DNA of 64,000 nucleotides from Picochlorum sp. SENEW3 (Eukaryota): assembly GCA_034226945.1 (NCBI GenBank), contig CP120461.1, positions 558,001 through 622,000 on the forward strand, given 5' to 3'. A program made the position numbers and the translations under genes. Below the pieces are notes generated by a model, which saw only the letters and a program-made list of their open reading frames with translations, was not told where the DNA came from and ran no database searches. Numbering within the stretch: the first letter of the stretch is position 1; each line of letters begins with the position of its first letter. Shown here piece after piece: positions 1-64,000 of the stretch.

Positions 1-14
1 ACTCTTCTATCACC

Positions 15-761
15 ATGAAGGCTGTTATGATGGAACGCACTGTCTCCAAAGTGACTTGCGGAGTCACGTCGGTGTCTCACCGAGGTGTGCACCACCGAGT
101 TGCGAGGAGCTCGATGGGCATTGAGAATTCATTGATTAATGGGGTAAGACAGGGTAGAATGGTGTCTATGCAGGCAAAGAAGGCGCCAGAGTTGCCGCCA
201 GTTGTGAGCCCAACACAAGGAGAGGTGTGTCACGTTGAGATTTCTCATGTAATCTTCGGTATATGTGTAGCTCACACGCTGAATGTCATATATGTAGCCT
301 GAATGGTACGCTCTTGTGGCTAGAGCCGAGTTTTTCTTCAACGATGTGCAAAATGAGGCTTTGGCCGAACAGTTGAGAGAATTGAAGCGCTATTATGAAG
401 AGAATCGTCGTGAGCAGGACTTCTTCTTCGTATGTGAGCCAGAATGGTTGGACAAGTTCCCAGAAGCAAAGAGCGTCAAGAGACCAGCTGTAGCTTTGGT
501 TTCCACGGATAAAGAATGGATGGTGTACGTCGGTTAGACTTGTTTGTCATGTATGATGTTCTAGCTATTGATTGTCAATGCCTGCTTGTGCGCAGATTTA
601 TGAAACTTCGTCTTGAAAGGGTTCTGAAGTTGGATCTAGGCAACATGTCTATAGATGCTGCCACAAAGTCTACAGCCAAGGTTCCAGAATTTGAACCTCA
701 GGAATGGAATGCTCCATACACACCATACGCAAAGGGATGGTGGGAAGTCTTCATGAGATAA
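15..761 (+). CDS. YCF54: Ycf54 (MgPME cyclase accessory protein), plastid-targeted; exons 15-224, 298-524, 596-761
   Basis: Spliced product contains AEFFFNDVQNEALAEQLRE, DFFFVCEPEWLD, ALVSTDKEWMVFMKLRL and PYTPYAKGWWE; GT-AG introns keep the frame. Confidence 0.92.
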
Positions 762-788
762 TTCATTCATTAATTACATTGATTAATT

Positions 789-1774
789 TTACATGGTTTT
801 ATCAAGTGCAACAAACAATTTGTCACACCAGGTGGATATCCAAGCCTGGTCTAGAATGGTGAAGTTTCTCTGGGTTGCAGCTCCCAATACAACTACCCCA
901 TGTGGATGCAACGGTTGGACATGCAAACATTGTGTATTACTTGGCAGAAATTCTAAAAACTCGAATCTCCCTGGGAACAGCACTAGGTTTGCTAGAGATC
1001 GAGGCGAATTAGTGCTCTGGGATTCCTGACACAGCTTGCCAGGGACAGCTGTCCCTGGCTCAACACCAACAGCAGAATATCCTAGGTGGGCAACACACTT
1101 TCCTTTCCAAAAGATGACCAATATTTCTGCTTGGGTGGCTTCTCGAACCGCATCCCAAAACCTGAATACATTCACATCTATAATGAAACTTTCTCAAACA
1201 CAAATTTACAGACACATCGAAAGCACGCACCTGACTATCTCTTCTTTCGCTTGTTTAACACCGTCAGCGATATATGTCACATCTCTTCCATCTAGCGTAA
1301 CTGTTTGGGGCGTTTTGGGCTTTAAAGACAACCACTGAAGTCCAGTGAGGCCTAGAACAGCAGCAATACAAATGGTTGCAACATCAGCCCTTGACTGCGA
1401 GGAACTCGCCACCAACGCCGGGTTCGCCTGCATCAACAAGTCATCAGCTTGAATGCACTTTATCTGACTCATACACTCTAACATACCCCATCGATGAGCC
1501 TGTTACCGACCACAGTAAGCACTCCTACAGCTGAAGACACCAGGGGAAGAAGTCTTAACTTTTCTGCTTTTTCTTCCTGCACAGAACGACATTAAATCGT
1601 CGATCAACTCAGGTATTAAATAATTTTATGCCTTATTCGTACGTTCATAGCACACATTGGCCTCGTATACCCTGGTGCGAAGCGACATCTTTTGTGTCGA
1701 GTGGCCTCGCGACATGCCATTCCAAAGCCAAACGGTCCAACCGCCGGCACATTCACGATAGATAACCCATGCAT
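789..1774 (-). CDS. CCB4: Cofactor assembly of complex C subunit B, CCB4 (multi-exon)
   Basis: SQSRADV, GLTGLQWLSLKP, LFPGRFEF, TQRNFTILDQAWI motifs; transit-peptide-like first exon from ATG 1774. Confidence 0.85.
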
Positions 1775-1937
1775 TGTTATCTCATCTTACATTATAATAA
1801 AAATAAATCGCTACAATCGAGTAAACTGTGAGGTACACATCAACAGTGATACCAAAGGACACGTGCATATGCCATGAAATGATGAAAAAGTCATCAGCAA
1901 TAGTGGTTGGACTCAAATCACGAGAGCATTAGCATTT

Positions 1938-2561
1938 TCAACCCAAATTCATGCCAAAGTTGGTCATCTTCAACCCTGACTTTTCCAAGGCCTCTTGAAG
2001 GTTTGGAAACCTCTGATTCATCTCCGAGTTCGAGGGCGTTTTTGCAAATGACGGCATCTTTCCAGTGCTCAGAAACTCCTCAAGCTCTTGCACATCTTCC
2101 GGCGTGACCTTCAATCTGTTGTACGCACTTTTGATTTTCGAATCCTGCGGATCAATCTTGGAAGCAGTCTCATAGAATCGGAGGGCAGCCTCTCGATGGC
2201 CAAGTTTCTCCTCTGCTACCCCCTTCCTGTACTGCAACTTTGCATGCTGAACCCTTTTGAAATGGATCGTGTCATATCCCAACAACGTATCAGCCAATGC
2301 TGACGCTTCCTGATATTTCTCCAGATTCAGTAGACACAAAATCCCGTTAAGCTCACAAGGTATTTTCGCAATCATGCATTGTTGCATGAGCTCGGAACCT
2401 GAATCCAAACTATTACTAGTTACGATGGAATCAATCACAGCTGCAATATCCTTGTACTCGGAGAGCGCTTCGGAAAACTTGCTTGTACGGAACAGCCCGT
2501 TTGCCTTTTCCCTTCGAGTTCCGCACTCGTTCAATCGAGACTGGATGTCGTTCGCACTCAT
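1938..2561 (-). CDS. TPR-domain protein (FKBP/Cyp40-type three-TPR co-chaperone-like)
   Basis: REKANGLFRTSKFSEALSEY and AKLQYRKGVA...ASKIDPQD TPR signatures. Confidence 0.75.
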   Translation of the reverse strand: MSANDIQSRLNECGTRREKANGLFRTSKFSEALSEYKDIAAVIDSIVTSNSLDSGSELMQQCMIAKIPCELNGILCLLNLEKYQEASALADTLLGYDTIHFKRVQHAKLQYRKGVAEEKLGHREAALRFYETASKIDPQDSKIKSAYNRLKVTPEDVQELEEFLSTGKMPSFAKTPSNSEMNQRFPNLQEALEKSGLKMTNFGMNLG

Positions 2562-3072
2562 ATTATAGATAGAATATATATGTTGTCTTCTATTATCCTT
2601 TCGAACCCAAAGAGTATCGATAAAAACCTCTGCAAAGACCCGATCAGAGAGTCAACATGTGTTTCACTCTCTTCAAAGAACGTAATGACGACAGAGTAAA
2701 CGCACCCTTCTTTCTGGCAAATGACTTTGTTTCTTTTAGACAAGGGTTTTAAATGTACAACGCATTGCTGATATCACAAGGCTCTGGGTCAACATGAGCA
2801 ATCAAAGGCTCCGGGCACGAGAGGACGGTCGCGCCTTCCGGTACAGGCGCCTGTCAAAGCAATTTGACGACGGGATACCTTCCTCCATTGACAAATCAAA
2901 TTCGACTCTGTATAGATCGGAATATCTTGTTATACAAACAGGCAATTATTGTGGACTTTGTTGTTCGTGACAAGGGTGTGGTCGATGAACTGGAGACAAT
3001 CATTGTCATCAATTGAATTGCAGCACAGAGGTTGAAATTTGTGCCAAGGTTTGGCCATTGTTGTAATGGCTC

Positions 3073-4055
3073 ATGTCCACGATAAGAATGTTTTTCTGTA
3101 ATCAAGGAATCGTTCCATGGACACTCTTCATCCTGTTGTGCGTCCTGGTAGTGCTGACGTGTCTTCTGGCTCTGCAGCGCACTGTGATACCTCCCCTGGT
3201 AGGAGGAATTTCATTGAATGGGCCGGTCAAGGCCTTCGATGTTGCACATGCTGGGCGCAAGGATGATGATCAATTTTCCCAAGTGGACCGTCATGTCAGA
3301 AGCAGAAGGAGTGTTTGTTTGTTGTGAGTCCTGGTCTCTCAGGTTCAACAGCTTTGATGGATGCACTCAACCAGTTCCCAGGAGTATTCATCCTAGGGGA
3401 AAACGGTGCCATGATGGGTCATGTGTGGAATCTTTATACAACATACGACAGATTCTCAGCACATTATATGGATGACTCTGTAGAAGCGGAGATGGCCAAA
3501 TACGAACGATTTGTTCACAGGGGAGCAAAGCCTGCTTGGTACAACGAATTCAACCACGATAAGATCCGTTGTCTGCCGTATGATATCTTTCGGACTTTAT
3601 ATGGATATTCAGGTTTCCAAGAGTATATCGTGGGGTTCAAAGAGACAAGGTTTTGGGAGGTGGATAGGCTTTTGAAACCAAGGGAGCTTGGTGATTGGGC
3701 AGAATATCGGTGTGATAATCTCGATCCAGATAAATACGAGGACTTTGTCCGGAATTTGATGTTTCACGAATCTCTCTGTGAGAACACAAAATTCATATTC
3801 AATCATCGGAGAACTTATGATGACACCAAAGGAACTGGGTTTTATGTGGGGCCAGGACGAGGGAAGGTATTGAAAATGAGACTTGAATGGGCTGAGACTT
3901 TCGCCTCAGAGCATCCTAATAACAAAATGACAGTGTATTATGAGGACATGTTTGATCCTAGTATCAACGGTACAGTGATGTCGCAGATTGCAAGATTCTT
4001 GGGGCGTAAGATGCCTACAGGGATTACCTTTGCAAGGCTGCCAAAGGACAGGTAA
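3073..4055 (+). CDS. Membrane-anchored sulfotransferase-like P-loop protein; N-terminal exon joined by an inferred intron 3199-3299
   Basis: LFVVSPGLSGSTALMDALNQFPG (5'-PSB-like loop), IVGFKETR, VYYEDMF; hydrophobic signal anchor lies in an upstream frame. Confidence 0.6.
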
Positions 4056-4138
4056 ATTACGGGATTGTTGCACAGAGCTTCATGGGCTTGCCTTGGCCCA
4101 TCTGGATGCATAATTTTATATTATATGATTTGTAATGA

Positions 4139-4828
4139 ATGGGGCGGGCTATTTGCTCTCTTAGAGTTGTAAGCGTAGCCAAACAAGGCAACCTGAGCGT
4201 CAGGAAAGCCACCACGTCTTCCGAACTTCGAGCAGCATCGTACGTCAGAGCATACTCATTTGGGACATATCCTTCTGATAGAAGTGAATATGCTCGGAGG
4301 AGTCACATCCAATTGACTGCTGATGGAGCATGGGAGCAAATGGAGTCACAATTGGAGAAAGAAGGACTGGTCTTCTTTCCAATGATTGCTGTGAATGAGA
4401 CTTTCAATGATGCAGAGAACCTCATCGCTCAAGGGGTTCATGTAAACATTCCAACAGAATCTGGGATGGAGTATGTGCTAGGCACTTTGGATGTGACAGT
4501 AGGAGTGAAGTTGCCTGCAGAGGAACTGGTTGGTACACACCCGGAAGAATCAGTCATGGCTGCCCGAGAGAGAGCATATCTTAGCAATATCTGTGTCTTA
4601 TCGTCCGCAAGGAGGCAAGGGATTGCGCAATCGTTGATCGAGTCAGCCTGTTTGGAAGCATATGATTTAGGTGTTAGGCATATGTATGTCCATGTTGTGG
4701 ATGAGAACTCAGCAGCTATCAGGCTTTATGAAGACAAATGTGGTTTCAAGATTGAAAAAGCAGAGCATGCGGCTATGGCTAGGGCTTTGAATAGACCAAG
4801 GAGATTGATTCTCCACAAAATGTTGTAA
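4139..4828 (+). CDS. GNAT family N-acetyltransferase
   Basis: AYLSNICVLSSARRQGIAQSLI acetyl-CoA motif; NSAAIRLYEDKCGF. Confidence 0.9.
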   Translation: MGRAICSLRVVSVAKQGNLSVRKATTSSELRAASYVRAYSFGTYPSDRSEYARRSHIQLTADGAWEQMESQLEKEGLVFFPMIAVNETFNDAENLIAQGVHVNIPTESGMEYVLGTLDVTVGVKLPAEELVGTHPEESVMAARERAYLSNICVLSSARRQGIAQSLIESACLEAYDLGVRHMYVHVVDENSAAIRLYEDKCGFKIEKAEHAAMARALNRPRRLILHKML

Positions 4829-4838
4829 AAAAAATGTT

Positions 4839-5922
4839 TCATGTAAATGACAGTTTGATAATTTCCCTTCTATTCGACTTTCCATCATCAATCACCAAGA
4901 CAGTCTCGTGTTTCATGCAACCATCATGATCAACAAGAGATTTGAATGCTGCTACGCCACCGCCGACACCAAAATAAAATGACTTGGCAGAAAGGAAACA
5001 TACGCCATCTGGTTTCCGAAGGCACTGCAGCACAGAATATCCACGAGCCTATGAAATCCCTCATTATATATATATATATATATTAATCTTCAGGTTAAAA
5101 GTATTTCATACCTTCTGAATACATTGCAGCAGGCGACTAGTACTGTCTATGTTATATATTGTCTCACTGGTCAACACAATGTCATATGATCCACTCAGCC
5201 CCAGGCCCTCCAACACATCTGTGTCCAATGTGCCCCAGTCTCCAGAAAAAAATCGAGTCTTACATCTCTCAGAAGCTAACGACTTCATATTCTCCCGGAC
5301 GACAGGAATCGTTAGAGTTTCGATAACCTCTGCATCATAGTCTTGAAAATGTACCTCTGCTGCTCCCAGTGCCATTGCGGTGACTCCAGGCAGTCCTTGT
5401 CCAGACCCTAATTCAATTATTCTCTTATCTATTATACTTTCCGATCCTAGAGATGCAATATACCGACTGAGGTCAATGCTACATTCCCATATTTTATACC
5501 CCCCTTCATACTCTCCTGGAATAATATCTGAAGGCATGGATAAATCTCTCGAAACATGTCCGTCATCAGCCCGAATCACTCCCTGTGTAAACCAAACAAC
5601 CGAAAATCACTCTACTATGTATGCACGCATTCGCTTTCTTGCCATCTGCATGAAACCCACCTTGAAGACAGTCACCTGGTCTGACACAGCAAATGGCTCA
5701 ACTGCTCGCAGCACCTCTGATCTCTCCACTCCCTAAGGCGCACCGTATCAAATAAATATCTTAATTTTGATGCAATGGTTTAGAAATCATAAATTCACGT
5801 ACATGGGTACCAGCACTGAGGGAAACCTCTAGACTTGGACGACACTGCGGACTGCACTCTTCTTTCACATTCTCAATATCCTCGGTCTTCTCATTGTCAT
5901 TAATAAAGTCGAATTTGAACAT
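4839..5922 (-). CDS. METTL18: Histidine protein methyltransferase 1 homolog (METTL18/Hpm1), multi-exon
   Basis: MFKFDF start, PGEYEGGYKIWECSIDL, ELGSGQGLPG, LTSETIY, AKSFYFGVGGG. Confidence 0.9.
5065..5082. repeat. (TA)9 microsatellite in a METTL18 intron
   Basis: tatatatatatatatata read directly. Confidence 0.9.
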
Positions 5923-6084
5923 TGTATATCCATTGTAAATGCATGCAAGCCTGTAGATCGACGCAGTCATAACACTGCATTGAATGCTCCAGTTGCAACA
6001 GATCCAATGACCCCGGATTTTTTCAAACGACTGTCGGTACAATGGGACAGGCTGCTGGCTTCCACGTATCATATTTAATTACAG

Positions 6085-7365
6085 ATGAGCTCTGAGACTT
6101 TAAAATTTGTCCTGGGAGATGGGCAGTTGAAAGCTTTTCGGACCTGTCTGACAGGTCTCTATAAAATAGGTTCAAACCTCATGATCACAGGGAATCGCTC
6201 ACAGGTTCGCATACTTTTCGTATCATTTTATCTTCACGATTTTAGTAACAAATTTCATGCCTGTAGATCCGCTTCTCTGCGTGCAATGGGAACCGTTCAG
6301 CTTTCATGTCAACTGCTCTAGACAGAGGTTTTTTCACATCCTACGAATACAGCGATGATACTGGAGAATTACAGGCAGTACTGAGTTTTAGGGTATGTAT
6401 TTGTACCACGTCTGCGTCCGTCTCTGCGTGATTGACGTGAATGTCTGTGACGCAGAATGTATTGCCAATCATCAGGACATCCAGGGTTCGTATAGCTTCA
6501 TTTTCTCTCATACCGACAGCGAATCTTTTGATCGCGTCACTCGAATGTGATACTGGTACGTACAGTCGTGTATATTTTAATCCCAGGTCATTTGTTGACA
6601 CATCTACATTGGATGCAATGTATGCAGGCATGATGAAGGAGTATAGGGTACCATTTACTGAGGAACAGAACTTTTCATCTCGCGTGCCGCGCGATATGCC
6701 TCATGTAAAGTTCACATCAGATTCAGGATCATTATCGAAGGTTTTGTCGACGTTTCACTCGGGGGTGGATGTCATTGCAATCAAATGTGATTCCTCTCAA
6801 TCAGTGCATGATGCTGTAATTGAGTTCCGAACATACATGATGCAAGATGGTGGGTACTTTAATAGTTTCTGTACACTGTTTGAATGCGTGGTGATACTTT
6901 ATTTACTCCTGCTTGCTTGGCTATGCAGAGGTGGCACATAATTCTCTTCACACGTCGCTAGAATTCAGGAGCAACATTGCCTTTAGATCATTCTCGAATA
7001 CATTGGGAATCCCAATAGAAGTGGCTTACAATTTGAAAGACTTCTCTAGTATTGTTTCGACTGCTGAGAATTTAGGTGCACCGCTTACAATCATATGTGC
7101 TGCACCAGGGGATCCACTACTTGCACTCTGCACCTTGTCACAAGATGTAGAAATTGAGCTTATTCTGTCAACATTGCCCGGAGAGGCAGCATCACAAAAT
7201 TTAAGACAATCAGAAATTCGAGAGATGAGCGTATTTCAGGCGAATGAAGACGGAAATCCATTTGATATGGCTACAGGTGTAGGTGAAGAATTTGTGACTT
7301 CTCCGCAGGAAAGCCCTTTCTACTCCCAAGATGGTGGCCCAACGTTGCCAGGATATATAGCCTAA
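6085..7365 (+). CDS. RAD9: Checkpoint clamp subunit RAD9 (9-1-1), about 5 exons
   Basis: LKAFRTCLTGLYKIGSNL, NRSAFMSTALDRGFFTSY, AYNLKDFSSI, APGDPL, ELILSTL; acidic tail. Confidence 0.8.
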
Positions 7366-7686
7366 ATGATATAAGACATGATATGTAACTCGTTACCAGC
7401 AAATCTGCATGCCCAAAATTTCGAATCAGGTGGGAGCAGACCATGCACCCACATTCACCTGGTTGTGTCGAAATCTCATTGGACGCCAGAATCATCGCAT
7501 GGTCGCATGTCCGTTGAAAGGGCGTCTTTGAAAGGAGATGGTCGACATGGTACTCGTGCGACAGGATTTCCTTGGGTCCATTTCCCGTTACAGACGCGAA
7601 ATTTGGTCGACAATAGTATACAATTTCACTCAGTCTGTAAGGATTACTGTGCTGCGAACGCTTGTCTATGCATTGCAAACAGTAGG

Positions 7687-8328
7687 ATGCTCTTTTTCAG
7701 TTGCTGCAAGCCTGTTTCAGCACCAGCCGATCGTTCCTCGTCCGATTTGGAAGTGGATACGAGGAAACTAGACGCTGGATTGTCCAGAAGTACAAAAGAA
7801 CTGAGAATTCTACAACAAGCACCTGTTCCAATCACAGCAGATGGGAAAGGGAAACCACAGCACTCTCCGCGTAGTCTGTTTGAAGCTAGCGCATATCGCA
7901 TAGCGTTCCATGAGGAAAAGGCCCGCCAAGAACTGAACAAGCCAGAAGAAGACCATCATGGACTGCCTCAGAAGTTTTTGGAAGCGTATGTGAATGCTCT
8001 CAAGGATGGAAACACAGCTTGGGCCAGCAACCCAGAGGTGGCTGACCTCTTCTCTGATGATGTCAAAATGACAGGACAGGATAAAAAGACAACAGAAGGA
8101 AAGCCCCAGGTTATTAGACGATTGAATAAAGGAATTGAAATGCTTGTTCAGATGGCAGGAAAAGATGCCGCAGTGCCAACATGGGAAATTGAAGGTCCCA
8201 ATCTGACCGACAAATTTTCTCATGAATACAAATGTACTATTCGTAGGGGAGCTATGAGGGTTTCATTCAGGCTCGAATTTACAATAATTCGGGGCAAGAT
8301 TGCAGAGTTCAGCAATACCAGAACGTGA
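7687..8328 (+). CDS. Hypothetical protein; N-terminal di-Cys and possible C-terminal NTF2/SnoaL-like fold
   Basis: MLFFSCCK start; VADLFSDDVKMTGQD...EGKPQV pattern; TGTAA follows the stop. Confidence 0.6.
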   Translation: MLFFSCCKPVSAPADRSSSDLEVDTRKLDAGLSRSTKELRILQQAPVPITADGKGKPQHSPRSLFEASAYRIAFHEEKARQELNKPEEDHHGLPQKFLEAYVNALKDGNTAWASNPEVADLFSDDVKMTGQDKKTTEGKPQVIRRLNKGIEMLVQMAGKDAAVPTWEIEGPNLTDKFSHEYKCTIRRGAMRVSFRLEFTIIRGKIAEFSNTRT

Positions 8329-8458
8329 TTTTCAATAGAGTACAATTCATATGTAAAAAGCAGCCAGGGTATACCTGTTACAACAACGAAAGAACACGCA
8401 AATTTACGTGCCGACAAATACAAATGGCTTTGAAAACTCCGGAGTGAATTCAATGGAT

Positions 8459-9001
8459 CTAGGACGCGTGCATCTTGACAGCCAGTGCCCGATACTCCTC
8501 TTCATTTCCCATCTCCCACAGCTTTGCAGCATATGAATTCAATGGAGAGTCTACATTCGCGTCCCCTAAAAGACTTTGTATCGATTGCAAGATACTCTTC
8601 ACACTATAGGCCGCAGACCATTTCTCCTTTAATATATCGAGGCAAATGTTGCCCTCGGTATCTACGTTGGGGTGAAAGCACCCAGTGACGAACTTGACCA
8701 CGGGAGCTTTGAACGGATACTCTTCTGTGAATTTTAAACTCAACTTGAATGTTAAACCTTCAAAAACTGTATCGGCGGGTCCTTTAATGGTCCCAATCCA
8801 ATTAAATAAAGAGTCACCGTTGGGGAAAGCTGACACCTGCCCATCGTCATTCTGCATCATGCTCATAAGCTCCTGTTGTAACCGTTTCGTCACAGAACCA
8901 GATGTATTCTCACTTTTCGAAACTGGCATACTGTCTCCTTTCCTTGCTCCAGCGCGCGAGGGTGTCCCATCCGACATCTGATGAGGTGACCCGTGAATCA
9001 T
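8459..9001 (-). CDS. UBE2C: Ubiquitin-conjugating enzyme E2 C (UBC19/20, UbcH10 type)
   Basis: SVTKRLQQELMSMM, HPNVDTEGNICLDILKEKWSAAY. Confidence 0.92.
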   Translation of the reverse strand: MIHGSPHQMSDGTPSRAGARKGDSMPVSKSENTSGSVTKRLQQELMSMMQNDDGQVSAFPNGDSLFNWIGTIKGPADTVFEGLTFKLSLKFTEEYPFKAPVVKFVTGCFHPNVDTEGNICLDILKEKWSAAYSVKSILQSIQSLLGDANVDSPLNSYAAKLWEMGNEEEYRALAVKMHAS

Positions 9002-9351
9002 AACTTGTCAACTGCAAAACAGTCTCAATATATCCTTGAGTAGCCTAAAATAAAATAATATCTATATATTTAGCAATTGAAACAGATATAGATACGAATG
9101 AGCCACAATGCCCAATAGGACCGACAATGCCATAACCGACTCTCGACGAGGCGCCCTCGAGGGTCATGGCGCCAGGCTCCCACGAGAATCTGCCCATGTC
9201 TTGGAGAAACCCAGAATGATTACAGATCTCATCCATGCTAGGATGAGATTATGTTGTTCATATGGGGTGATACGAGACGGATCGAGCTATCAGTAGGCTT
9301 GTACTAGATGAGACTGCTGTGGTGTTCAGTCTGCAACGCACAGACAAGGCC

Positions 9352-10368
9352 ATGGCACCACGACTGAAGTCTGCGATTGACGTCTTATCACTGGCGTCAA
9401 AGATATCACAAGGGAATCGGTGGGCCTTGAGCAAGGGCCTGACTCTGGCAGAGTCACAGAATAGAGAGCAACAGCAGTTGTTTGTCAAACTGATTGGCGA
9501 ATTGGCGGGCAAGCAGACAATTTTAGAGAATGGATGTTTTAGAATTGGCGTATCGGGTCCTCCTGGGGCTGGTAAAAGTACGCTACTGGACAGTCTTGGT
9601 CTGAAGATGATTGAAAAGGGCCACAAGGTGGCGGTGCTGTGTGTAGATCCATCATCACTCGCCTCTGGAGGTAGTATTCTGGGCGACAAGACTCGGATGA
9701 GCAAACTAAGTAGCAATAAAAATGCGTATATCAGACCTTCTGCTTCTGGGAAAACGTTAGGAGGAGTAAATAGGGCAATGCACAACTCTATATTGCTCTG
9801 CTCTGCAGCAGGGTTTGACCGTGTCATCATCGAGACAGTTGGTGTGGGTCAATCTGAGCTTTCTGTCATGAATATGGTTGATTGTATGGTGCTCATATTG
9901 CCCCCTGTTGGTGGGGATGAGTTGCAGATGATAAAGAGAGGTATAACAGAGTTTGCTGATATTATTGCTGTGAACAAGGCAGATGGGAGCACCAAGACGG
10001 CTGCATTGAGAATGGCGAGTTCAGTGTCCAGCACGCTGCATTTACTTTCTCGATCTAGGTCTGTGGAATGGTCTCCAAGAGTTCTGGTATGCAGTGGGCG
10101 TACGTCAGATGGGGTGGAGGAACTTGAGCAAACGTTGGATGAATACTTGGCAGCCATCTCCAAACAGGATGGTATCCATAATGAACGAGTCCGCCATCTA
10201 TCCAATCTGCTATTAGAAACAGCAGATGGGAATCTCATTGATTCGTTTCATTCAGATCCCATGGTCCAGAATCAGATCAAGAATACGTATCTACCAAGGT
10301 TACTATCTGGGACACAGAGTGTCTCTGAAGCAGCAATAGAACTGATAGAGGCATATAAAAAAGCATAG
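9352..10368 (+). CDS. MMAA: MMAA/MeaB G3E GTPase (methylmalonyl-CoA mutase chaperone)
   Basis: GVSGPPGAGKST, VDPSS..SGGSILGDKTRM, IETVGVGQSE, GGDELQMIKRG, NKAD; start codon uncertain. Confidence 0.92.
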   Translation: MAPRLKSAIDVLSLASKISQGNRWALSKGLTLAESQNREQQQLFVKLIGELAGKQTILENGCFRIGVSGPPGAGKSTLLDSLGLKMIEKGHKVAVLCVDPSSLASGGSILGDKTRMSKLSSNKNAYIRPSASGKTLGGVNRAMHNSILLCSAAGFDRVIIETVGVGQSELSVMNMVDCMVLILPPVGGDELQMIKRGITEFADIIAVNKADGSTKTAALRMASSVSSTLHLLSRSRSVEWSPRVLVCSGRTSDGVEELEQTLDEYLAAISKQDGIHNERVRHLSNLLLETADGNLIDSFHSDPMVQNQIKNTYLPRLLSGTQSVSEAAIELIEAYKKA

Positions 10369-10598
10369 ATGATTCCCATATAGCGCAGTAATTGAAGTGT
10401 ATCACAGCTTCTCTATGTGGAATCTGCTGTCGAACGACAGCATCGTCATTATAATAAATTAGTGTGAGCATTGCCCAGACACAATATTGTGTGTGGATTA
10501 ATCCTCGCATACAATGAGGCGCCCCAGGTGCAGGGTATTCTAGAGACTCGGCACATTGTCCCAGTCATTGAATTAAATATTATACTATTATTGAAACA

Positions 10599-12720
10599 AT
10601 GGTGTTATTTGCTCAACAGGTATGAACATCAATCGGAAGATTCAGAATCACCGCCTCTTCGATACTGACTCTGCCGTCTTGACATTTCATTGTGCAGACT
10701 CTTAGCGGTGCTGCCCGCCCATCCTTTCTCAATGGACTGACGATGAGATCAAAGAACAGATGTTCTGGTTCTCGGAATTCAAGGAGATCCATGGTACGTT
10801 GTGTGGGGGGTCGGGTGCATGTCAGTGTTTCTAGAACTCGTGCTGTCGTAGGCTTTGGTATTTTTGGCCCGGATCTGGCTGCTTCGTATCCGAAAGGTAG
10901 CACATTGTCAATAATTTGAGTTTAATACGAGAATTATTGCCATTGCAGGTGATTCGCGCCGACGCAAAAGACATCTACTTCGATAATGACTCTCGCCGGA
11001 AAATGCAGCGGGGAATCAACAAGATTGCCGACGCTGTGGCTGTGACTCTGGGACCAAGAGGTATGTGAAAGTTATTTTGGGAATAATTGTAGCATATATT
11101 ACGACATGGAGTGAACAATGCGGGTCTTGTCTGTGGTTGTCCTGTGGCGTCTGAGTAGTAGTGGTCGACTGTGCAGGAAGGAATGTGGTCTTGGAGCAAG
11201 ATTACGGTGTTCCACAGGTGATTAATGATGGAGTTTCCATTGCAAGAGCCATCGAGTTGGAAGATCCAGTTGAGAATGCGGGAGCACAGCTCATCAAGGA
11301 GGTTGCGGGAAGGACAAATGATGCAGCTGGAGATGGAACCACGACTGCAACTGTGTTGGCCAGAGAGATGATTCACTTTGGTCTCCAGGCAGTGACTTCT
11401 GGTGCAAATCCAATTTCTATTAAGAAAGGAATTGATAAGACGACCAGCTTTTTGATGACCAAGCTTTTGGAGAACTCCTGCCCAGTCAAGGGATCCGAGG
11501 ATATCAAGAGTGTGGCAGCAATCTCTGCAGGAAACGATGATGAGATTGGAGCAATGATTGCTGATGCACTTGATAAAGTTGGTGCGGATGGTGTGTTGGC
11601 CATCGAATCCAGCCAGGGTCTGGACACTGTTGTCGAAGTCCAGGAGGGAATGGAGATTGACAGAGGATACATCAGTCCACAATTTGTGACCAACAACGAG
11701 CGTCTCTTGACAGAGTTTGAGAACTGCCTGGTCCTTATCACAGATCAGAAGATTGAGCAAGTGAAGGACTTGGTGCCAGTGTTGGAGCAAGTGACCAGGG
11801 CAAACAAGCCTTTGCTCATCATTGCAGAGGATGTGGCAGGAGAGGCCCTTGCCACATTGGTGGTGAACAAGCTCAGAGGTATCGTCTCTGTCTGCGCCAT
11901 CAAAGCCCCTGGATTCGGAGAGCGCCGTAAGTCCCTCCTTCAGGATATTGCTATTGTCACTGGAGCAGAGTTTGTTGCCAAGGATCTTGGAATGAAGGTG
12001 GAAGAGACAACTTTGGATATGCTCGGAACTGCCAGAAAGGCGACAGTTGCTAACACCACGTGCACATTGATTGCTGATGCAGCAAACAAGGACGAGATTT
12101 CTGCCCGTATCAAGCAAATCAAGAAGGAGTTGGCAGAGACTGATAGTGTGTATGACACCGAGAAGCTCTCAGAGCGTATCGCCAAACTTGCAGGAGGTGT
12201 TGCCGTCATCAAGGTCGGAGCAGCAACAGAGACCGAGCTTGAAGACCGTAAGCTGCGCATTGAAGATGCAAAGAATGCTACCTTTGCAGCAGTTGAAGAA
12301 GGTATTGTTCCAGGAGGAGGGGCTGCCTTGCTTCACTTGTCCGAGTTTGTTCCAGAGTTCAAGGAGACTCTTACAGACCCAGAGGAGCGACTGGGTGCAG
12401 ATATTGTGATGAAATCACTTAGAGCCCCTTGCAGAATGATTGCCGAGAACTCTGGTGTCGAGGGAGAGGTGATTATTCAGAAGGTGTTGGGACAGCCATT
12501 CAATGTGGGTTACAATGCCATGTATGACAGAGTAGAAAACCTTATAGATTGTGGAGTTTTGGATCCAACCAAGGTAACTCGCTCTGGCTTGAGCAACGCC
12601 GCATCTATTGCTGGCATTATGCTTACCACACAGGCAGTAATGACTGAGAAGCCAGGAAAGAAGGAACCAATGCCAGGAGGCATGAGTGCCGCAGGTATGC
12701 CCCAGGGACTCACTATGTAG
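10599..12720 (+). CDS. CPN60A: Plastid chaperonin 60 alpha subunit, 4 exons
   Basis: [52 protein letters not shown]; transit peptide in the first two exons. Confidence 0.95.
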
Positions 12721-12781
12721 GCGAAAACATGACAAGCTCTTTTCCTATTTAGATCAACGTGTAATTTCTATTAATAAAGTC

Positions 12782-13734
12782 TTACTCAGGTCGGATGATT
12801 GCTTTGATAAGTCTGGCAGGAGAATTTATATGAGGATGTGCTTTTGCCCTATCCGCATGCAATTTCTTCTGTGCATCTTTTGCCTTCTCGTTTGCTTTTT
12901 CTATCAAATCTTCTATATTGCCCACAATCATGGAAACTCCTTCCACTTGTATGCTTACTTGCTGTTGCATGGACGCCTTCAGTTCTTGCAAGCCTTTAAT
13001 CTCCTCATCAGCCAGATCTGTGCAAGGAGCCGCAGACCCTGTCCCAGCATTCTCTGTCTTGGGAAGATTGGCGTCTAAATCAATCGAATCTAACTTTTGC
13101 AACAACTCGGACCATTCTTTTTCTTCCTTTTCTAATATATCCAGTCGTCGTTGTAACCCCAGTTTTCGAGACTCGATATCAATCTTCAGATCATCCGAGA
13201 ATCCATCACCTGAGCCTGGAGCCATTTGAATTGTCTCATTATCAATAGCAGATGCTATCCCTTCCATAAAATCTCCAAAAACCTTCTCTAGAGCTTTTTG
13301 GACCTCTTCATTGCCAGTCTTCTTCACTGTATCAATCTCAGCAGCACATATACTGCTACAAACAGCCAACAACCTGCTTGATGCTGGACCGGACTCGGGA
13401 AAGTCGTGCAGTGCCTTTGTCAACCGACTGTAGAGCTCTGCAGATATCTCGTACTCCTCTACATTTGGTGTCCGTTGCACTGGTGCAGGGCGTACGCTGG
13501 CGTCCTTGGGAGTGTCGCACACGACTGGAGGTGGTTGCGTGCCAGTTCCGACAACCTTGTCCGATTTCCTCCTCTTAATAGCAAATCCATTCACCTCAAT
13601 AATTTCATAATCTAGAAGACGCAAGAAAAGGACTGTGAGGCAACCACGTACACAGAACAAGACGTTTTTACAATTCACAACGCACTTTTTGTAACCTTTT
13701 TCACATTAACTTCACCACGCATTTTATCTGTCAT
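12782..13734 (-). CDS. Putative kinetochore DSN1/Mis13-like coiled-coil protein (short first exon)
   Basis: N-terminal YEIIEVNGFAIKRRK resembles the plant DSN1 motif; EEKEWSELL followed by coiled coil. Confidence 0.5.
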
Positions 13735-13882
13735 GTACAAATATAATATTATTTATATAAATCTGGAGGACTTGGATAGGGAATACGAGCTCTCTAAACC
13801 GTTTCCATGGAAATCGTTGAAAAGGTCGTTGCAGTTTTATCACACCTGAGCTCAAATTACACGTTCACAAATATAATTCTAT

Positions 13883-15162
13883 TTACTCCATTTGTCGCAA
13901 TGCTTGTAGTAAAATATCAGTCTGTCCTGGGAGTCCGACAGAAATTCTAACATAGTCATCCAACTCTTTGGTGCTATAGTGACGAATCATCACACCATGC
14001 TTTTCAGCAAGGTCTTTCTTGAGCTCCAGGGCTGATCTATTCAACACTTTGCACAGAATGAAGTTGGAGTGAGAAGGATATGGTTCTAGAAACGAGATTA
14101 CTTTCAATTCCTTAAAAAGTCTCTCCCGTTCTTGGACCAATGCATTTCTGACTGTAGTCATGTACTCCAAATTGGATAAGGCCGCCACTGCAGCCACCTC
14201 TGCTGCCACTGATACATTATAAGGTTGCTTGGCTCTCCATAAATACTCAATCATATCCGATGGGAAGGCTCCATATCCTACTCTGAGCCCAGCAAGGGCA
14301 GCGCATTTGCTGAATGTACGCAACACCACAAGATTGCTATGCGTTTGCACCCAATTCATTCTCGACGGATCCTCCGAGAATTCGATATATGCCTCGTCCA
14401 GGACGACAAGGACAGGTAGCTGGAGAATATCCAGCAATTCTTCCTCTGTGATGAGACTTCCATCTGGGTTGTTTGGGGATGTCAGGAAAATGATCTTTGG
14501 CTTGTGCTCAGCGACAGCGCGTTTCACACCTTCTACATCAATTCTAAATCCATCTACTCGAGGAATTGTAACCACATCTGCTGCGTTTACTGCCGCATCA
14601 AATTTATACATGGTGAATGTCGGTGGACAGTCCACAATTTTGTCTCCAGGCTCCAACACACATCTCATCAACAAATCAATCAGTTCGTCAGCACCACAGC
14701 CAACCTGCATTAATTGAAAGGGTACATGAGTGGATTGATCTCACCGACTACTATTCAATCCATACATACCAGGAGATTCTCTGCTGGAACACCAGTCCAG
14801 TCACTGAGAGCCTTTCGAAGTGTTCTTGACTCAGGATCAGGATATATATTTGGGAATTTCATGGATCCGAGAGCATCAAGAACTTCAGGAGGGGGCCCAT
14901 ATGGGTTCTCATTCGCATCTAGCTTCACAATGTCTTCTGGTCGTCTCCCCAGTTTTGCAGAGATGATTTCGAAGGGTTCAATGGGAGTGTATGCAGAGAG
15001 CTGCTTCAAATGTTCCCTGATCCATGTTGACCCAGAATTCAGATCAATCTTGTTATCTTGCATCTGCGCTCTGTTACTCGTATTTCTTTTTCGAGACGAC
15101 CTCTGAGGTCGACATGTGCAGAATGCGCCGTTACCACGAAACTGAACAAAACGTCCTTGCAT
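13883..15162 (-). CDS. HISN6: Histidinol-phosphate aminotransferase, plastid; 2 exons
   Basis: KLDANENPYG, GADELID, SPNNPDG, DEAYIEF, RTFSKCAALAGLRVGY. Confidence 0.95.
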
Positions 15163-15173
15163 TGTCTCTAATA

Positions 15174-17164
15174 TTACAGTGGGTTTATATTTTTCATGAA
15201 ATTTGCAAGGGAAATGCATTCTTTATGATCTTTGGTATCGTAGGCGACTTGAAGTCTGGTAATGAGTTCTCCTGATTTCTTGTCCAAATACTGCCTGCAA
15301 GAGGCAAGTTTGGATTCATCCTTCATGTCTTGGTATAATCTCTCCATTCCTTTCAGGGTTGTTACGAGCGACATAAGATCCTTGACGGATTTTAATAAAG
15401 TCGCCGAGGATTCAAACATTTGCAGTGCTCCAGGATGATCATTGCGTTCTTGCTGCACTGGTGCCAAGCAGTTGAGGACTTGACCGACGAACTGTCCACT
15501 TCCTACCATTCCATGAGCTTGTTTCAAGGATTTTGTTAATAAGAGACGGGCTCCCGTAGAATCGCCTTGGCGATATAGGATTAGGCCATTGATCATTTGA
15601 GCAATTGATCTCTCATGGCTTGGAAGTGAATTCAGCCTAGAAGGAGAATCTAATTCATGATCCTTCATTCGCATCGATGCGGTAGGCAATCCATTGCTTT
15701 CATGGAGATCAGTCAAGGCAGCACAGAGGACAGCCATGGTGCGCAAAGGTTTGGGTCCACTCTGGATAACGCTTTCAAATAGGGACAAGGCTGTCTCATA
15801 CTCCTTTGTACTGTGAAAGTATTGCCCCAGTAAGAGAGAAAATGACCCCACATGCTGATGAAGTGATTCTGAGTGCTGTTTGAAAAGCGCTCCAGCCTGT
15901 AGACATGCTTTCGCAGCGGCCTGAAAATCACATATGACCAGAGATGCCAAACACCTGTATTCGTATGCTAATAATTGTAACTGAATCACAGGCTTTTGGA
16001 TGGTTTGCTGATGAATTCCATACGAATTATCCCTATTTGTGAGGCCTACTTCGTCTGCTAAACTTGTGAGGTTCTCCTCAATCTGACCGAGATGCACTGC
16101 AGCATCGCCACTGCGACCTGAGATTCGCAAGAGAGAAGCTTGCAACATCTCACCCAAAACACTCGCACAGGAATTATCTAACGGAGGCTGCAAATCACAG
16201 ATTCCTAATCCATCTAAATGAGAGCATTCCTCTTTCATCTTGTCAATTTTCTCCATCGACTTGAAAAATTGCTCGAATGCTGGATATGATCCCCCAGATG
16301 CAAGTTGTCCAGCTCGACCACTTAACTGCGCGTTCAGCGCATATAAAAGGTAGTAATGCGCTCGCAGACTTTCTAAAGCAATCTTCATGGGGGATGTGTT
16401 CTTTTTGAATGCATTACCTAGTTCAGTTGCAGTCTCTGTCAGTCTCTTATCAGCTGCATCAGGATCACCCTGCTTCATGCTAATCACTGCATGGCTCAAA
16501 GACAGTACAGTTTTTTCCTCATAGCTGAGAAAATTTCGGAGCGAATCTAACTTTTCCAAAGCATTCAAAGATGCTTTTGATGCATCCTCGTTATCCCCAT
16601 CTTCATAGGAACCCTTGTCAATCTCTCGTGCATGGGCCTTGAGAATTTGAAACCACATGTGAGCTCTCCATCTCTTAAGAATCCTCGAGCTATTCTTGTC
16701 CAATCTGCTCGTATCTTCCTTTTCAGTCAATTCCACCGCACGACTGAATATATCAATCGCTTCTTCCACGTTGCCTTCGATTAAATGGCACTGAGCCAGC
16801 AGACTGAACACCTGAAGTTTCAGAGTGGTGTTACCCCGAGTGTTACGAATCTCTCTCTCCTGCATAGTTACATTAATTCCACACATAATTGCAATTAAAG
16901 TTTAATACATTCGTAACGCGATTGCCGTACCGCCTGAAGAAGCCTATCTCTCGCAAACTCCAGGTTATCAAAATGGTCTAGGACCAAACTCGCAAGGTTG
17001 ACGCAAGCGGTCGCTCTATCCACGGGAATAACATCTAATGCATCCCGTATAGCTTCTAAACATTTAACAGCTTCTTCAAAGGCTCTCTGCTCCACGAACT
17101 GTTCCGCTAGGGTGAATAGTATTTCAATTTTACGTTGCCTTTCTTTTGTCGGGGGATAGCTCAT
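15174..17164 (-). CDS. MAU2: Cohesin loader subunit MAU2/SCC4 (TPR-like), 2 exons
   Basis: LFTLAEQF...EAVKCLEA...LASLVLDHFDNLEFARDRL N-terminus; ARLLLTKSLKQAH...QFVGQVL C-terminus. Confidence 0.8.
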
Positions 17165-17231
17165 TCTACATTTGTTTCTGATCTCCCCCGTTTAAATGAC
17201 TTGGAAAATTTAAAATCAAAATTAATATGTA

Positions 17232-18725
17232 TCAGGAGTTCGGCCTTCTTCTGACAACCTGACTTGCACAGTGCACGGCTCCATACATGGAGGTGATTGG
17301 AGAAAAGTCAATGCACTGCACATCTCCCGTAAAATGAGGAGAGCGAACAATCTTTCTGGCCATCTCAGGATGCACTGAAATTATTCTTTGATTCCCAAGG
17401 TTCAGGATGTTGCAGGCGTACTCGAGCTGATGCTGTGGTTCAACAGGGATGATGTTGAAGGAGTTGTCCAGGAGGTACTGGCTGAACTCAACATTCTCTC
17501 TAGCGAGTTTGTATTCTCCTGGGGCGACATATACATATTCATCCACCAATCGACGGGTTGGAGAGGATTCTCCCATCATCTCTTCCAGCATGATGCATGT
17601 GTTGGAGGACAAGAGACCAAATACACAGTCCAGATGCATGCGATCCTGGTGCTGCTCAAATTCATCCTTAACAATTGCCACTCTCTTGTACCCGAGCCAG
17701 TCTTTCTTCATAAGCTGGTGACACGCTTCAATATTTGATCTGAGACCGATGCCAATGAAAGCTAAATTCTTGGTGCATGGGACAAAATCACCACCTTCTA
17801 GAAAACCTGGGTCATCAATGTATCCCAGAACATCCAGTCCCAATTTCTGGAAGCAAAATGCCATGAGTGAAACTTCTAAATTTCTCTGAGGAGATCGAAG
17901 GCGTCCCATGACGATACCTCTTGCCGTGGTAATCTGTTGGTCTCGTGTGTATACCAAGTTTGAGAGCGGTTTGAAAGAGTAGGTTGCTGTGAGACCGGTA
18001 TCTCTGTACGACGGTGCCAGGTGCACAGTTGGATTAATGAGAATGGTGTCAATCAACTGCGGCACAGACATATGCTCCAATACCTTCAGCTTGTAATCCT
18101 CGCTCAGGTAATACCGATCTTCGGCCTCCAGATCCTCCTCAGTGTGCCCTTCTGTCATTGCATATGTCAAAGCTTGTGTGGCAAAATTCTCCAACTCGAC
18201 TCGCGCTCCCACGTGTTCCTCTGTTCCATACGCTAAGATCTCTCTCACTGTCAGCACTCGAACATTGTTATCCCTCATGATTTTCCTAAATTCGGCATGC
18301 GCAGTTTTTGCTGCCTCCAAATTGACTGGCTTTTCATAGAGAGATGCCCTCGGGTGAAGGCCCCCCATTTGCAATGAGGTGCCCTCAGGCTCGCATACAA
18401 TCACAATCTCAGCTATATCATTCTCTCCGTCCTGAACCGCCTTGATCTTTGCGCCTTTCGCGTCAAGGGCGAGTAGGCTCTTTGCCCTTGCAGGCCTGCC
18501 CTCCTTATACTGTTCATCATCGTAGTCCCCAAAGGATGATTGCGAATTCGTAAACTTGCCCGATACATGACAATTCAAAACAGGGGCAACCGCACAAAGA
18601 TCCTTAAAGCTCTCGCTTAGGGGCATTGCCATATCATGCTGATGGGCACTCGTCCTAACCGCAGTGGTCTCCTGGAAGCCCATATCAGCGTTAGATCGAC
18701 GGTTCTTTGGAGGAATAGGTATCAT
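17232..18725 (-). CDS. Arginine deiminase (amidinotransferase superfamily)
   Basis: NLVYTRDQ, FLEGGDF, DRMHLDC, YGAVHCASQ catalytic motifs. Confidence 0.88.
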   Translation of the reverse strand: MIPIPPKNRRSNADMGFQETTAVRTSAHQHDMAMPLSESFKDLCAVAPVLNCHVSGKFTNSQSSFGDYDDEQYKEGRPARAKSLLALDAKGAKIKAVQDGENDIAEIVIVCEPEGTSLQMGGLHPRASLYEKPVNLEAAKTAHAEFRKIMRDNNVRVLTVREILAYGTEEHVGARVELENFATQALTYAMTEGHTEEDLEAEDRYYLSEDYKLKVLEHMSVPQLIDTILINPTVHLAPSYRDTGLTATYSFKPLSNLVYTRDQQITTARGIVMGRLRSPQRNLEVSLMAFCFQKLGLDVLGYIDDPGFLEGGDFVPCTKNLAFIGIGLRSNIEACHQLMKKDWLGYKRVAIVKDEFEQHQDRMHLDCVFGLLSSNTCIMLEEMMGESSPTRRLVDEYVYVAPGEYKLARENVEFSQYLLDNSFNIIPVEPQHQLEYACNILNLGNQRIISVHPEMARKIVRSPHFTGDVQCIDFSPITSMYGAVHCASQVVRRRPNS

Positions 18726-18971
18726 ATTAATATTCCGGGTTGATTTTGTGATAATGTGCGATGCACATTAGCCCTAGTGCGACAAAAGGCGACTGCAGAG
18801 GACGCGGCATCTGTAATGCCGTCGATAGCTCTCCAGTAGCCCAAGGAGGGTCGTGGATCCCTTCCATGTATGCACGGAGCCTGACGTTCTCCTTGGTATC
18901 ATCGGATGCCTTTCTTGTATCTCATCCCGAGGGAACGTGTTGATTTTGGGAAAAAAATTTGTCGACTGTTG

Positions 18972-19078
18972 GGGCCGAATCGAGAATCGAACTCGAGACC
19001 TCTTGCACGTTTGAGTTGCCGGCTCATCACCAGCAATGCAAACCCAAAGCAAGCATCATACCACTAGACCATACGGCC
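18972..19078 (-). tRNA. trnP-UGG: tRNA-Pro(UGG) with a 35-nt intron (19042-19008) at canonical position 37/38
   Basis: Minus strand: GGCCGTA TG GTCTAGTGGTATGAT G CTTGC TT TGG G [intron] T GCAAG AGGTC TCGAG TTCGATT CTCGA TTCGGCC C; 72 nt after splicing; T7 Pol III terminator at 18957-18951. Confidence 0.93.
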
Positions 19079-19615
19079 AGATCGATGCAAGATTGATTTA
19101 TTACTTGTATAGTAACTTGTAATTTTCACCAGCAGCCCTCTGTACATGCCAATATTTGGCAATTGACAGCCAAAAATAAATATCAAAATGAAATAAATAC
19201 ATTTGAGGCTCAGAAGCCGGGACAGAAGCGGTCATCACAATGGGCGCAAAGGTTGCTTCTTCCACCACCTATGCTGTCGCGTACGCAACGTCCAAGCACA
19301 AAGAAACCAGTAGGAAGGGTCATTATATGTACATATATCATGTTTACTGATTTGGGCTTGATAAAAGTGTTTGGCATGTCGAGTATGGATTGTTTGACGC
19401 GGTGATCGGAAACTGTGATTGATGACAGCAGGACCCCTGCATCGCGCCATGGTATTCCCAATGGCCCTTCAGAGCTCTCCTCCGATGGGATCGAACTGTT
19501 GTTTGGGGAGACCTTGCTGGAGATTACAAGTTTCTGAGTCAAAGTTTCTGTGGGTTTCCAACCCGGTGTAGTTAGAAATGGTTCTTATTTTATCTGTAGA
19601 ACAATACTCATAGTT

Positions 19616-20716
19616 ATGTCAAAGAAAGATAGTGTCCCAGTGTCCCTGTCGGATGTTGCGACCTTCATCCTCGAAAACGGACACTTGAACATCGCGTCAG
19701 ACGATGACAACTTGCAGGCTCTGTACTCCTTGTGTCGTCTTGGTATGGTTTCTGAAGAGGCTATAAAAGCGTATTGTGAAACTCACAGTGGTGAGAAAAC
19801 TCTGACGTTTGCCTCGGAAGCACCTCGCGTGCCGGAGCAACGAGCCATTGCCTCCAAGCTGGGGTTCAAGCGCGTGTCGAAGATGAAGCAAGCAGAACTT
19901 CAGAGCCTCTTGGAGCCATACATGTCTATCTTACAGTACTTTCCTATTGAAATGGCTCGAAGAGTCAAAGGCATTATGGATAGAAAGGAGGCATCCAAGC
20001 GCTTGGAGAAGTTGGTGCAAGAACACACGTCAGAACCTGCAGCGAATCTGACGGGGTGGGTGAGAAAGGACAACTTCTTGGATATTTTGGCAGTTGATTC
20101 AGAAAAATATATCTCTCTGTATGATTGCAAGCGAATCTTCCAGCTGGGTCCTGATGAGCTGAAGGATATCCCAACGCTTCCCCAATCTGTGACAAGAATG
20201 CGTCACACAGGATGGGGTTACCTCACTTTATCCACGGGGTACCGACTGTGGTCGGTGGTAGAGAGGGCTATGGTTCTTAGAGGGGGAATAGAAGGGGTAT
20301 ATCACGCACAAGAGAAGCTTGAGAATGCGAAGCAAAGGAGGAGGGATCGAAATAGAGAAAATAGGGACCTTAGGTTCAATCTGCTGAAAAAAGTTCTAGC
20401 TAAGAAGGGTGTCGATCAAATACCCACAAATTATCGTGTTTGTCGGGAGTATTTGCTGAAGAGAAGTCGCCCAACAAAGGAGGAAGTATTAGAGACTGCC
20501 AGAATATTCCAAGAGGATGAGTTTTTCCAAAAGCACACGTCATTAGGCAGGCGAGAAGGAGTCAGAAATACGATAATTTTTCGGAAAGATGATGCCCTCA
20601 GGTTATGGGTCGAGGAAAATCGGGATAATCTGGAGGAAGCTATGGTGGCATGCTCGCTGCCATCCTCTCTCAAAAGTAAAGTGATGGAGATGCATTCCTC
20701 GAGGTCATCACCTTGA
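19616..20716 (+). CDS. Intronless hypothetical protein with an XPA C-terminal-like segment
   Basis: ISLYDCKRIFQLGPDELKDI...YRLWSVVERAMVLRGGIEG followed by a basic coiled coil. Confidence 0.55.
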   Translation: MSKKDSVPVSLSDVATFILENGHLNIASDDDNLQALYSLCRLGMVSEEAIKAYCETHSGEKTLTFASEAPRVPEQRAIASKLGFKRVSKMKQAELQSLLEPYMSILQYFPIEMARRVKGIMDRKEASKRLEKLVQEHTSEPAANLTGWVRKDNFLDILAVDSEKYISLYDCKRIFQLGPDELKDIPTLPQSVTRMRHTGWGYLTLSTGYRLWSVVERAMVLRGGIEGVYHAQEKLENAKQRRRDRNRENRDLRFNLLKKVLAKKGVDQIPTNYRVCREYLLKRSRPTKEEVLETARIFQEDEFFQKHTSLGRREGVRNTIIFRKDDALRLWVEENRDNLEEAMVACSLPSSLKSKVMEMHSSRSSP

Positions 20717-20770
20717 ATGATGGATTTCCTCTGTTTTTTATGTTTTACCATCCAAAAAATCTTCTTTATT

Positions 20771-21637
20771 TTATGCTTTGAAAGATCTCAATGTATCATT
20801 CATTAATGCACTCGAATTGCTGGACCACTGCTTATCATTACCACCCACCACAAACAGGTACACGAGGTCATCCTTGACTGTAACCGCAGCACCAAAATGT
20901 GTTCCTGTTTTGGCATATGGGGCGTATATTTCGTACACAAAGTACTCTCGTCCATCCTTGAAATTCTCTGTTGTTATCTTGGTCACATCATCGTCCACAC
21001 TGTCGAGGTAATTCCCTGTCACAAAGGCCCCCACACTCTCGATGACACCCTCTGGCTTCCCAAGATCCTTCACAGTGGCATTTGATTTATTCACCAATCT
21101 ATAAATAGGAGATACCACAAGCTGACAGAATCCATCCGTCTTAGACTCCCATATCGTTTCAACCCAAGGTTCATCACATTTAGGCATGCAGAAATTCCCG
21201 CTCAAAATATTCAGAATTGTTCCCTCTGACCAGGTCGCTGGAATCTCAAAACTGTACAGATCAGGGTTGGGTTGAATCACTCCAGCCCTGATCGCAGGAG
21301 TGGATCTACTATCCGGAGAATACACCACAAATCCATCCTTTGCAGCGGAAGGCTTGCAGAAATCGCCAGCCACGCGTGATGATTGGCCCTTGGCCTGAGC
21401 CTCTTGTTTCACACCGCCGAAAGACCAGAAAAGCGATAGGCCCCCAAACAAGAGTGCATCCCTTCTTGATGAGGGTATCAAGTCTGTTACTGATCGTGTA
21501 TCATCGGTCGCATTGCATTTTACCGCTCTCGCAGCAGCAAAGCGATTCGAAAGAACTCGTGCTCGACACTGATGTCTGACCGTTTCTGCACCACACTGCC
21601 CCTGAGAATATATACTCTTCCTTAACAGCATTGTCAT
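20771..21637 (-). CDS. PPD6: PsbP domain-containing protein 6, thylakoid lumen
   Basis: Twin-Arg signal SRRDALL; NILSGNFCMPKCDEPWVE. Confidence 0.88.
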   Translation of the reverse strand: MTMLLRKSIYSQGQCGAETVRHQCRARVLSNRFAAARAVKCNATDDTRSVTDLIPSSRRDALLFGGLSLFWSFGGVKQEAQAKGQSSRVAGDFCKPSAAKDGFVVYSPDSRSTPAIRAGVIQPNPDLYSFEIPATWSEGTILNILSGNFCMPKCDEPWVETIWESKTDGFCQLVVSPIYRLVNKSNATVKDLGKPEGVIESVGAFVTGNYLDSVDDDVTKITTENFKDGREYFVYEIYAPYAKTGTHFGAAVTVKDDLVYLFVVGGNDKQWSSNSSALMNDTLRSFKA

Positions 21638-21818
21638 CTCGATCTTGATACCTTGGTCGTTCGATTTAACAAAATGTGACTGTCGTTTGGTGGTGGTGGG
21701 ACGAGAGATTTTAAGTGATCTCCAAATACTTTCCTATTGTTTTCAATGTTTGACCGGGAACACGTGACTGGCTGGGCCTTGCTCCATCCCCCGCTGCGGA
21801 ATTCATCAGGCCATTAAA

Positions 21819-22853
21819 ATGGTCGATCAATCTCCGATCCATTTGTATAATATACTCAAATTATTAACAATGAGCACTTTGATCCGGCAATATTGGAAGA
21901 ATGGCCGGGGATTCGTCCTTGGGCTTGCCGTTGGTGTTAGTGGGTCAGCTGCCTTTGTGTTTCAGAAAAAATACCTGATGGGACCTCCACCTTCCCATAA
22001 AGCGCTGCGATATGGCAGCCCAGAAACATCAAAGCTTCGGTATTTTACAAATTTTGTTTGTGAGGTCGATTATTCTTCAAAAAATCCCATCTGGGTGGCA
22101 GAACATATTCCTTGTCAGAATATAGAAAGCAAGGCGAGTAGGAAGGGAGTTCATTACAAAGAAGATGAGAATATCGACGAACGGTTTCGTGCTTTATTGT
22201 CTCAATATAGAGGATCAGGGTATGATAGAGGACACATGTCTCCAGCAGCGAACAACAAGTCTGATGCAATTGCAATGAAGGAATCGTTCTACTTGTCAAA
22301 TTGTTGTCCTCAGGTCGGGAAGGGGTTCAATCAGGATTACTGGGCTCGCTTTGAGAGATTTATACTTGAAATGAGGCCGCAGTGTGAGAATATTTATGTC
22401 GTCACCGGGCCATTGTATCTTCCCAAGAAAACATCTGAGAAGGAGGAAGGAGTCCGCCCGCTGGGAGCTTCATGGCATGTAGAGTATGGTCTGTTGGAGT
22501 CTCCAACCGGGAACTTGTTGGCCATCCCCACTCACTTCTACAAAGTTATTCTAGCAGAATTGAAAAATGATTCTCTTGGAGGGCAAAGTAGGCATGCTCT
22601 GGGGGCCTTTGTCATGCCAAATGCTCAGATACATCCAAAGACCCCCCTAGAATCATTTTCTGTGCCAGTGGCGCAGTTGGAGCAGGCAGCAGGGATCAAA
22701 TTTTTCCCAAAATTCTTTGATAATATAAATAGAAGCGGTAAAACCCCACTTCTCGAAGGACGAGTGAGGCCTGATGAAGAAAAAAAGTATCTGCATATCT
22801 GTGATGTCACTCAGGGATGTGCCATACCAAAGGAAGACTTCTGGAAAAAATGA
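21819..22853 (+). CDS. Endonuclease G / Nuc1 (DNA/RNA non-specific nuclease); real start may be 21870
   Basis: SGYDRGHMSPAAN, SFYLSNCCPQVGKGFN, VVTGPLYLP, IPTHFYKV. Confidence 0.92.
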   Translation: MVDQSPIHLYNILKLLTMSTLIRQYWKNGRGFVLGLAVGVSGSAAFVFQKKYLMGPPPSHKALRYGSPETSKLRYFTNFVCEVDYSSKNPIWVAEHIPCQNIESKASRKGVHYKEDENIDERFRALLSQYRGSGYDRGHMSPAANNKSDAIAMKESFYLSNCCPQVGKGFNQDYWARFERFILEMRPQCENIYVVTGPLYLPKKTSEKEEGVRPLGASWHVEYGLLESPTGNLLAIPTHFYKVILAELKNDSLGGQSRHALGAFVMPNAQIHPKTPLESFSVPVAQLEQAAGIKFFPKFFDNINRSGKTPLLEGRVRPDEEKKYLHICDVTQGCAIPKEDFWKK

Positions 22854-22877
22854 TGATCGTTATCCTTATTTATTTAT

Positions 22878-23845
22878 TTATTTATTACTCTTTTTAGAAC
22901 TAGAGAGAAACAATTTAAGTCTTCTATCGACGGATTTCACGTCCTCTTCTTTCATCACAGGATTCCCAGTGACAGTTCGATCAATGGCATCCAGAATATT
23001 TGACAAAATGGCTTCAGTTTGCACGTTCTCTTCCTTCACATCCGACACACGTCCGAATTCAGCAAAATTTGCTGCTTTTTGAACGATCGAATCCGCGCTG
23101 TCTGCATCCTCAGCACCACCTGTTGGAGAATCTGATGATGTCACAGCTGAAATCAGGGATTTCAAGGCCAATTGCCCAGGAGTGAACAAGACGAGCGCAT
23201 CACTCATAAGAATATTATTTTCTAAAAATACCTTGCCCTTCTTCAGAACATTTTTCTTCCAGGCTTCGTCCGCATCAGAGTACAATGCCTCTATCAAACC
23301 CCATAGTGCCTTGTGAGGAGGATGCACTTGCAGATCAAAACCAAGACCTTGCAGAACGGTAATCTCAAACTTTAAAATAATCTCCTCAGGCATCCCACCC
23401 TGACGATGAATATATTCTGCTGACACATAACAGTCCTCTATTTTGGATGCAAGATACAAGCAAGTCAGAACAATGTACTGCGGATCAAACTCTAAACAAC
23501 TCCTATGAACATAAAATCTCAGAAAATAGGTGCATGCGGTACAAACAACATTATCCGGTGACCCTATAGTATTCGAAAGCTCTATCAATTTCAATGCATA
23601 GTAGTGGATGAGTCTCTTTTCCTCATCCAAAGAAATTGCATCACAACTCTCAGCAGTGTCCTTTTTCTTGCTTTTTAATGCTGCCTCCCTGGACCGTTCT
23701 CTCAAACCATCCTGTACCACCACAGATTTCCATACATTCTTAGTAAAGAATATTAACGCATGGGATGTGATATCACGAGACGTACAAGTTCCTCCTGATT
23801 TTTGAACAACCATCTCTGTCGTTGGGACGACGTTGGATAATCCAT
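22878..23845 (-). CDS. CYCH: Cyclin H, 2 exons
   Basis: MDYPTSSQQRWLF first exon; TACTYFLRFY, TCLYLASKIED, LFTPGQLAL. Confidence 0.88.
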
Positions 23846-26393
23846 GATGATTGACCTATTCTTGATGGCATGTAAATTTCATAGCAGATCTTTGAAATGG
23901 ATCTAGATGTACATGCGTGCTATCTGAACTCATAAAGAGGAATGGTGAACAGGCGATCTGTGCCGTTGTCAAGTCAGCAGATATAAGCACTTTTCTCCCT
24001 CTACAGTGCATTATATTTCACGATTATTATATATTATTAAACTATATCTAAATATACATCGATTGAGGTATATATGAGCGTCATTGGTGCAGAATCAGAG
24101 ACGTGCGAGGCCATTCTTTCCGGACGTTTGTCTATCTCGTGCTGATATCCCATCCAAGGATCCCTTTGATAGGACATTAAATACCAACGCATCATCGGCG
24201 GTTGATTTGGTCACAGTCACGTCGCACACAGCTGCATAACTAAATTTCTCTGCAAATTTGGTCACAACAGAAATGGAATAGAATATAACTTATTAATTTT
24301 CAACTCAAGAGCCGCTGCGCAGGCAGCTTCTGGCTGGGAACGGAACCAACGAACAACAATTGTTAGTTGGTCTCCCGGTGGAAACTCTTCCAGGTGCGCT
24401 GCCATTCTGCGCTGCGAATTCGATCATATAATATAGTTTTTCTATTCATCATGACGCGAGTGAACCGAATGGTTGCTTCGGAGGTCACAACGACCCCGCC
24501 AATGAGACGCCGATCGAGTTGCGCCAGTTTTTGTGCAAAAGATCCTGTTTCGACGCGGATGGCAATAACAAAGTTATCTTTGCTACTGTTTGAAAAAGTT
24601 TCTGTCTGTCTGCAGATGCCTGTATGCCCTGATTGGCACCTCGCCATGACAGTTCCTGAGGAGTGTCTCTTTTCAAGTCAAACAGGGTATTTGGTGCCAT
24701 ACCCAATTCAGCGTGAGCCAAAACGCCAGAATTAGGGATACATTAGGAGCAAAACCTCGGAATAAGACTTGATTGGAAGATACTCAACGGTACTTTTCCT
24801 GCAAATGGATCCAGGCACATGCATCTCTTGTGTGAATTTCCACCTGGGCCTGTCACGCTAAATATGAGGATCTTTTGACGTTTCAAATGAGAATCATATA
24901 TATATGAAACTACGATCGTGTACTCGTTGGTAGAAGAGTTTGCTTCGTACAGCAGTACGAGAAGCAAGTCACTGCAACGCCATGGATTCCAGATGGGCTT
25001 GCAAGTTTGGCTTCCTAAAAGATATATACGGCGATCTTTGGTTTCTTATGCGTCAATTACATCGAAGAGCGCACTTTTTTCGACAATGTATACCCAGTAA
25101 GGGGCTGCCAGAGAATTCTATGAAAAAGTAGACAGGCATATTTGGGGGGCGCTGGCACTCAGCAGTCAGAGGTCCAATTGATGAACGTTGATCGCAATTA
25201 CTGCATTATCAAAGTATCACGAGGGCGGAATAAGGATTTCAAGTCCTAGAAACAATGAAGTGAGACGGTCATCTCCCACTCGAAATGTGATACCACTATG
25301 TATGAGCTTATTTTGGCTGACAAAGCTGTGCTCAGCGCATACATGCAAGTAAGGACGGGCAAAGTAGCAATATTAATTCTGAACAGTTGTATTTTGTCAG
25401 CAAAAAGATCCATTGAATCTGTGCTGGCATAAAAATGTATTGAATGGCAGTTGTGTGGCTGCCCTTTCTGTCTGAATGCCATTTCATGCACAACAAAAGA
25501 GATGAGTTCAGTGGTCGCTTGTTTAATGTGTATCTACTGTTCGATTTCCATGAAGAATGGCATAAAGAAGTGCAAGGATGGGCTGCTTTGCAGTAAGTTT
25601 GACCTGGTGGTCAACCACTTGAGACTGCAGGATCGACTACCAGCAAATTGCAAATCAAAGGTGTATCTAACACATTATGTGTCTTATGCATCAATAATTA
25701 GGCGCTCGCTTGATCAGCTATGCGCTAAAGTCGTCGTGTACAGTAGTAGTCAGTCTGTCGCAGGAATGTTGCTGGCAACAAGGACCAGCTCCTTTGGTCA
25801 AATCCATTCTTCATAGACTATTGGAATGACTTGTAAAGACATTTAGATACTTTGTCGCTGCCGATGTAGCCTGCATTTGTATTAGCCCAAGCTCACATTT
25901 GAAATCCCTGAAGTCGTTCGCGAACTGACCATCATCAAGAGAGTTTCTTTAGCATCGTTACTTACCTATGTTGAACATTACTGTATTTAGTATATCATGG
26001 ACAAATATAACCGTCAATAGTCAGGCATTTCCAGAAATAAATGAGGAGTGCAATGACTTCCCTACCAATCTACCCACATGAGGCCGTTCAAAAGCCTTCT
26101 TTGACCGTGGGCAACTGTCCTCTCGGGCTTCCCCGGCCTCGCACGTCTCTGATACTGCACCAATGACGCTCATATATACCTCAATTGATGTATATTTAGA
26201 TGTAGTTTAATAAAATATAACTATCGTAAAATTTAGTGCACTGTAGAGGGAGCAAATCGCTTATATCTGCTGACTTGACAACGGCACAGACCCGTGAACA
26301 GGCATTCCTTCAATCGACACATTTCAAAATCAAATGATGACTTCAGAATGATGGGGATAGATCACACACATTATCTTAAAATCGAAAATCAGG

Positions 26394-28287
26394 ATGAAAT
26401 CTGTGTGGATATCTGGCGCAGGGTCAGGAATTGGCTCGGGCCTTGCCCATGAAATGGTTTTGAACAGGATGTATTGTGCCACCTTGGTGGATAAAGACGG
26501 ATCTAGTTTAGATAGAGCTCTAAAAGGTGATTTAAGAGACAAAAATGGCGATTTAATCCAGGGATACCAGGTGGATGTCACGGATATCGATGCCCAACGA
26601 CGTGCATTTGCAGCACATGTGAGTACATTCGGATCCCTTGATGTGGCGATTTTGAATGCTGGGATCGGAGAGACGGATGATTTTATTGGAGGAGAAGACT
26701 GGAAAAGGTGCTTGGATGTCAACTTGGTGGCAGTAATGGAAGGTATTCGAATTGCCGTTCAAAACATGCAACGGGTTCAAACTGCTGGAGAATTCCAGAC
26801 AATCATGGTGGTTGCTTCTGCTGGTGCCCTCTGGGCGATGCCGTTTTCTCCCGTATATGCTGCATCAAAAGCAGGTATTGTGATGCTCGTGAAATCGCTC
26901 GCTCCTAGACTTTGGAGCAAGTACAGGTATGTCAAACCATATCTGAAACTCCTGAGTAAGGAATGTGTAGAATTGATTGACGGTATTTTGGTTGTACAGA
27001 ATTCGCTTGATTGCTGTTTGCCCTCAATTTGTGGATACTCCATTAGTGGCCCGTTATGCAGCGACACTGCGATCCACAGTAAAAAGTATGCTGACAGTAC
27101 CTCAAGTTTCCCGGATCATGGCTGATGTTATAGGCGAAGACAGCAGTACCATTGCGCCAGGAGATGTAGTGTCTCTCATGACGGATGGGGAGCATACTGT
27201 GTACAGGGTATCACCAAAGATAACTCTATCACCATACAGTCATGTACCGCGTCAAGCTAGAAAAATCATTGTAGATAAAATGTCTCATGACTTTCGCAAA
27301 GCAACACGAATTGTGAGTTTTGAGTTGAACAAGGTTCCCAAGCCAGGCCATGTGCTTGTGAAGAATACATACTGCGGTGTCAATGCGAGTGATGTCAATT
27401 TCTCTGCTGGAAAATATCACGGAAACAAACCACCTCTACCAATGGATGCTGGGTTTGAAGCAACGGGGATCGTCGTAGCTGCATCACCTGATGTTGCAGA
27501 TCATGTTCGTGTTGGCCAAGCTGTAGCGTTTCTTCAGTATGGGGGGTTCTCCGAATACAAAGAAGTACACTTCAAGCATTGTTTCAAAGTTCAGAAATCT
27601 ACTCCTGAGGTGATAGCATTGTTAACGTCGGGGCTGACTGCATCAATCGCTCTCGAACAGGCTGCTAGAATCCAGCCTGATGACACTGTCCTTATCACAG
27701 CAGCGGCAGGAGGAACTGGCCAGTTTTTTGTGCAACTTGCCAAGCGAGCTGGAGCTCAGGTTATAGCTACATGTGGAAGTGAGGAAAAAGGGAAACTATT
27801 GTCCAAGTTGGGAGCCGACGTAATAATTAATTACAAGGTGGAAAATGTCAAAGACGTGCTTACCAAAAGGTTCCCAAAGGGAGTTTCTCTCGTTATCGAA
27901 CTTGTTGGTGGTGACATGTTTGATACTGCTCTCAAAAGTCTTTGTCCGAACGGAAGGCTGGTTATCATCGGTGCTATGAGCCAATATGGCAGCGGGTGGC
28001 AACCATCAGCACTGAGAGGAGTTCCTGAACGTCTGCTGGCTAAGAACCAGTCTCTGATAGGATTTTTCCTCTTAAACTATGCCAAGCTTTTCCAAAAGCA
28101 TTTCAACATGCTGTACAACCTTTGGAGGGACTCCAAATTGCATGTAGCTTTGGATCCAAAAGCCTTCCATGGGATTGACAGTGTCTTTGATGCCGTGGAA
28201 TGGCTTCAGAATGGCAACAGCCAAGGAAAGGTCACAATATGTCTGGATTGCCCTCAAAATGATAATAAAATCCGTAGTAAATTATGA
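26394..28287 (+). CDS. SDR + MDR (quinone oxidoreductase-like) fusion, plant ARP/NQR type; one intron near 26928-26999
   Basis: SGAGSGIG, LNAG, YAASK (SDR); GVNASDVNF, TSGLTASIALE, TAAAGGTGQF (MDR). Confidence 0.88.
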
Positions 28288-28344
28288 AGAAACGTTCAGA
28301 AAGTTACGAGCGGTAATAGAAAGGGTTTTCCTTGGGTGAGAGTC

Positions 28345-28866
28345 ATGGGAGACGACACCCACGCAAATATCCCCGAGCCTAGCTCATCCAAAGATTTTTC
28401 ATTTGATCAGCATGACGTTGCTCAGGGAGAAGATTCTCCAAAGATAATCTCACCTGCACGGCCTCGTCTAGAAACACCGACTCTCGTGCCAGTGTCGGAT
28501 AGGCATGTTCTGGTCACACCTGCACCAGGAGGATCACGCTCAGAGTCGATATATGAATTGATGAGAGATTGGGTCCATGGTCCTGAATCATTGGTAGTGG
28601 CTCTGGCCGATAGAGAGAAGCAGCAGCAGCAGAAGGGTTCCTGTGGTCTTCAACCCCCTCGTGTACGAGCCTCAGGAGCCTCTAGTACGATAGATCAAAA
28701 GCCTCTTACGTTTCATATGGATGATGGCGTCATGGCGAATCAAACAGAGCCAACCCTTGAATCACATCTACGGAGATGGAAGGCTCTTGGAAAGCGGCGA
28801 AGAAAAGAATTTCAGCATAGAAAGGCACTAGGTTTTGAAAAGCTCGGACGACGTATGCAGATATAA
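28345..28866 (+). CDS. LIN37-like protein (DREAM/MuvB complex)
   Basis: SIYELMRDWV and LESHLRRWKALGKRRRKE match the two conserved LIN37 blocks as recalled. Confidence 0.6.
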   Translation: MGDDTHANIPEPSSSKDFSFDQHDVAQGEDSPKIISPARPRLETPTLVPVSDRHVLVTPAPGGSRSESIYELMRDWVHGPESLVVALADREKQQQQKGSCGLQPPRVRASGASSTIDQKPLTFHMDDGVMANQTEPTLESHLRRWKALGKRRRKEFQHRKALGFEKLGRRMQI

Positions 28867-28904
28867 TAATACACACATGCATATAATCCTGTGAAGAAAA
28901 CACC

Positions 28905-29549
28905 CTATCCAAAGTCTTTGCCTCCAAAATTGTCCGATTGTAACACACTGTCTTGCAAATGTCCTACAGCATTCCATTCTTCTACTTCCCAGCCCAAATA
29001 TCCGTGACTGTTATATGAGATCCGTACTTTCGATACACCACAATTAGCCATACTAGGCATCTTTTCGTTGGGAGCCATCCATGAAGAGCATGCGCTGGAA
29101 AACCCACCATGAGTCATCACCATGACGTTGGCATGCCCACATCGTATTGCATCTCTTGCAATAGACTCGAGTGCCTTTCTCGAGCGAATCCTGAGGTCCT
29201 CAAAAGTCTCAACACCAACTCCACGCCGAATGTGCTGCAGAACTTCCCTGTCCAACAGCCTGCCTTCATACACTCCAAGTGACCTCTCCTTCAATTCTTC
29301 AACCTTTTTCGGTTGTTGATACTGAACACCTCCCCCGATTTCCTCTACACTTTGAATACATCTCAACAGTGGGCTGGTATATACCGCATCAAACGTATAC
29401 TCTATGCCCACACTGCGAGCCTGTTGCTTTCCCTTTGCCGTAAGACCAGGCCCAGGCTCTAACGAGCCTTGCAACCGCTTTTCAATGTTCCATGCGGTCT
29501 CTCCGTGACGAATCAGATACAGATGCAAGTATTTGTATTTATTGTTCAT
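28905..29549 (-). CDS. Histidine phosphatase / phosphoglycerate mutase family protein
   Basis: LIRHGETAWN, SPLLRC, LKERSLG, VMTHGG; start uncertain. Confidence 0.88.
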   Translation of the reverse strand: MNNKYKYLHLYLIRHGETAWNIEKRLQGSLEPGPGLTAKGKQQARSVGIEYTFDAVYTSPLLRCIQSVEEIGGGVQYQQPKKVEELKERSLGVYEGRLLDREVLQHIRRGVGVETFEDLRIRSRKALESIARDAIRCGHANVMVMTHGGFSSACSSWMAPNEKMPSMANCGVSKVRISYNSHGYLGWEVEEWNAVGHLQDSVLQSDNFGGKDFG

Positions 29550-29875
29550 ATCGAGACATCGATCAGGGTGATCCTCCGCACTCTTGAGTTTCAGGACCAC
29601 TGAGCAAGGTCGCGCCCAACTTGAGCGACCTTTCCAAAGTTCTAGAAAGTTCCTCTGTAGCGATGCATGTTAGGATACTATACGACGCCTCCTGCTGCGT
29701 CCTGAAGAATGTAAAGCATTTCTTTGATTGAATAGAAGAAGGATCACCTGTAGAATATCAATACGACCTATTGGTATCGATATTGAAACAGCTGGGAACA
29801 GACGACGACGAGCGTGGTTGTCCCTGCGGCGGAAGTATTTCGAGGAGATATTGTTGTCATTAAATACGCTAAGAA

Positions 29876-32379
29876 ATGTCTGTAGCTGGAATAGATGTAG
29901 GGAATGCGGCGAGTTGCATCGCACTCGCCAGGAAAGGAGGTGAGTGACTGAGACTTGGCATTGATCAGACCAACACCGTTGTGCTGTGGCACCTCGTTGG
30001 CTGGATTGAATACTGTGAATATTGATAGTATGTATAACTGATGCTTCTATTGTGATCGTAGGAGTCGATGTCTTGTTGAATAAAGAGTCAAACAGGGAGA
30101 CGCCAAGTGTGGTGACGTTTACTCAGAAACAGCGTCAGATGGGTACGGCTGCGGTGGGTGGCATGGCAACAAACCCTAAAAACACTGTCACTGAGATTAA
30201 GAGACTGATGGGGAAAAAGTTTAACGATCCAGAGGTTCAGGCGGACAAAGAGTCTTCTCCATTTGCTATTGTTGAAGGTGAGAATGGGGAGTGCATGGTG
30301 GAGGTGAACTATCTTGGACAAGCGACTCGCATGAGTCCGGAGCAGATCATGGCTGCCCTTCTGGTGGATTTGCGTGAGATTGCTGAAAAGGAGAGTGGAG
30401 CTCCTGTGAGCGATGCTGTTCTGTCAGTTCCAGTGTTCTACACAGAGAGGGAGCGATATTCCATGCTAGCTGCAGCTCGGATTGCTGGGCTCAATTGTTT
30501 GAGGCTTTTGGATGAGACAACTGCCACAGCTCTTGCGTATGGAATTTATAAGACGGATCTTCCAGAGAATGAGCCTCATCACGTCGTCTTTGTGGATATA
30601 GGTCATTCAAGTACCCAAGTGTGTGTTGTGGCATTGAAGAAGGGAGAGCTTGCGGTACTCTCTAATGCTTGGGATCGTAACCTTGGTGGCAGAGATTTTG
30701 ACAGAGTTCTCTTTGATCATTTTACCGAGGAATTCAACGAGAAGTACAAGATCGATGTGAAGTCGAATCTGAGGAGTTCATATCGTTTGATGAGAGCATG
30801 TGAAAAGACTAAAAAAGTCTTGACAACAAATCCAAAGGCCCCGATTTCTGTCGAGTCTTTGACTCCAGATGTGGATGCCAATGGTATGATTTCGAGAGAT
30901 GTCTTTGAAGAGAAGTCAAAGTCCATTCTGGATAGACTCCTGACTCCGGTGCAAAAGGCTGTGGAAAGGGCAGGACTTGGTCCAGAGCAAATCAACTCAG
31001 TGGAGATTGTAGGGGGAAGCACTCGCATGCCTTCCGTTCAAAAGCTCATTGAAGGTTTCTTTGGTAAAGAGCCATCAAGGACACTGAATTCAAAAGAGAC
31101 TCCATCTCGTGGGTGTGCCCTCCAGTGTGCAATGCTCTCTCCAGCATTCAGAGTCCGTGAATTCCAAGTTCAGGATGCCTTCCCGTACAGCATCGAATTC
31201 ACATGGGAAAAGGACGGAGAAAAAGTATCTAATGTCGTGTTTGATAAAGGCACCCATGTTCCCTGTGCGAAAATGCTGACCTTTTACAGATCTGAGCCAT
31301 TTGATATCGAAGCTCATTACACTGACGACTCTGATATACCTCAGACTGCTGACAAATCAGTTGGGAAGTGGACAGTTGGCCCATTGCCTAAATTGCCATC
31401 TGGTGAAAAAGCGAAACTGAAGGTGAAAGTTGTCCTCAACAAGAGTGGTGTTGTTGCCATGGAATCTGCCAACATGATTGAGGAAACTGAAGTTCCAGTG
31501 GAACCTACTCCCAAGGATGAGCAGATGCCAGATGCTGACAACAATAAGGATGCAAGCGAAGACAAATCAAACGACAAGAAGGAGGAGGAACAGCAGCAGC
31601 CAGAGGCCCCCAAGACAAAAGTCAAAACAAAGAAAACTGCAGTCAACTTTACAACCATCACGAGCGAGCTCTCGGAGGAAAAGGTTCAGAAACTTTTCGA
31701 AGCTGAGAGTGAAATGGCTCTCCAATCAAGGATTCAGGAAGAAACAGCGGATGCCAAAAATGCCGTCGAATCTTTCGTGTATTCTCTCCGAAATCAGCTC
31801 TATGAAGAACTTGCTTCCTTTGTTCATCCTGACAAGAAGCAAGAGATCATGTCCGCCCTCGACGCTGCCGAAGAGTGGTTGTATGATGAAGGAGAGGATG
31901 AAAAGAAAAGCGTATACATAGCAAAGTTGAAGGAAATGGAAAAGATGGGAAATCCAATCAAGAGCAGAGCCAAGGAAGCAGAGATGCGCCCAAAAGCATC
32001 AGAATCTCTTAGAAAACTGTGCAACGACTTCATCGCTGCGGCCCAGGGAGGCAATCCAAAGTATGCACACCTGACTGAAGAAGAACTGGGCAAAGTTACA
32101 CATGAATGCCAAGATGCCTTGGCATGGCTTGAAGAGAAGGAGAAGGTTCAGGCATCATGCCAACCATTTGATGACCCTGTCCTTTTGGCAGAAGACATTA
32201 CCAAACGCGCTGAGACAGTCTCCGTCTTCTGCACTCCAATTTTGAATAAACCACCTCCAGCTCCTCCAGCAAAAGAAGAAGAAGAAAAGCCAGAGGACAT
32301 GGAGACTGAGGCAGCCAAGACAAATGATGGAGAGGAACAGGCCACTGCCATGGAAGAAGACGCAAAGGCAGATGAGTGA
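29876..32379 (+). CDS. Hsp110/SSE-type Hsp70; exons 29876-29939 and 30062-32379
   Basis: MSVAGIDVG|...NKESNRETP, TALAYGIYKTDLP, RGCALQCAMLSP, KNAVESFVY. Confidence 0.95.
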
Positions 32380-32434
32380 TTACAACAACAACAATAATAT
32401 AGATACCTTAAAGTTTAATCTGCGTCTAATAAAT

Positions 32435-32854
32435 CTAGTACCCCCTCGCCTTTCTCTTCAATATCCATCGCATCTTTTCTTTAAACGCTCTCGTTCTAAT
32501 CCTTTTCTCAGCATCTTCCCTCATTTTCTTCCTCTCCTGACATGGCTTCACGTACACTCGTTGCTTCATCCATGTCTCTCGAATCCCTTCATCAATCAAT
32601 TTCCTTCTCAACATCCTCAATGCCCTATCCACTTTATTCCCATGCACATCCACACTGACTATTCCCCTTTGCTGCTGCTGCTGGAAGCAAGCTGACACCC
32701 CTACATATCCATCTTCAGACCTATTAACCAACGATTTCTGTGCCATCGACGCGAGAGAGCGCATTCCTGGGGGGCCAAGAACCTGCTCCTGCTGATTTTG
32801 GAACAGCCTTCCCAGGCATCCCGTGCATACTGAGAGGCTCCGCTTCCACATCAT
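32435..32854 (-). CDS. Mitochondrial ribosomal protein bS21
   Basis: Presequence ending QQQRGI; VDVHGNKVDRALRMLRRK, YVKPCQER. Confidence 0.85.
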   Translation of the reverse strand: MMWKRSLSVCTGCLGRLFQNQQEQVLGPPGMRSLASMAQKSLVNRSEDGYVGVSACFQQQQQRGIVSVDVHGNKVDRALRMLRRKLIDEGIRETWMKQRVYVKPCQERKKMREDAEKRIRTRAFKEKMRWILKRKARGY

Positions 32855-33604
32855 CTATCTATCTATCTATAATATACAAAGCATTTGGGAAATAACATAA
32901 GGAATGAAGCACATATGGCGATAGTCAGCCCTTGACCCAAATTAGATTGTGTGGTCCTATCAAAATCGATTTTAATGGGAGATATCGAGGCTAATGCAAT
33001 AAATCTACGTGAAGCACTTGAATACGGTATATGGACGACGAATGGAGCCCTTACGCAGATATTATTTGCTTGGAATTGTTGAAGAAACACAAGAAACGGT
33101 GCGTTTGTGGTCGGGCGGGGATTATTTTGTATTGGGGTTTCGGGTTTTCCGAAACAATTTCAGACCGGATAATGTCGTAATTTAGTGGTGTTTGTGTCAT
33201 ATATATCACAAAATGGAGTTAAAAATTGTAATGGGAGCTCACTAGGTTTGAGAATATCTTACTGGGTGAAGGTTGGGAAGGCCGTGTTGACGGGCTGTAA
33301 GCCATCATATCATATAATCACGTTCAACCGTACTATGAAGTAGTTCTGCGTCGTGCGCTTTCGGTTTCAATAGAAATTCACATTATTGACATAAAATTTA
33401 CGTACAGGTGTGCGCGAACACAGGTTTGTGTGGTACTTCGCGACGACGTATTCGGGGAGTTTTCAGAGGCAGCAGGGTCAGAGGTTCTGCTGCTGTCAAT
33501 TTTGACGCGATCTGACTGAGAGTTCATTATGATTTTCTGCTAGACTTGAGGAAGGAAAGTCTCGCGAGCTGATATTATTATAATCTTTTTTTCTGGGCTG
33601 CACG

Positions 33605-35368
33605 ATGGCACTGGGTTGGTGTCTGCTGACTGGTAGGCTGCCTGGGTGGTCGCGGCAAGCCTTCAGGACACGTCTGCACGACTCGCTTGTTGTGTGCGGG
33701 CAAGGGAATGGAGAAAAGGGTCAGACCGTTACCATGAACGGGGCACACATTACACCAAAAAAGGGTGTTCGGTCAGGCTTTATTAAGCCTGATTCTGAAC
33801 TGAAGGGTCTGCTCCATCGAATTTATACAGAAGGCAATGACAGTGACGAGTCTGGAATACATGGAGATGGTTTCTCGAATGATGACACGTGTTGTGAGAG
33901 AGTCCAGAGGACATTGTTGACTGCACCTGTAAGAGGTATTCCAGTGTATGTAATGCTGCCACTGGATACGGTATGGCTGGCAGAAACAGAGGAAGGTATA
34001 CTGTCTGACAGTAATCAATTAAAAAGCGTTCTTATGAGAGAGAACGGTATAGAAGTGGGATTAGAAATGCTGAGGGCTTCCGGCGTTGAGGGAGTTATGG
34101 TTGACGTCTGGTGGGGCATTGCAGAGCATCAAGGTCCAGGATTGTATGATTTCTCCGCATATCGTCGATTATTTGAAAAGGTTGCATCCAAAGGGCTAAA
34201 GGTACAAGCAGTGATGAGTTTTCATGCTGCAGGCGGAAATGTTGGGGATACGTGCACCATACCCCTACCACCATGGGTGTATGATGCAGCTGAGATGGAC
34301 CCTGATATATTTTACACCGACGTAGATGGTTACAGGAACCCCGAGTATATTTCTCTGGGATGTGACGAAGAACCTTGCTTGTTTGGCAGGAGTCCAGTGC
34401 AAGCATACTCAGATTTTATCACTGCATTTGTTGATGAGTTCCACAGCCTGATGGGAGAGACAATCACCGAAATAACTGTTGGGCTTGGGCCAGCTGGAGA
34501 ACTGCGATATCCATCGTATCCAGAGGGGGATGGCCGGTGGCGTTTCCCTGGTGTGGGACAGTTTCAGTGTTTTGACAAGTACATGCTCGAGCGACTTCAG
34601 CATGCTGCAACAGAATATGGAAGACCAGAGTGGGGCCATGGTGGTCCTCATGATGCTGGTCACTATAACTCAAGAGAATGGGAAACAGGATTTTTTAGAA
34701 ATGACTTTGGAAGTTTTGAGACGGAATATGGAAAGTTTTTCTTGAAATGGTACTCAGAGGAATTAATTCAACATGCTGATAGAATTCTTGGGAGAGCAAA
34801 AGATATTCTATCGCAACCTGGACGGCCTAGAGCTATACAAGCAGTTCAAGAGGCGCCTGACGGTGGCAACCTGTATGTATTTGAGCCCTCTGCAAAGCTT
34901 AGTGTGAAACTTGCTGGAGTACATTGGTGGTTTAAGAGCAGAGCCCATGCAGCTGAATTAACAGCAGGATATTATAATACACGAGAAAGAGATGGATATA
35001 GCGAAATATTTAAAATGCTGGCAAAGTATTCTGTGGGTGTCTCATTCACGTGTGTCGAGATGAGAGATTGTGAGCATCCTCGAGAAGGTCTGTGTTCCCC
35101 AGAGGGACTCTTGAATCAAGTGTTAACGGCTGCTGCCAAATACAATGTCTCAGTTGCTGGAGAGAATGCTCTGCAGCGTTATGACGATTATGCATTTGAT
35201 AAAATAACTGAATCAGCCTTTGGTCAAAGCGCCATGGCTGGCAGAATGGATAGGCTCACATTTCTAAGAATGGGCGACATGATGGTGGACAACTGGGATG
35301 CCTTTGCAGCATTCATCAAGCGACTGACGTGTCCTCCAGATCATTGGCTAAATAGATCCCGCCCATGA
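33605..35368 (+). CDS. Beta-amylase (GH14), plastid
   Basis: VYVMLPLD, GVMVDVWWG, GPAGELRYPSY, FTCVEM, AGENAL. Confidence 0.95.
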   Translation: MALGWCLLTGRLPGWSRQAFRTRLHDSLVVCGQGNGEKGQTVTMNGAHITPKKGVRSGFIKPDSELKGLLHRIYTEGNDSDESGIHGDGFSNDDTCCERVQRTLLTAPVRGIPVYVMLPLDTVWLAETEEGILSDSNQLKSVLMRENGIEVGLEMLRASGVEGVMVDVWWGIAEHQGPGLYDFSAYRRLFEKVASKGLKVQAVMSFHAAGGNVGDTCTIPLPPWVYDAAEMDPDIFYTDVDGYRNPEYISLGCDEEPCLFGRSPVQAYSDFITAFVDEFHSLMGETITEITVGLGPAGELRYPSYPEGDGRWRFPGVGQFQCFDKYMLERLQHAATEYGRPEWGHGGPHDAGHYNSREWETGFFRNDFGSFETEYGKFFLKWYSEELIQHADRILGRAKDILSQPGRPRAIQAVQEAPDGGNLYVFEPSAKLSVKLAGVHWWFKSRAHAAELTAGYYNTRERDGYSEIFKMLAKYSVGVSFTCVEMRDCEHPREGLCSPEGLLNQVLTAAAKYNVSVAGENALQRYDDYAFDKITESAFGQSAMAGRMDRLTFLRMGDMMVDNWDAFAAFIKRLTCPPDHWLNRSRP

Positions 35369-35697
35369 TTCTTAGATATGTGATATGTACAAGTCATGTA
35401 CCATCGACTCTTTTTCCTTCCTCTTTTATGCTTGTATTTCTCCATTGTTTTGCGATTATAAAAGTAGAATGTCATAAGTACAATACGAGTTTTAAAATAA
35501 CAGTCATTTTTGTAACAAAAGATAGAGCAACTTGATTGCCCCAGTGATTACTGGGCCCTTTCTGTGAATCCCATCCACAGAGAAAGCAGAGAGTCCCATC
35601 ACCTGTACCCGATGCATGCCCATGTGATGCACAGTTCCCCTTTAAAACGCATTAAGTTCTGTTTAGATACCCAATAGATGCTCAAAATAAAAATACA

Positions 35698-36970
35698 ATG
35701 GACATTGTGGCAGTAGACGATTCAAAAAGTCGAGCGTTGACTACAGCAGCATCGACTTCGTCTTCTGGAAAGATAATATCGAAAGAACAGGTCCAATGGC
35801 TTCGAGAGCAACGTGAAAAGCATCGATATAAAACCATATGGACTAAGGACCCTCATGAAGGTCCATATAGAAAGGTCGGTATACTGTTGACGATTCGCTC
35901 GTGTTACTCCTTGGGTGACTTGTTTCTACTGCTTGTCCAACGTCTTCTCCTCCCAATACATTGATATTATGTGTCTTGCAGGCAAATGGAGGAAAAGGCA
36001 TCGACCCGTTCAAGGAAAACTTGGATGGATCCCTGAAAGAGGTGGGTTGCTCTGTAGTTACTGGTACATGTTGCTTGCTCATGAGGTTATGATATATCAA
36101 GCTTATACACGCACATACCTCAATATAGATACATGGATCTATGAATTTTCAAAGCAAATACTTATTTGTGCATGCATACTTGCCCATATGTAGGTGGAGT
36201 TGGGTTATGAGGTGGCAGAGGTTGGCCCCACATCAAACTTTGTTGGGAATCACATGACCCAGGGTGCGATCGACATGGTACAAGCATTGTTGAACATGAA
36301 GACAAATCTTTCAAAGGACAATGATGAGAAGGCATCGGGGCCGAGGTTGTTGAAACATGGGCAGGATGCGCCCAAGCAAGCACCTGTCGGGGATATCCCA
36401 TCCCAAACAACATTGGATATTGTCACCACGAATGATGCTGAGAAGATGACCATTCAGAGCAAAGATCACCAGAATAGTCTTTATAAGAGTCTAGATATCG
36501 TCGAATGGGACCAGGATGAAGACGCTGTGGTTATTATATTTCAGAGACCCTACTCTGAAGACGTCAGTGTCTCAATGTCTCTCTCAACAACCTTCACGGA
36601 GGGAAAAGTCACTGTCAGTTATCTCCTGACGACAAAAGATGGAATGAAAATCAAAGAATACCGGAAGGAAATCGACCCATTGTATAGGCAGATCGACCCT
36701 TCAAAGTCTGCATGCCATCTTGGTGGTGGAACACTTGATGAGATGAGAGCATCCCCCAATCTGGTGGGCCAATGCATCCCAGTGAGCCATTCTCACCCAA
36801 GTACTATGATTTGCTTGGTCCTTCACAAGCTTGAACCTCGCTGTGAATGGAAAGCACTGGAACAGGAATCGTCTCAACACACAGAAGGATCCTCACTCAG
36901 ACTCCCTCATGATTCCAGAAATAATCTGAAAGACCTCAAGTCTTTCATCCGAAGCAACAGGAAGAAGTAA
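35698..36970 (+). CDS. Hypothetical protein with a possible CS/p23-like domain; 3 exons inferred
   Basis: Exons near 35698-35874, 35982-36041, 36194-36970; EWDQDEDAVVI, LYRQIDPSKS, LHKLE..EWKALE pattern. Confidence 0.55.
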
Positions 36971-36996
36971 AATATTCAATGTAATAGTGTCATGCC

Positions 36997-38576
36997 ATGT
37001 ATCGGAATTCTCTGGCGAGTCTCGTTTGTAAAACGAATGTTTTGCCATATCGAACATTTTCTCTTTCCTATGCTAGCATCGCCATTTGCGATGATGCCAG
37101 GGCCAAATTGAAGGAAGTATATCGTAAAATTCACCCTGACCTATTTCATTCAAATAAACACGCCAGAGTACGTTTTATTCTTCGGTGGGGCAACAGTCAA
37201 ACAACCACTGGACCCTCAAGGTTTATTCTCTTGTGTTGAAAATGATGATCATGTGTTGAAAATATTTCTGGTCCAGGAGACGAATGAGAAGAGCTTCAAA
37301 CTCCTCCAAGATTATATAGCGAATGCAAATGCGGACGCGAGGGATAGAGGGGGATATGGAGGGCCCTATGACTTTGAATTTTATTCAAGTAGTACTGGAG
37401 ATGAGAAGATACAACTAACGCTGCCTGCACCGGTACGTGATGAGGGTGAGTGCTTTGTACGATTCATTCTATTCTATGATGATACTCTATTTGTATGGTA
37501 TATAGAGCCTGTCGTCACCATTGGCAACCAGACGAGGGTTGAACAAGCTCTTTGAAGCTATTGGTGTTGGTCTCCTGGAAGAGGAATCCGAGTGGGATTC
37601 ATCCACACATCAGAATATGCCGGTCTCTCTGAGAGAATTCATTCTTCGTGTGCATGATTTATATTTATCTGATTGTGCGGATAGTTCGAGTCCAGAGGTA
37701 GAGCTTCAGACTCTGCGGACAGCATTGCATTTTAGCAGGCGAATACAGGTGATTTTTGGAGAGGACGATGTGCGTACAAAAAGCACTCTGTTCAGAATTG
37801 ATCTGCTTCGTGCCTTGGTAGATATTATACCTCAGTGCCCCGAGAACATTTCCGGAACTTGCATTGGTTTTGGGAGTGGGTTTACAGTAGATAGGGCTGG
37901 TACTCTCTGGCTCAGGTGTGATGCCACATCAGATGAGTGGTTGCAGTTTATCCAAAGGATAGACATAGGAGCGTGCCATGACGCTATCGAGCGAAAACTA
38001 GCACTAAAAAAACTGGAATCTCAGGTTGCTGATGTGGCAGGAGTTGGGTCTGTGTACACGGATGCTGATGGGTATGCATCAGAGCAGTATGAGTCATTCC
38101 TTCAGACGCATCTCATGCAGGATAATGGTGGCATCTCCTCAAACAAGGAGTCATATCGTCAGTTTCCAGATGTTTGCGTGCATGTACATGTTTCTGAGGA
38201 TGATAGTTCATCTGCTTGTGGAGATGCATGGTGCAAAGATGGCGTTATCGTTGTTGACTCGAGGTTGTCAAAGGACTTGTACAAGACAGTTGCCTCGTTG
38301 GCACCGAAAGCAGCAGAGCAAGCGAGGAAAATCCGACATCATCAAGCACAAATAAAGGCTCTGATCAAACAGGTCGAAACAAAACTACGACTTCGACTGC
38401 TTTCAAAGGATCCAAATCTCGAGGACCACAAATTCAAAGCAGGGTGCAAAAAATTGCTCGAGCATGCATCTGAACTTTCACCACTCCTTGAAGGCTTGAA
38501 AATCAGAATAACAGAAACAAACGCCTATGTATCTGGAAGACAATGCGTTGATGTTTGCTGGTGTTTTAAATTATGA
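36997..38576 (+). CDS. TCAIM-like mitochondrial protein (DUF4460/DUF4461), 3 exons
   Basis: LKEVYRKIHPDLF...|ETNEKSFKLLQDY degenerate J-like domain. Confidence 0.8.
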
Positions 38577-38609
38577 ATGAAAATATTATTGTTAAACAAA
38601 CCAAGAAAT

Positions 38610-39833
38610 CTATTCTCTAATTGACTGGACAGATGTTGCATTGTACACCCTCCAAATGGTTTCTCCGAGCAAATTAGCGACAGACAACACAGTTAGTTCT
38701 TTGAACTGGTTCTCAGGAGCGACAGGTATTGTATTTGTCACAATAACTTCCTCGAAAACGCCACCGGACAGTCTCTCTATAGCAGGTGGAGAGAAGACAG
38801 CATGTGATGCACATGCATACACTTCACGAGCTCCTTCCTGCCTCAACACCTTTGCAGCATTTGTGATAGTTCCAGCTGTATCAATCATGTCATCAACAAG
38901 GACAGCTACCTTGCCTTTCACATCACCAATAATGTTCATGACCTCGCTCACATTATGGCTGCTCCTCCTCTTGTCAACAATGGCCAATGGAACATCATTC
39001 AATTTCTTGGCAAACGCTCGAGCCCTTGCCACACCCCCAACATCCGGGGACACAACCACCAAATCCCCAGTAGAAATTCTTTTCGATGCGAGGTAATCCA
39101 GAATAACAGCATCCCCATACACATGATCCACAGGAATGTCAAAATACCCCACACACTGCCCGCTGTGAAGGTCCATCGCCAAAACTCTATCAGCGCCAGC
39201 TTCTGTAAGAATATTTGCTGTCAATTTTGCAGCAATGGATTCCCTTCCTTGAGTCTTTCTGTCTGCGCGTGCGTATCCAAAGTATGGCAGCACAGCTGTG
39301 ATTGATCGCGCAGATGCTCGCCGACACGCATCCACCATAACCAGCAGCTCCATGAGATTATCATTCACTGGTGGGCATGTTGGCTGCACTAAAAACACAT
39401 CGCAACCTCTAATCGACTCGCCAACTTGCACATAAATCTCCCCATCAGCAAATCTCTTGATACGAATAGGTGACAGGTCCAGTCCCAGATAACACGCCAC
39501 CTCCTCCGCAAGAGCTCTATTCGATGTTCCCGAAAACACCCTCAGCTTATCTTTGATATAGTTGCCCTCCCGAGGAAACACAGCAGTCGCACTTCGCATC
39601 GTCTGCTCCCAACTTTCATTCTGAAGAACAGGCCTCTCCCCCCCACTCTTTGACACGTCAAAATTGGCGGCTGAGCACACCATCACTCCTCCTACAACCT
39701 TTCGACCACTTTCTCTGAAACTGCGCTGCCACATCCTACCCTCACCGCGGCGAGAACAGTGAACCCTCCCCGTCACACCGCCGGTACTCGAGCTCGGCGC
39801 CAATGCGCTCTGTTGCAGCCGTAAACACTTCAT
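38610..39833 (-). CDS. PRS: Ribose-phosphate pyrophosphokinase (class I), plastid
   Basis: FADGEIYV, PYFGYARADRK, VSPDVGGV, VDDMIDTAGT. Confidence 0.95.
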   Translation of the reverse strand: MKCLRLQQSALAPSSSTGGVTGRVHCSRRGEGRMWQRSFRESGRKVVGGVMVCSAANFDVSKSGGERPVLQNESWEQTMRSATAVFPREGNYIKDKLRVFSGTSNRALAEEVACYLGLDLSPIRIKRFADGEIYVQVGESIRGCDVFLVQPTCPPVNDNLMELLVMVDACRRASARSITAVLPYFGYARADRKTQGRESIAAKLTANILTEAGADRVLAMDLHSGQCVGYFDIPVDHVYGDAVILDYLASKRISTGDLVVVSPDVGGVARARAFAKKLNDVPLAIVDKRRSSHNVSEVMNIIGDVKGKVAVLVDDMIDTAGTITNAAKVLRQEGAREVYACASHAVFSPPAIERLSGGVFEEVIVTNTIPVAPENQFKELTVLSVANLLGETIWRVYNATSVQSIRE

Positions 39834-40424
39834 CTTGGATATAATATCTAAAAATATGGTGAATGTCTATCTCAGAGTACGAAAATAAACTTCAATCTCG
39901 TATACTTTTGACCAAGTTCACGTGGACGGGTGCATGACAATGAACTGAAACTGTGTACGCAACCCTTCCGTCCGTGTCAACGTATACCTAGGTGTAGGAC
40001 AATATATGATGAATAAATTGTGGTACGGCCGCGGATATCTGTCCGTGGTTGGCATGTTTGCTCGGCCAATTTTCAAACGCAGACTTCCTTGATTTGAATA
40101 TTATGTATTCAACTTGATCAATCAATTCGTACGGTCGTGCGTTGATTGGATGGGTGGTACAGTACAAGAGCAACACGGTAGGCTATGTTGTCGGCTCACA
40201 AGCCCTTTTGTAGGCAAAGAACCAGTAGATGGTATTCAGAATTGGATATAGTGGGTGTATGGGAGGTGTGATCGTACCAAGATGGACGCTCTTTGTGTTT
40301 GTTCCCAGGTGGACAACTTGGTGTTGGCGCTGTGAAGGATATGAATGCGTCGATGACGGTATTTTACGAATAGAATTTATTATTGAGGTCTGATACAACG
40401 TATGATACAAGGGATTGGGAGGGA

Positions 40425-42938
40425 ATGAAGAGTTGGTTGAAAAAGACGGTTTCCCTTGGGAGGAAGAAGAAGGAGGGCAGCGAGTTGGTCGCCCCGACGC
40501 CAGAACGGGGGTTACTGGGGGAGAACAATGATCTATCGTCTGCTATATCTCCAGTGCGCTTGGACTTGGACAAGGCTGATGGGAGCAAATCGTCAAAGGA
40601 GAAGAGTGGTGGGAGACAGGAGGTGGTGAAGAAGCCTGATGAGGCCAACAGGTCTCGCCAGGCTTCAAAGAATGCCAAGCAGAGGCCCGAGTCTTCATCT
40701 CATCGGCGTCAACGCCATCAAACTTCATCTTCTTCTGGGGCACAGCGGCAGTCAAAAGGGGCTCAGCAATCCTCGTATCATAAGGCCTCGTCACATGATA
40801 TTAATATGGCTGCATCAGCATTACAGGGTCAAAAATTTCATGTCAGTGATACCAGCCAAAAAGGTGCAGAGAGTAGCGTCGGAAATCAGATATCGAACAC
40901 TGCTGGGCAGCGATCAGCTTTATCGTCATCCCAGAATGCTCCATCATATCTGACATCATCTCTGCAGTCGACGTCAAATTCTGTTGTTCAGTTTGAGAGC
41001 GATGCTGAACTTGCACGGCGTGTTGCAGAGGAAGAGAGGGCATACTATTCATCTATTCAAACAAGCGTAGCCCATGCTACTTCGGGGCAGCATGGGCTCA
41101 ATTCGTCTCAGCTACCAGATATACATTTGGCTCGAGCATTGGCTGACTCGCAGTATGCAGCTCGACAGGCTGATGCATTGTCCAAGACACGGGAATCTGT
41201 CTATGAAGCAGCTGTGAGTAAAGCTATGGAGGAATCGATTGCTACAGTAGATTATGATAAATTGCTTCGAGATATAAAGATGTGGACTATTGATTTGTCA
41301 GCTGCATCTGATGATGTTGTGAGCGCCCTGTCCATGGTATCCAAGAGAAGAAAGGAACTTGGATCTAAACTAGACAAAGCATTAGAAAAAGGTGACACCC
41401 ATCGCGTCGCTAAAATGTTATGGGAGGAAGAAAAGTTGCCAGAAATACAAGATCGAATTGAAAATCTCCAGGAGAATATGGTTCCAATCGCCATTGCTGT
41501 ATCCGACTTGGAATCACTTCGCGAGAAGGTCATGTCAGCCAAAACTCCCATTGGTGAGAGCCAAAAAGAGCGTGATGAGATTATAGAAAACTTGTTCAGG
41601 AGCTTGAGGAATATGAAGTTGGATTGGTCAAATCCCAGAGCTACTGAAGAATATGATATTCAGACGTCGGAGGACTGCAAGGACTCTTCAGATTTGAGGG
41701 AACTGATTGCGTCCCTTGTGGATGATGCTCGAAGGATTCCTAGAATTCCAGATAAAGTCTTGGGAGAAGCCGAGGCGATGGTTCGTGATACATTTGCCGA
41801 ATACGAAGCATCTGTTGATCTGGACGAGTCTGTTGAGAAATCAGATAGCCAGAATAAGGTGTGCAGTCTAGATGAGGAGGCACACGGTGCTCCGAGTGAA
41901 TGCAAAACGGAAATCAGCTCAACACCTACAGAAATGCAGCAACTCGTGGAAAGAAATATAAGCAGCTCTGCAGAAGTATTAGAAGCCCCGTTACGGAATT
42001 CAAGCAACAGAGACGAGTTGGAGAAGATGAAGAACACAAATGCCTCTGTTGCAAAGGTGAAACCTCGAGCAGCAACGGTGCCTCAACCTTTCAATTTGTC
42101 AAAATCTAGGAAGAAAAGAAACAATGCTAAGGCAGTATCAAAAACGGAATGGCCAATTCGACGAGTGCCTGCATTTTTCACCCTTCATCACGAGATTTTG
42201 ACAGATAGAGGCATTGTCAACCAGACGGTGGACTGGGAAAGCAGGGAATATGTTGTGGAATCGGCTTCGAGTCAGTATCACACAATTCCAGCTCCAGTAA
42301 ATGTTGATGAGTTTTATAGTGAGGATACGTACGAACTAGTGGATTACGTGAAAAAACATGCAAGATCATTTGGGGATCAACCTCTGGCTGCCAATATTCC
42401 CAGCGGCTCCAAGCATGAAGAGAAATGGTATGCCATGTGCGAAGTTGCAGGCGCGATTGAAACCCTGGAGTCAGCTTCAGAGCAGTTTTTGACGTGGAAT
42501 GTCGACAGTTCTGAAAATATAACAGAATCATGCCATGCATTGAAAGCCTTAGTAACTCAGACTCTGTCAATCATTGCAGACACAGCGTACGCACACGATA
42601 CGCTCCGGCTCACAATGAAAAAGCACAAACTTCCATGGAATGAGAAGTTGATTTCACAAGTCCGATGGGATGCACAGCACGCAGCATTTGTGATAATGAG
42701 GGCAGCATTGGACTGTGCTGACGAAGCTGAAAGAAAACGAGGAGCATTCAAGCGACAAAAGAACGTGTTAAAACCTCTTGGGCAAGCAGTTATTGCTACG
42801 TTTTCTGTACACCAGTTATCAGGTGGCTTTGGAGGCGAGGCTGCTCAAATTTGTGACGAACTTGTGGATTTAACTGTGCATTATGCTCGGCTATTGGATC
42901 CAAAATGGTTTAGAGGGACGAAAGTCGTCCGCTCATAG
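40425..42938 (+). CDS. CHUP1/IPGA1-like C-terminal domain protein with UIM-like and TPX2-like motifs
   Basis: IRRVPAFFTLH and FSVHQLSGGF resemble CHUP1 RRVPEVVEFY and FRVHQFAGGF; long intact ORF. Confidence 0.6.
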   Translation: MKSWLKKTVSLGRKKKEGSELVAPTPERGLLGENNDLSSAISPVRLDLDKADGSKSSKEKSGGRQEVVKKPDEANRSRQASKNAKQRPESSSHRRQRHQTSSSSGAQRQSKGAQQSSYHKASSHDINMAASALQGQKFHVSDTSQKGAESSVGNQISNTAGQRSALSSSQNAPSYLTSSLQSTSNSVVQFESDAELARRVAEEERAYYSSIQTSVAHATSGQHGLNSSQLPDIHLARALADSQYAARQADALSKTRESVYEAAVSKAMEESIATVDYDKLLRDIKMWTIDLSAASDDVVSALSMVSKRRKELGSKLDKALEKGDTHRVAKMLWEEEKLPEIQDRIENLQENMVPIAIAVSDLESLREKVMSAKTPIGESQKERDEIIENLFRSLRNMKLDWSNPRATEEYDIQTSEDCKDSSDLRELIASLVDDARRIPRIPDKVLGEAEAMVRDTFAEYEASVDLDESVEKSDSQNKVCSLDEEAHGAPSECKTEISSTPTEMQQLVERNISSSAEVLEAPLRNSSNRDELEKMKNTNASVAKVKPRAATVPQPFNLSKSRKKRNNAKAVSKTEWPIRRVPAFFTLHHEILTDRGIVNQTVDWESREYVVESASSQYHTIPAPVNVDEFYSEDTYELVDYVKKHARSFGDQPLAANIPSGSKHEEKWYAMCEVAGAIETLESASEQFLTWNVDSSENITESCHALKALVTQTLSIIADTAYAHDTLRLTMKKHKLPWNEKLISQVRWDAQHAAFVIMRAALDCADEAERKRGAFKRQKNVLKPLGQAVIATFSVHQLSGGFGGEAAQICDELVDLTVHYARLLDPKWFRGTKVVRS

Positions 42939-42953
42939 CATGTAAATTACACA

Positions 42954-43646
42954 TTAAACAATATTCCATCGCTGCTCGAGCGCATTTGTAATCCTGCTGA
43001 GAGCATAGGCTGCACTTAGAGGATATTCTGAGATACTAATGTATTCATCCACGAGTCCTTCATCAATCTTGCCGTGTGAGAATGCTCCTACGATGAATAC
43101 CAACGGCTCAGTCTTATCTATTGCTGGGTGTACATGCATCGGTATCACTTTATTTGCCGACCTCGAGAACCCAATGCGATGAGCACCAGATGGAAGATGG
43201 CGCCCAACAGGTCCCTTGATCACTTTCAACAGCTTGTCTGGACCATTCGTTGCCCTGATGCTCAATTTTTGCAACAGTTGCATCATTAATCCGGCAAATC
43301 TTTTGTATGTCCTTGGCAAACGCACCTGCGTATTCACCTGGATCAACACATTCTTAAAAGTATGCACAAATATACCCTTCACTTTCCCAGCCTTGTTGGC
43401 CGGGCTATCTAATATTGTCAACAATGCCTGGTGGGCGATATCGGGTCTATAATGTGCTGGATCCTTGCCATGCTTCTTCAGAAAGCTATAATGATCATCG
43501 CAATTTAGTAAATCGTATCCCTTGCCAACCTTGGCGACTTCAAGAGTGGCCTGCTCCAAAACAAAATAGACTCCTTGCTTCTCAGCTTCCTCCTGAGCTC
43601 TCTCATCCTCAATATCAGTAATTTCTATTCCACCTGTTGCAGGCAT
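42954..43646 (-). CDS. EMG1: 18S rRNA pseudouridine methyltransferase NEP1/EMG1
   Basis: LLNCDDH, RPDIAHQALL, RLPRTYKRFAGL, VGAFSHG, YPLSAA. Confidence 0.95.
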   Translation of the reverse strand: MPATGGIEITDIEDERAQEEAEKQGVYFVLEQATLEVAKVGKGYDLLNCDDHYSFLKKHGKDPAHYRPDIAHQALLTILDSPANKAGKVKGIFVHTFKNVLIQVNTQVRLPRTYKRFAGLMMQLLQKLSIRATNGPDKLLKVIKGPVGRHLPSGAHRIGFSRSANKVIPMHVHPAIDKTEPLVFIVGAFSHGKIDEGLVDEYISISEYPLSAAYALSRITNALEQRWNIV

Positions 43647-44015
43647 TTTCTCTTCTACTTCCCTTCTGGTTTACCGTGGCAGATGGCTCTCCAACATGCA
43701 TGGAGTTATGAAACTCAACCTTTCGAGCACAGATGGAAGCTCGCAAATACGATTCCCACGTATCAGTATGAATTCAACAATTATAAATTTTTAAAATTTG
43801 GGTCATCTGGGGAATGCATCATCGTGAACAATCAAATTTTGCAAATGTACACTTGAATGCTTATATTCTCAAATACGGACTTCTAGTGTCGAGATAATAC
43901 CACCGTGCAACTACTCTGTGAGGCATTAAATCATTTCTATATTGCTTATTTATGCCATAGAAATGTCGAAGTAAACACTCACCCTCTATTGTGAGAAGAA
44001 AGAATAGAAGCTTAC

Positions 44016-44307
44016 ATGTGGCAGGCAGTGGCTGGAATTTTGGCAGCCTCAGTCAGTCTTGCGGCGTTTCAGATGGTATATGAGAATTATTCGAAATCTC
44101 TGAGGGATTCTAAAACATCAGATAAGGTGGCTCAGATTGAAGCCGGACTAGAGAAGGACAAGAGTGGTGAGTTTTGTGTTGTATAGTCTTGCTGTATTTT
44201 CTGATTCATCAGTACTGTGGTTGATGTCAGCGATGTATGGCACAGGAACTCACACAAAGAAGTGGAAGGCACCGCTGTGGAAACTTGGTAGTAAGTTGAG
44301 GAAATAA
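44016..44307 (+). CDS. Small (~75 aa) protein with an N-terminal hydrophobic helix; exons 44016-44166 and 44231-44307; absent from the ORF track
   Basis: MWQAVAGILAASVSLAAFQMVYENYSKSLRDSKTSDKVAQIEAGLEKDKS|AMYGTGTHTKKWKAPLWKLGSKLRK*; consensus GTGAGT donor and CAG acceptor keep the frame. Confidence 0.6.
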
Positions 44308-44320
44308 AAAGAAGTAGAGA

Positions 44321-46045
44321 ATGGCTCTGGCATTGTCTACTGGTCTGCATCATTGCGCAGTCCGCAAGGGTGTGTGGCGACAAACGCCCAGAAGTCGTTA
44401 TATTTGCGCTCAATCTAGTCTTCGCGCGGATATCAGAGTAAAACTTAATCTTGCTCAAGATAATGGGAAATTAGACTTGTCAGAATGCGAGTTGGAGTCG
44501 ATCCCAGAAGAGGTCTTTGATATAGAATGTCTCACTGAATTGTCATTGGCAGGAAACAATCTATCATCTATTCCACGTGGGATTGGGAGACTGAGGAATT
44601 TAGAAAAACTACAATTGTCTGGAAATCGACTTCGGGAGGTTCCTGATGAATTATGTTTGCTGGACAATTTAGAAGGGCTTTGGTTGCATGGCAATCTGCT
44701 GGAGCAGCTTCCGTCAGATATAGGAGCGTTGCCTCATTTGAAGCAGCTCGCAATCGCTGGAAATAGGCTCACGAGTCTTCCGGAATCTATCGGTCTTTTG
44801 AACGCGCTTTCTGAATTGGTCGTTGCTGGGAATAGACTAGAAGAACTGCCAAAGTCAATAGGCACTCTTTCATCTCTTCGGAATTTGGACTTGCATGGCA
44901 ATCAACTTCGGAGTGTTTGTGACACAATTGGAATGTTAAGTTCCTTGGAGGAGTTGTGGCTACAAGGAAATAAAAATTTGGAGGGATTACCCCCGACTTT
45001 GAGGGGCTTGCATCAACTCAAGAAGATGTCTGCAGCAGACTGTTCGCTAACACAGATCCCCTCAGAGTTGGGAGAGATGCAAGAACTACAGGATTTGTCA
45101 CTGTACGGAAATAAACTCGAACGAGTTTCCGTTGATATACTGCAAGCTCCAAGGTTACGAAAAGTGTGGTTAGAAGGAAATCCTCTCCATTCTGAGAACG
45201 TGAGGGATCTTGTGCATGCTGCCAACAGGAAGATTTGCTTCCATATTGGACTGGATGATGTACAGGTAGCAATAGAAGATGTCAGGGTCGCGGACAACGA
45301 CATGAAGAATGTATTGTCAAGCCGAATATTTTCTAATTGCGTATCAGAAAGTATGGACGGCTACTGGAAGCTGGATCGACATGTAGGAGCGCACAGCTCT
45401 GTGGCAAATGCTTCACCTGTGTTGGTTGTGGCCTTTGGAAGTGCTCCAGGAGTTCCCAACTGGGGAGGCGCGATTCGACGAGTCAGAGAGAATTTCAACA
45501 ATGATTCACATGCGGAAATCAATTTTGATGTATTGTACGTTGTTGATCCTCACAGAAGTTGGTATGGTGGGGGTGACGAGAGGTACTCTCAGTACAACAA
45601 TGCCATTGAAAAGATTGCATCACAGTATCCCAAAGTGGTTTTCATCGGCGATAGCATGGGAGCAACAGCAGCATTGATGTTTGCGAAGCATGCTACTATG
45701 GTCCACTCATTCTGTCCCCAAATCGATTTAAGCAAGTCTTCAATTAGACCAGGTGAAGAGGAAGCATGGGAAGGGATTCTGAAAGAAAGAGTATTAGCTG
45801 GCATAGAGGCATGCTCTGGCGATATTCAAGTCCATGTTGGAAACTGGCACCATGATGTTCAGCAAAGCAATATTATTCCATCATCACTGGAGCACGCACG
45901 TGTCAAGATATATGGAATTGATTCTCACAGGCTTGCCATAGCACTGGACAGGGGGAACAAACTCATTCCAATTCTAGAATCGTCAATCCTGCAATGCTGT
46001 GGCGTGACGAACACAGCAAATATACGCCTCTCAAATTTCTTTTAG
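44321..46045 (+). CDS. Leucine-rich repeat protein fused to a C-terminal alpha/beta-hydrolase domain
   Basis: About 10 LxxLxLxxNxL repeats, then VVAFGSAPG and FIGDSMG (GxSxG). Confidence 0.85.
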   Translation: MALALSTGLHHCAVRKGVWRQTPRSRYICAQSSLRADIRVKLNLAQDNGKLDLSECELESIPEEVFDIECLTELSLAGNNLSSIPRGIGRLRNLEKLQLSGNRLREVPDELCLLDNLEGLWLHGNLLEQLPSDIGALPHLKQLAIAGNRLTSLPESIGLLNALSELVVAGNRLEELPKSIGTLSSLRNLDLHGNQLRSVCDTIGMLSSLEELWLQGNKNLEGLPPTLRGLHQLKKMSAADCSLTQIPSELGEMQELQDLSLYGNKLERVSVDILQAPRLRKVWLEGNPLHSENVRDLVHAANRKICFHIGLDDVQVAIEDVRVADNDMKNVLSSRIFSNCVSESMDGYWKLDRHVGAHSSVANASPVLVVAFGSAPGVPNWGGAIRRVRENFNNDSHAEINFDVLYVVDPHRSWYGGGDERYSQYNNAIEKIASQYPKVVFIGDSMGATAALMFAKHATMVHSFCPQIDLSKSSIRPGEEEAWEGILKERVLAGIEACSGDIQVHVGNWHHDVQQSNIIPSSLEHARVKIYGIDSHRLAIALDRGNKLIPILESSILQCCGVTNTANIRLSNFF

Positions 46046-46080
46046 TTCATTTGTTACAATATAGAACACCTTCTAGAATA

Positions 46081-46671
<591 letters not shown>

Positions 46672-47073
46672 TCAACCGCACTATGTACAATATTCTATGG
46701 ATTGAAAACGAAATATCCTTCTACTACGAATGAATACGAGATTTTCAGGTACGTCGACAAAAAACTGTGCTTCTTCTCCTTGTTTTTCGATGTCTGAGCG
46801 CGTATAGACAATGATTCTGTCACAGATTTCACAATTAAATTAGTTTTCCTAGATTTTGATGGGTTTACAACACGATAATAAACCGAAGACTTCCAGCCTT
46901 GGTTGATTGTCCACCGAATTTGGATTGATTGTCTCGATCGGTCCAACTACTGTTTTCATGGGATACAAAATCTCATGCCACGAGAGGAAAAATCTCCGCT
47001 TCACTCCAGATCACGCGATGAATTCACGTTATACTGTAGCACATTGTTCATTTTAAATCAAAATATAGACAAA

Positions 47074-47935
47074 ATGATGACAGCAATGAGAGTTCAGGCT
47101 GGCAGCCGCAGGGCTATCGGGCACCCATCTGCATCTGCTTCCAGAAGCAGGGCAGTCGTGGTTCGTGCTGCTGTATCTGTTCCAAGTGAGGTGGGTACAT
47201 TTATTATGATATATAGTTGATGTAATGGGAGCACGCATTTTGCCCGGAATGGGAGGGTAATTTGAGTAGTAGTAGTTTTGTGGGCAAGCCCAGCAACAGT
47301 TGTGTGGGTTGTCTACGCCCAGTGATCCACTGCGTCTGCGAACGTCCCTGACATTGCCGTATTGTTTGATTCAGATTTCAAAGGTCACACCACTTGGAGA
47401 TAGAGTAGTCGTCAAGGCTGTGATTGTCGAAGAGAAGACTTCCTCTGGAATCTTCTTGCCTTCTACCAGTCAGGCAAAGCCAAATCAGGGAGAGATTGTG
47501 TCTGCCAACGTTGAGGATGTCAAAGTCGGAGATGTGGTTGCGTACTCAAAGTATGCAGGAACTGAGGTGGAGATTAAGGGAGAGGGCCATCTGATTTTGA
47601 AGAATGACGACTTGGTTGGTGTGTTGCAAGCTGGGGCTGATGTGTCCAAGATGACGCCATTGCAGGATAGAGTGTTGATCAAAGTGGATGAGGCCTCTGA
47701 TTCAACTGCCGGAGGTCTTGTTTTGACCGATGCCAGCAAGGAGGAGCCAACCATCGGAACTGTTGTCGCAGTTGGACCAGGAATGAAGAATGCCGAGGGT
47801 GAGCTGATCGCACCAGGGTCCACTGTGGGATCTCGAGTGATGTACCAGAAGTTCAGCGGTTCTGAATTCGAAGGAAGTGATGGTGCCAAATATATAGTGG
47901 TGAAGGATGCCGACATTCTTGCCGCTGTGGCATAA
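47074..47935 (+). CDS. CPN20: Plastid chaperonin 20 (tandem GroES); intron 47191-47374
   Basis: Two GroES domains: PLGDRVVV and PLQDRVLI; YSKYAGTE. Confidence 0.93.
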
Positions 47936-47955
47936 GCATATTTAACATGTAAACG

Positions 47956-49491
47956 TCATGGTGACAAATGAGAGCGAACCCAGTGTTTTGCAGTGTCCGT
48001 GGTCTTTGAATCAGCCATATATATGACACGATCATGCAACCTACTTGCCCTTCCCTTCCAAAATTCAATCGAATGTGGCTGAATGATATACCCTCCCCAC
48101 CAGGATGGCCTTGGGATCACATCTTGGGAAGAATACTCATCCTTCACCGATTCGTATGATTTCAACAACTGCTCACTGGATTCTATGATGGACGATTGGG
48201 CGCTCGATAATGCTCCAATTTGATGCTCTCTTGGTCTGGAAGCCCAATATGCATCGCTGTCAGCAGCCGACAGTTTCTGTATTTTGCCTTCTATTCGAAC
48301 ACTCATCCCAAGTGGTTCCCAGTAGAATGTCGCAGCAACCTTTGGGTTCCCTTCAAAGTCTTTTCCCTTTCTGCTCTCATAGTTTGTATAAAAGACAAAT
48401 CCATGGTCGGAAAATCCTCTGAGCAATACAACTCGAACAGAGGGCTGTGCATCGGAATTGACACTGGCAACTGCCATGGCATTTGGTTCCTCTACATTCT
48501 TGCAGTGTTTTGCTAGCTCAAACCATTCAGCAAATTGATCCATGGGATTTTCATGCATATGAAAGTCGGTCAATGCTTCGGTCGCATACGTTTTTCGAAT
48601 GTTGGACACATCTCTACTGACATTATCCAGTTTCACACACATGGATGATCCTGGGTACTTTGGCAGCACCAATCCATATTTTTCAACTATTTCAGGAGGT
48701 ACAAATCTCCCTCCTAAATAGTGATGAGCTCCACGGAATTCCTTTGCACACATTTTTGGTGCTGTAAGACTAATCAACATGTCTGGCTGCATATTTAATC
48801 CAGATACGTCGCCCTCCTCCACATTCCATCCACTGGGTACATCAATAGAAATCACGGCAAAATTATCGCCATCCCTTCTTGCAGCTACAGCACGAGCCAT
48901 TGATGAAATAAGTCCATCAAACGGAGCACGCGGGGAGCCCTTGAATGAAAAGCCAAATAATCCATCCAACACAATGTTGGCTTGTGATATCAGGCTCGCC
49001 TCCAGGACAGTCTCCACATCAACGAATGGTATTCGAAGAGATTCTAGCTGGATCACCAGATTTCGATACAGTTCTTTGTCCGTTCTCTTTGGATAGCAGA
49101 CCTGCACATGGTATCCAAAATGATGCAAATGCCGGGCAGCAACCAGGCCGTCCCCGCCGTTATTCCCAGGCCCAACCAGAACTAGCACTCGACCATGTGT
49201 CGCAGTATTATACTCCTCGTGTATCGCACACGCGCATGACAATCCAGCCAGTTCCATGAGCTGGTCCACTGAAAACCCAAGGGGCCCCATAAGGTCTTCA
49301 TCAAGCTTCTGAGCCGGTACCTGGGCCAGATACGATATCGTTTCACTCGAAAAATTCATTGAAGAGACAGGTAATACCTTGCCGATCGTCTTGGACAGGA
49401 ATCTATGTTGTGGGTACCCTCGTTGCTGTGGTCTCGTTATTATTGCTCTGTACAGCTGAGAAGAAGATGCACGCAACAACCTAAACACCAT
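47956..49491 (-). CDS. PPOX1: NAD(P)HX epimerase (YjeF_N) - pyridoxine 5'-phosphate oxidase fusion
   Basis: LMELAG, GPGNNGGDG, DVPSGW; FYTNYESRKG, EFWKGRASRLHDR. Confidence 0.93.
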   Translation of the reverse strand: MVFRLLRASSSQLYRAIITRPQQRGYPQHRFLSKTIGKVLPVSSMNFSSETISYLAQVPAQKLDEDLMGPLGFSVDQLMELAGLSCACAIHEEYNTATHGRVLVLVGPGNNGGDGLVAARHLHHFGYHVQVCYPKRTDKELYRNLVIQLESLRIPFVDVETVLEASLISQANIVLDGLFGFSFKGSPRAPFDGLISSMARAVAARRDGDNFAVISIDVPSGWNVEEGDVSGLNMQPDMLISLTAPKMCAKEFRGAHHYLGGRFVPPEIVEKYGLVLPKYPGSSMCVKLDNVSRDVSNIRKTYATEALTDFHMHENPMDQFAEWFELAKHCKNVEEPNAMAVASVNSDAQPSVRVVLLRGFSDHGFVFYTNYESRKGKDFEGNPKVAATFYWEPLGMSVRIEGKIQKLSAADSDAYWASRPREHQIGALSSAQSSIIESSEQLLKSYESVKDEYSSQDVIPRPSWWGGYIIQPHSIEFWKGRASRLHDRVIYMADSKTTDTAKHWVRSHLSP

Positions 49492-49731
49492 TCTATGTTA
49501 CAAAAGAGATACCATATATATGATTCTATGCGCAGTAGCGAGTGTAACGTAGTAATCAGTAGTACATGGCAGAGTACCTTGAGAGCCCATGAGTCCACGT
49601 GCACGTACGTCCACGCGTGGCCCCCTGCAGGGATGGATGCGTATCAATTTCAGATCGCATGGGATCTGACAATGCAGCCACTGCATCGATGGCAAGGCAA
49701 TCAATACATAATTTAGAAGAGTTTAACGACC

Positions 49732-50664
49732 ATGACAAACACTGAGGATGAGGAGAAGGAACTCGAGGAGGTTTGCCGGCGAGAAGAGTCTCTGCGGGAG
49801 AAACGTGGAGTCTCACAGGGCATGATAGACAATGTGCGGTCTTTACTGACCGATTCTGAGAATGAAACGGCAGATGATGATATGGTTACTCGGTACTTGA
49901 ATGCTGTCAATCGGAAGGATGAAAGAAAGGCTGCCAAAAGACTGAAAGCAACACTGGAGTGGTGGAGGAAGGAGAATCCTGCTGCCATGGTGTGCTCCGC
50001 TTGCTCTGGGGACTGTGCAGAGCACTATATGCATTGTGTTTGTTATGATATTCATGGCCGACCAACGATTTATTCCTGCCTGGAGCTTGCCATCAATAAA
50101 GACATTGAAGACAATAGGATACACATGGTGTCAACATTTGAAACTGCCGTCAGCTTGATGGATGCTTCCAAAGGTATTATTTCTTGGAACTGGGTCCTCG
50201 ATATGCATGGTTTTGGTATAGTAGACTGCGATCCTCGACTTGCAAGAATCTTTCTACAAATAGCCGCAGATCATTATCCAGAACGACTTGCCGACTTTTT
50301 TATTGTTGATGCACCAAGGCTGTTCTCCAGTCTTTGGAGTGCGATCAGTCGGTTTGTGGATCCAAAAACAAAGAAGAAGATTCAATTTTTGAAGACAAAA
50401 GATACGAAAAAATTGCGGGCATCCTTTGGTAATCACTTTGATGATGACACTGTGGAGTGGCTGGTCAACGAGATCCAGGAGAATCGTGTCAAGAAAAAAG
50501 GTGAAAAGTCGTATAATTACAAAGAGCTCGCAAATGCAGTTACCAATCCTGATAATGTTGATTGGAATGGGCACTATCATTTATGTTCACCAAACTTTTT
50601 GGATGACGTGCGCAGTCTGCCAAATGGAATCCCAGAACGTCTTTATAAATTTCATTCCCAGTAA
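49732..50664 (+). CDS. CRAL-TRIO/Sec14-like lipid-binding protein
   Basis: RLKATLEWWR, DIHGRP, HYPERL, FVDPKTKKKI. Confidence 0.9.
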   Translation: MTNTEDEEKELEEVCRREESLREKRGVSQGMIDNVRSLLTDSENETADDDMVTRYLNAVNRKDERKAAKRLKATLEWWRKENPAAMVCSACSGDCAEHYMHCVCYDIHGRPTIYSCLELAINKDIEDNRIHMVSTFETAVSLMDASKGIISWNWVLDMHGFGIVDCDPRLARIFLQIAADHYPERLADFFIVDAPRLFSSLWSAISRFVDPKTKKKIQFLKTKDTKKLRASFGNHFDDDTVEWLVNEIQENRVKKKGEKSYNYKELANAVTNPDNVDWNGHYHLCSPNFLDDVRSLPNGIPERLYKFHSQ

Positions 50665-50705
50665 ATACTATTGCCTCATTGAATATTACATGATGATATT
50701 ACATG

Positions 50706-52160
50706 TCAATTTGCTTCTATTTGATGCTGATGAGATGATTCGATCTGTGATTTTTGATCTTTCCCATCTGCCTGCTGCTTTTTGTACTCCTCAACCTCCT
50801 CCCAACTCAACAACGGAATGTCAAATTCTTCAAGATCCTTCTCTCCCTTCTCCTCTAGCACGTTCTCCAAACGAGCCACCGTAGCGTCTATAGCCTGAGG
50901 GTATTGGAGCAAAAGGTCAAGTTCCGTCGCATCAAGAGTCAACAATTTATCCATAACTCCTTCTGAAATTGCAGGATGTCGCTCATGGATCCGCTTCTTC
51001 ATCCATTCATAGTAATAATAGTACTTTGGTCTCTGTTTTTTAAATTCTGGCTGCAAACGCTCCTGCTCTATATCAATCATCCTTTTTAATCCTGCATATC
51101 CGCATCCACTCTCGACAGCACGAGCATAATGCTCCGGCACCCGAGGAAGAAGCCTGGTCAGGCTTGATGCATACTGCTCCTCTGCATCGGCATTATTCTT
51201 CTCATCCTCCATAGCACGCAGTATATCAAGAACAGCATTCACATTATCTCCCTGATGCTCATAACAGTGTGATCTCAAAGCATACGCCGCCGCTCCACCG
51301 CCATATACCACTGCCACAGTCGCATCCTTCTCCCCCTGCTCATACTTCCCAGCCTGCGCATACACTGCTCCTCGAACATATGCACACGATTGCCTCAAAC
51401 CACCCGCATTCTCCCACAAAGACACCATGAGTTCCCGACACTCCCATGAAAATACAGCATCAGACTCTAACAACGCCAGCATACTTCTGGTCATCTCCTC
51501 CCGAACCATCTTTCTAGATGCTGGCACCCTCTTCAAGAGAATCCCATCTCTCGCTGACAGCGGATGTGCCACCTCACATCGACTCACCTTGTCCATCCAA
51601 TATTCCGTTATCCAACTATCAGGCATCTGGTTCTGTAACACGAGAAGAATAGCAGCACGGAGATTCTCGCCACCACATTGTTTCAAACCATCCCTATATA
51701 CATTCAGCCCTTGCACCTTGTCCCCCCTCCCAATCAAAGCCTGCGCCTTCCTATGATACACCTTTGCCATCAAACCACAATCTTGGGCTCCTTTTCCGTC
51801 CTCATCAGGATGATCATCTCCCCCAAGCACCTCCAGTGCCACGCAAGCATCCTGCAATGCCTCTTCATACATGCCCTTCTTGTAGAATGCCAAGGACCTA
51901 TTACAATACACTCGCACCATATCCTCCGCCTGGGTTTCTGTATCATCATTCTCGTTCGATACAGATACTACTAGTATGTCAGAGTACAGACGAACAGCCT
52001 CATCGACATTCCCTCCCGCCAGTGCTACAACATGGAAGAAGAAAATTAAGAGGAAGAGTAGTCAAACACCATCTGTCCAGCACTGTATCGCAAGCACATG
52101 ATATTAGTAGTAGTAATACGTACCCATATCAGCCTGTTCGCGTTGCATTGTTTTCTCCAT
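50706..52160 (-). CDS. TPR protein with a C-terminal MLLE/PABC-like domain; short first exon
   Basis: YCNRSLAFYKKGMYEEALQDA, KVYHRKAQAL TPRs; first exon MEKTMQREQADM joined by a GT-AG intron. Confidence 0.75.
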
Positions 52161-52288
52161 TGCCAATGGGTTGAAATGTAAATCCAACGTGACGAACTCT
52201 AACAGACAACAACCACCACGTCAATATATAACAACAATAATGATATATAGTTATGCTTGCAAAAAGCATCTATCGATTCAGCTAAAAA

Positions 52289-52455
52289 AGATACAAACAA
52301 GCCCTCATCCCATGGGTATGATTCTGACCAGAAGTCAACGTTGATGATGTAGCGAAAGACATCTCCGGATGAGATGAGTACTGGACCGGATCAAGGTAAT
52401 CGATAGTCTTCGATCCGGTCAATGGCATCACACCATGGGATACGTACATGTATCT
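52289..52455. ncRNA. Candidate structured non-coding element in a divergent intergenic region
   Basis: Nested inverted repeats: 52289-95/52449-55, 52307-15/52433-41, 52384-92/52412-20, 52360-65/52371-76. Confidence 0.3.
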
Positions 52456-52544
52456 GAATACATGGAGCAGGAAACCTCTTCCCTGTGATCGATGCATCAT
52501 CATCATCACAATGCACGTGGCATCAGACAAGGTTACATAAATAC

Positions 52545-53459
52545 ATGGTATTGAGAACAACGATGATCATGAGGACAGCAGTGCGTTGCATTTCAACCTC
52601 ACATGTCCTCCGTACATGTCACCGCCCTCTTGGACATTGCAGCGGTGCTCGCCACAATGGACTGAATGCCGACACTCTTCATGTAACGGTAGTAGAATCG
52701 AAAAGGATGGTGGCGACATCATCCTACTCGCGTCGTCTGACGGTCATGATGGGCCGAAAGAGTGCTAAAATTGCAAACAAAAAGGGAAAGACCGATGCGG
52801 CGAAAGCAAAGTTGTATGGTAAATTTGGAAAGCTTATAGCTCAAGAGGCTCGGTCTGGGGGCGCTGATCCCTCGTCGAATGGTAAATTGAAGGACGTGCT
52901 TGCCCAGGCAAAGAGTGCTCAGGTGCCAGCTGATATCATAGAGCGTAATCTGAAAAAGGCAGAGGACAAATCAGGTGGGGATTTCAGTGAAATGGTGTAC
53001 GAGGCATACGGGCCTGGTGGGACTGGTTTTATCATAGAAGGACTGACGGACAATGTGAACAGGACTGCGGCAGAGGTGAGAACAGCAGTGACCAAGAGTG
53101 GGGGCAAGATGGCTGATAGCGGTAGCGTGTTGTTCAATTTCTCTAGGACTGGTTTGGTCATGGTGAGTGCAGAGGAGGATGAAGATGCGACGTTCGAGGC
53201 TGCAATAGATGCTGGGGCCAGTGATGTGGAGCCGAGTGAGGAGGGATATCGTGTCCTCACGAGTCTGGAAGACTATGCATCGGTCAGTAGCGCATTGCAT
53301 GATGCAGGAATACAGATTAATGCAGAATCGTCTGGATTGGTGTATGTCCCCCTCTCAAAGGTGGAGCTGGGTGATGATGATGTTGAGGCCAATGAAACCA
53401 TGTATGACAAGATACTGGACGTGGATGATGTTGATGCCGTATTTTCCAACTATCTGTAG
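52545..53459 (+). CDS. YebC/PmpR/TACO1 family protein, organelle-targeted
   Basis: MGRKSAKIANKKG, YEAYGPGG, TDNVNRT, DVDDVDAVFSN. Confidence 0.93.
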   Translation: MVLRTTMIMRTAVRCISTSHVLRTCHRPLGHCSGARHNGLNADTLHVTVVESKRMVATSSYSRRLTVMMGRKSAKIANKKGKTDAAKAKLYGKFGKLIAQEARSGGADPSSNGKLKDVLAQAKSAQVPADIIERNLKKAEDKSGGDFSEMVYEAYGPGGTGFIIEGLTDNVNRTAAEVRTAVTKSGGKMADSGSVLFNFSRTGLVMVSAEEDEDATFEAAIDAGASDVEPSEEGYRVLTSLEDYASVSSALHDAGIQINAESSGLVYVPLSKVELGDDDVEANETMYDKILDVDDVDAVFSNYL

Positions 53460-53489
53460 TACAAATATTTCTGAACACAAGGATATGAA

Positions 53490-54008
53490 TCAGTCCTCCA
53501 AGTGTGGAATCACTTCGAGACCCTTCTCCCCCTGCTTCACTGGTGGCCAGTACACTGGCGTCACAGAGACATCATATCCCATCAAGCTAAATCCAGTATG
53601 CAAATCCATCTCCAACAGCGTCTTACCATCATAGTCCTCTGGCTTCATTTCCTTGCCATGATGGAACAACTGGACCTTGTCAGTTTCAATACCAGCCTGT
53701 TGGGCTACCGCCTTTCTGATATCCCCAATCGTCTGCTCATACTTGATCCTATATATTTAAAAAACCATTTCAGTATTACATAGATAGAGAAACCAATCGA
53801 TGCAGTGCGCCAACCCACCGTGTCTCAATCACCTGGGGCGGATGTTCCTTCCCTCTCTTTAGCGATACAAAAATCTGATTACCAGCACTCGATGCTGCAT
53901 AGCATATTCATGTTTTACATTGTTTAGAAACAATTGCAAGGTCGTATGGAGCAATGCGATGAGAGCAGAGAAAAGTCAACGCCGAGGTGAGCAACAGTCC
54001 GTACCCAT
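53490..54008 (-). CDS. 112-aa ubiquitin-like fold protein; exons 54008-54005, 53894-53819, 53748-53490; absent from the ORF track
   Basis: MASSAGNQIFVSLKRGKEHPPQVIETRIKYEQTIGDIRKAVAQQAGIETDKVQLFHHGKEMKPEDYDGKTLLEMDLHTGFSLMGYDVSVTPVYWPPVKQGEKGLEVIPHLED*; two GT-AG introns restore the frame. Confidence 0.8.
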
Positions 54009-54152
54009 GGTTGTTTGGTATGTTTTCTATCGACTGATGATTCAGAATAATCTAAAACTATGTAATACTATGTATGTATGGTTTTACATCAATACTACTA
54101 CTGGGATGAAGAGGAAGAAGAACAACAACAAGAAGAAGAGGGCCGCTCTCCA

Positions 54153-54921
54153 TCACGAACCATGGATGAATGCCTTGACCCTTCCAGAAAAATCCACCTG
54201 ATGCTGTATCCAGCTCAACAGTCCAGCATCCACGACTGTGGCACAATTGACGACCAAGAGCTGGTACGTGACAGGAACAAGAGCAAAGTTGATTGCTTGT
54301 ACTAATGGCCACATGGTGAGTTCGACAGCAAATGTGGGTACAAAATCCTTCTCCATCTTGTGTTGAACATCCCGGAAAGACCCACCTTCCATGAGCGTCA
54401 TACAGGTAAAGTATGCGCCCAGGTGGAGAGGTCCGAATACAATCGAATCTGCGAATACCTTGGCACCTATAAACACGAATGGAGATTTATGTTTGAGGAA
54501 TGCGAGGGCCAGCTCGTCCAGTTTTGTGTACCAGATATGGCCAATAGTGCCATTGAACAACCCTCCATAGAGCGATGCTGAGAGGGCTCTCCTGATATCC
54601 AAGGCATTTGATGGGACGATACCATCCATATCACTCGCGCTACTGCCATGAGTCTTCTCGCCGCGCTGCCCCTGCTGCTGCTCTACGGAGACTGCAGCTG
54701 CAGTAGAGGAGGAAGGAGACCCGTGATGCTGCGCATCATCAGATGACACCCTCTGAGCAAGAACATCCCCGATACCCCTGCATACTCGCATAATCTCATA
54801 ACATCCATTAATATACCAGGCCATTCTACCAAACGCACCACAGCACAGCACTGCTCACAATTTGTGTCGTAAATGGTCTCCTCTGAAGGTTTTTTGAATA
54901 GAACTGAATCAGACGCTGCAT
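54153..54921 (-). CDS. Mpv17/PMP22 family membrane protein, 2 exons
   Basis: RRPFTTQIVSSAVLW|GIGDVLAQ, GHIWY, WPLVQAINFALVP. Confidence 0.92.
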
Positions 54922-55422
54922 TTTATGTTCTTTTCAATGGATTTCAAATAGTAATAAGAGAAAATCGATCATCATTCATTGGAAATCATGTAATGTAATG
55001 TAAAGTACATGCTGCAGGTAGTCGCTCTATGTATATGTTCCCATGAGAAGACTAACACATTTGCCTTATTATTTTACTCCTAGAGAGTAATATAGATATA
55101 CATTTGGATTTTGATACCACGAGGTATTCCTGGCCAAGATCTCCAATGGTAAGAGATCTCCCGCGGGAGAACAGCTGCCCCGGTGCATCTGGTCACCAGA
55201 TGCAGGCAGACGGTTTGTAAACCCAATTTTGTTCAAGTGAGCGAATACCAAGGAACATGCCACACCATGGTCACCCAAGGGGTTCTGTGTAATATCATCA
55301 GAGTACCTCTTTGATAGGACCTTGATAGTTGGTACCCTATTTGCCAAATATTTCCACCCCACCCAACCGTATCGTAGGCCCTATTTGAGCGATAGGGTGG
55401 ATCAGAAATAGGCCTATTCGCC

Positions 55423-57833
55423 CTATGGCGAGGCCCCAGGCCTACTAGGAAGCAGCAGCTCCGTCTTACTGTCAGGCATTGTGTATTGGACATTGTTCTC
55501 CTGAAAGACACGGAAAACACCCTGATACAATAAAGATCCTGCAGTGTACCTCCGACTAGTTGAACAGCCCTGATGAGAGAGCTCGACAAGACCATAAATA
55601 CGTATTTTGGCTGGATCAGTCATCTCTTTAAAGACCAAAAGGAGCAGCTCTCCAAACTCTCCACTATTTTCTTGCATCACTGTCTCCAACCCGTTTCTCA
55701 TTTTTTCTAGGATAGATGAATCTATATCTCTATTTACGGCAACATTCAACTCATATATCCAATTCTTGGACCTGCTTAGGTTGCAAAGCATAACCAACTG
55801 CATCTCTTCATTTGCATACCAACAAGTTCTACTTGATGACCGCCTGCTTAAGCGGGTAAAGTTCAAGCGTACCTCCATCACCTTGTATTTTACCGAATCA
55901 ATCAGCACAAAATCCCCAACGTCGTACGGATGGCTTCCAAATAAGAAGATGAGGTTTGAGAACACAGATGCTGCTGTATTTCTAAAGATGAGAGATAACA
56001 CCGCCAAAAGTCCAGTGAACCCCAACCAAATTTGAGACACATGTGCTTGGAAAATCAGTAGGTAGAAGAAAAAGAAGATTGTGTGGATAATAATGCCAAG
56101 CAAGATCTCAAGCGCCTTAGTGATGGACTTGGTGTCCTGAAGCGTGGCAGCAAGGTTGCAGCGGTCCTGATGGATCTTCTCCACAGCATCTCGACAGTCC
56201 TCTCGTGTGATCTCACCATCGCCATTGACGTCAAGCATTCTGAAAGAGAGATCTACATCACCCTGCTCCTTGAAAAACACAGCAAGGTCCTCTTGGCAAA
56301 TGGAATGAGCATCCACAGACTGGGTGATGTTCCAGAACAGAAAGGCCGCCATCTGCCTTACAGACCTCTCGTCAATCGTCGATCTCTCGTGTACTTGATT
56401 CAACTCGTCCCGAAATGTCAATCTCATCTGCTTCTTTCGCATGTGGCGCTCCAAGCGATACAGGCGCTCCAAGTCCTGAGCACGGGACAGCGCAGAGCCC
56501 TGCCTGCCCGCAGCACGGACCTTCGACTTTCCTCCTCTGCCGCTTCTCGTACCACGGATAGAAGGTTGATCGACCTTGGGTGCTGGCCTAGGCAACCACT
56601 GCCAAAGCGAGCTTACCCTCCATCTGCTCCTGCCCCCCTCTACTGGGGGTGGCGTCCCTTCATGTGTCTCTGACAAGTCAATGGCTATTGGCAACATCGC
56701 CTCCTCACGAGACTGGCCACTATCATCTCTCTCCGAAATGCGTTTCAGCGCCCCATCTTCGGCAACATCTCTGGACAAGGGAGATCCTGCCTCCTCCATC
56801 CTCCTGGCCTCCTCTTGATGCCCAAGGCTGGTGCCACGTAGAAACTGCACCGCGCTATCCAGCCGACTGTCCAACGTCCCAGTGATGCTCCTTGAAGGAC
56901 GAGGGCCCATAAGTACAGAAAGGAGATGTTCTTGCTTCAAAGAAGTCTCCATCCGCGCCCGCTGATTTCTCCCAAGGTATGTCATTGACAGACTCTTCAC
57001 CAGCAGGCATGTCAGCAGAACCGCCAGCAGGAAAAGACTCACGCATCCCAGGATCTTCAGAATGATGTCGCACGTGATCTGCACCGCCTGACTCTCATTG
57101 CTGCTCCCAATTAGCATGAAGCAAGCCCAGAAGATGAGCACAAAAGTGGAGCGCAGCAGCCATTTCACCCATTTCCGGGAGGCATACGTATAGTACAGAG
57201 CGTTCGTGCTGGTCAAAAATATTTTTTCCACAAACTTGATCATCACCCACGTGCAAAACGTCCCCAGCACCCATGCGACGGGAAGGGATGCCAAGAAGAA
57301 CAACAACCGCCACTCACGGAACTTACTCTCCAGCCCTTGGTCCACCGCATGATAGATTGCTCCGCAAAGAAGACCTACCTGGGCGCACACTATCACCAGC
57401 CAAATGTGAACACGACGCCGACGGTACCAAGGAAGCTTCCGCTGGGCCCTCAACTCCTCCTCAACTGCCTCGTCATCAGAGGCCCACAGCATGTCATCTC
57501 GGCTCATCTGCATATTCCAACAAACCACCACCGGGTCACTCAACAGCCGATGTTGAAATACCCTATCGTGGTCATATCAGCCAACACACGCACCGACAGC
57601 AGGTCCGCAGCAGCCTGAGCGTCGTCCTCATCGCTCGACGCCTCGTCCGCAAACCGGGATGCTCTGCTGCCATATCCCTCACTCCGACCCAGTGACGCCA
57701 CCTCGCTCCACACTTTCGATGACCCCACCTCTGTTGCCACCGCATCTGGAGGGCGAGACCTGGTGCGGGTACCCGCAGGGACAGGGTGCGGGGCTTTATG
57801 GCCATGCTCGCCCTGGACCTCTGTGTCACCCAT
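55423..57833 (-). CDS. MscS-like mechanosensitive channel with EF-hand, copy A; exons 57833-57594 and 57507-55423
   Basis: Multi-TM N-terminus, DVNGDGEITRED EF-hand, IFLFGSHPYDVGD MscS motif, NLSRS. Confidence 0.9.
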
Positions 57834-58088
57834 GGTACCCCATACGGCTTTCCCAACAGAGAATGATGAATAACAATAATATAAATAATAGGATAGGCGG
57901 GTGAAACACGAGTCCAAGCAACCAAAATAACAAGTGCTCCTTCAGCGCACGCGTGTCAAACGACGCCTAGTTCAAACACGCGACCCTCGTGTCATTCAAA
58001 TTCATTTGAAGGTGTAGGTGGGCATTCCAGTTCATCATTCTTTTGATATAATAATTGCATCTACGCTCCCCGACCAACCTGGATCTCC
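56005..58088 (+). repeat. Direct repeat unit 1 (2,084 bp), near-identical to 59615-61698
   Basis: Matches at offset +3610; differences seen only at 56911, 57329 and 57462. Confidence 0.95.
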
Positions 58089-58370
58089 TCCTTTTGCTCC
58101 TCTATGATCAAACATGGTCCTTGCCTCGGGCAGACTTCATCCCATATATATGAGGCCACATGGCATATGGTATATGCATGCATGCATGGCCATGGGGATC
58201 GAGGGTGTATAGTTCCACAACATGTGCACTCGTGGGCAGGCCTGCCGACATAGGGTGTCAACACGTATTTCTGACAAGCCTGGTGGTTTCGTCCCAGCAA
58301 GTATTGGGGTGGAGGTCTTGATACGATGCAACGTGGCCTGAGGAAAATCATGTGGAGAAGCTGATGGCAA

Positions 58371-58817
58371 TTAGAATGGCGTGGGAAAAATCATCTTTCT
58401 GAATGAAAGTATCTCTTCGCTTCCATCGTTACCATCGTAATCAGCAAATTTATTACTCTCAATGTCATATTGAGAGCTAATCATAGCGCCAAGGTAGCCG
58501 ATCGGTGCTGGTGTTGACAGGGAAAGTTGCGCCTGTGTCACAAGAGTAAATTGCGTCTGTATTCTGGTTGTTTCATGTGGCTTCAAAAGTCTCTCATGGT
58601 ACAAATACCTATTGTATTCAGGTCTCGTCTTTTCGATTGTCGCTTCCATGAGAGAGATGGGATATGGAAAAAATTTCCCCCGTACAACGTAAGATCTGAC
58701 GACAGATTTCAGGGGTCCATGTGGAGGCTTGTCTCTGTAACGCCCAACCCCACTGAGGAATAGATTCCACTCCGGAGGTTTCTCGTGTTTGCAATGTAGG
58801 GTTGAGGTATCTGACAT
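58371..58817 (-). CDS. Orphan 148-aa ORF between the MscS paralogs
   Basis: Intact ATG-TAA ORF after an AT-rich leader; no recognisable motif. Confidence 0.35.
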   Translation of the reverse strand: MSDTSTLHCKHEKPPEWNLFLSGVGRYRDKPPHGPLKSVVRSYVVRGKFFPYPISLMEATIEKTRPEYNRYLYHERLLKPHETTRIQTQFTLVTQAQLSLSTPAPIGYLGAMISSQYDIESNKFADYDGNDGSEEILSFRKMIFPTPF

Positions 58818-58978
58818 GAAATATGAGAGAAATGAAATTAATGTAATATACTATGAAAATACGTAAGCTAATATTCACCACCGACAATGTGAATCAAAAT
58901 ACCACAAGGTACAATTCTAGCAATGGTTCTGCAGGCTACGCGACTGTAAATCTCGGATCAGGTGCTGCTTCATTCGAT

Positions 58979-61443
58979 TCACTCTGATTTTCTTGCCTCT
59001 GTAGCGCGTCTCAATCGCAAATATGAGGTCGTTTGAGGAGAGTCTGCAACACCCTCTTCCGACTCCGCTGGGACTGAAGCTGGCCAGGTGTACTGTACAT
59101 TCATCTTCACCAGAGCTCGGCTCACAGCCTCTAGTATCCAACTCCGGCATTTCAGATACCGGAGTTGATCTTCAGCCTTGTGGGCCATCCTGTACATAAC
59201 AGTGATCTCTGCTTTGCATAGAGGGCCTGGCTCTCCAAAACTAACATAACAGACATCGGCAAACTCCCCTGGTCTATTTTCTATTTCCACACCCACCTCC
59301 ATTTTTATGACCTCCAAAATTTTCGAATCAGTGTCAATATCTACATATATTCCTGATATAATGTCAATGAAGGATTCTGACGTTGTCAAGTTCTGGAATA
59401 ACAAAGTCTGTAACACAATGTTTGGATACCAAATCCTCCGATTCATCGACGTGAAACACGTATAGTTCAGTGTAACTTCATCCACACGCAAACGATATTC
59501 ATATCCTTTCACCAATAGGGTATCACCTACATCAAATGGATGTTCCACAAAGAGAAAGATAATATTTCCCACCACAGTGGTTGCTGCATTTGTAAGGACA
59601 AATGATAAAGATAACAAAAGTCCAGTGAACCCCAACCAAATTTGAGACACATGTGCTTGGAAAATCAGTAGGTAGAAGAAAAAGAAGATTGTGTGGATAA
59701 TAATGCCAAGCAAGATCTCAAGCGCCTTAGTGATGGACTTGGTGTCCTGAAGCGTGGCAGCAAGGTTGCAGCGGTCCTGATGGATCTTCTCCACAGCATC
59801 TCGACAGTCCTCTCGTGTGATCTCACCATCGCCATTGACGTCAAGCATTCTGAAAGAGAGATCTACATCACCCTGCTCCTTGAAAAACACAGCAAGGTCC
59901 TCTTGGCAAATGGAATGAGCATCCACAGACTGGGTGATGTTCCAGAACAGAAAGGCCGCCATCTGCCTTACAGACCTCTCGTCAATCGTCGATCTCTCGT
60001 GTACTTGATTCAACTCGTCCCGAAATGTCAATCTCATCTGCTTCTTTCGCATGTGGCGCTCCAAGCGATACAGGCGCTCCAAGTCCTGAGCACGGGACAG
60101 CGCAGAGCCCTGCCTGCCCGCAGCACGGACCTTCGACTTTCCTCCTCTGCCGCTTCTCGTACCACGGATAGAAGGTTGATCGACCTTGGGTGCTGGCCTA
60201 GGCAACCACTGCCAAAGCGAGCTTACCCTCCATCTGCTCCTGCCCCCCTCTACTGGGGGTGGCGTCCCTTCATGTGTCTCTGACAAGTCAATGGCTATTG
60301 GCAACATCGCCTCCTCACGAGACTGGCCACTATCATCTCTCTCCGAAATGCGTTTCAGCGCCCCATCTTCGGCAACATCTCTGGACAAGGGAGATCCTGC
60401 CTCCTCCATCCTCCTGGCCTCCTCTTGATGCCCAAGGCTGGTGCCACGTAGAAACTGCACCGCGCTATCCAGCCGACTGTCCAACGTCCCAGTGATGCTC
60501 CTTGAAGGACGAGGGCCCATCAGTACAGAAAGGAGATGTTCTTGCTTCAAAGAAGTCTCCATCCGCGCCCGCTGATTTCTCCCAAGGTATGTCATTGACA
60601 GACTCTTCACCAGCAGGCATGTCAGCAGAACCGCCAGCAGGAAAAGACTCACGCATCCCAGGATCTTCAGAATGATGTCGCACGTGATCTGCACCGCCTG
60701 ACTCTCATTGCTGCTCCCAATTAGCATGAAGCAAGCCCAGAAGATGAGCACAAAAGTGGAGCGCAGCAGCCATTTCACCCATTTCCGGGAGGCATACGTA
60801 TAGTACAGAGCGTTCGTGCTGGTCAAAAATATTTTTTCCACAAACTTGATCATCACCCACGTGCAAAACGTCCCCAGCACCCATGCGACGGGAAGGGATG
60901 CCAAGAAGAACAACAACCGCCACTCACGGAACTTACTCCCCAGCCCTTGGTCCACCGCATGATAGATTGCTCCGCAAAGAAGACCTACCTGGGCGCACAC
61001 TATCACCAGCCAAATGTGAACACGACGCCGACGGTACCAAGGAAGCTTCCGCTGGGCCCTCAACTCCTCCTTAACTGCCTCGTCATCAGAGGCCCACAGC
61101 ATGTCATCTCGGCTCATCTGCATATTCCAACAAACCACCACCGGGTCACTCAACAGCCGATGTTGAAATACCCTATCGTGGTCATATCAGCCAACACACG
61201 CACCGACAGCAGGTCCGCAGCAGCCTGAGCGTCGTCCTCATCGCTCGACGCCTCGTCCGCAAACCGGGATGCTCTGCTGCCATATCCCTCACTCCGACCC
61301 AGTGACGCCACCTCGCTCCACACTTTCGATGACCCCACCTCTGTTGCCACCGCATCTGGAGGGCGAGACCTGGTGCGGGTACCCGCAGGGACAGGGTGCG
61401 GGGCTTTATGGCCATGCTCGCCCTGGACCTCTGTGTCACCCAT
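58979..61443 (-). CDS. MscS-like mechanosensitive channel with EF-hand, copy B; exons 61443-61204 and 61117-58979
   Basis: Same N-terminus as copy A; IFLFVEHPFDVGD, WYPN. Confidence 0.9.
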
Positions 61444-61698
61444 GGTACCCCATACGGCTTTCCCAACAGAGAATGATGAATAACAATAATATAAATAATA
61501 GGATAGGCGGGTGAAACACGAGTCCAAGCAACCAAAATAACAAGTGCTCCTTCAGCGCACGCGTGTCAAACGACGCCTAGTTCAAACACGCGACCCTCGT
61601 GTCATTCAAATTCATTTGAAGGTGTAGGTGGGCATTCCAGTTCATCATTCTTTTGATATAATAATTGCATCTACGCTCCCCGACCAACCTGGATCTCC
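59615..61698 (+). repeat. Direct repeat unit 2 (2,084 bp)
   Basis: Matches 56005-58088. Confidence 0.95.
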
Positions 61699-61980
61699 CA
61701 AAGAGACTGCTCCATTTTTGCCATCATCAGCTCAGATTCTCTGTAATCATTGTTCAAACTTACCTTGTTGTAACACTATTTATTCTCTGATCCAATCCAT
61801 ACAGGAGGTTTTAAGATTGCTTCTACAGTGACTGATGAAGTACCCATGCATGGGTACGTGGGTGCAAATCCTTGCACCGGCACGCCTGGGTCGTTGGGCA
61901 GCCGTTACGACGAATCACGATGATGATGAAAATTCAAGATAGCCCTTCATTATCCTCATAGCCTATAGATAATATTATAA

Positions 61981-62532
61981 ATGGGTAATATACAGAGTTC
62001 AGCAACGTACAGCGGCGGTGGTGGTTTGTCATTGAAAGAATTGGAGCGATTGCAACGACGGGTCGAACGTCTTGGACGAGGTCGCAGCGAATTGGCTCGG
62101 TCAGATCTCAAGAGTATTCCAGAGTTGTCTCAAAATCCGTTTATGGAGTCTATTTTTAGGATATATGACGGGGATGGGGATGGGTTGTTAGAGTTGGGAG
62201 ACCTGAAGAGGCTCATGGAAAGGCTTTCGGCATTGGTCAAGGATCAGGAGGCTCAGTGCAAGTTTGCCTTTGATATTTTTGATAGGAATGGAGATGGGTG
62301 TATAGATAAAGATGAGTTGTTGCGTGTGTTACGAGTGACGCATGGGGGGAGGAGAATGTCAGAGGAGGATGTTGACAGGGTTGCCACGGCAACCCTGGCA
62401 GAGCATGGGAGTGAGGTTGAGATGGGGGGCGTGTTGACGTTTGAAGACTTTACCAGGCTGATGCTGAGCAATTCTACGATGCTTGTGACCAGTGCTGGTG
62501 GTGGTGGATGTGGACAACACAACCAAGGGTGA
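61981..62532 (+). CDS. Calcineurin B-like EF-hand protein, N-myristoylation motif
   Basis: MGNIQS, IPELSQNPF, DGDGDGLLE, FAFDIFDRNGDGCIDKDEL. Confidence 0.85.
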   Translation: MGNIQSSATYSGGGGLSLKELERLQRRVERLGRGRSELARSDLKSIPELSQNPFMESIFRIYDGDGDGLLELGDLKRLMERLSALVKDQEAQCKFAFDIFDRNGDGCIDKDELLRVLRVTHGGRRMSEEDVDRVATATLAEHGSEVEMGGVLTFEDFTRLMLSNSTMLVTSAGGGGCGQHNQG

Positions 62533-62650
62533 TGCACATACAAGCCAGTTGAGATCCATGGCACTCGAGATGAGTGAATCTTAGAGAATAGATGAGGATA
62601 TGCAGTCAATTGGTTCAGCAGTCCCTTTATATATAGTATTATTATTCATC

Positions 62651-63618
62651 ATGAATGGTAATAAAGCAAAGGAACAAGAGAGATTGGCGTTGCAATCAGC
62701 GGAGCAATTTGAAAAAGGTTGGAGACGGGGTCAGCGTTTGATTGATTCCCTTCCATACGTCGATGATGTAACAGAGGATGAGAAAATTAATATTCAGCGG
62801 ATGATTCAGGAAGAGGTGCGTGTTGTATACGGATACAGGGAGACTGCATGTTCATGCGAATCGACGCTTTCTTCTTGCATTCTTCTCTCTATACGAGTAG
62901 GAAGAGACGAGATTATACTGATTTCATGTGTTTGGTTAGTTGTCAGAAAAAACGTGGCATTCTTGGCGCTGAAGAAGGCTATTGCTGCTGCCTTCTTCTT
63001 CCTCTTCACGAATGCAGTGAGTGAATAATCTAACGTGAAGAATACTACATGTGGGTGCAGATGCGAGGTATGGGTAAGAGTGCGTCAGATTATCTGGATG
63101 AGACACCTCAGATGCCGAGTATCAGATCTGCGGGCGATGGAGCCAAGATGTTGCATGAACAGGATGTTGAGAGGGTGGGGCAATTAATAGAGGAGTCATC
63201 ACAGGACGGGACGATAGCTGTGCCCTTTTCGGATGGGGTTGATTTGGAAAGGTACAATCTACCTCGACCGCAGGGTGACGATGAGAATAGCGTGGAGGCG
63301 TGGGAGGTGGCGTTGGATAATGCCAGGGCGCAGTTGGAGCACCAAAAGACAAGAATAGTCAATTTGCAATTGTTGCTCAAGCATGGGCCCACCTCATGGA
63401 GAGCTCATAACGAAGTATTGAGCACTATGGCGGGTCAGATTGATGAGAAACTACAGATACTACAGGGAGATATAACTCATATCAACAAGGAGCGGAAGAT
63501 TGAGCAGTTGACTGTGGGGAGCGAGTTGGAAAGCCTCAAAAACACATACTTTCATCTTGTTGAGAAGAATATGCAGTTGAATGCAGCCTGCTCGGAACTT
63601 GAGAATAGAATTCGATGA
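62651..63618 (+). CDS. SPF27: Pre-mRNA splicing factor SPF27/BCAS2/MOS4; exons 62651-62815 and 63061-63618
   Basis: IDSLPYVD, MIQEE|M, NARAQLEHQ..RIVNLQLL.KHG..SWRAHN, INKERKIEQ. Confidence 0.92.
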
Positions 63619-64000
63619 TACCAATGTATATGTAAAGAGAACCAATGTTTCGTACCACCATGTACACAACATGCTGCCGTGGGCAGCTTCTTCTTTAGCC
63701 CCCTTGGTGCCTTGGTGACCAGTGAGTGGCGGGAATCAACCCCTCCTATGAAACAAAGTACTCGTGCTTCGATCCTGAATATTTAGTAGTATTATTTCAT
63801 ATTCTAGTAGATATTTCATTATTTGATGTACGTATCGAGTGATCGTCGATTTTGTGGGTAGGAGACAGATTCAAATTCAACTCTACCGATCGTCGAGTTT
63901 AACGCCCGATTGTCTTGCATTTAGATTGCACAAAGATTTCATCTTTTGGATTGCTGGTTCATTGAGGGCAACGGCCATGGGATCGCTCACACATAGTATG

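Follow-up and report, generated by a model that had tools for sequence, protein, structure and literature searches.

A tandem pair of putative MSL10-like channel genes in Picochlorum with a shared 5′ block that ends at the predicted gate

Two neighbouring genes on the minus strand of a 64,000-nucleotide stretch of Picochlorum sp. SENEW3 (contig CP120461.1, positions 558,001 to 622,000, here called the window) encode predicted channels that are nearly identical in their first 581 residues and only distantly similar in the remainder. The pair has probably been homogenised over its 5′ block by interlocus gene conversion, while selection for two distinct pores has probably kept the tails from converging. 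Gene A (55423-57833) consists of exon 1 (57594-57833), an intron (57508-57593) and exon 2 (55423-57507), and gene B (58979-61443) of exon 1 (61204-61443), an intron (61118-61203) and exon 2 (58979-61117). The single intron in each gene is 86 nt long with GT..AG borders, and the spliced translations correspond letter for letter to the database proteins P0001 (A, 774 aa) and P0012 (B, 792 aa), both of the MSL10 type. A unique spacer (58089-58978) contains the 3′ UTR of gene B and copy-specific DNA upstream of gene A, and does not resemble the sequence that precedes gene B. The latter is also copy-specific (61699-61980) and is followed by a gene for an EF-hand protein on the plus strand (61981-62532), which is placed head to head with gene B. 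No Rfam match to a structured RNA was found in 54800-62100 at E-values up to 1.

The two copies of the block (56005-58088 in gene A and 59615-61698 in gene B, both on the minus strand) are 2084 nt long, lie at an offset of 3610 and differ by exactly three substitutions, at 56911/60521, 57329/60939 and 57462/61072, as the initial annotation had noticed. Each copy contains a leader of 255 nt, exon 1, the intron and the codons up to 581, and the ATGs (57833 in A and 61443 in B) are thus located 255 nt inside its upstream edge. The encoded protein regions are the N-terminal region, TM1-TM5, the cytoplasmic linker with an EF-hand-like loop, and the outer half of TM6a. The abrupt loss of identity after WLGFTGLL that had been described at the end of the block was confirmed, with identities of 17-39 per 100 in the flanking 100-nt windows on the block diagonal, which is the background level, and a BLAST alignment that extends only 42 nt into the tails, at low identity and with 16 mismatches. 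Outside the block edges, residual similarity did not exceed that of 300 shuffles, neither upstream (p 0.61) nor in the 3′ UTR (p 0.44).

The sequences suggest that both are MSL10/Flycatcher1-like (group III MscS-like) channel genes. The best matches to solved structures for both proteins are Arabidopsis MSL10 (PDB 8TDJ/8JWE) and Flycatcher1 of the Venus flytrap (7N5D), with E-values from 1e-20 to 4e-25, and each protein aligns to MSL10 over residues 454-757. The MscS beta domain (PF00924, cut-off 20.2 bits) is identified in gene A with 21.6 bits, while gene B falls under the cut-off with 15.7 bits; tail A is also recognised as PF00924 by its features. Hydropathy indicates six segments, at residues 112-136, 147-173, 194-215, 221-259, 541-571 and 570-588/604, and together with the alignment to MSL10 it supports six transmembrane helices and a cytoplasmic TM4-TM5 linker. 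Genes A and B thereby resemble MSL10 and Flycatcher1 in having six hydrophobic segments, the TM4-TM5 linker, the HP(F/Y)D(V/I)GD motif, a beta domain and a cage. The EF-hand-like loop, at residues 506-517 (56197-56232 in copy A and 59807-59842 in copy B, minus strand), is single, has an Asp at loop position 12, and reaches 20.8 bits where Pfam requires 25.4. Canonical Ca2+-binding EF-hands are paired helix-loop-helix structures with a Glu at this position. The fission yeast proteins Msy1 and Msy2 carry an EF-hand. The available part of one report presents these as eukaryotic MscS homologues that act in hypo-osmotic shock (PMC12028594), and genes A and B, likened to them by description, differ in having one loop only, which scores under the Pfam threshold.

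Codon 581, the last of the block, immediately precedes the codon whose residue aligns to the gate residue V549 of AtMSL10. In MSL10, V549, F553 and G556 represent the gate and kink, according to the accessible text (PMC10560256). The aligned residues in gene A (codons 582-589, 55981-56004, minus strand) are A582, L586 and R589, and those in gene B (59591-59614, minus strand) are L582, F586 and T589, so that neither A/L/R nor L/F/T corresponds to the MSL10 combination. The gate phenylalanine F553 is stated to be conserved in group III in the part of the source available (PMC10552396), and it is present in 54 of 57 homologues and in gene B, but replaced by L586 in gene A. None of the 57 homologues has an Ala at position 582 or the Ala/Leu/Arg gate. 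At position 589, the homologues contain Gly (34), Ala (12), Ser (6), Gln (4) or a gap (1), and never an Arg or a Thr. In place of a small residue at the TM6 kink, genes A and B thus have R589 and T589, which indicates altered pores, while by descent both proteins still belong to the family. The helix preceding the HP(F/Y)DVGD motif had been assigned as pore-lining; this can be refined, since that helix is TM6b and the gate-forming TM6a is the one split by the junction. The match between junction and gate was noticed after the fact, and the junction is situated in the best-conserved stretch, which is also where a single crossover would be expected.

The near-perfect identity of the copies, and three differences that occur only in the window and might stem from polishing errors or heterozygosity, would also be seen if the block were an assembly or haplotype artefact. 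In run X2, from another study, the block forms a single contig of 2084 nt with a depth of 33.3, compared with 15, 14.8 and 20 for its neighbours, to which it is joined at each of the four edges by an overlap of 30 nt, and contig 17 of this run spans the block end, the spacer, tail B and the block start. The block contigs of run X9 have a depth of 20.2-21 versus 9.85-11.9, the same branch at the 3′ edge appears in runs X2, X9 and X10, which carry three study codes, and full-length transcripts of both genes are on record. The roughly twofold depth and the four junctions in contigs from another study show that the duplication is real and rule out a collapsed repeat; we give an artefactual origin of the block almost no credence.

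Comparisons among strains point to concerted evolution, with the paralogues more similar to each other within the tract and the orthologues more similar outside it. The copies differ at three sites in the window, at none in X2, and at one (61649) in X9 among the sites listed, while the X9 block contigs differ from the window at eight sites or more at full depth (56209, 60251, 60334, 60345, 60488, 60495, 60496 and 60987). Run X10 contains four of these eight X9 alleles and lacks two, with two uncovered, and therefore has a third allele set that is common to both copies. In P. oklahomense, the proteins P0013 (A) and P0055 (B), which come from named transcripts, show no difference within residues 1-581, and both carry V124A, I288A, S338L and D342N relative to the window, although transcriptome assembly can merge near-identical parts, so that these two proteins alone do not prove identity. 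The outgroup P0015 has V124, V288 and S338, which implies that the window/X2 lineage (codon 288) and the X9/X10 lineage (codons 124 and 288) each have derived alleles in both copies. Outside the tract, tail A is identical to tail B at 59/175 positions, but to its orthologues at 177/177 and 165/177, and tail B to its orthologue at 177/178. These patterns suggest that homogenisation with the same edges has occurred independently in separate lineages, within a set of close strains about 0.4% apart. A lineage that is about 95% identical yielded only gene A (P0015) and fragments of exon 1, without tail B. The initial annotation had proposed a recent homogenisation of two paralogues; the pair is indeed real, intact and homogenised over the 5′ block, but the process appears to be recurrent in the strain lineages rather than a single recent event.

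Tail A (55423-56004, minus strand) covers codons 582-774 and the stop, with the gate, TM6b, the beta domain and the cage, and tail B (58979-59614, minus strand) covers codons 582-792 and the stop. They are 34% identical at the amino acid level, and the tail peptides quoted previously as evidence for distant similarity with intact frames were both found. Despite saturation at the fourfold sites (16/22 differ), the frames are open throughout, over 193 codons in tail A and 211 in tail B, which argues against a neutral edge, where the conversion would be real but the similarity would have been lost by chance, starting at the 3′ end, with tail A drifting under relaxed selection as a weak or non-conducting subunit. 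Consistent with such drift, gene A has kept 17/27 of the family-conserved tail positions, compared with 24/27 in gene B, and its 10 losses, including the gate Phe, exceed the 2-6 seen in five comparison proteins (the orthologue of A excluded). Tail A has also changed faster between lineages than the N core (12/177 versus 11/340, p 0.07), while the reverse is seen for C5 (3/176 in the tail versus 25/341, p 0.007). However, nine of the ten unusual residues in A are retained in P0015, and gene A is present among named transcripts and covered in X10. We consider a neutral edge to be quite improbable.

The phylogeny placed the N module within the C5 clade (100/100) and tails A and B as sisters (96/94) on branches of about one change per site, a grouping of two long branches that may be an artefact. 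In AU tests, neither a grouping of tail B with only the C5 clade (p 0.053) nor one with C1 (p 0.128) was rejected. The unrejected placements would fit a one-off chimera, in which a duplicated 5′ block crossed over within TM6 onto the tail of an older paralogue, with conversion only maintaining the duplicate and no selection on the junction. The same can be said of the lack of similarity beyond either edge, the location of the junction in the most conserved stretch, and the presence of the pair in only one lineage group in the collections searched. Against it, the tails group together in the tree, and neither a headless donor nor a third copy was found in the genome, where the other subfamily members, on C5 and C1, are whole. 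At 42%, the C5 clade is the closest relative of tail B among 1.84 billion representatives when the cluster of tail B itself is set aside. A search of long proteins with the tail B region gave three distant matches (29-31% identity, two of them named fungal) and missed C5, indicating low sensitivity; proteins of 371-434 aa and of less than 116 aa were outside the coverage of this search and of the lineage search. Scans of JGI metagenomes with tail B and P0015 revealed no locus. An origin of the tails from a virus or another foreign donor was rejected, as no viral locus was found for tail A and the algal C5 clade is nearest to tail B, the tail compared with the 1.84 billion representatives.

The base composition also bears on the chimera. 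The GC3 value is 0.63 in the block and 0.48 and 0.42 in the tails (366/581 versus 181/404, p 2e-8), the GC content at fourfold sites is 0.56 versus 0.42 (p 0.003), and relative to the paralogue C5 there are 50 sites with GC in the block against 23 in the reverse direction (p 0.002). The 5′ GC3 values of genes A and B (0.62-0.63) are higher than in all 26 control ORFs (maximum 0.536), of which one has a GC3 step of equal size (0.175). The step, which sits at about the same place as the junction, suggests long-standing homogenisation; the recent polarisable changes (n=5), two towards GC and three towards AT, show no GC bias. A step inside a single exon needs a long time to form, and neither the two tails nor C5 show it. 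We regard the chimera as unlikely.

Both genes appear to be transcribed, with named transcripts on record for each, and silence of one copy, previously listed as a possible objection, is thus not indicated. In run X10, gene A is covered and the intron of gene B is spliced, and a single RNA-type contig contains this spliced intron together with the shared 255 nt. At either end of the block, RNA-type contigs in X10 run on into copy-specific sequence, and the promoters of A and B therefore probably differ. The suggestion that the channels are co-regulated was not supported, since the shared upstream segment is a transcribed leader, and a promoter shared through this segment was likewise not supported. 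Run X17 (RNA) was uninformative, with patchy coverage at depths of 2-4 and neither tail covered.

Under the preferred reading of recurrent conversion with selection for two pores, the pair would have arisen by tandem duplication of a gene in the clade of the C5 paralogue. Changes in the gate at positions 582, 586 and 589 would have been favoured, and conversion tracts across codon 582 purged, after which the tails would have lost their DNA similarity and the edge would have been frozen at codon 582. Selection against conversion at the boundary is suggested by the edge abutting this codon and by the unusual gate residues. The two proteins are predicted to share the lipid-facing helices and the linker, and to form tension-gated channels as heptamers. 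The gate of A would be smaller and positively charged, giving a wider pore with altered conductance or selectivity, and that of B would be conventional and bulky. A more doubtful extension is a modular system, in which one tension-sensing module is kept constant and combined with two independently regulated pore and cage modules, the wide gate of A would form a release pore that probably favours anions, mixed heptamers would tune the conductance with salinity, and the edge would mark the gate with single-codon precision.

Partial homogenisation of this kind is known from TLR1/TLR6 and the opsins, while no report was found in the literature on gene conversion in MscS-like channels. Among the papers listed on Picochlorum and gene conversion, titles and opening abstract lines contained nothing on this pair, and a Picochlorum genome paper mentions seven mechanosensitive channels, with neither "tandem" nor "gene conversion" in its main text. 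MSL9 and MSL10 are paralogues with 75% identity, for which the accessible text does not mention a shared identical module. As described in the part of the report available, TLR1 and TLR6 are likewise tandem membrane-protein paralogues, in which one region has been homogenised independently in each lineage, with nearly constant edges, and the other domains have diverged; the converted part is there the C-terminal ~300 aa, and here the N-terminal 581 aa with leader and intron (PMC2077338). The regions spared here, unlike in TLR1/TLR6, are the pore and the cage, which usually show the highest conservation in this channel family (86-100% among C5 orthologues). The available excerpts describe paralogue identity broken by divergence at functionally selected sites in the red/green opsins (PMC3924837, which cites RHD/RHCE in a reference title), a divergent region with selected sites within high paralogue identity in GOT1 of Tigriopus (PMC3728101), and divergence peaks with selected sites in the otherwise highly similar paralogues BMP8A/B, DDX19A/B and TUBG1/2 (PMC2720389). 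In contrast to these divergence peaks, the divergence of the tails is extreme, with silent sites saturated, and one-sided, and its sharp edge abuts the first gate codon. The pair illustrates very sharply how a conversion edge can coincide with a functional residue. For the questions of how MSL10-type channels couple the outer helices and linker to the gate, and of what determines their conductance and anion preference, the pair offers a ready-made chimera experiment, with the same residues 1-581 and two naturally viable pores and cages, which would be a natural test of the pore's own contribution. Genes A and B are also candidates for salinity tolerance in a salt-tolerant green alga from a genus of biotechnological interest.

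Self-comparison of the window recovered one long direct repeat, 56005-58088 and 59615-61698, in which 2084 nt are shared with three substitutions, and identity falls to background on both outer sides. The block lies in the 5' parts of two tandem MSL10-type channel genes on the minus strand, gene A (57833-55423) and gene B (61443-58979), both of which contain a single 86-nt GT..AG intron and translate exactly into P0001 (774 amino acids) and P0012 (792 amino acids), whose named relatives are Picochlorum green algae. It comprises codons 1-581 and 255 nt upstream of the ATG, where A and B differ by E140G, E96K and one silent change. Past codon 581, only 59 of 175 aligned residues are identical, and 16 of the 22 fourfold sites differ between the tails. 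This agrees with the initial annotation in the edges, the three substitutions, the inclusion of the intron and about 255 nt upstream of the ATG, and the distantly similar tails in intact frames. At 59078-59080, the sequencing runs X2, X9 and X10 agree against the window at three adjacent bases (A760S), so the window has either a private change or an error there.

The initial annotation had raised the concern of an assembly artefact. The contigs of X2, a metagenome with a study code different from that of the window, span 54900-56034 (depth 15), 58059-59644 (14.8), 59615-61698 (33.3) and 61669-62144 (20). Such two-in, two-out branching is typical of an exact repeat; the third contig is exactly 2084 nt long with the same edges as in the window. 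The block depth was also about double in X9, although contig depth is no copy number, according to a warning of the tool, and we relied mainly on the contig branching. The repeat is real, and an artefact is very improbable. Since both copies fall on one unbroken contig in X2, the three differences in the window are private mutations or errors.

Without exchange between the copies, every new mutation would strike one copy only. The unbroken double-depth block contigs of X9 differ from the window at eight or more places, all at full depth, as against one copy-specific site (61649), among the differences listed. In X10, four of these eight changes are shared, two are lacking and two are uncovered, and the change at 61649 sits on a contig common to both copies. 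The P. oklahomense transcript proteins P0013 (A-type) and P0055 (B-type) are identical over residues 1-581, and both carry V124A, I288A, S338L and D342N relative to the window. Because P0015, a more divergent A-type protein, has V124, V288 and S338, each of two lineages has fixed derived alleles in both copies. The strains that carry these shared changes differ by only about 0.4%. The earlier proposal that old paralogs were recently homogenised by gene conversion or unequal crossover thus stands for the homogenised block but not for a single event: homogenisation is recurrent.

Base composition provides the evidence for a longer history: GC3 reaches 0.63 in the block, compared with 0.48 and 0.42 in the tails and 0.47 over the corresponding region of the paralogue on contig C5, and the fourfold sites agree (p 0.003). 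None of 26 control ORFs reached the 5' value of the block, and one of 26 had a step as large as that in A and B. GC-biased conversion is a known mechanism, and the high GC3 may be read as its trace; GC bias was absent from the five polarisable recent changes.

The last codon within the block is 581; in the next two, 582 and 583, A and B differ at all six bases. In a gap-free alignment, MSL10 numbering is the query residue minus 33, a register confirmed by the G556V and K539E mutant chains, so that residues 582, 586 and 589 correspond to V549, F553 and G556. In PMC10560256, V549 and F553 form the hydrophobic gate of MSL10, conductance correlates negatively with bulk at residue 553, and G556V is non-conducting. 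These positions are A582/L586/R589 in gene A, L582/F586/T589 in gene B and V/F/A in the C5 paralogue. Among 57 homologues, alanine never occurs at 582, phenylalanine occurs at 586 in 54, and neither arginine nor threonine occurs at 589. The edge position, a match spotted after the fact, fits a model outlined in PMC3924837, in which tracts of conversion spanning a functionally diverged site are eliminated by selection; a single crossover, too, would preferentially fall in this conserved stretch. Gene A retains 17 and gene B 24 of the 27 conserved tail positions. A neutral edge with a decaying tail A is quite unlikely. We consider it probable that these are tandem duplicates in which recurrent conversion copies the leader through codon 581 and selection keeps two different pores.

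The genome contains two more whole members of the subfamily, on C5 and C1. The shared N module nests inside the C5 clade (support 100/100; 14 rows omitted as fragments, duplicates and two outgroup-like rows), and identity among C5 orthologues in the tail region is 86-100%. Tails A and B form one group (96/94), each on a branch of roughly one change per site, in a tree omitting 7 of 37 rows (duplicates, one truncated and two of five outgroup-like rows, the same two as in the N tree). The AU tests also leave room for tail B to be placed elsewhere, which makes whole-gene tandem duplication a favoured but putative origin; a chimera formed once and afterwards maintained by conversion is unlikely. 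The Picochlorum strain of P0019 and P0020 has a C5 orthologue 96-100% identical in three core regions, while A- and B-type proteins were absent from the clusters searched; the pair may have been lost from this strain or may lack annotation. From a more distant lineage come exon-1 fragments (P0058, P0060, P0061, P0062 and P0064) in three variants. The contig carrying one of them is 3635 nt long, near the repeat period of 3610 nt, and might represent the same tandem collapsed into a loop.

Both proteins have six hydrophobic segments, and their best solved-structure matches are Arabidopsis MSL10 and Flycatcher1. Tension gating, calcium sensing and A/B heteromers are predicted; subunit mixing is plausible by analogy, because MSL9 and MSL10 form heteromers (PMC10560256 and PMC10552396). 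The same evolutionary pattern is described for TLR1/TLR6 (PMC2077338) and GOT1 (PMC3728101), and is found in opsins. In literature mostly outside subscription journals, it was not found for MscS-like channels or this pair. Unusual here are the inversion, in which the normally most conserved part has diverged and the variable part is frozen, the coincidence of the edge with the first gate codon, and the gate of A.

Complete transcripts are on record for A, B and a B form with a different C-terminus. In X10, listed as an RNA run by guess, the intron is covered by no contig and skipped by an unbroken one, and both tails are covered. On both sides, X10 contigs pass the upstream edge of the block into copy-specific DNA, so the shared 255 nt are transcribed leader. 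The promoters probably differ, and the co-regulation previously proposed is therefore not supported. As X10 covers most of the spacer between the genes, with contigs that carry neither strand nor start information, read-through from B into A is conceivable. The terminal peptide of P0056, a 797-amino-acid transcript protein, is encoded further downstream in the same frame (about 58870-59010, minus strand), which suggests that gene B has an alternative intron at its end. Upstream of gene A, contigs of X9 and X10 have loose ends at 58174-58178, overlapping by 5 nt in X10, which suggests that these strains carry an insertion or replacement; this stretch is single-copy in the genome, and X17 contains a diverged copy of 58181-58289. 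An EF-hand protein gene (61981-62532, plus strand), presumably calcineurin-B-like by resemblance, is arranged head to head with gene B, whose ATG is about 540 nt away.

A small dispersed repeat at 55309-55412 follows closely on the stop codon of gene A; it contains imperfect inverted repeats, has counterparts on contigs C5, C10 and C12 that match at 83-88%, and gave no Rfam match. A similar motif occurs near 24180. A 156-nt inverted repeat of 92% identity (23957-24112 and 26135-26290) flanks about 2 kb in which no long ORF was found (longest 127 amino acids), and may represent a DNA element that is non-autonomous or decayed.
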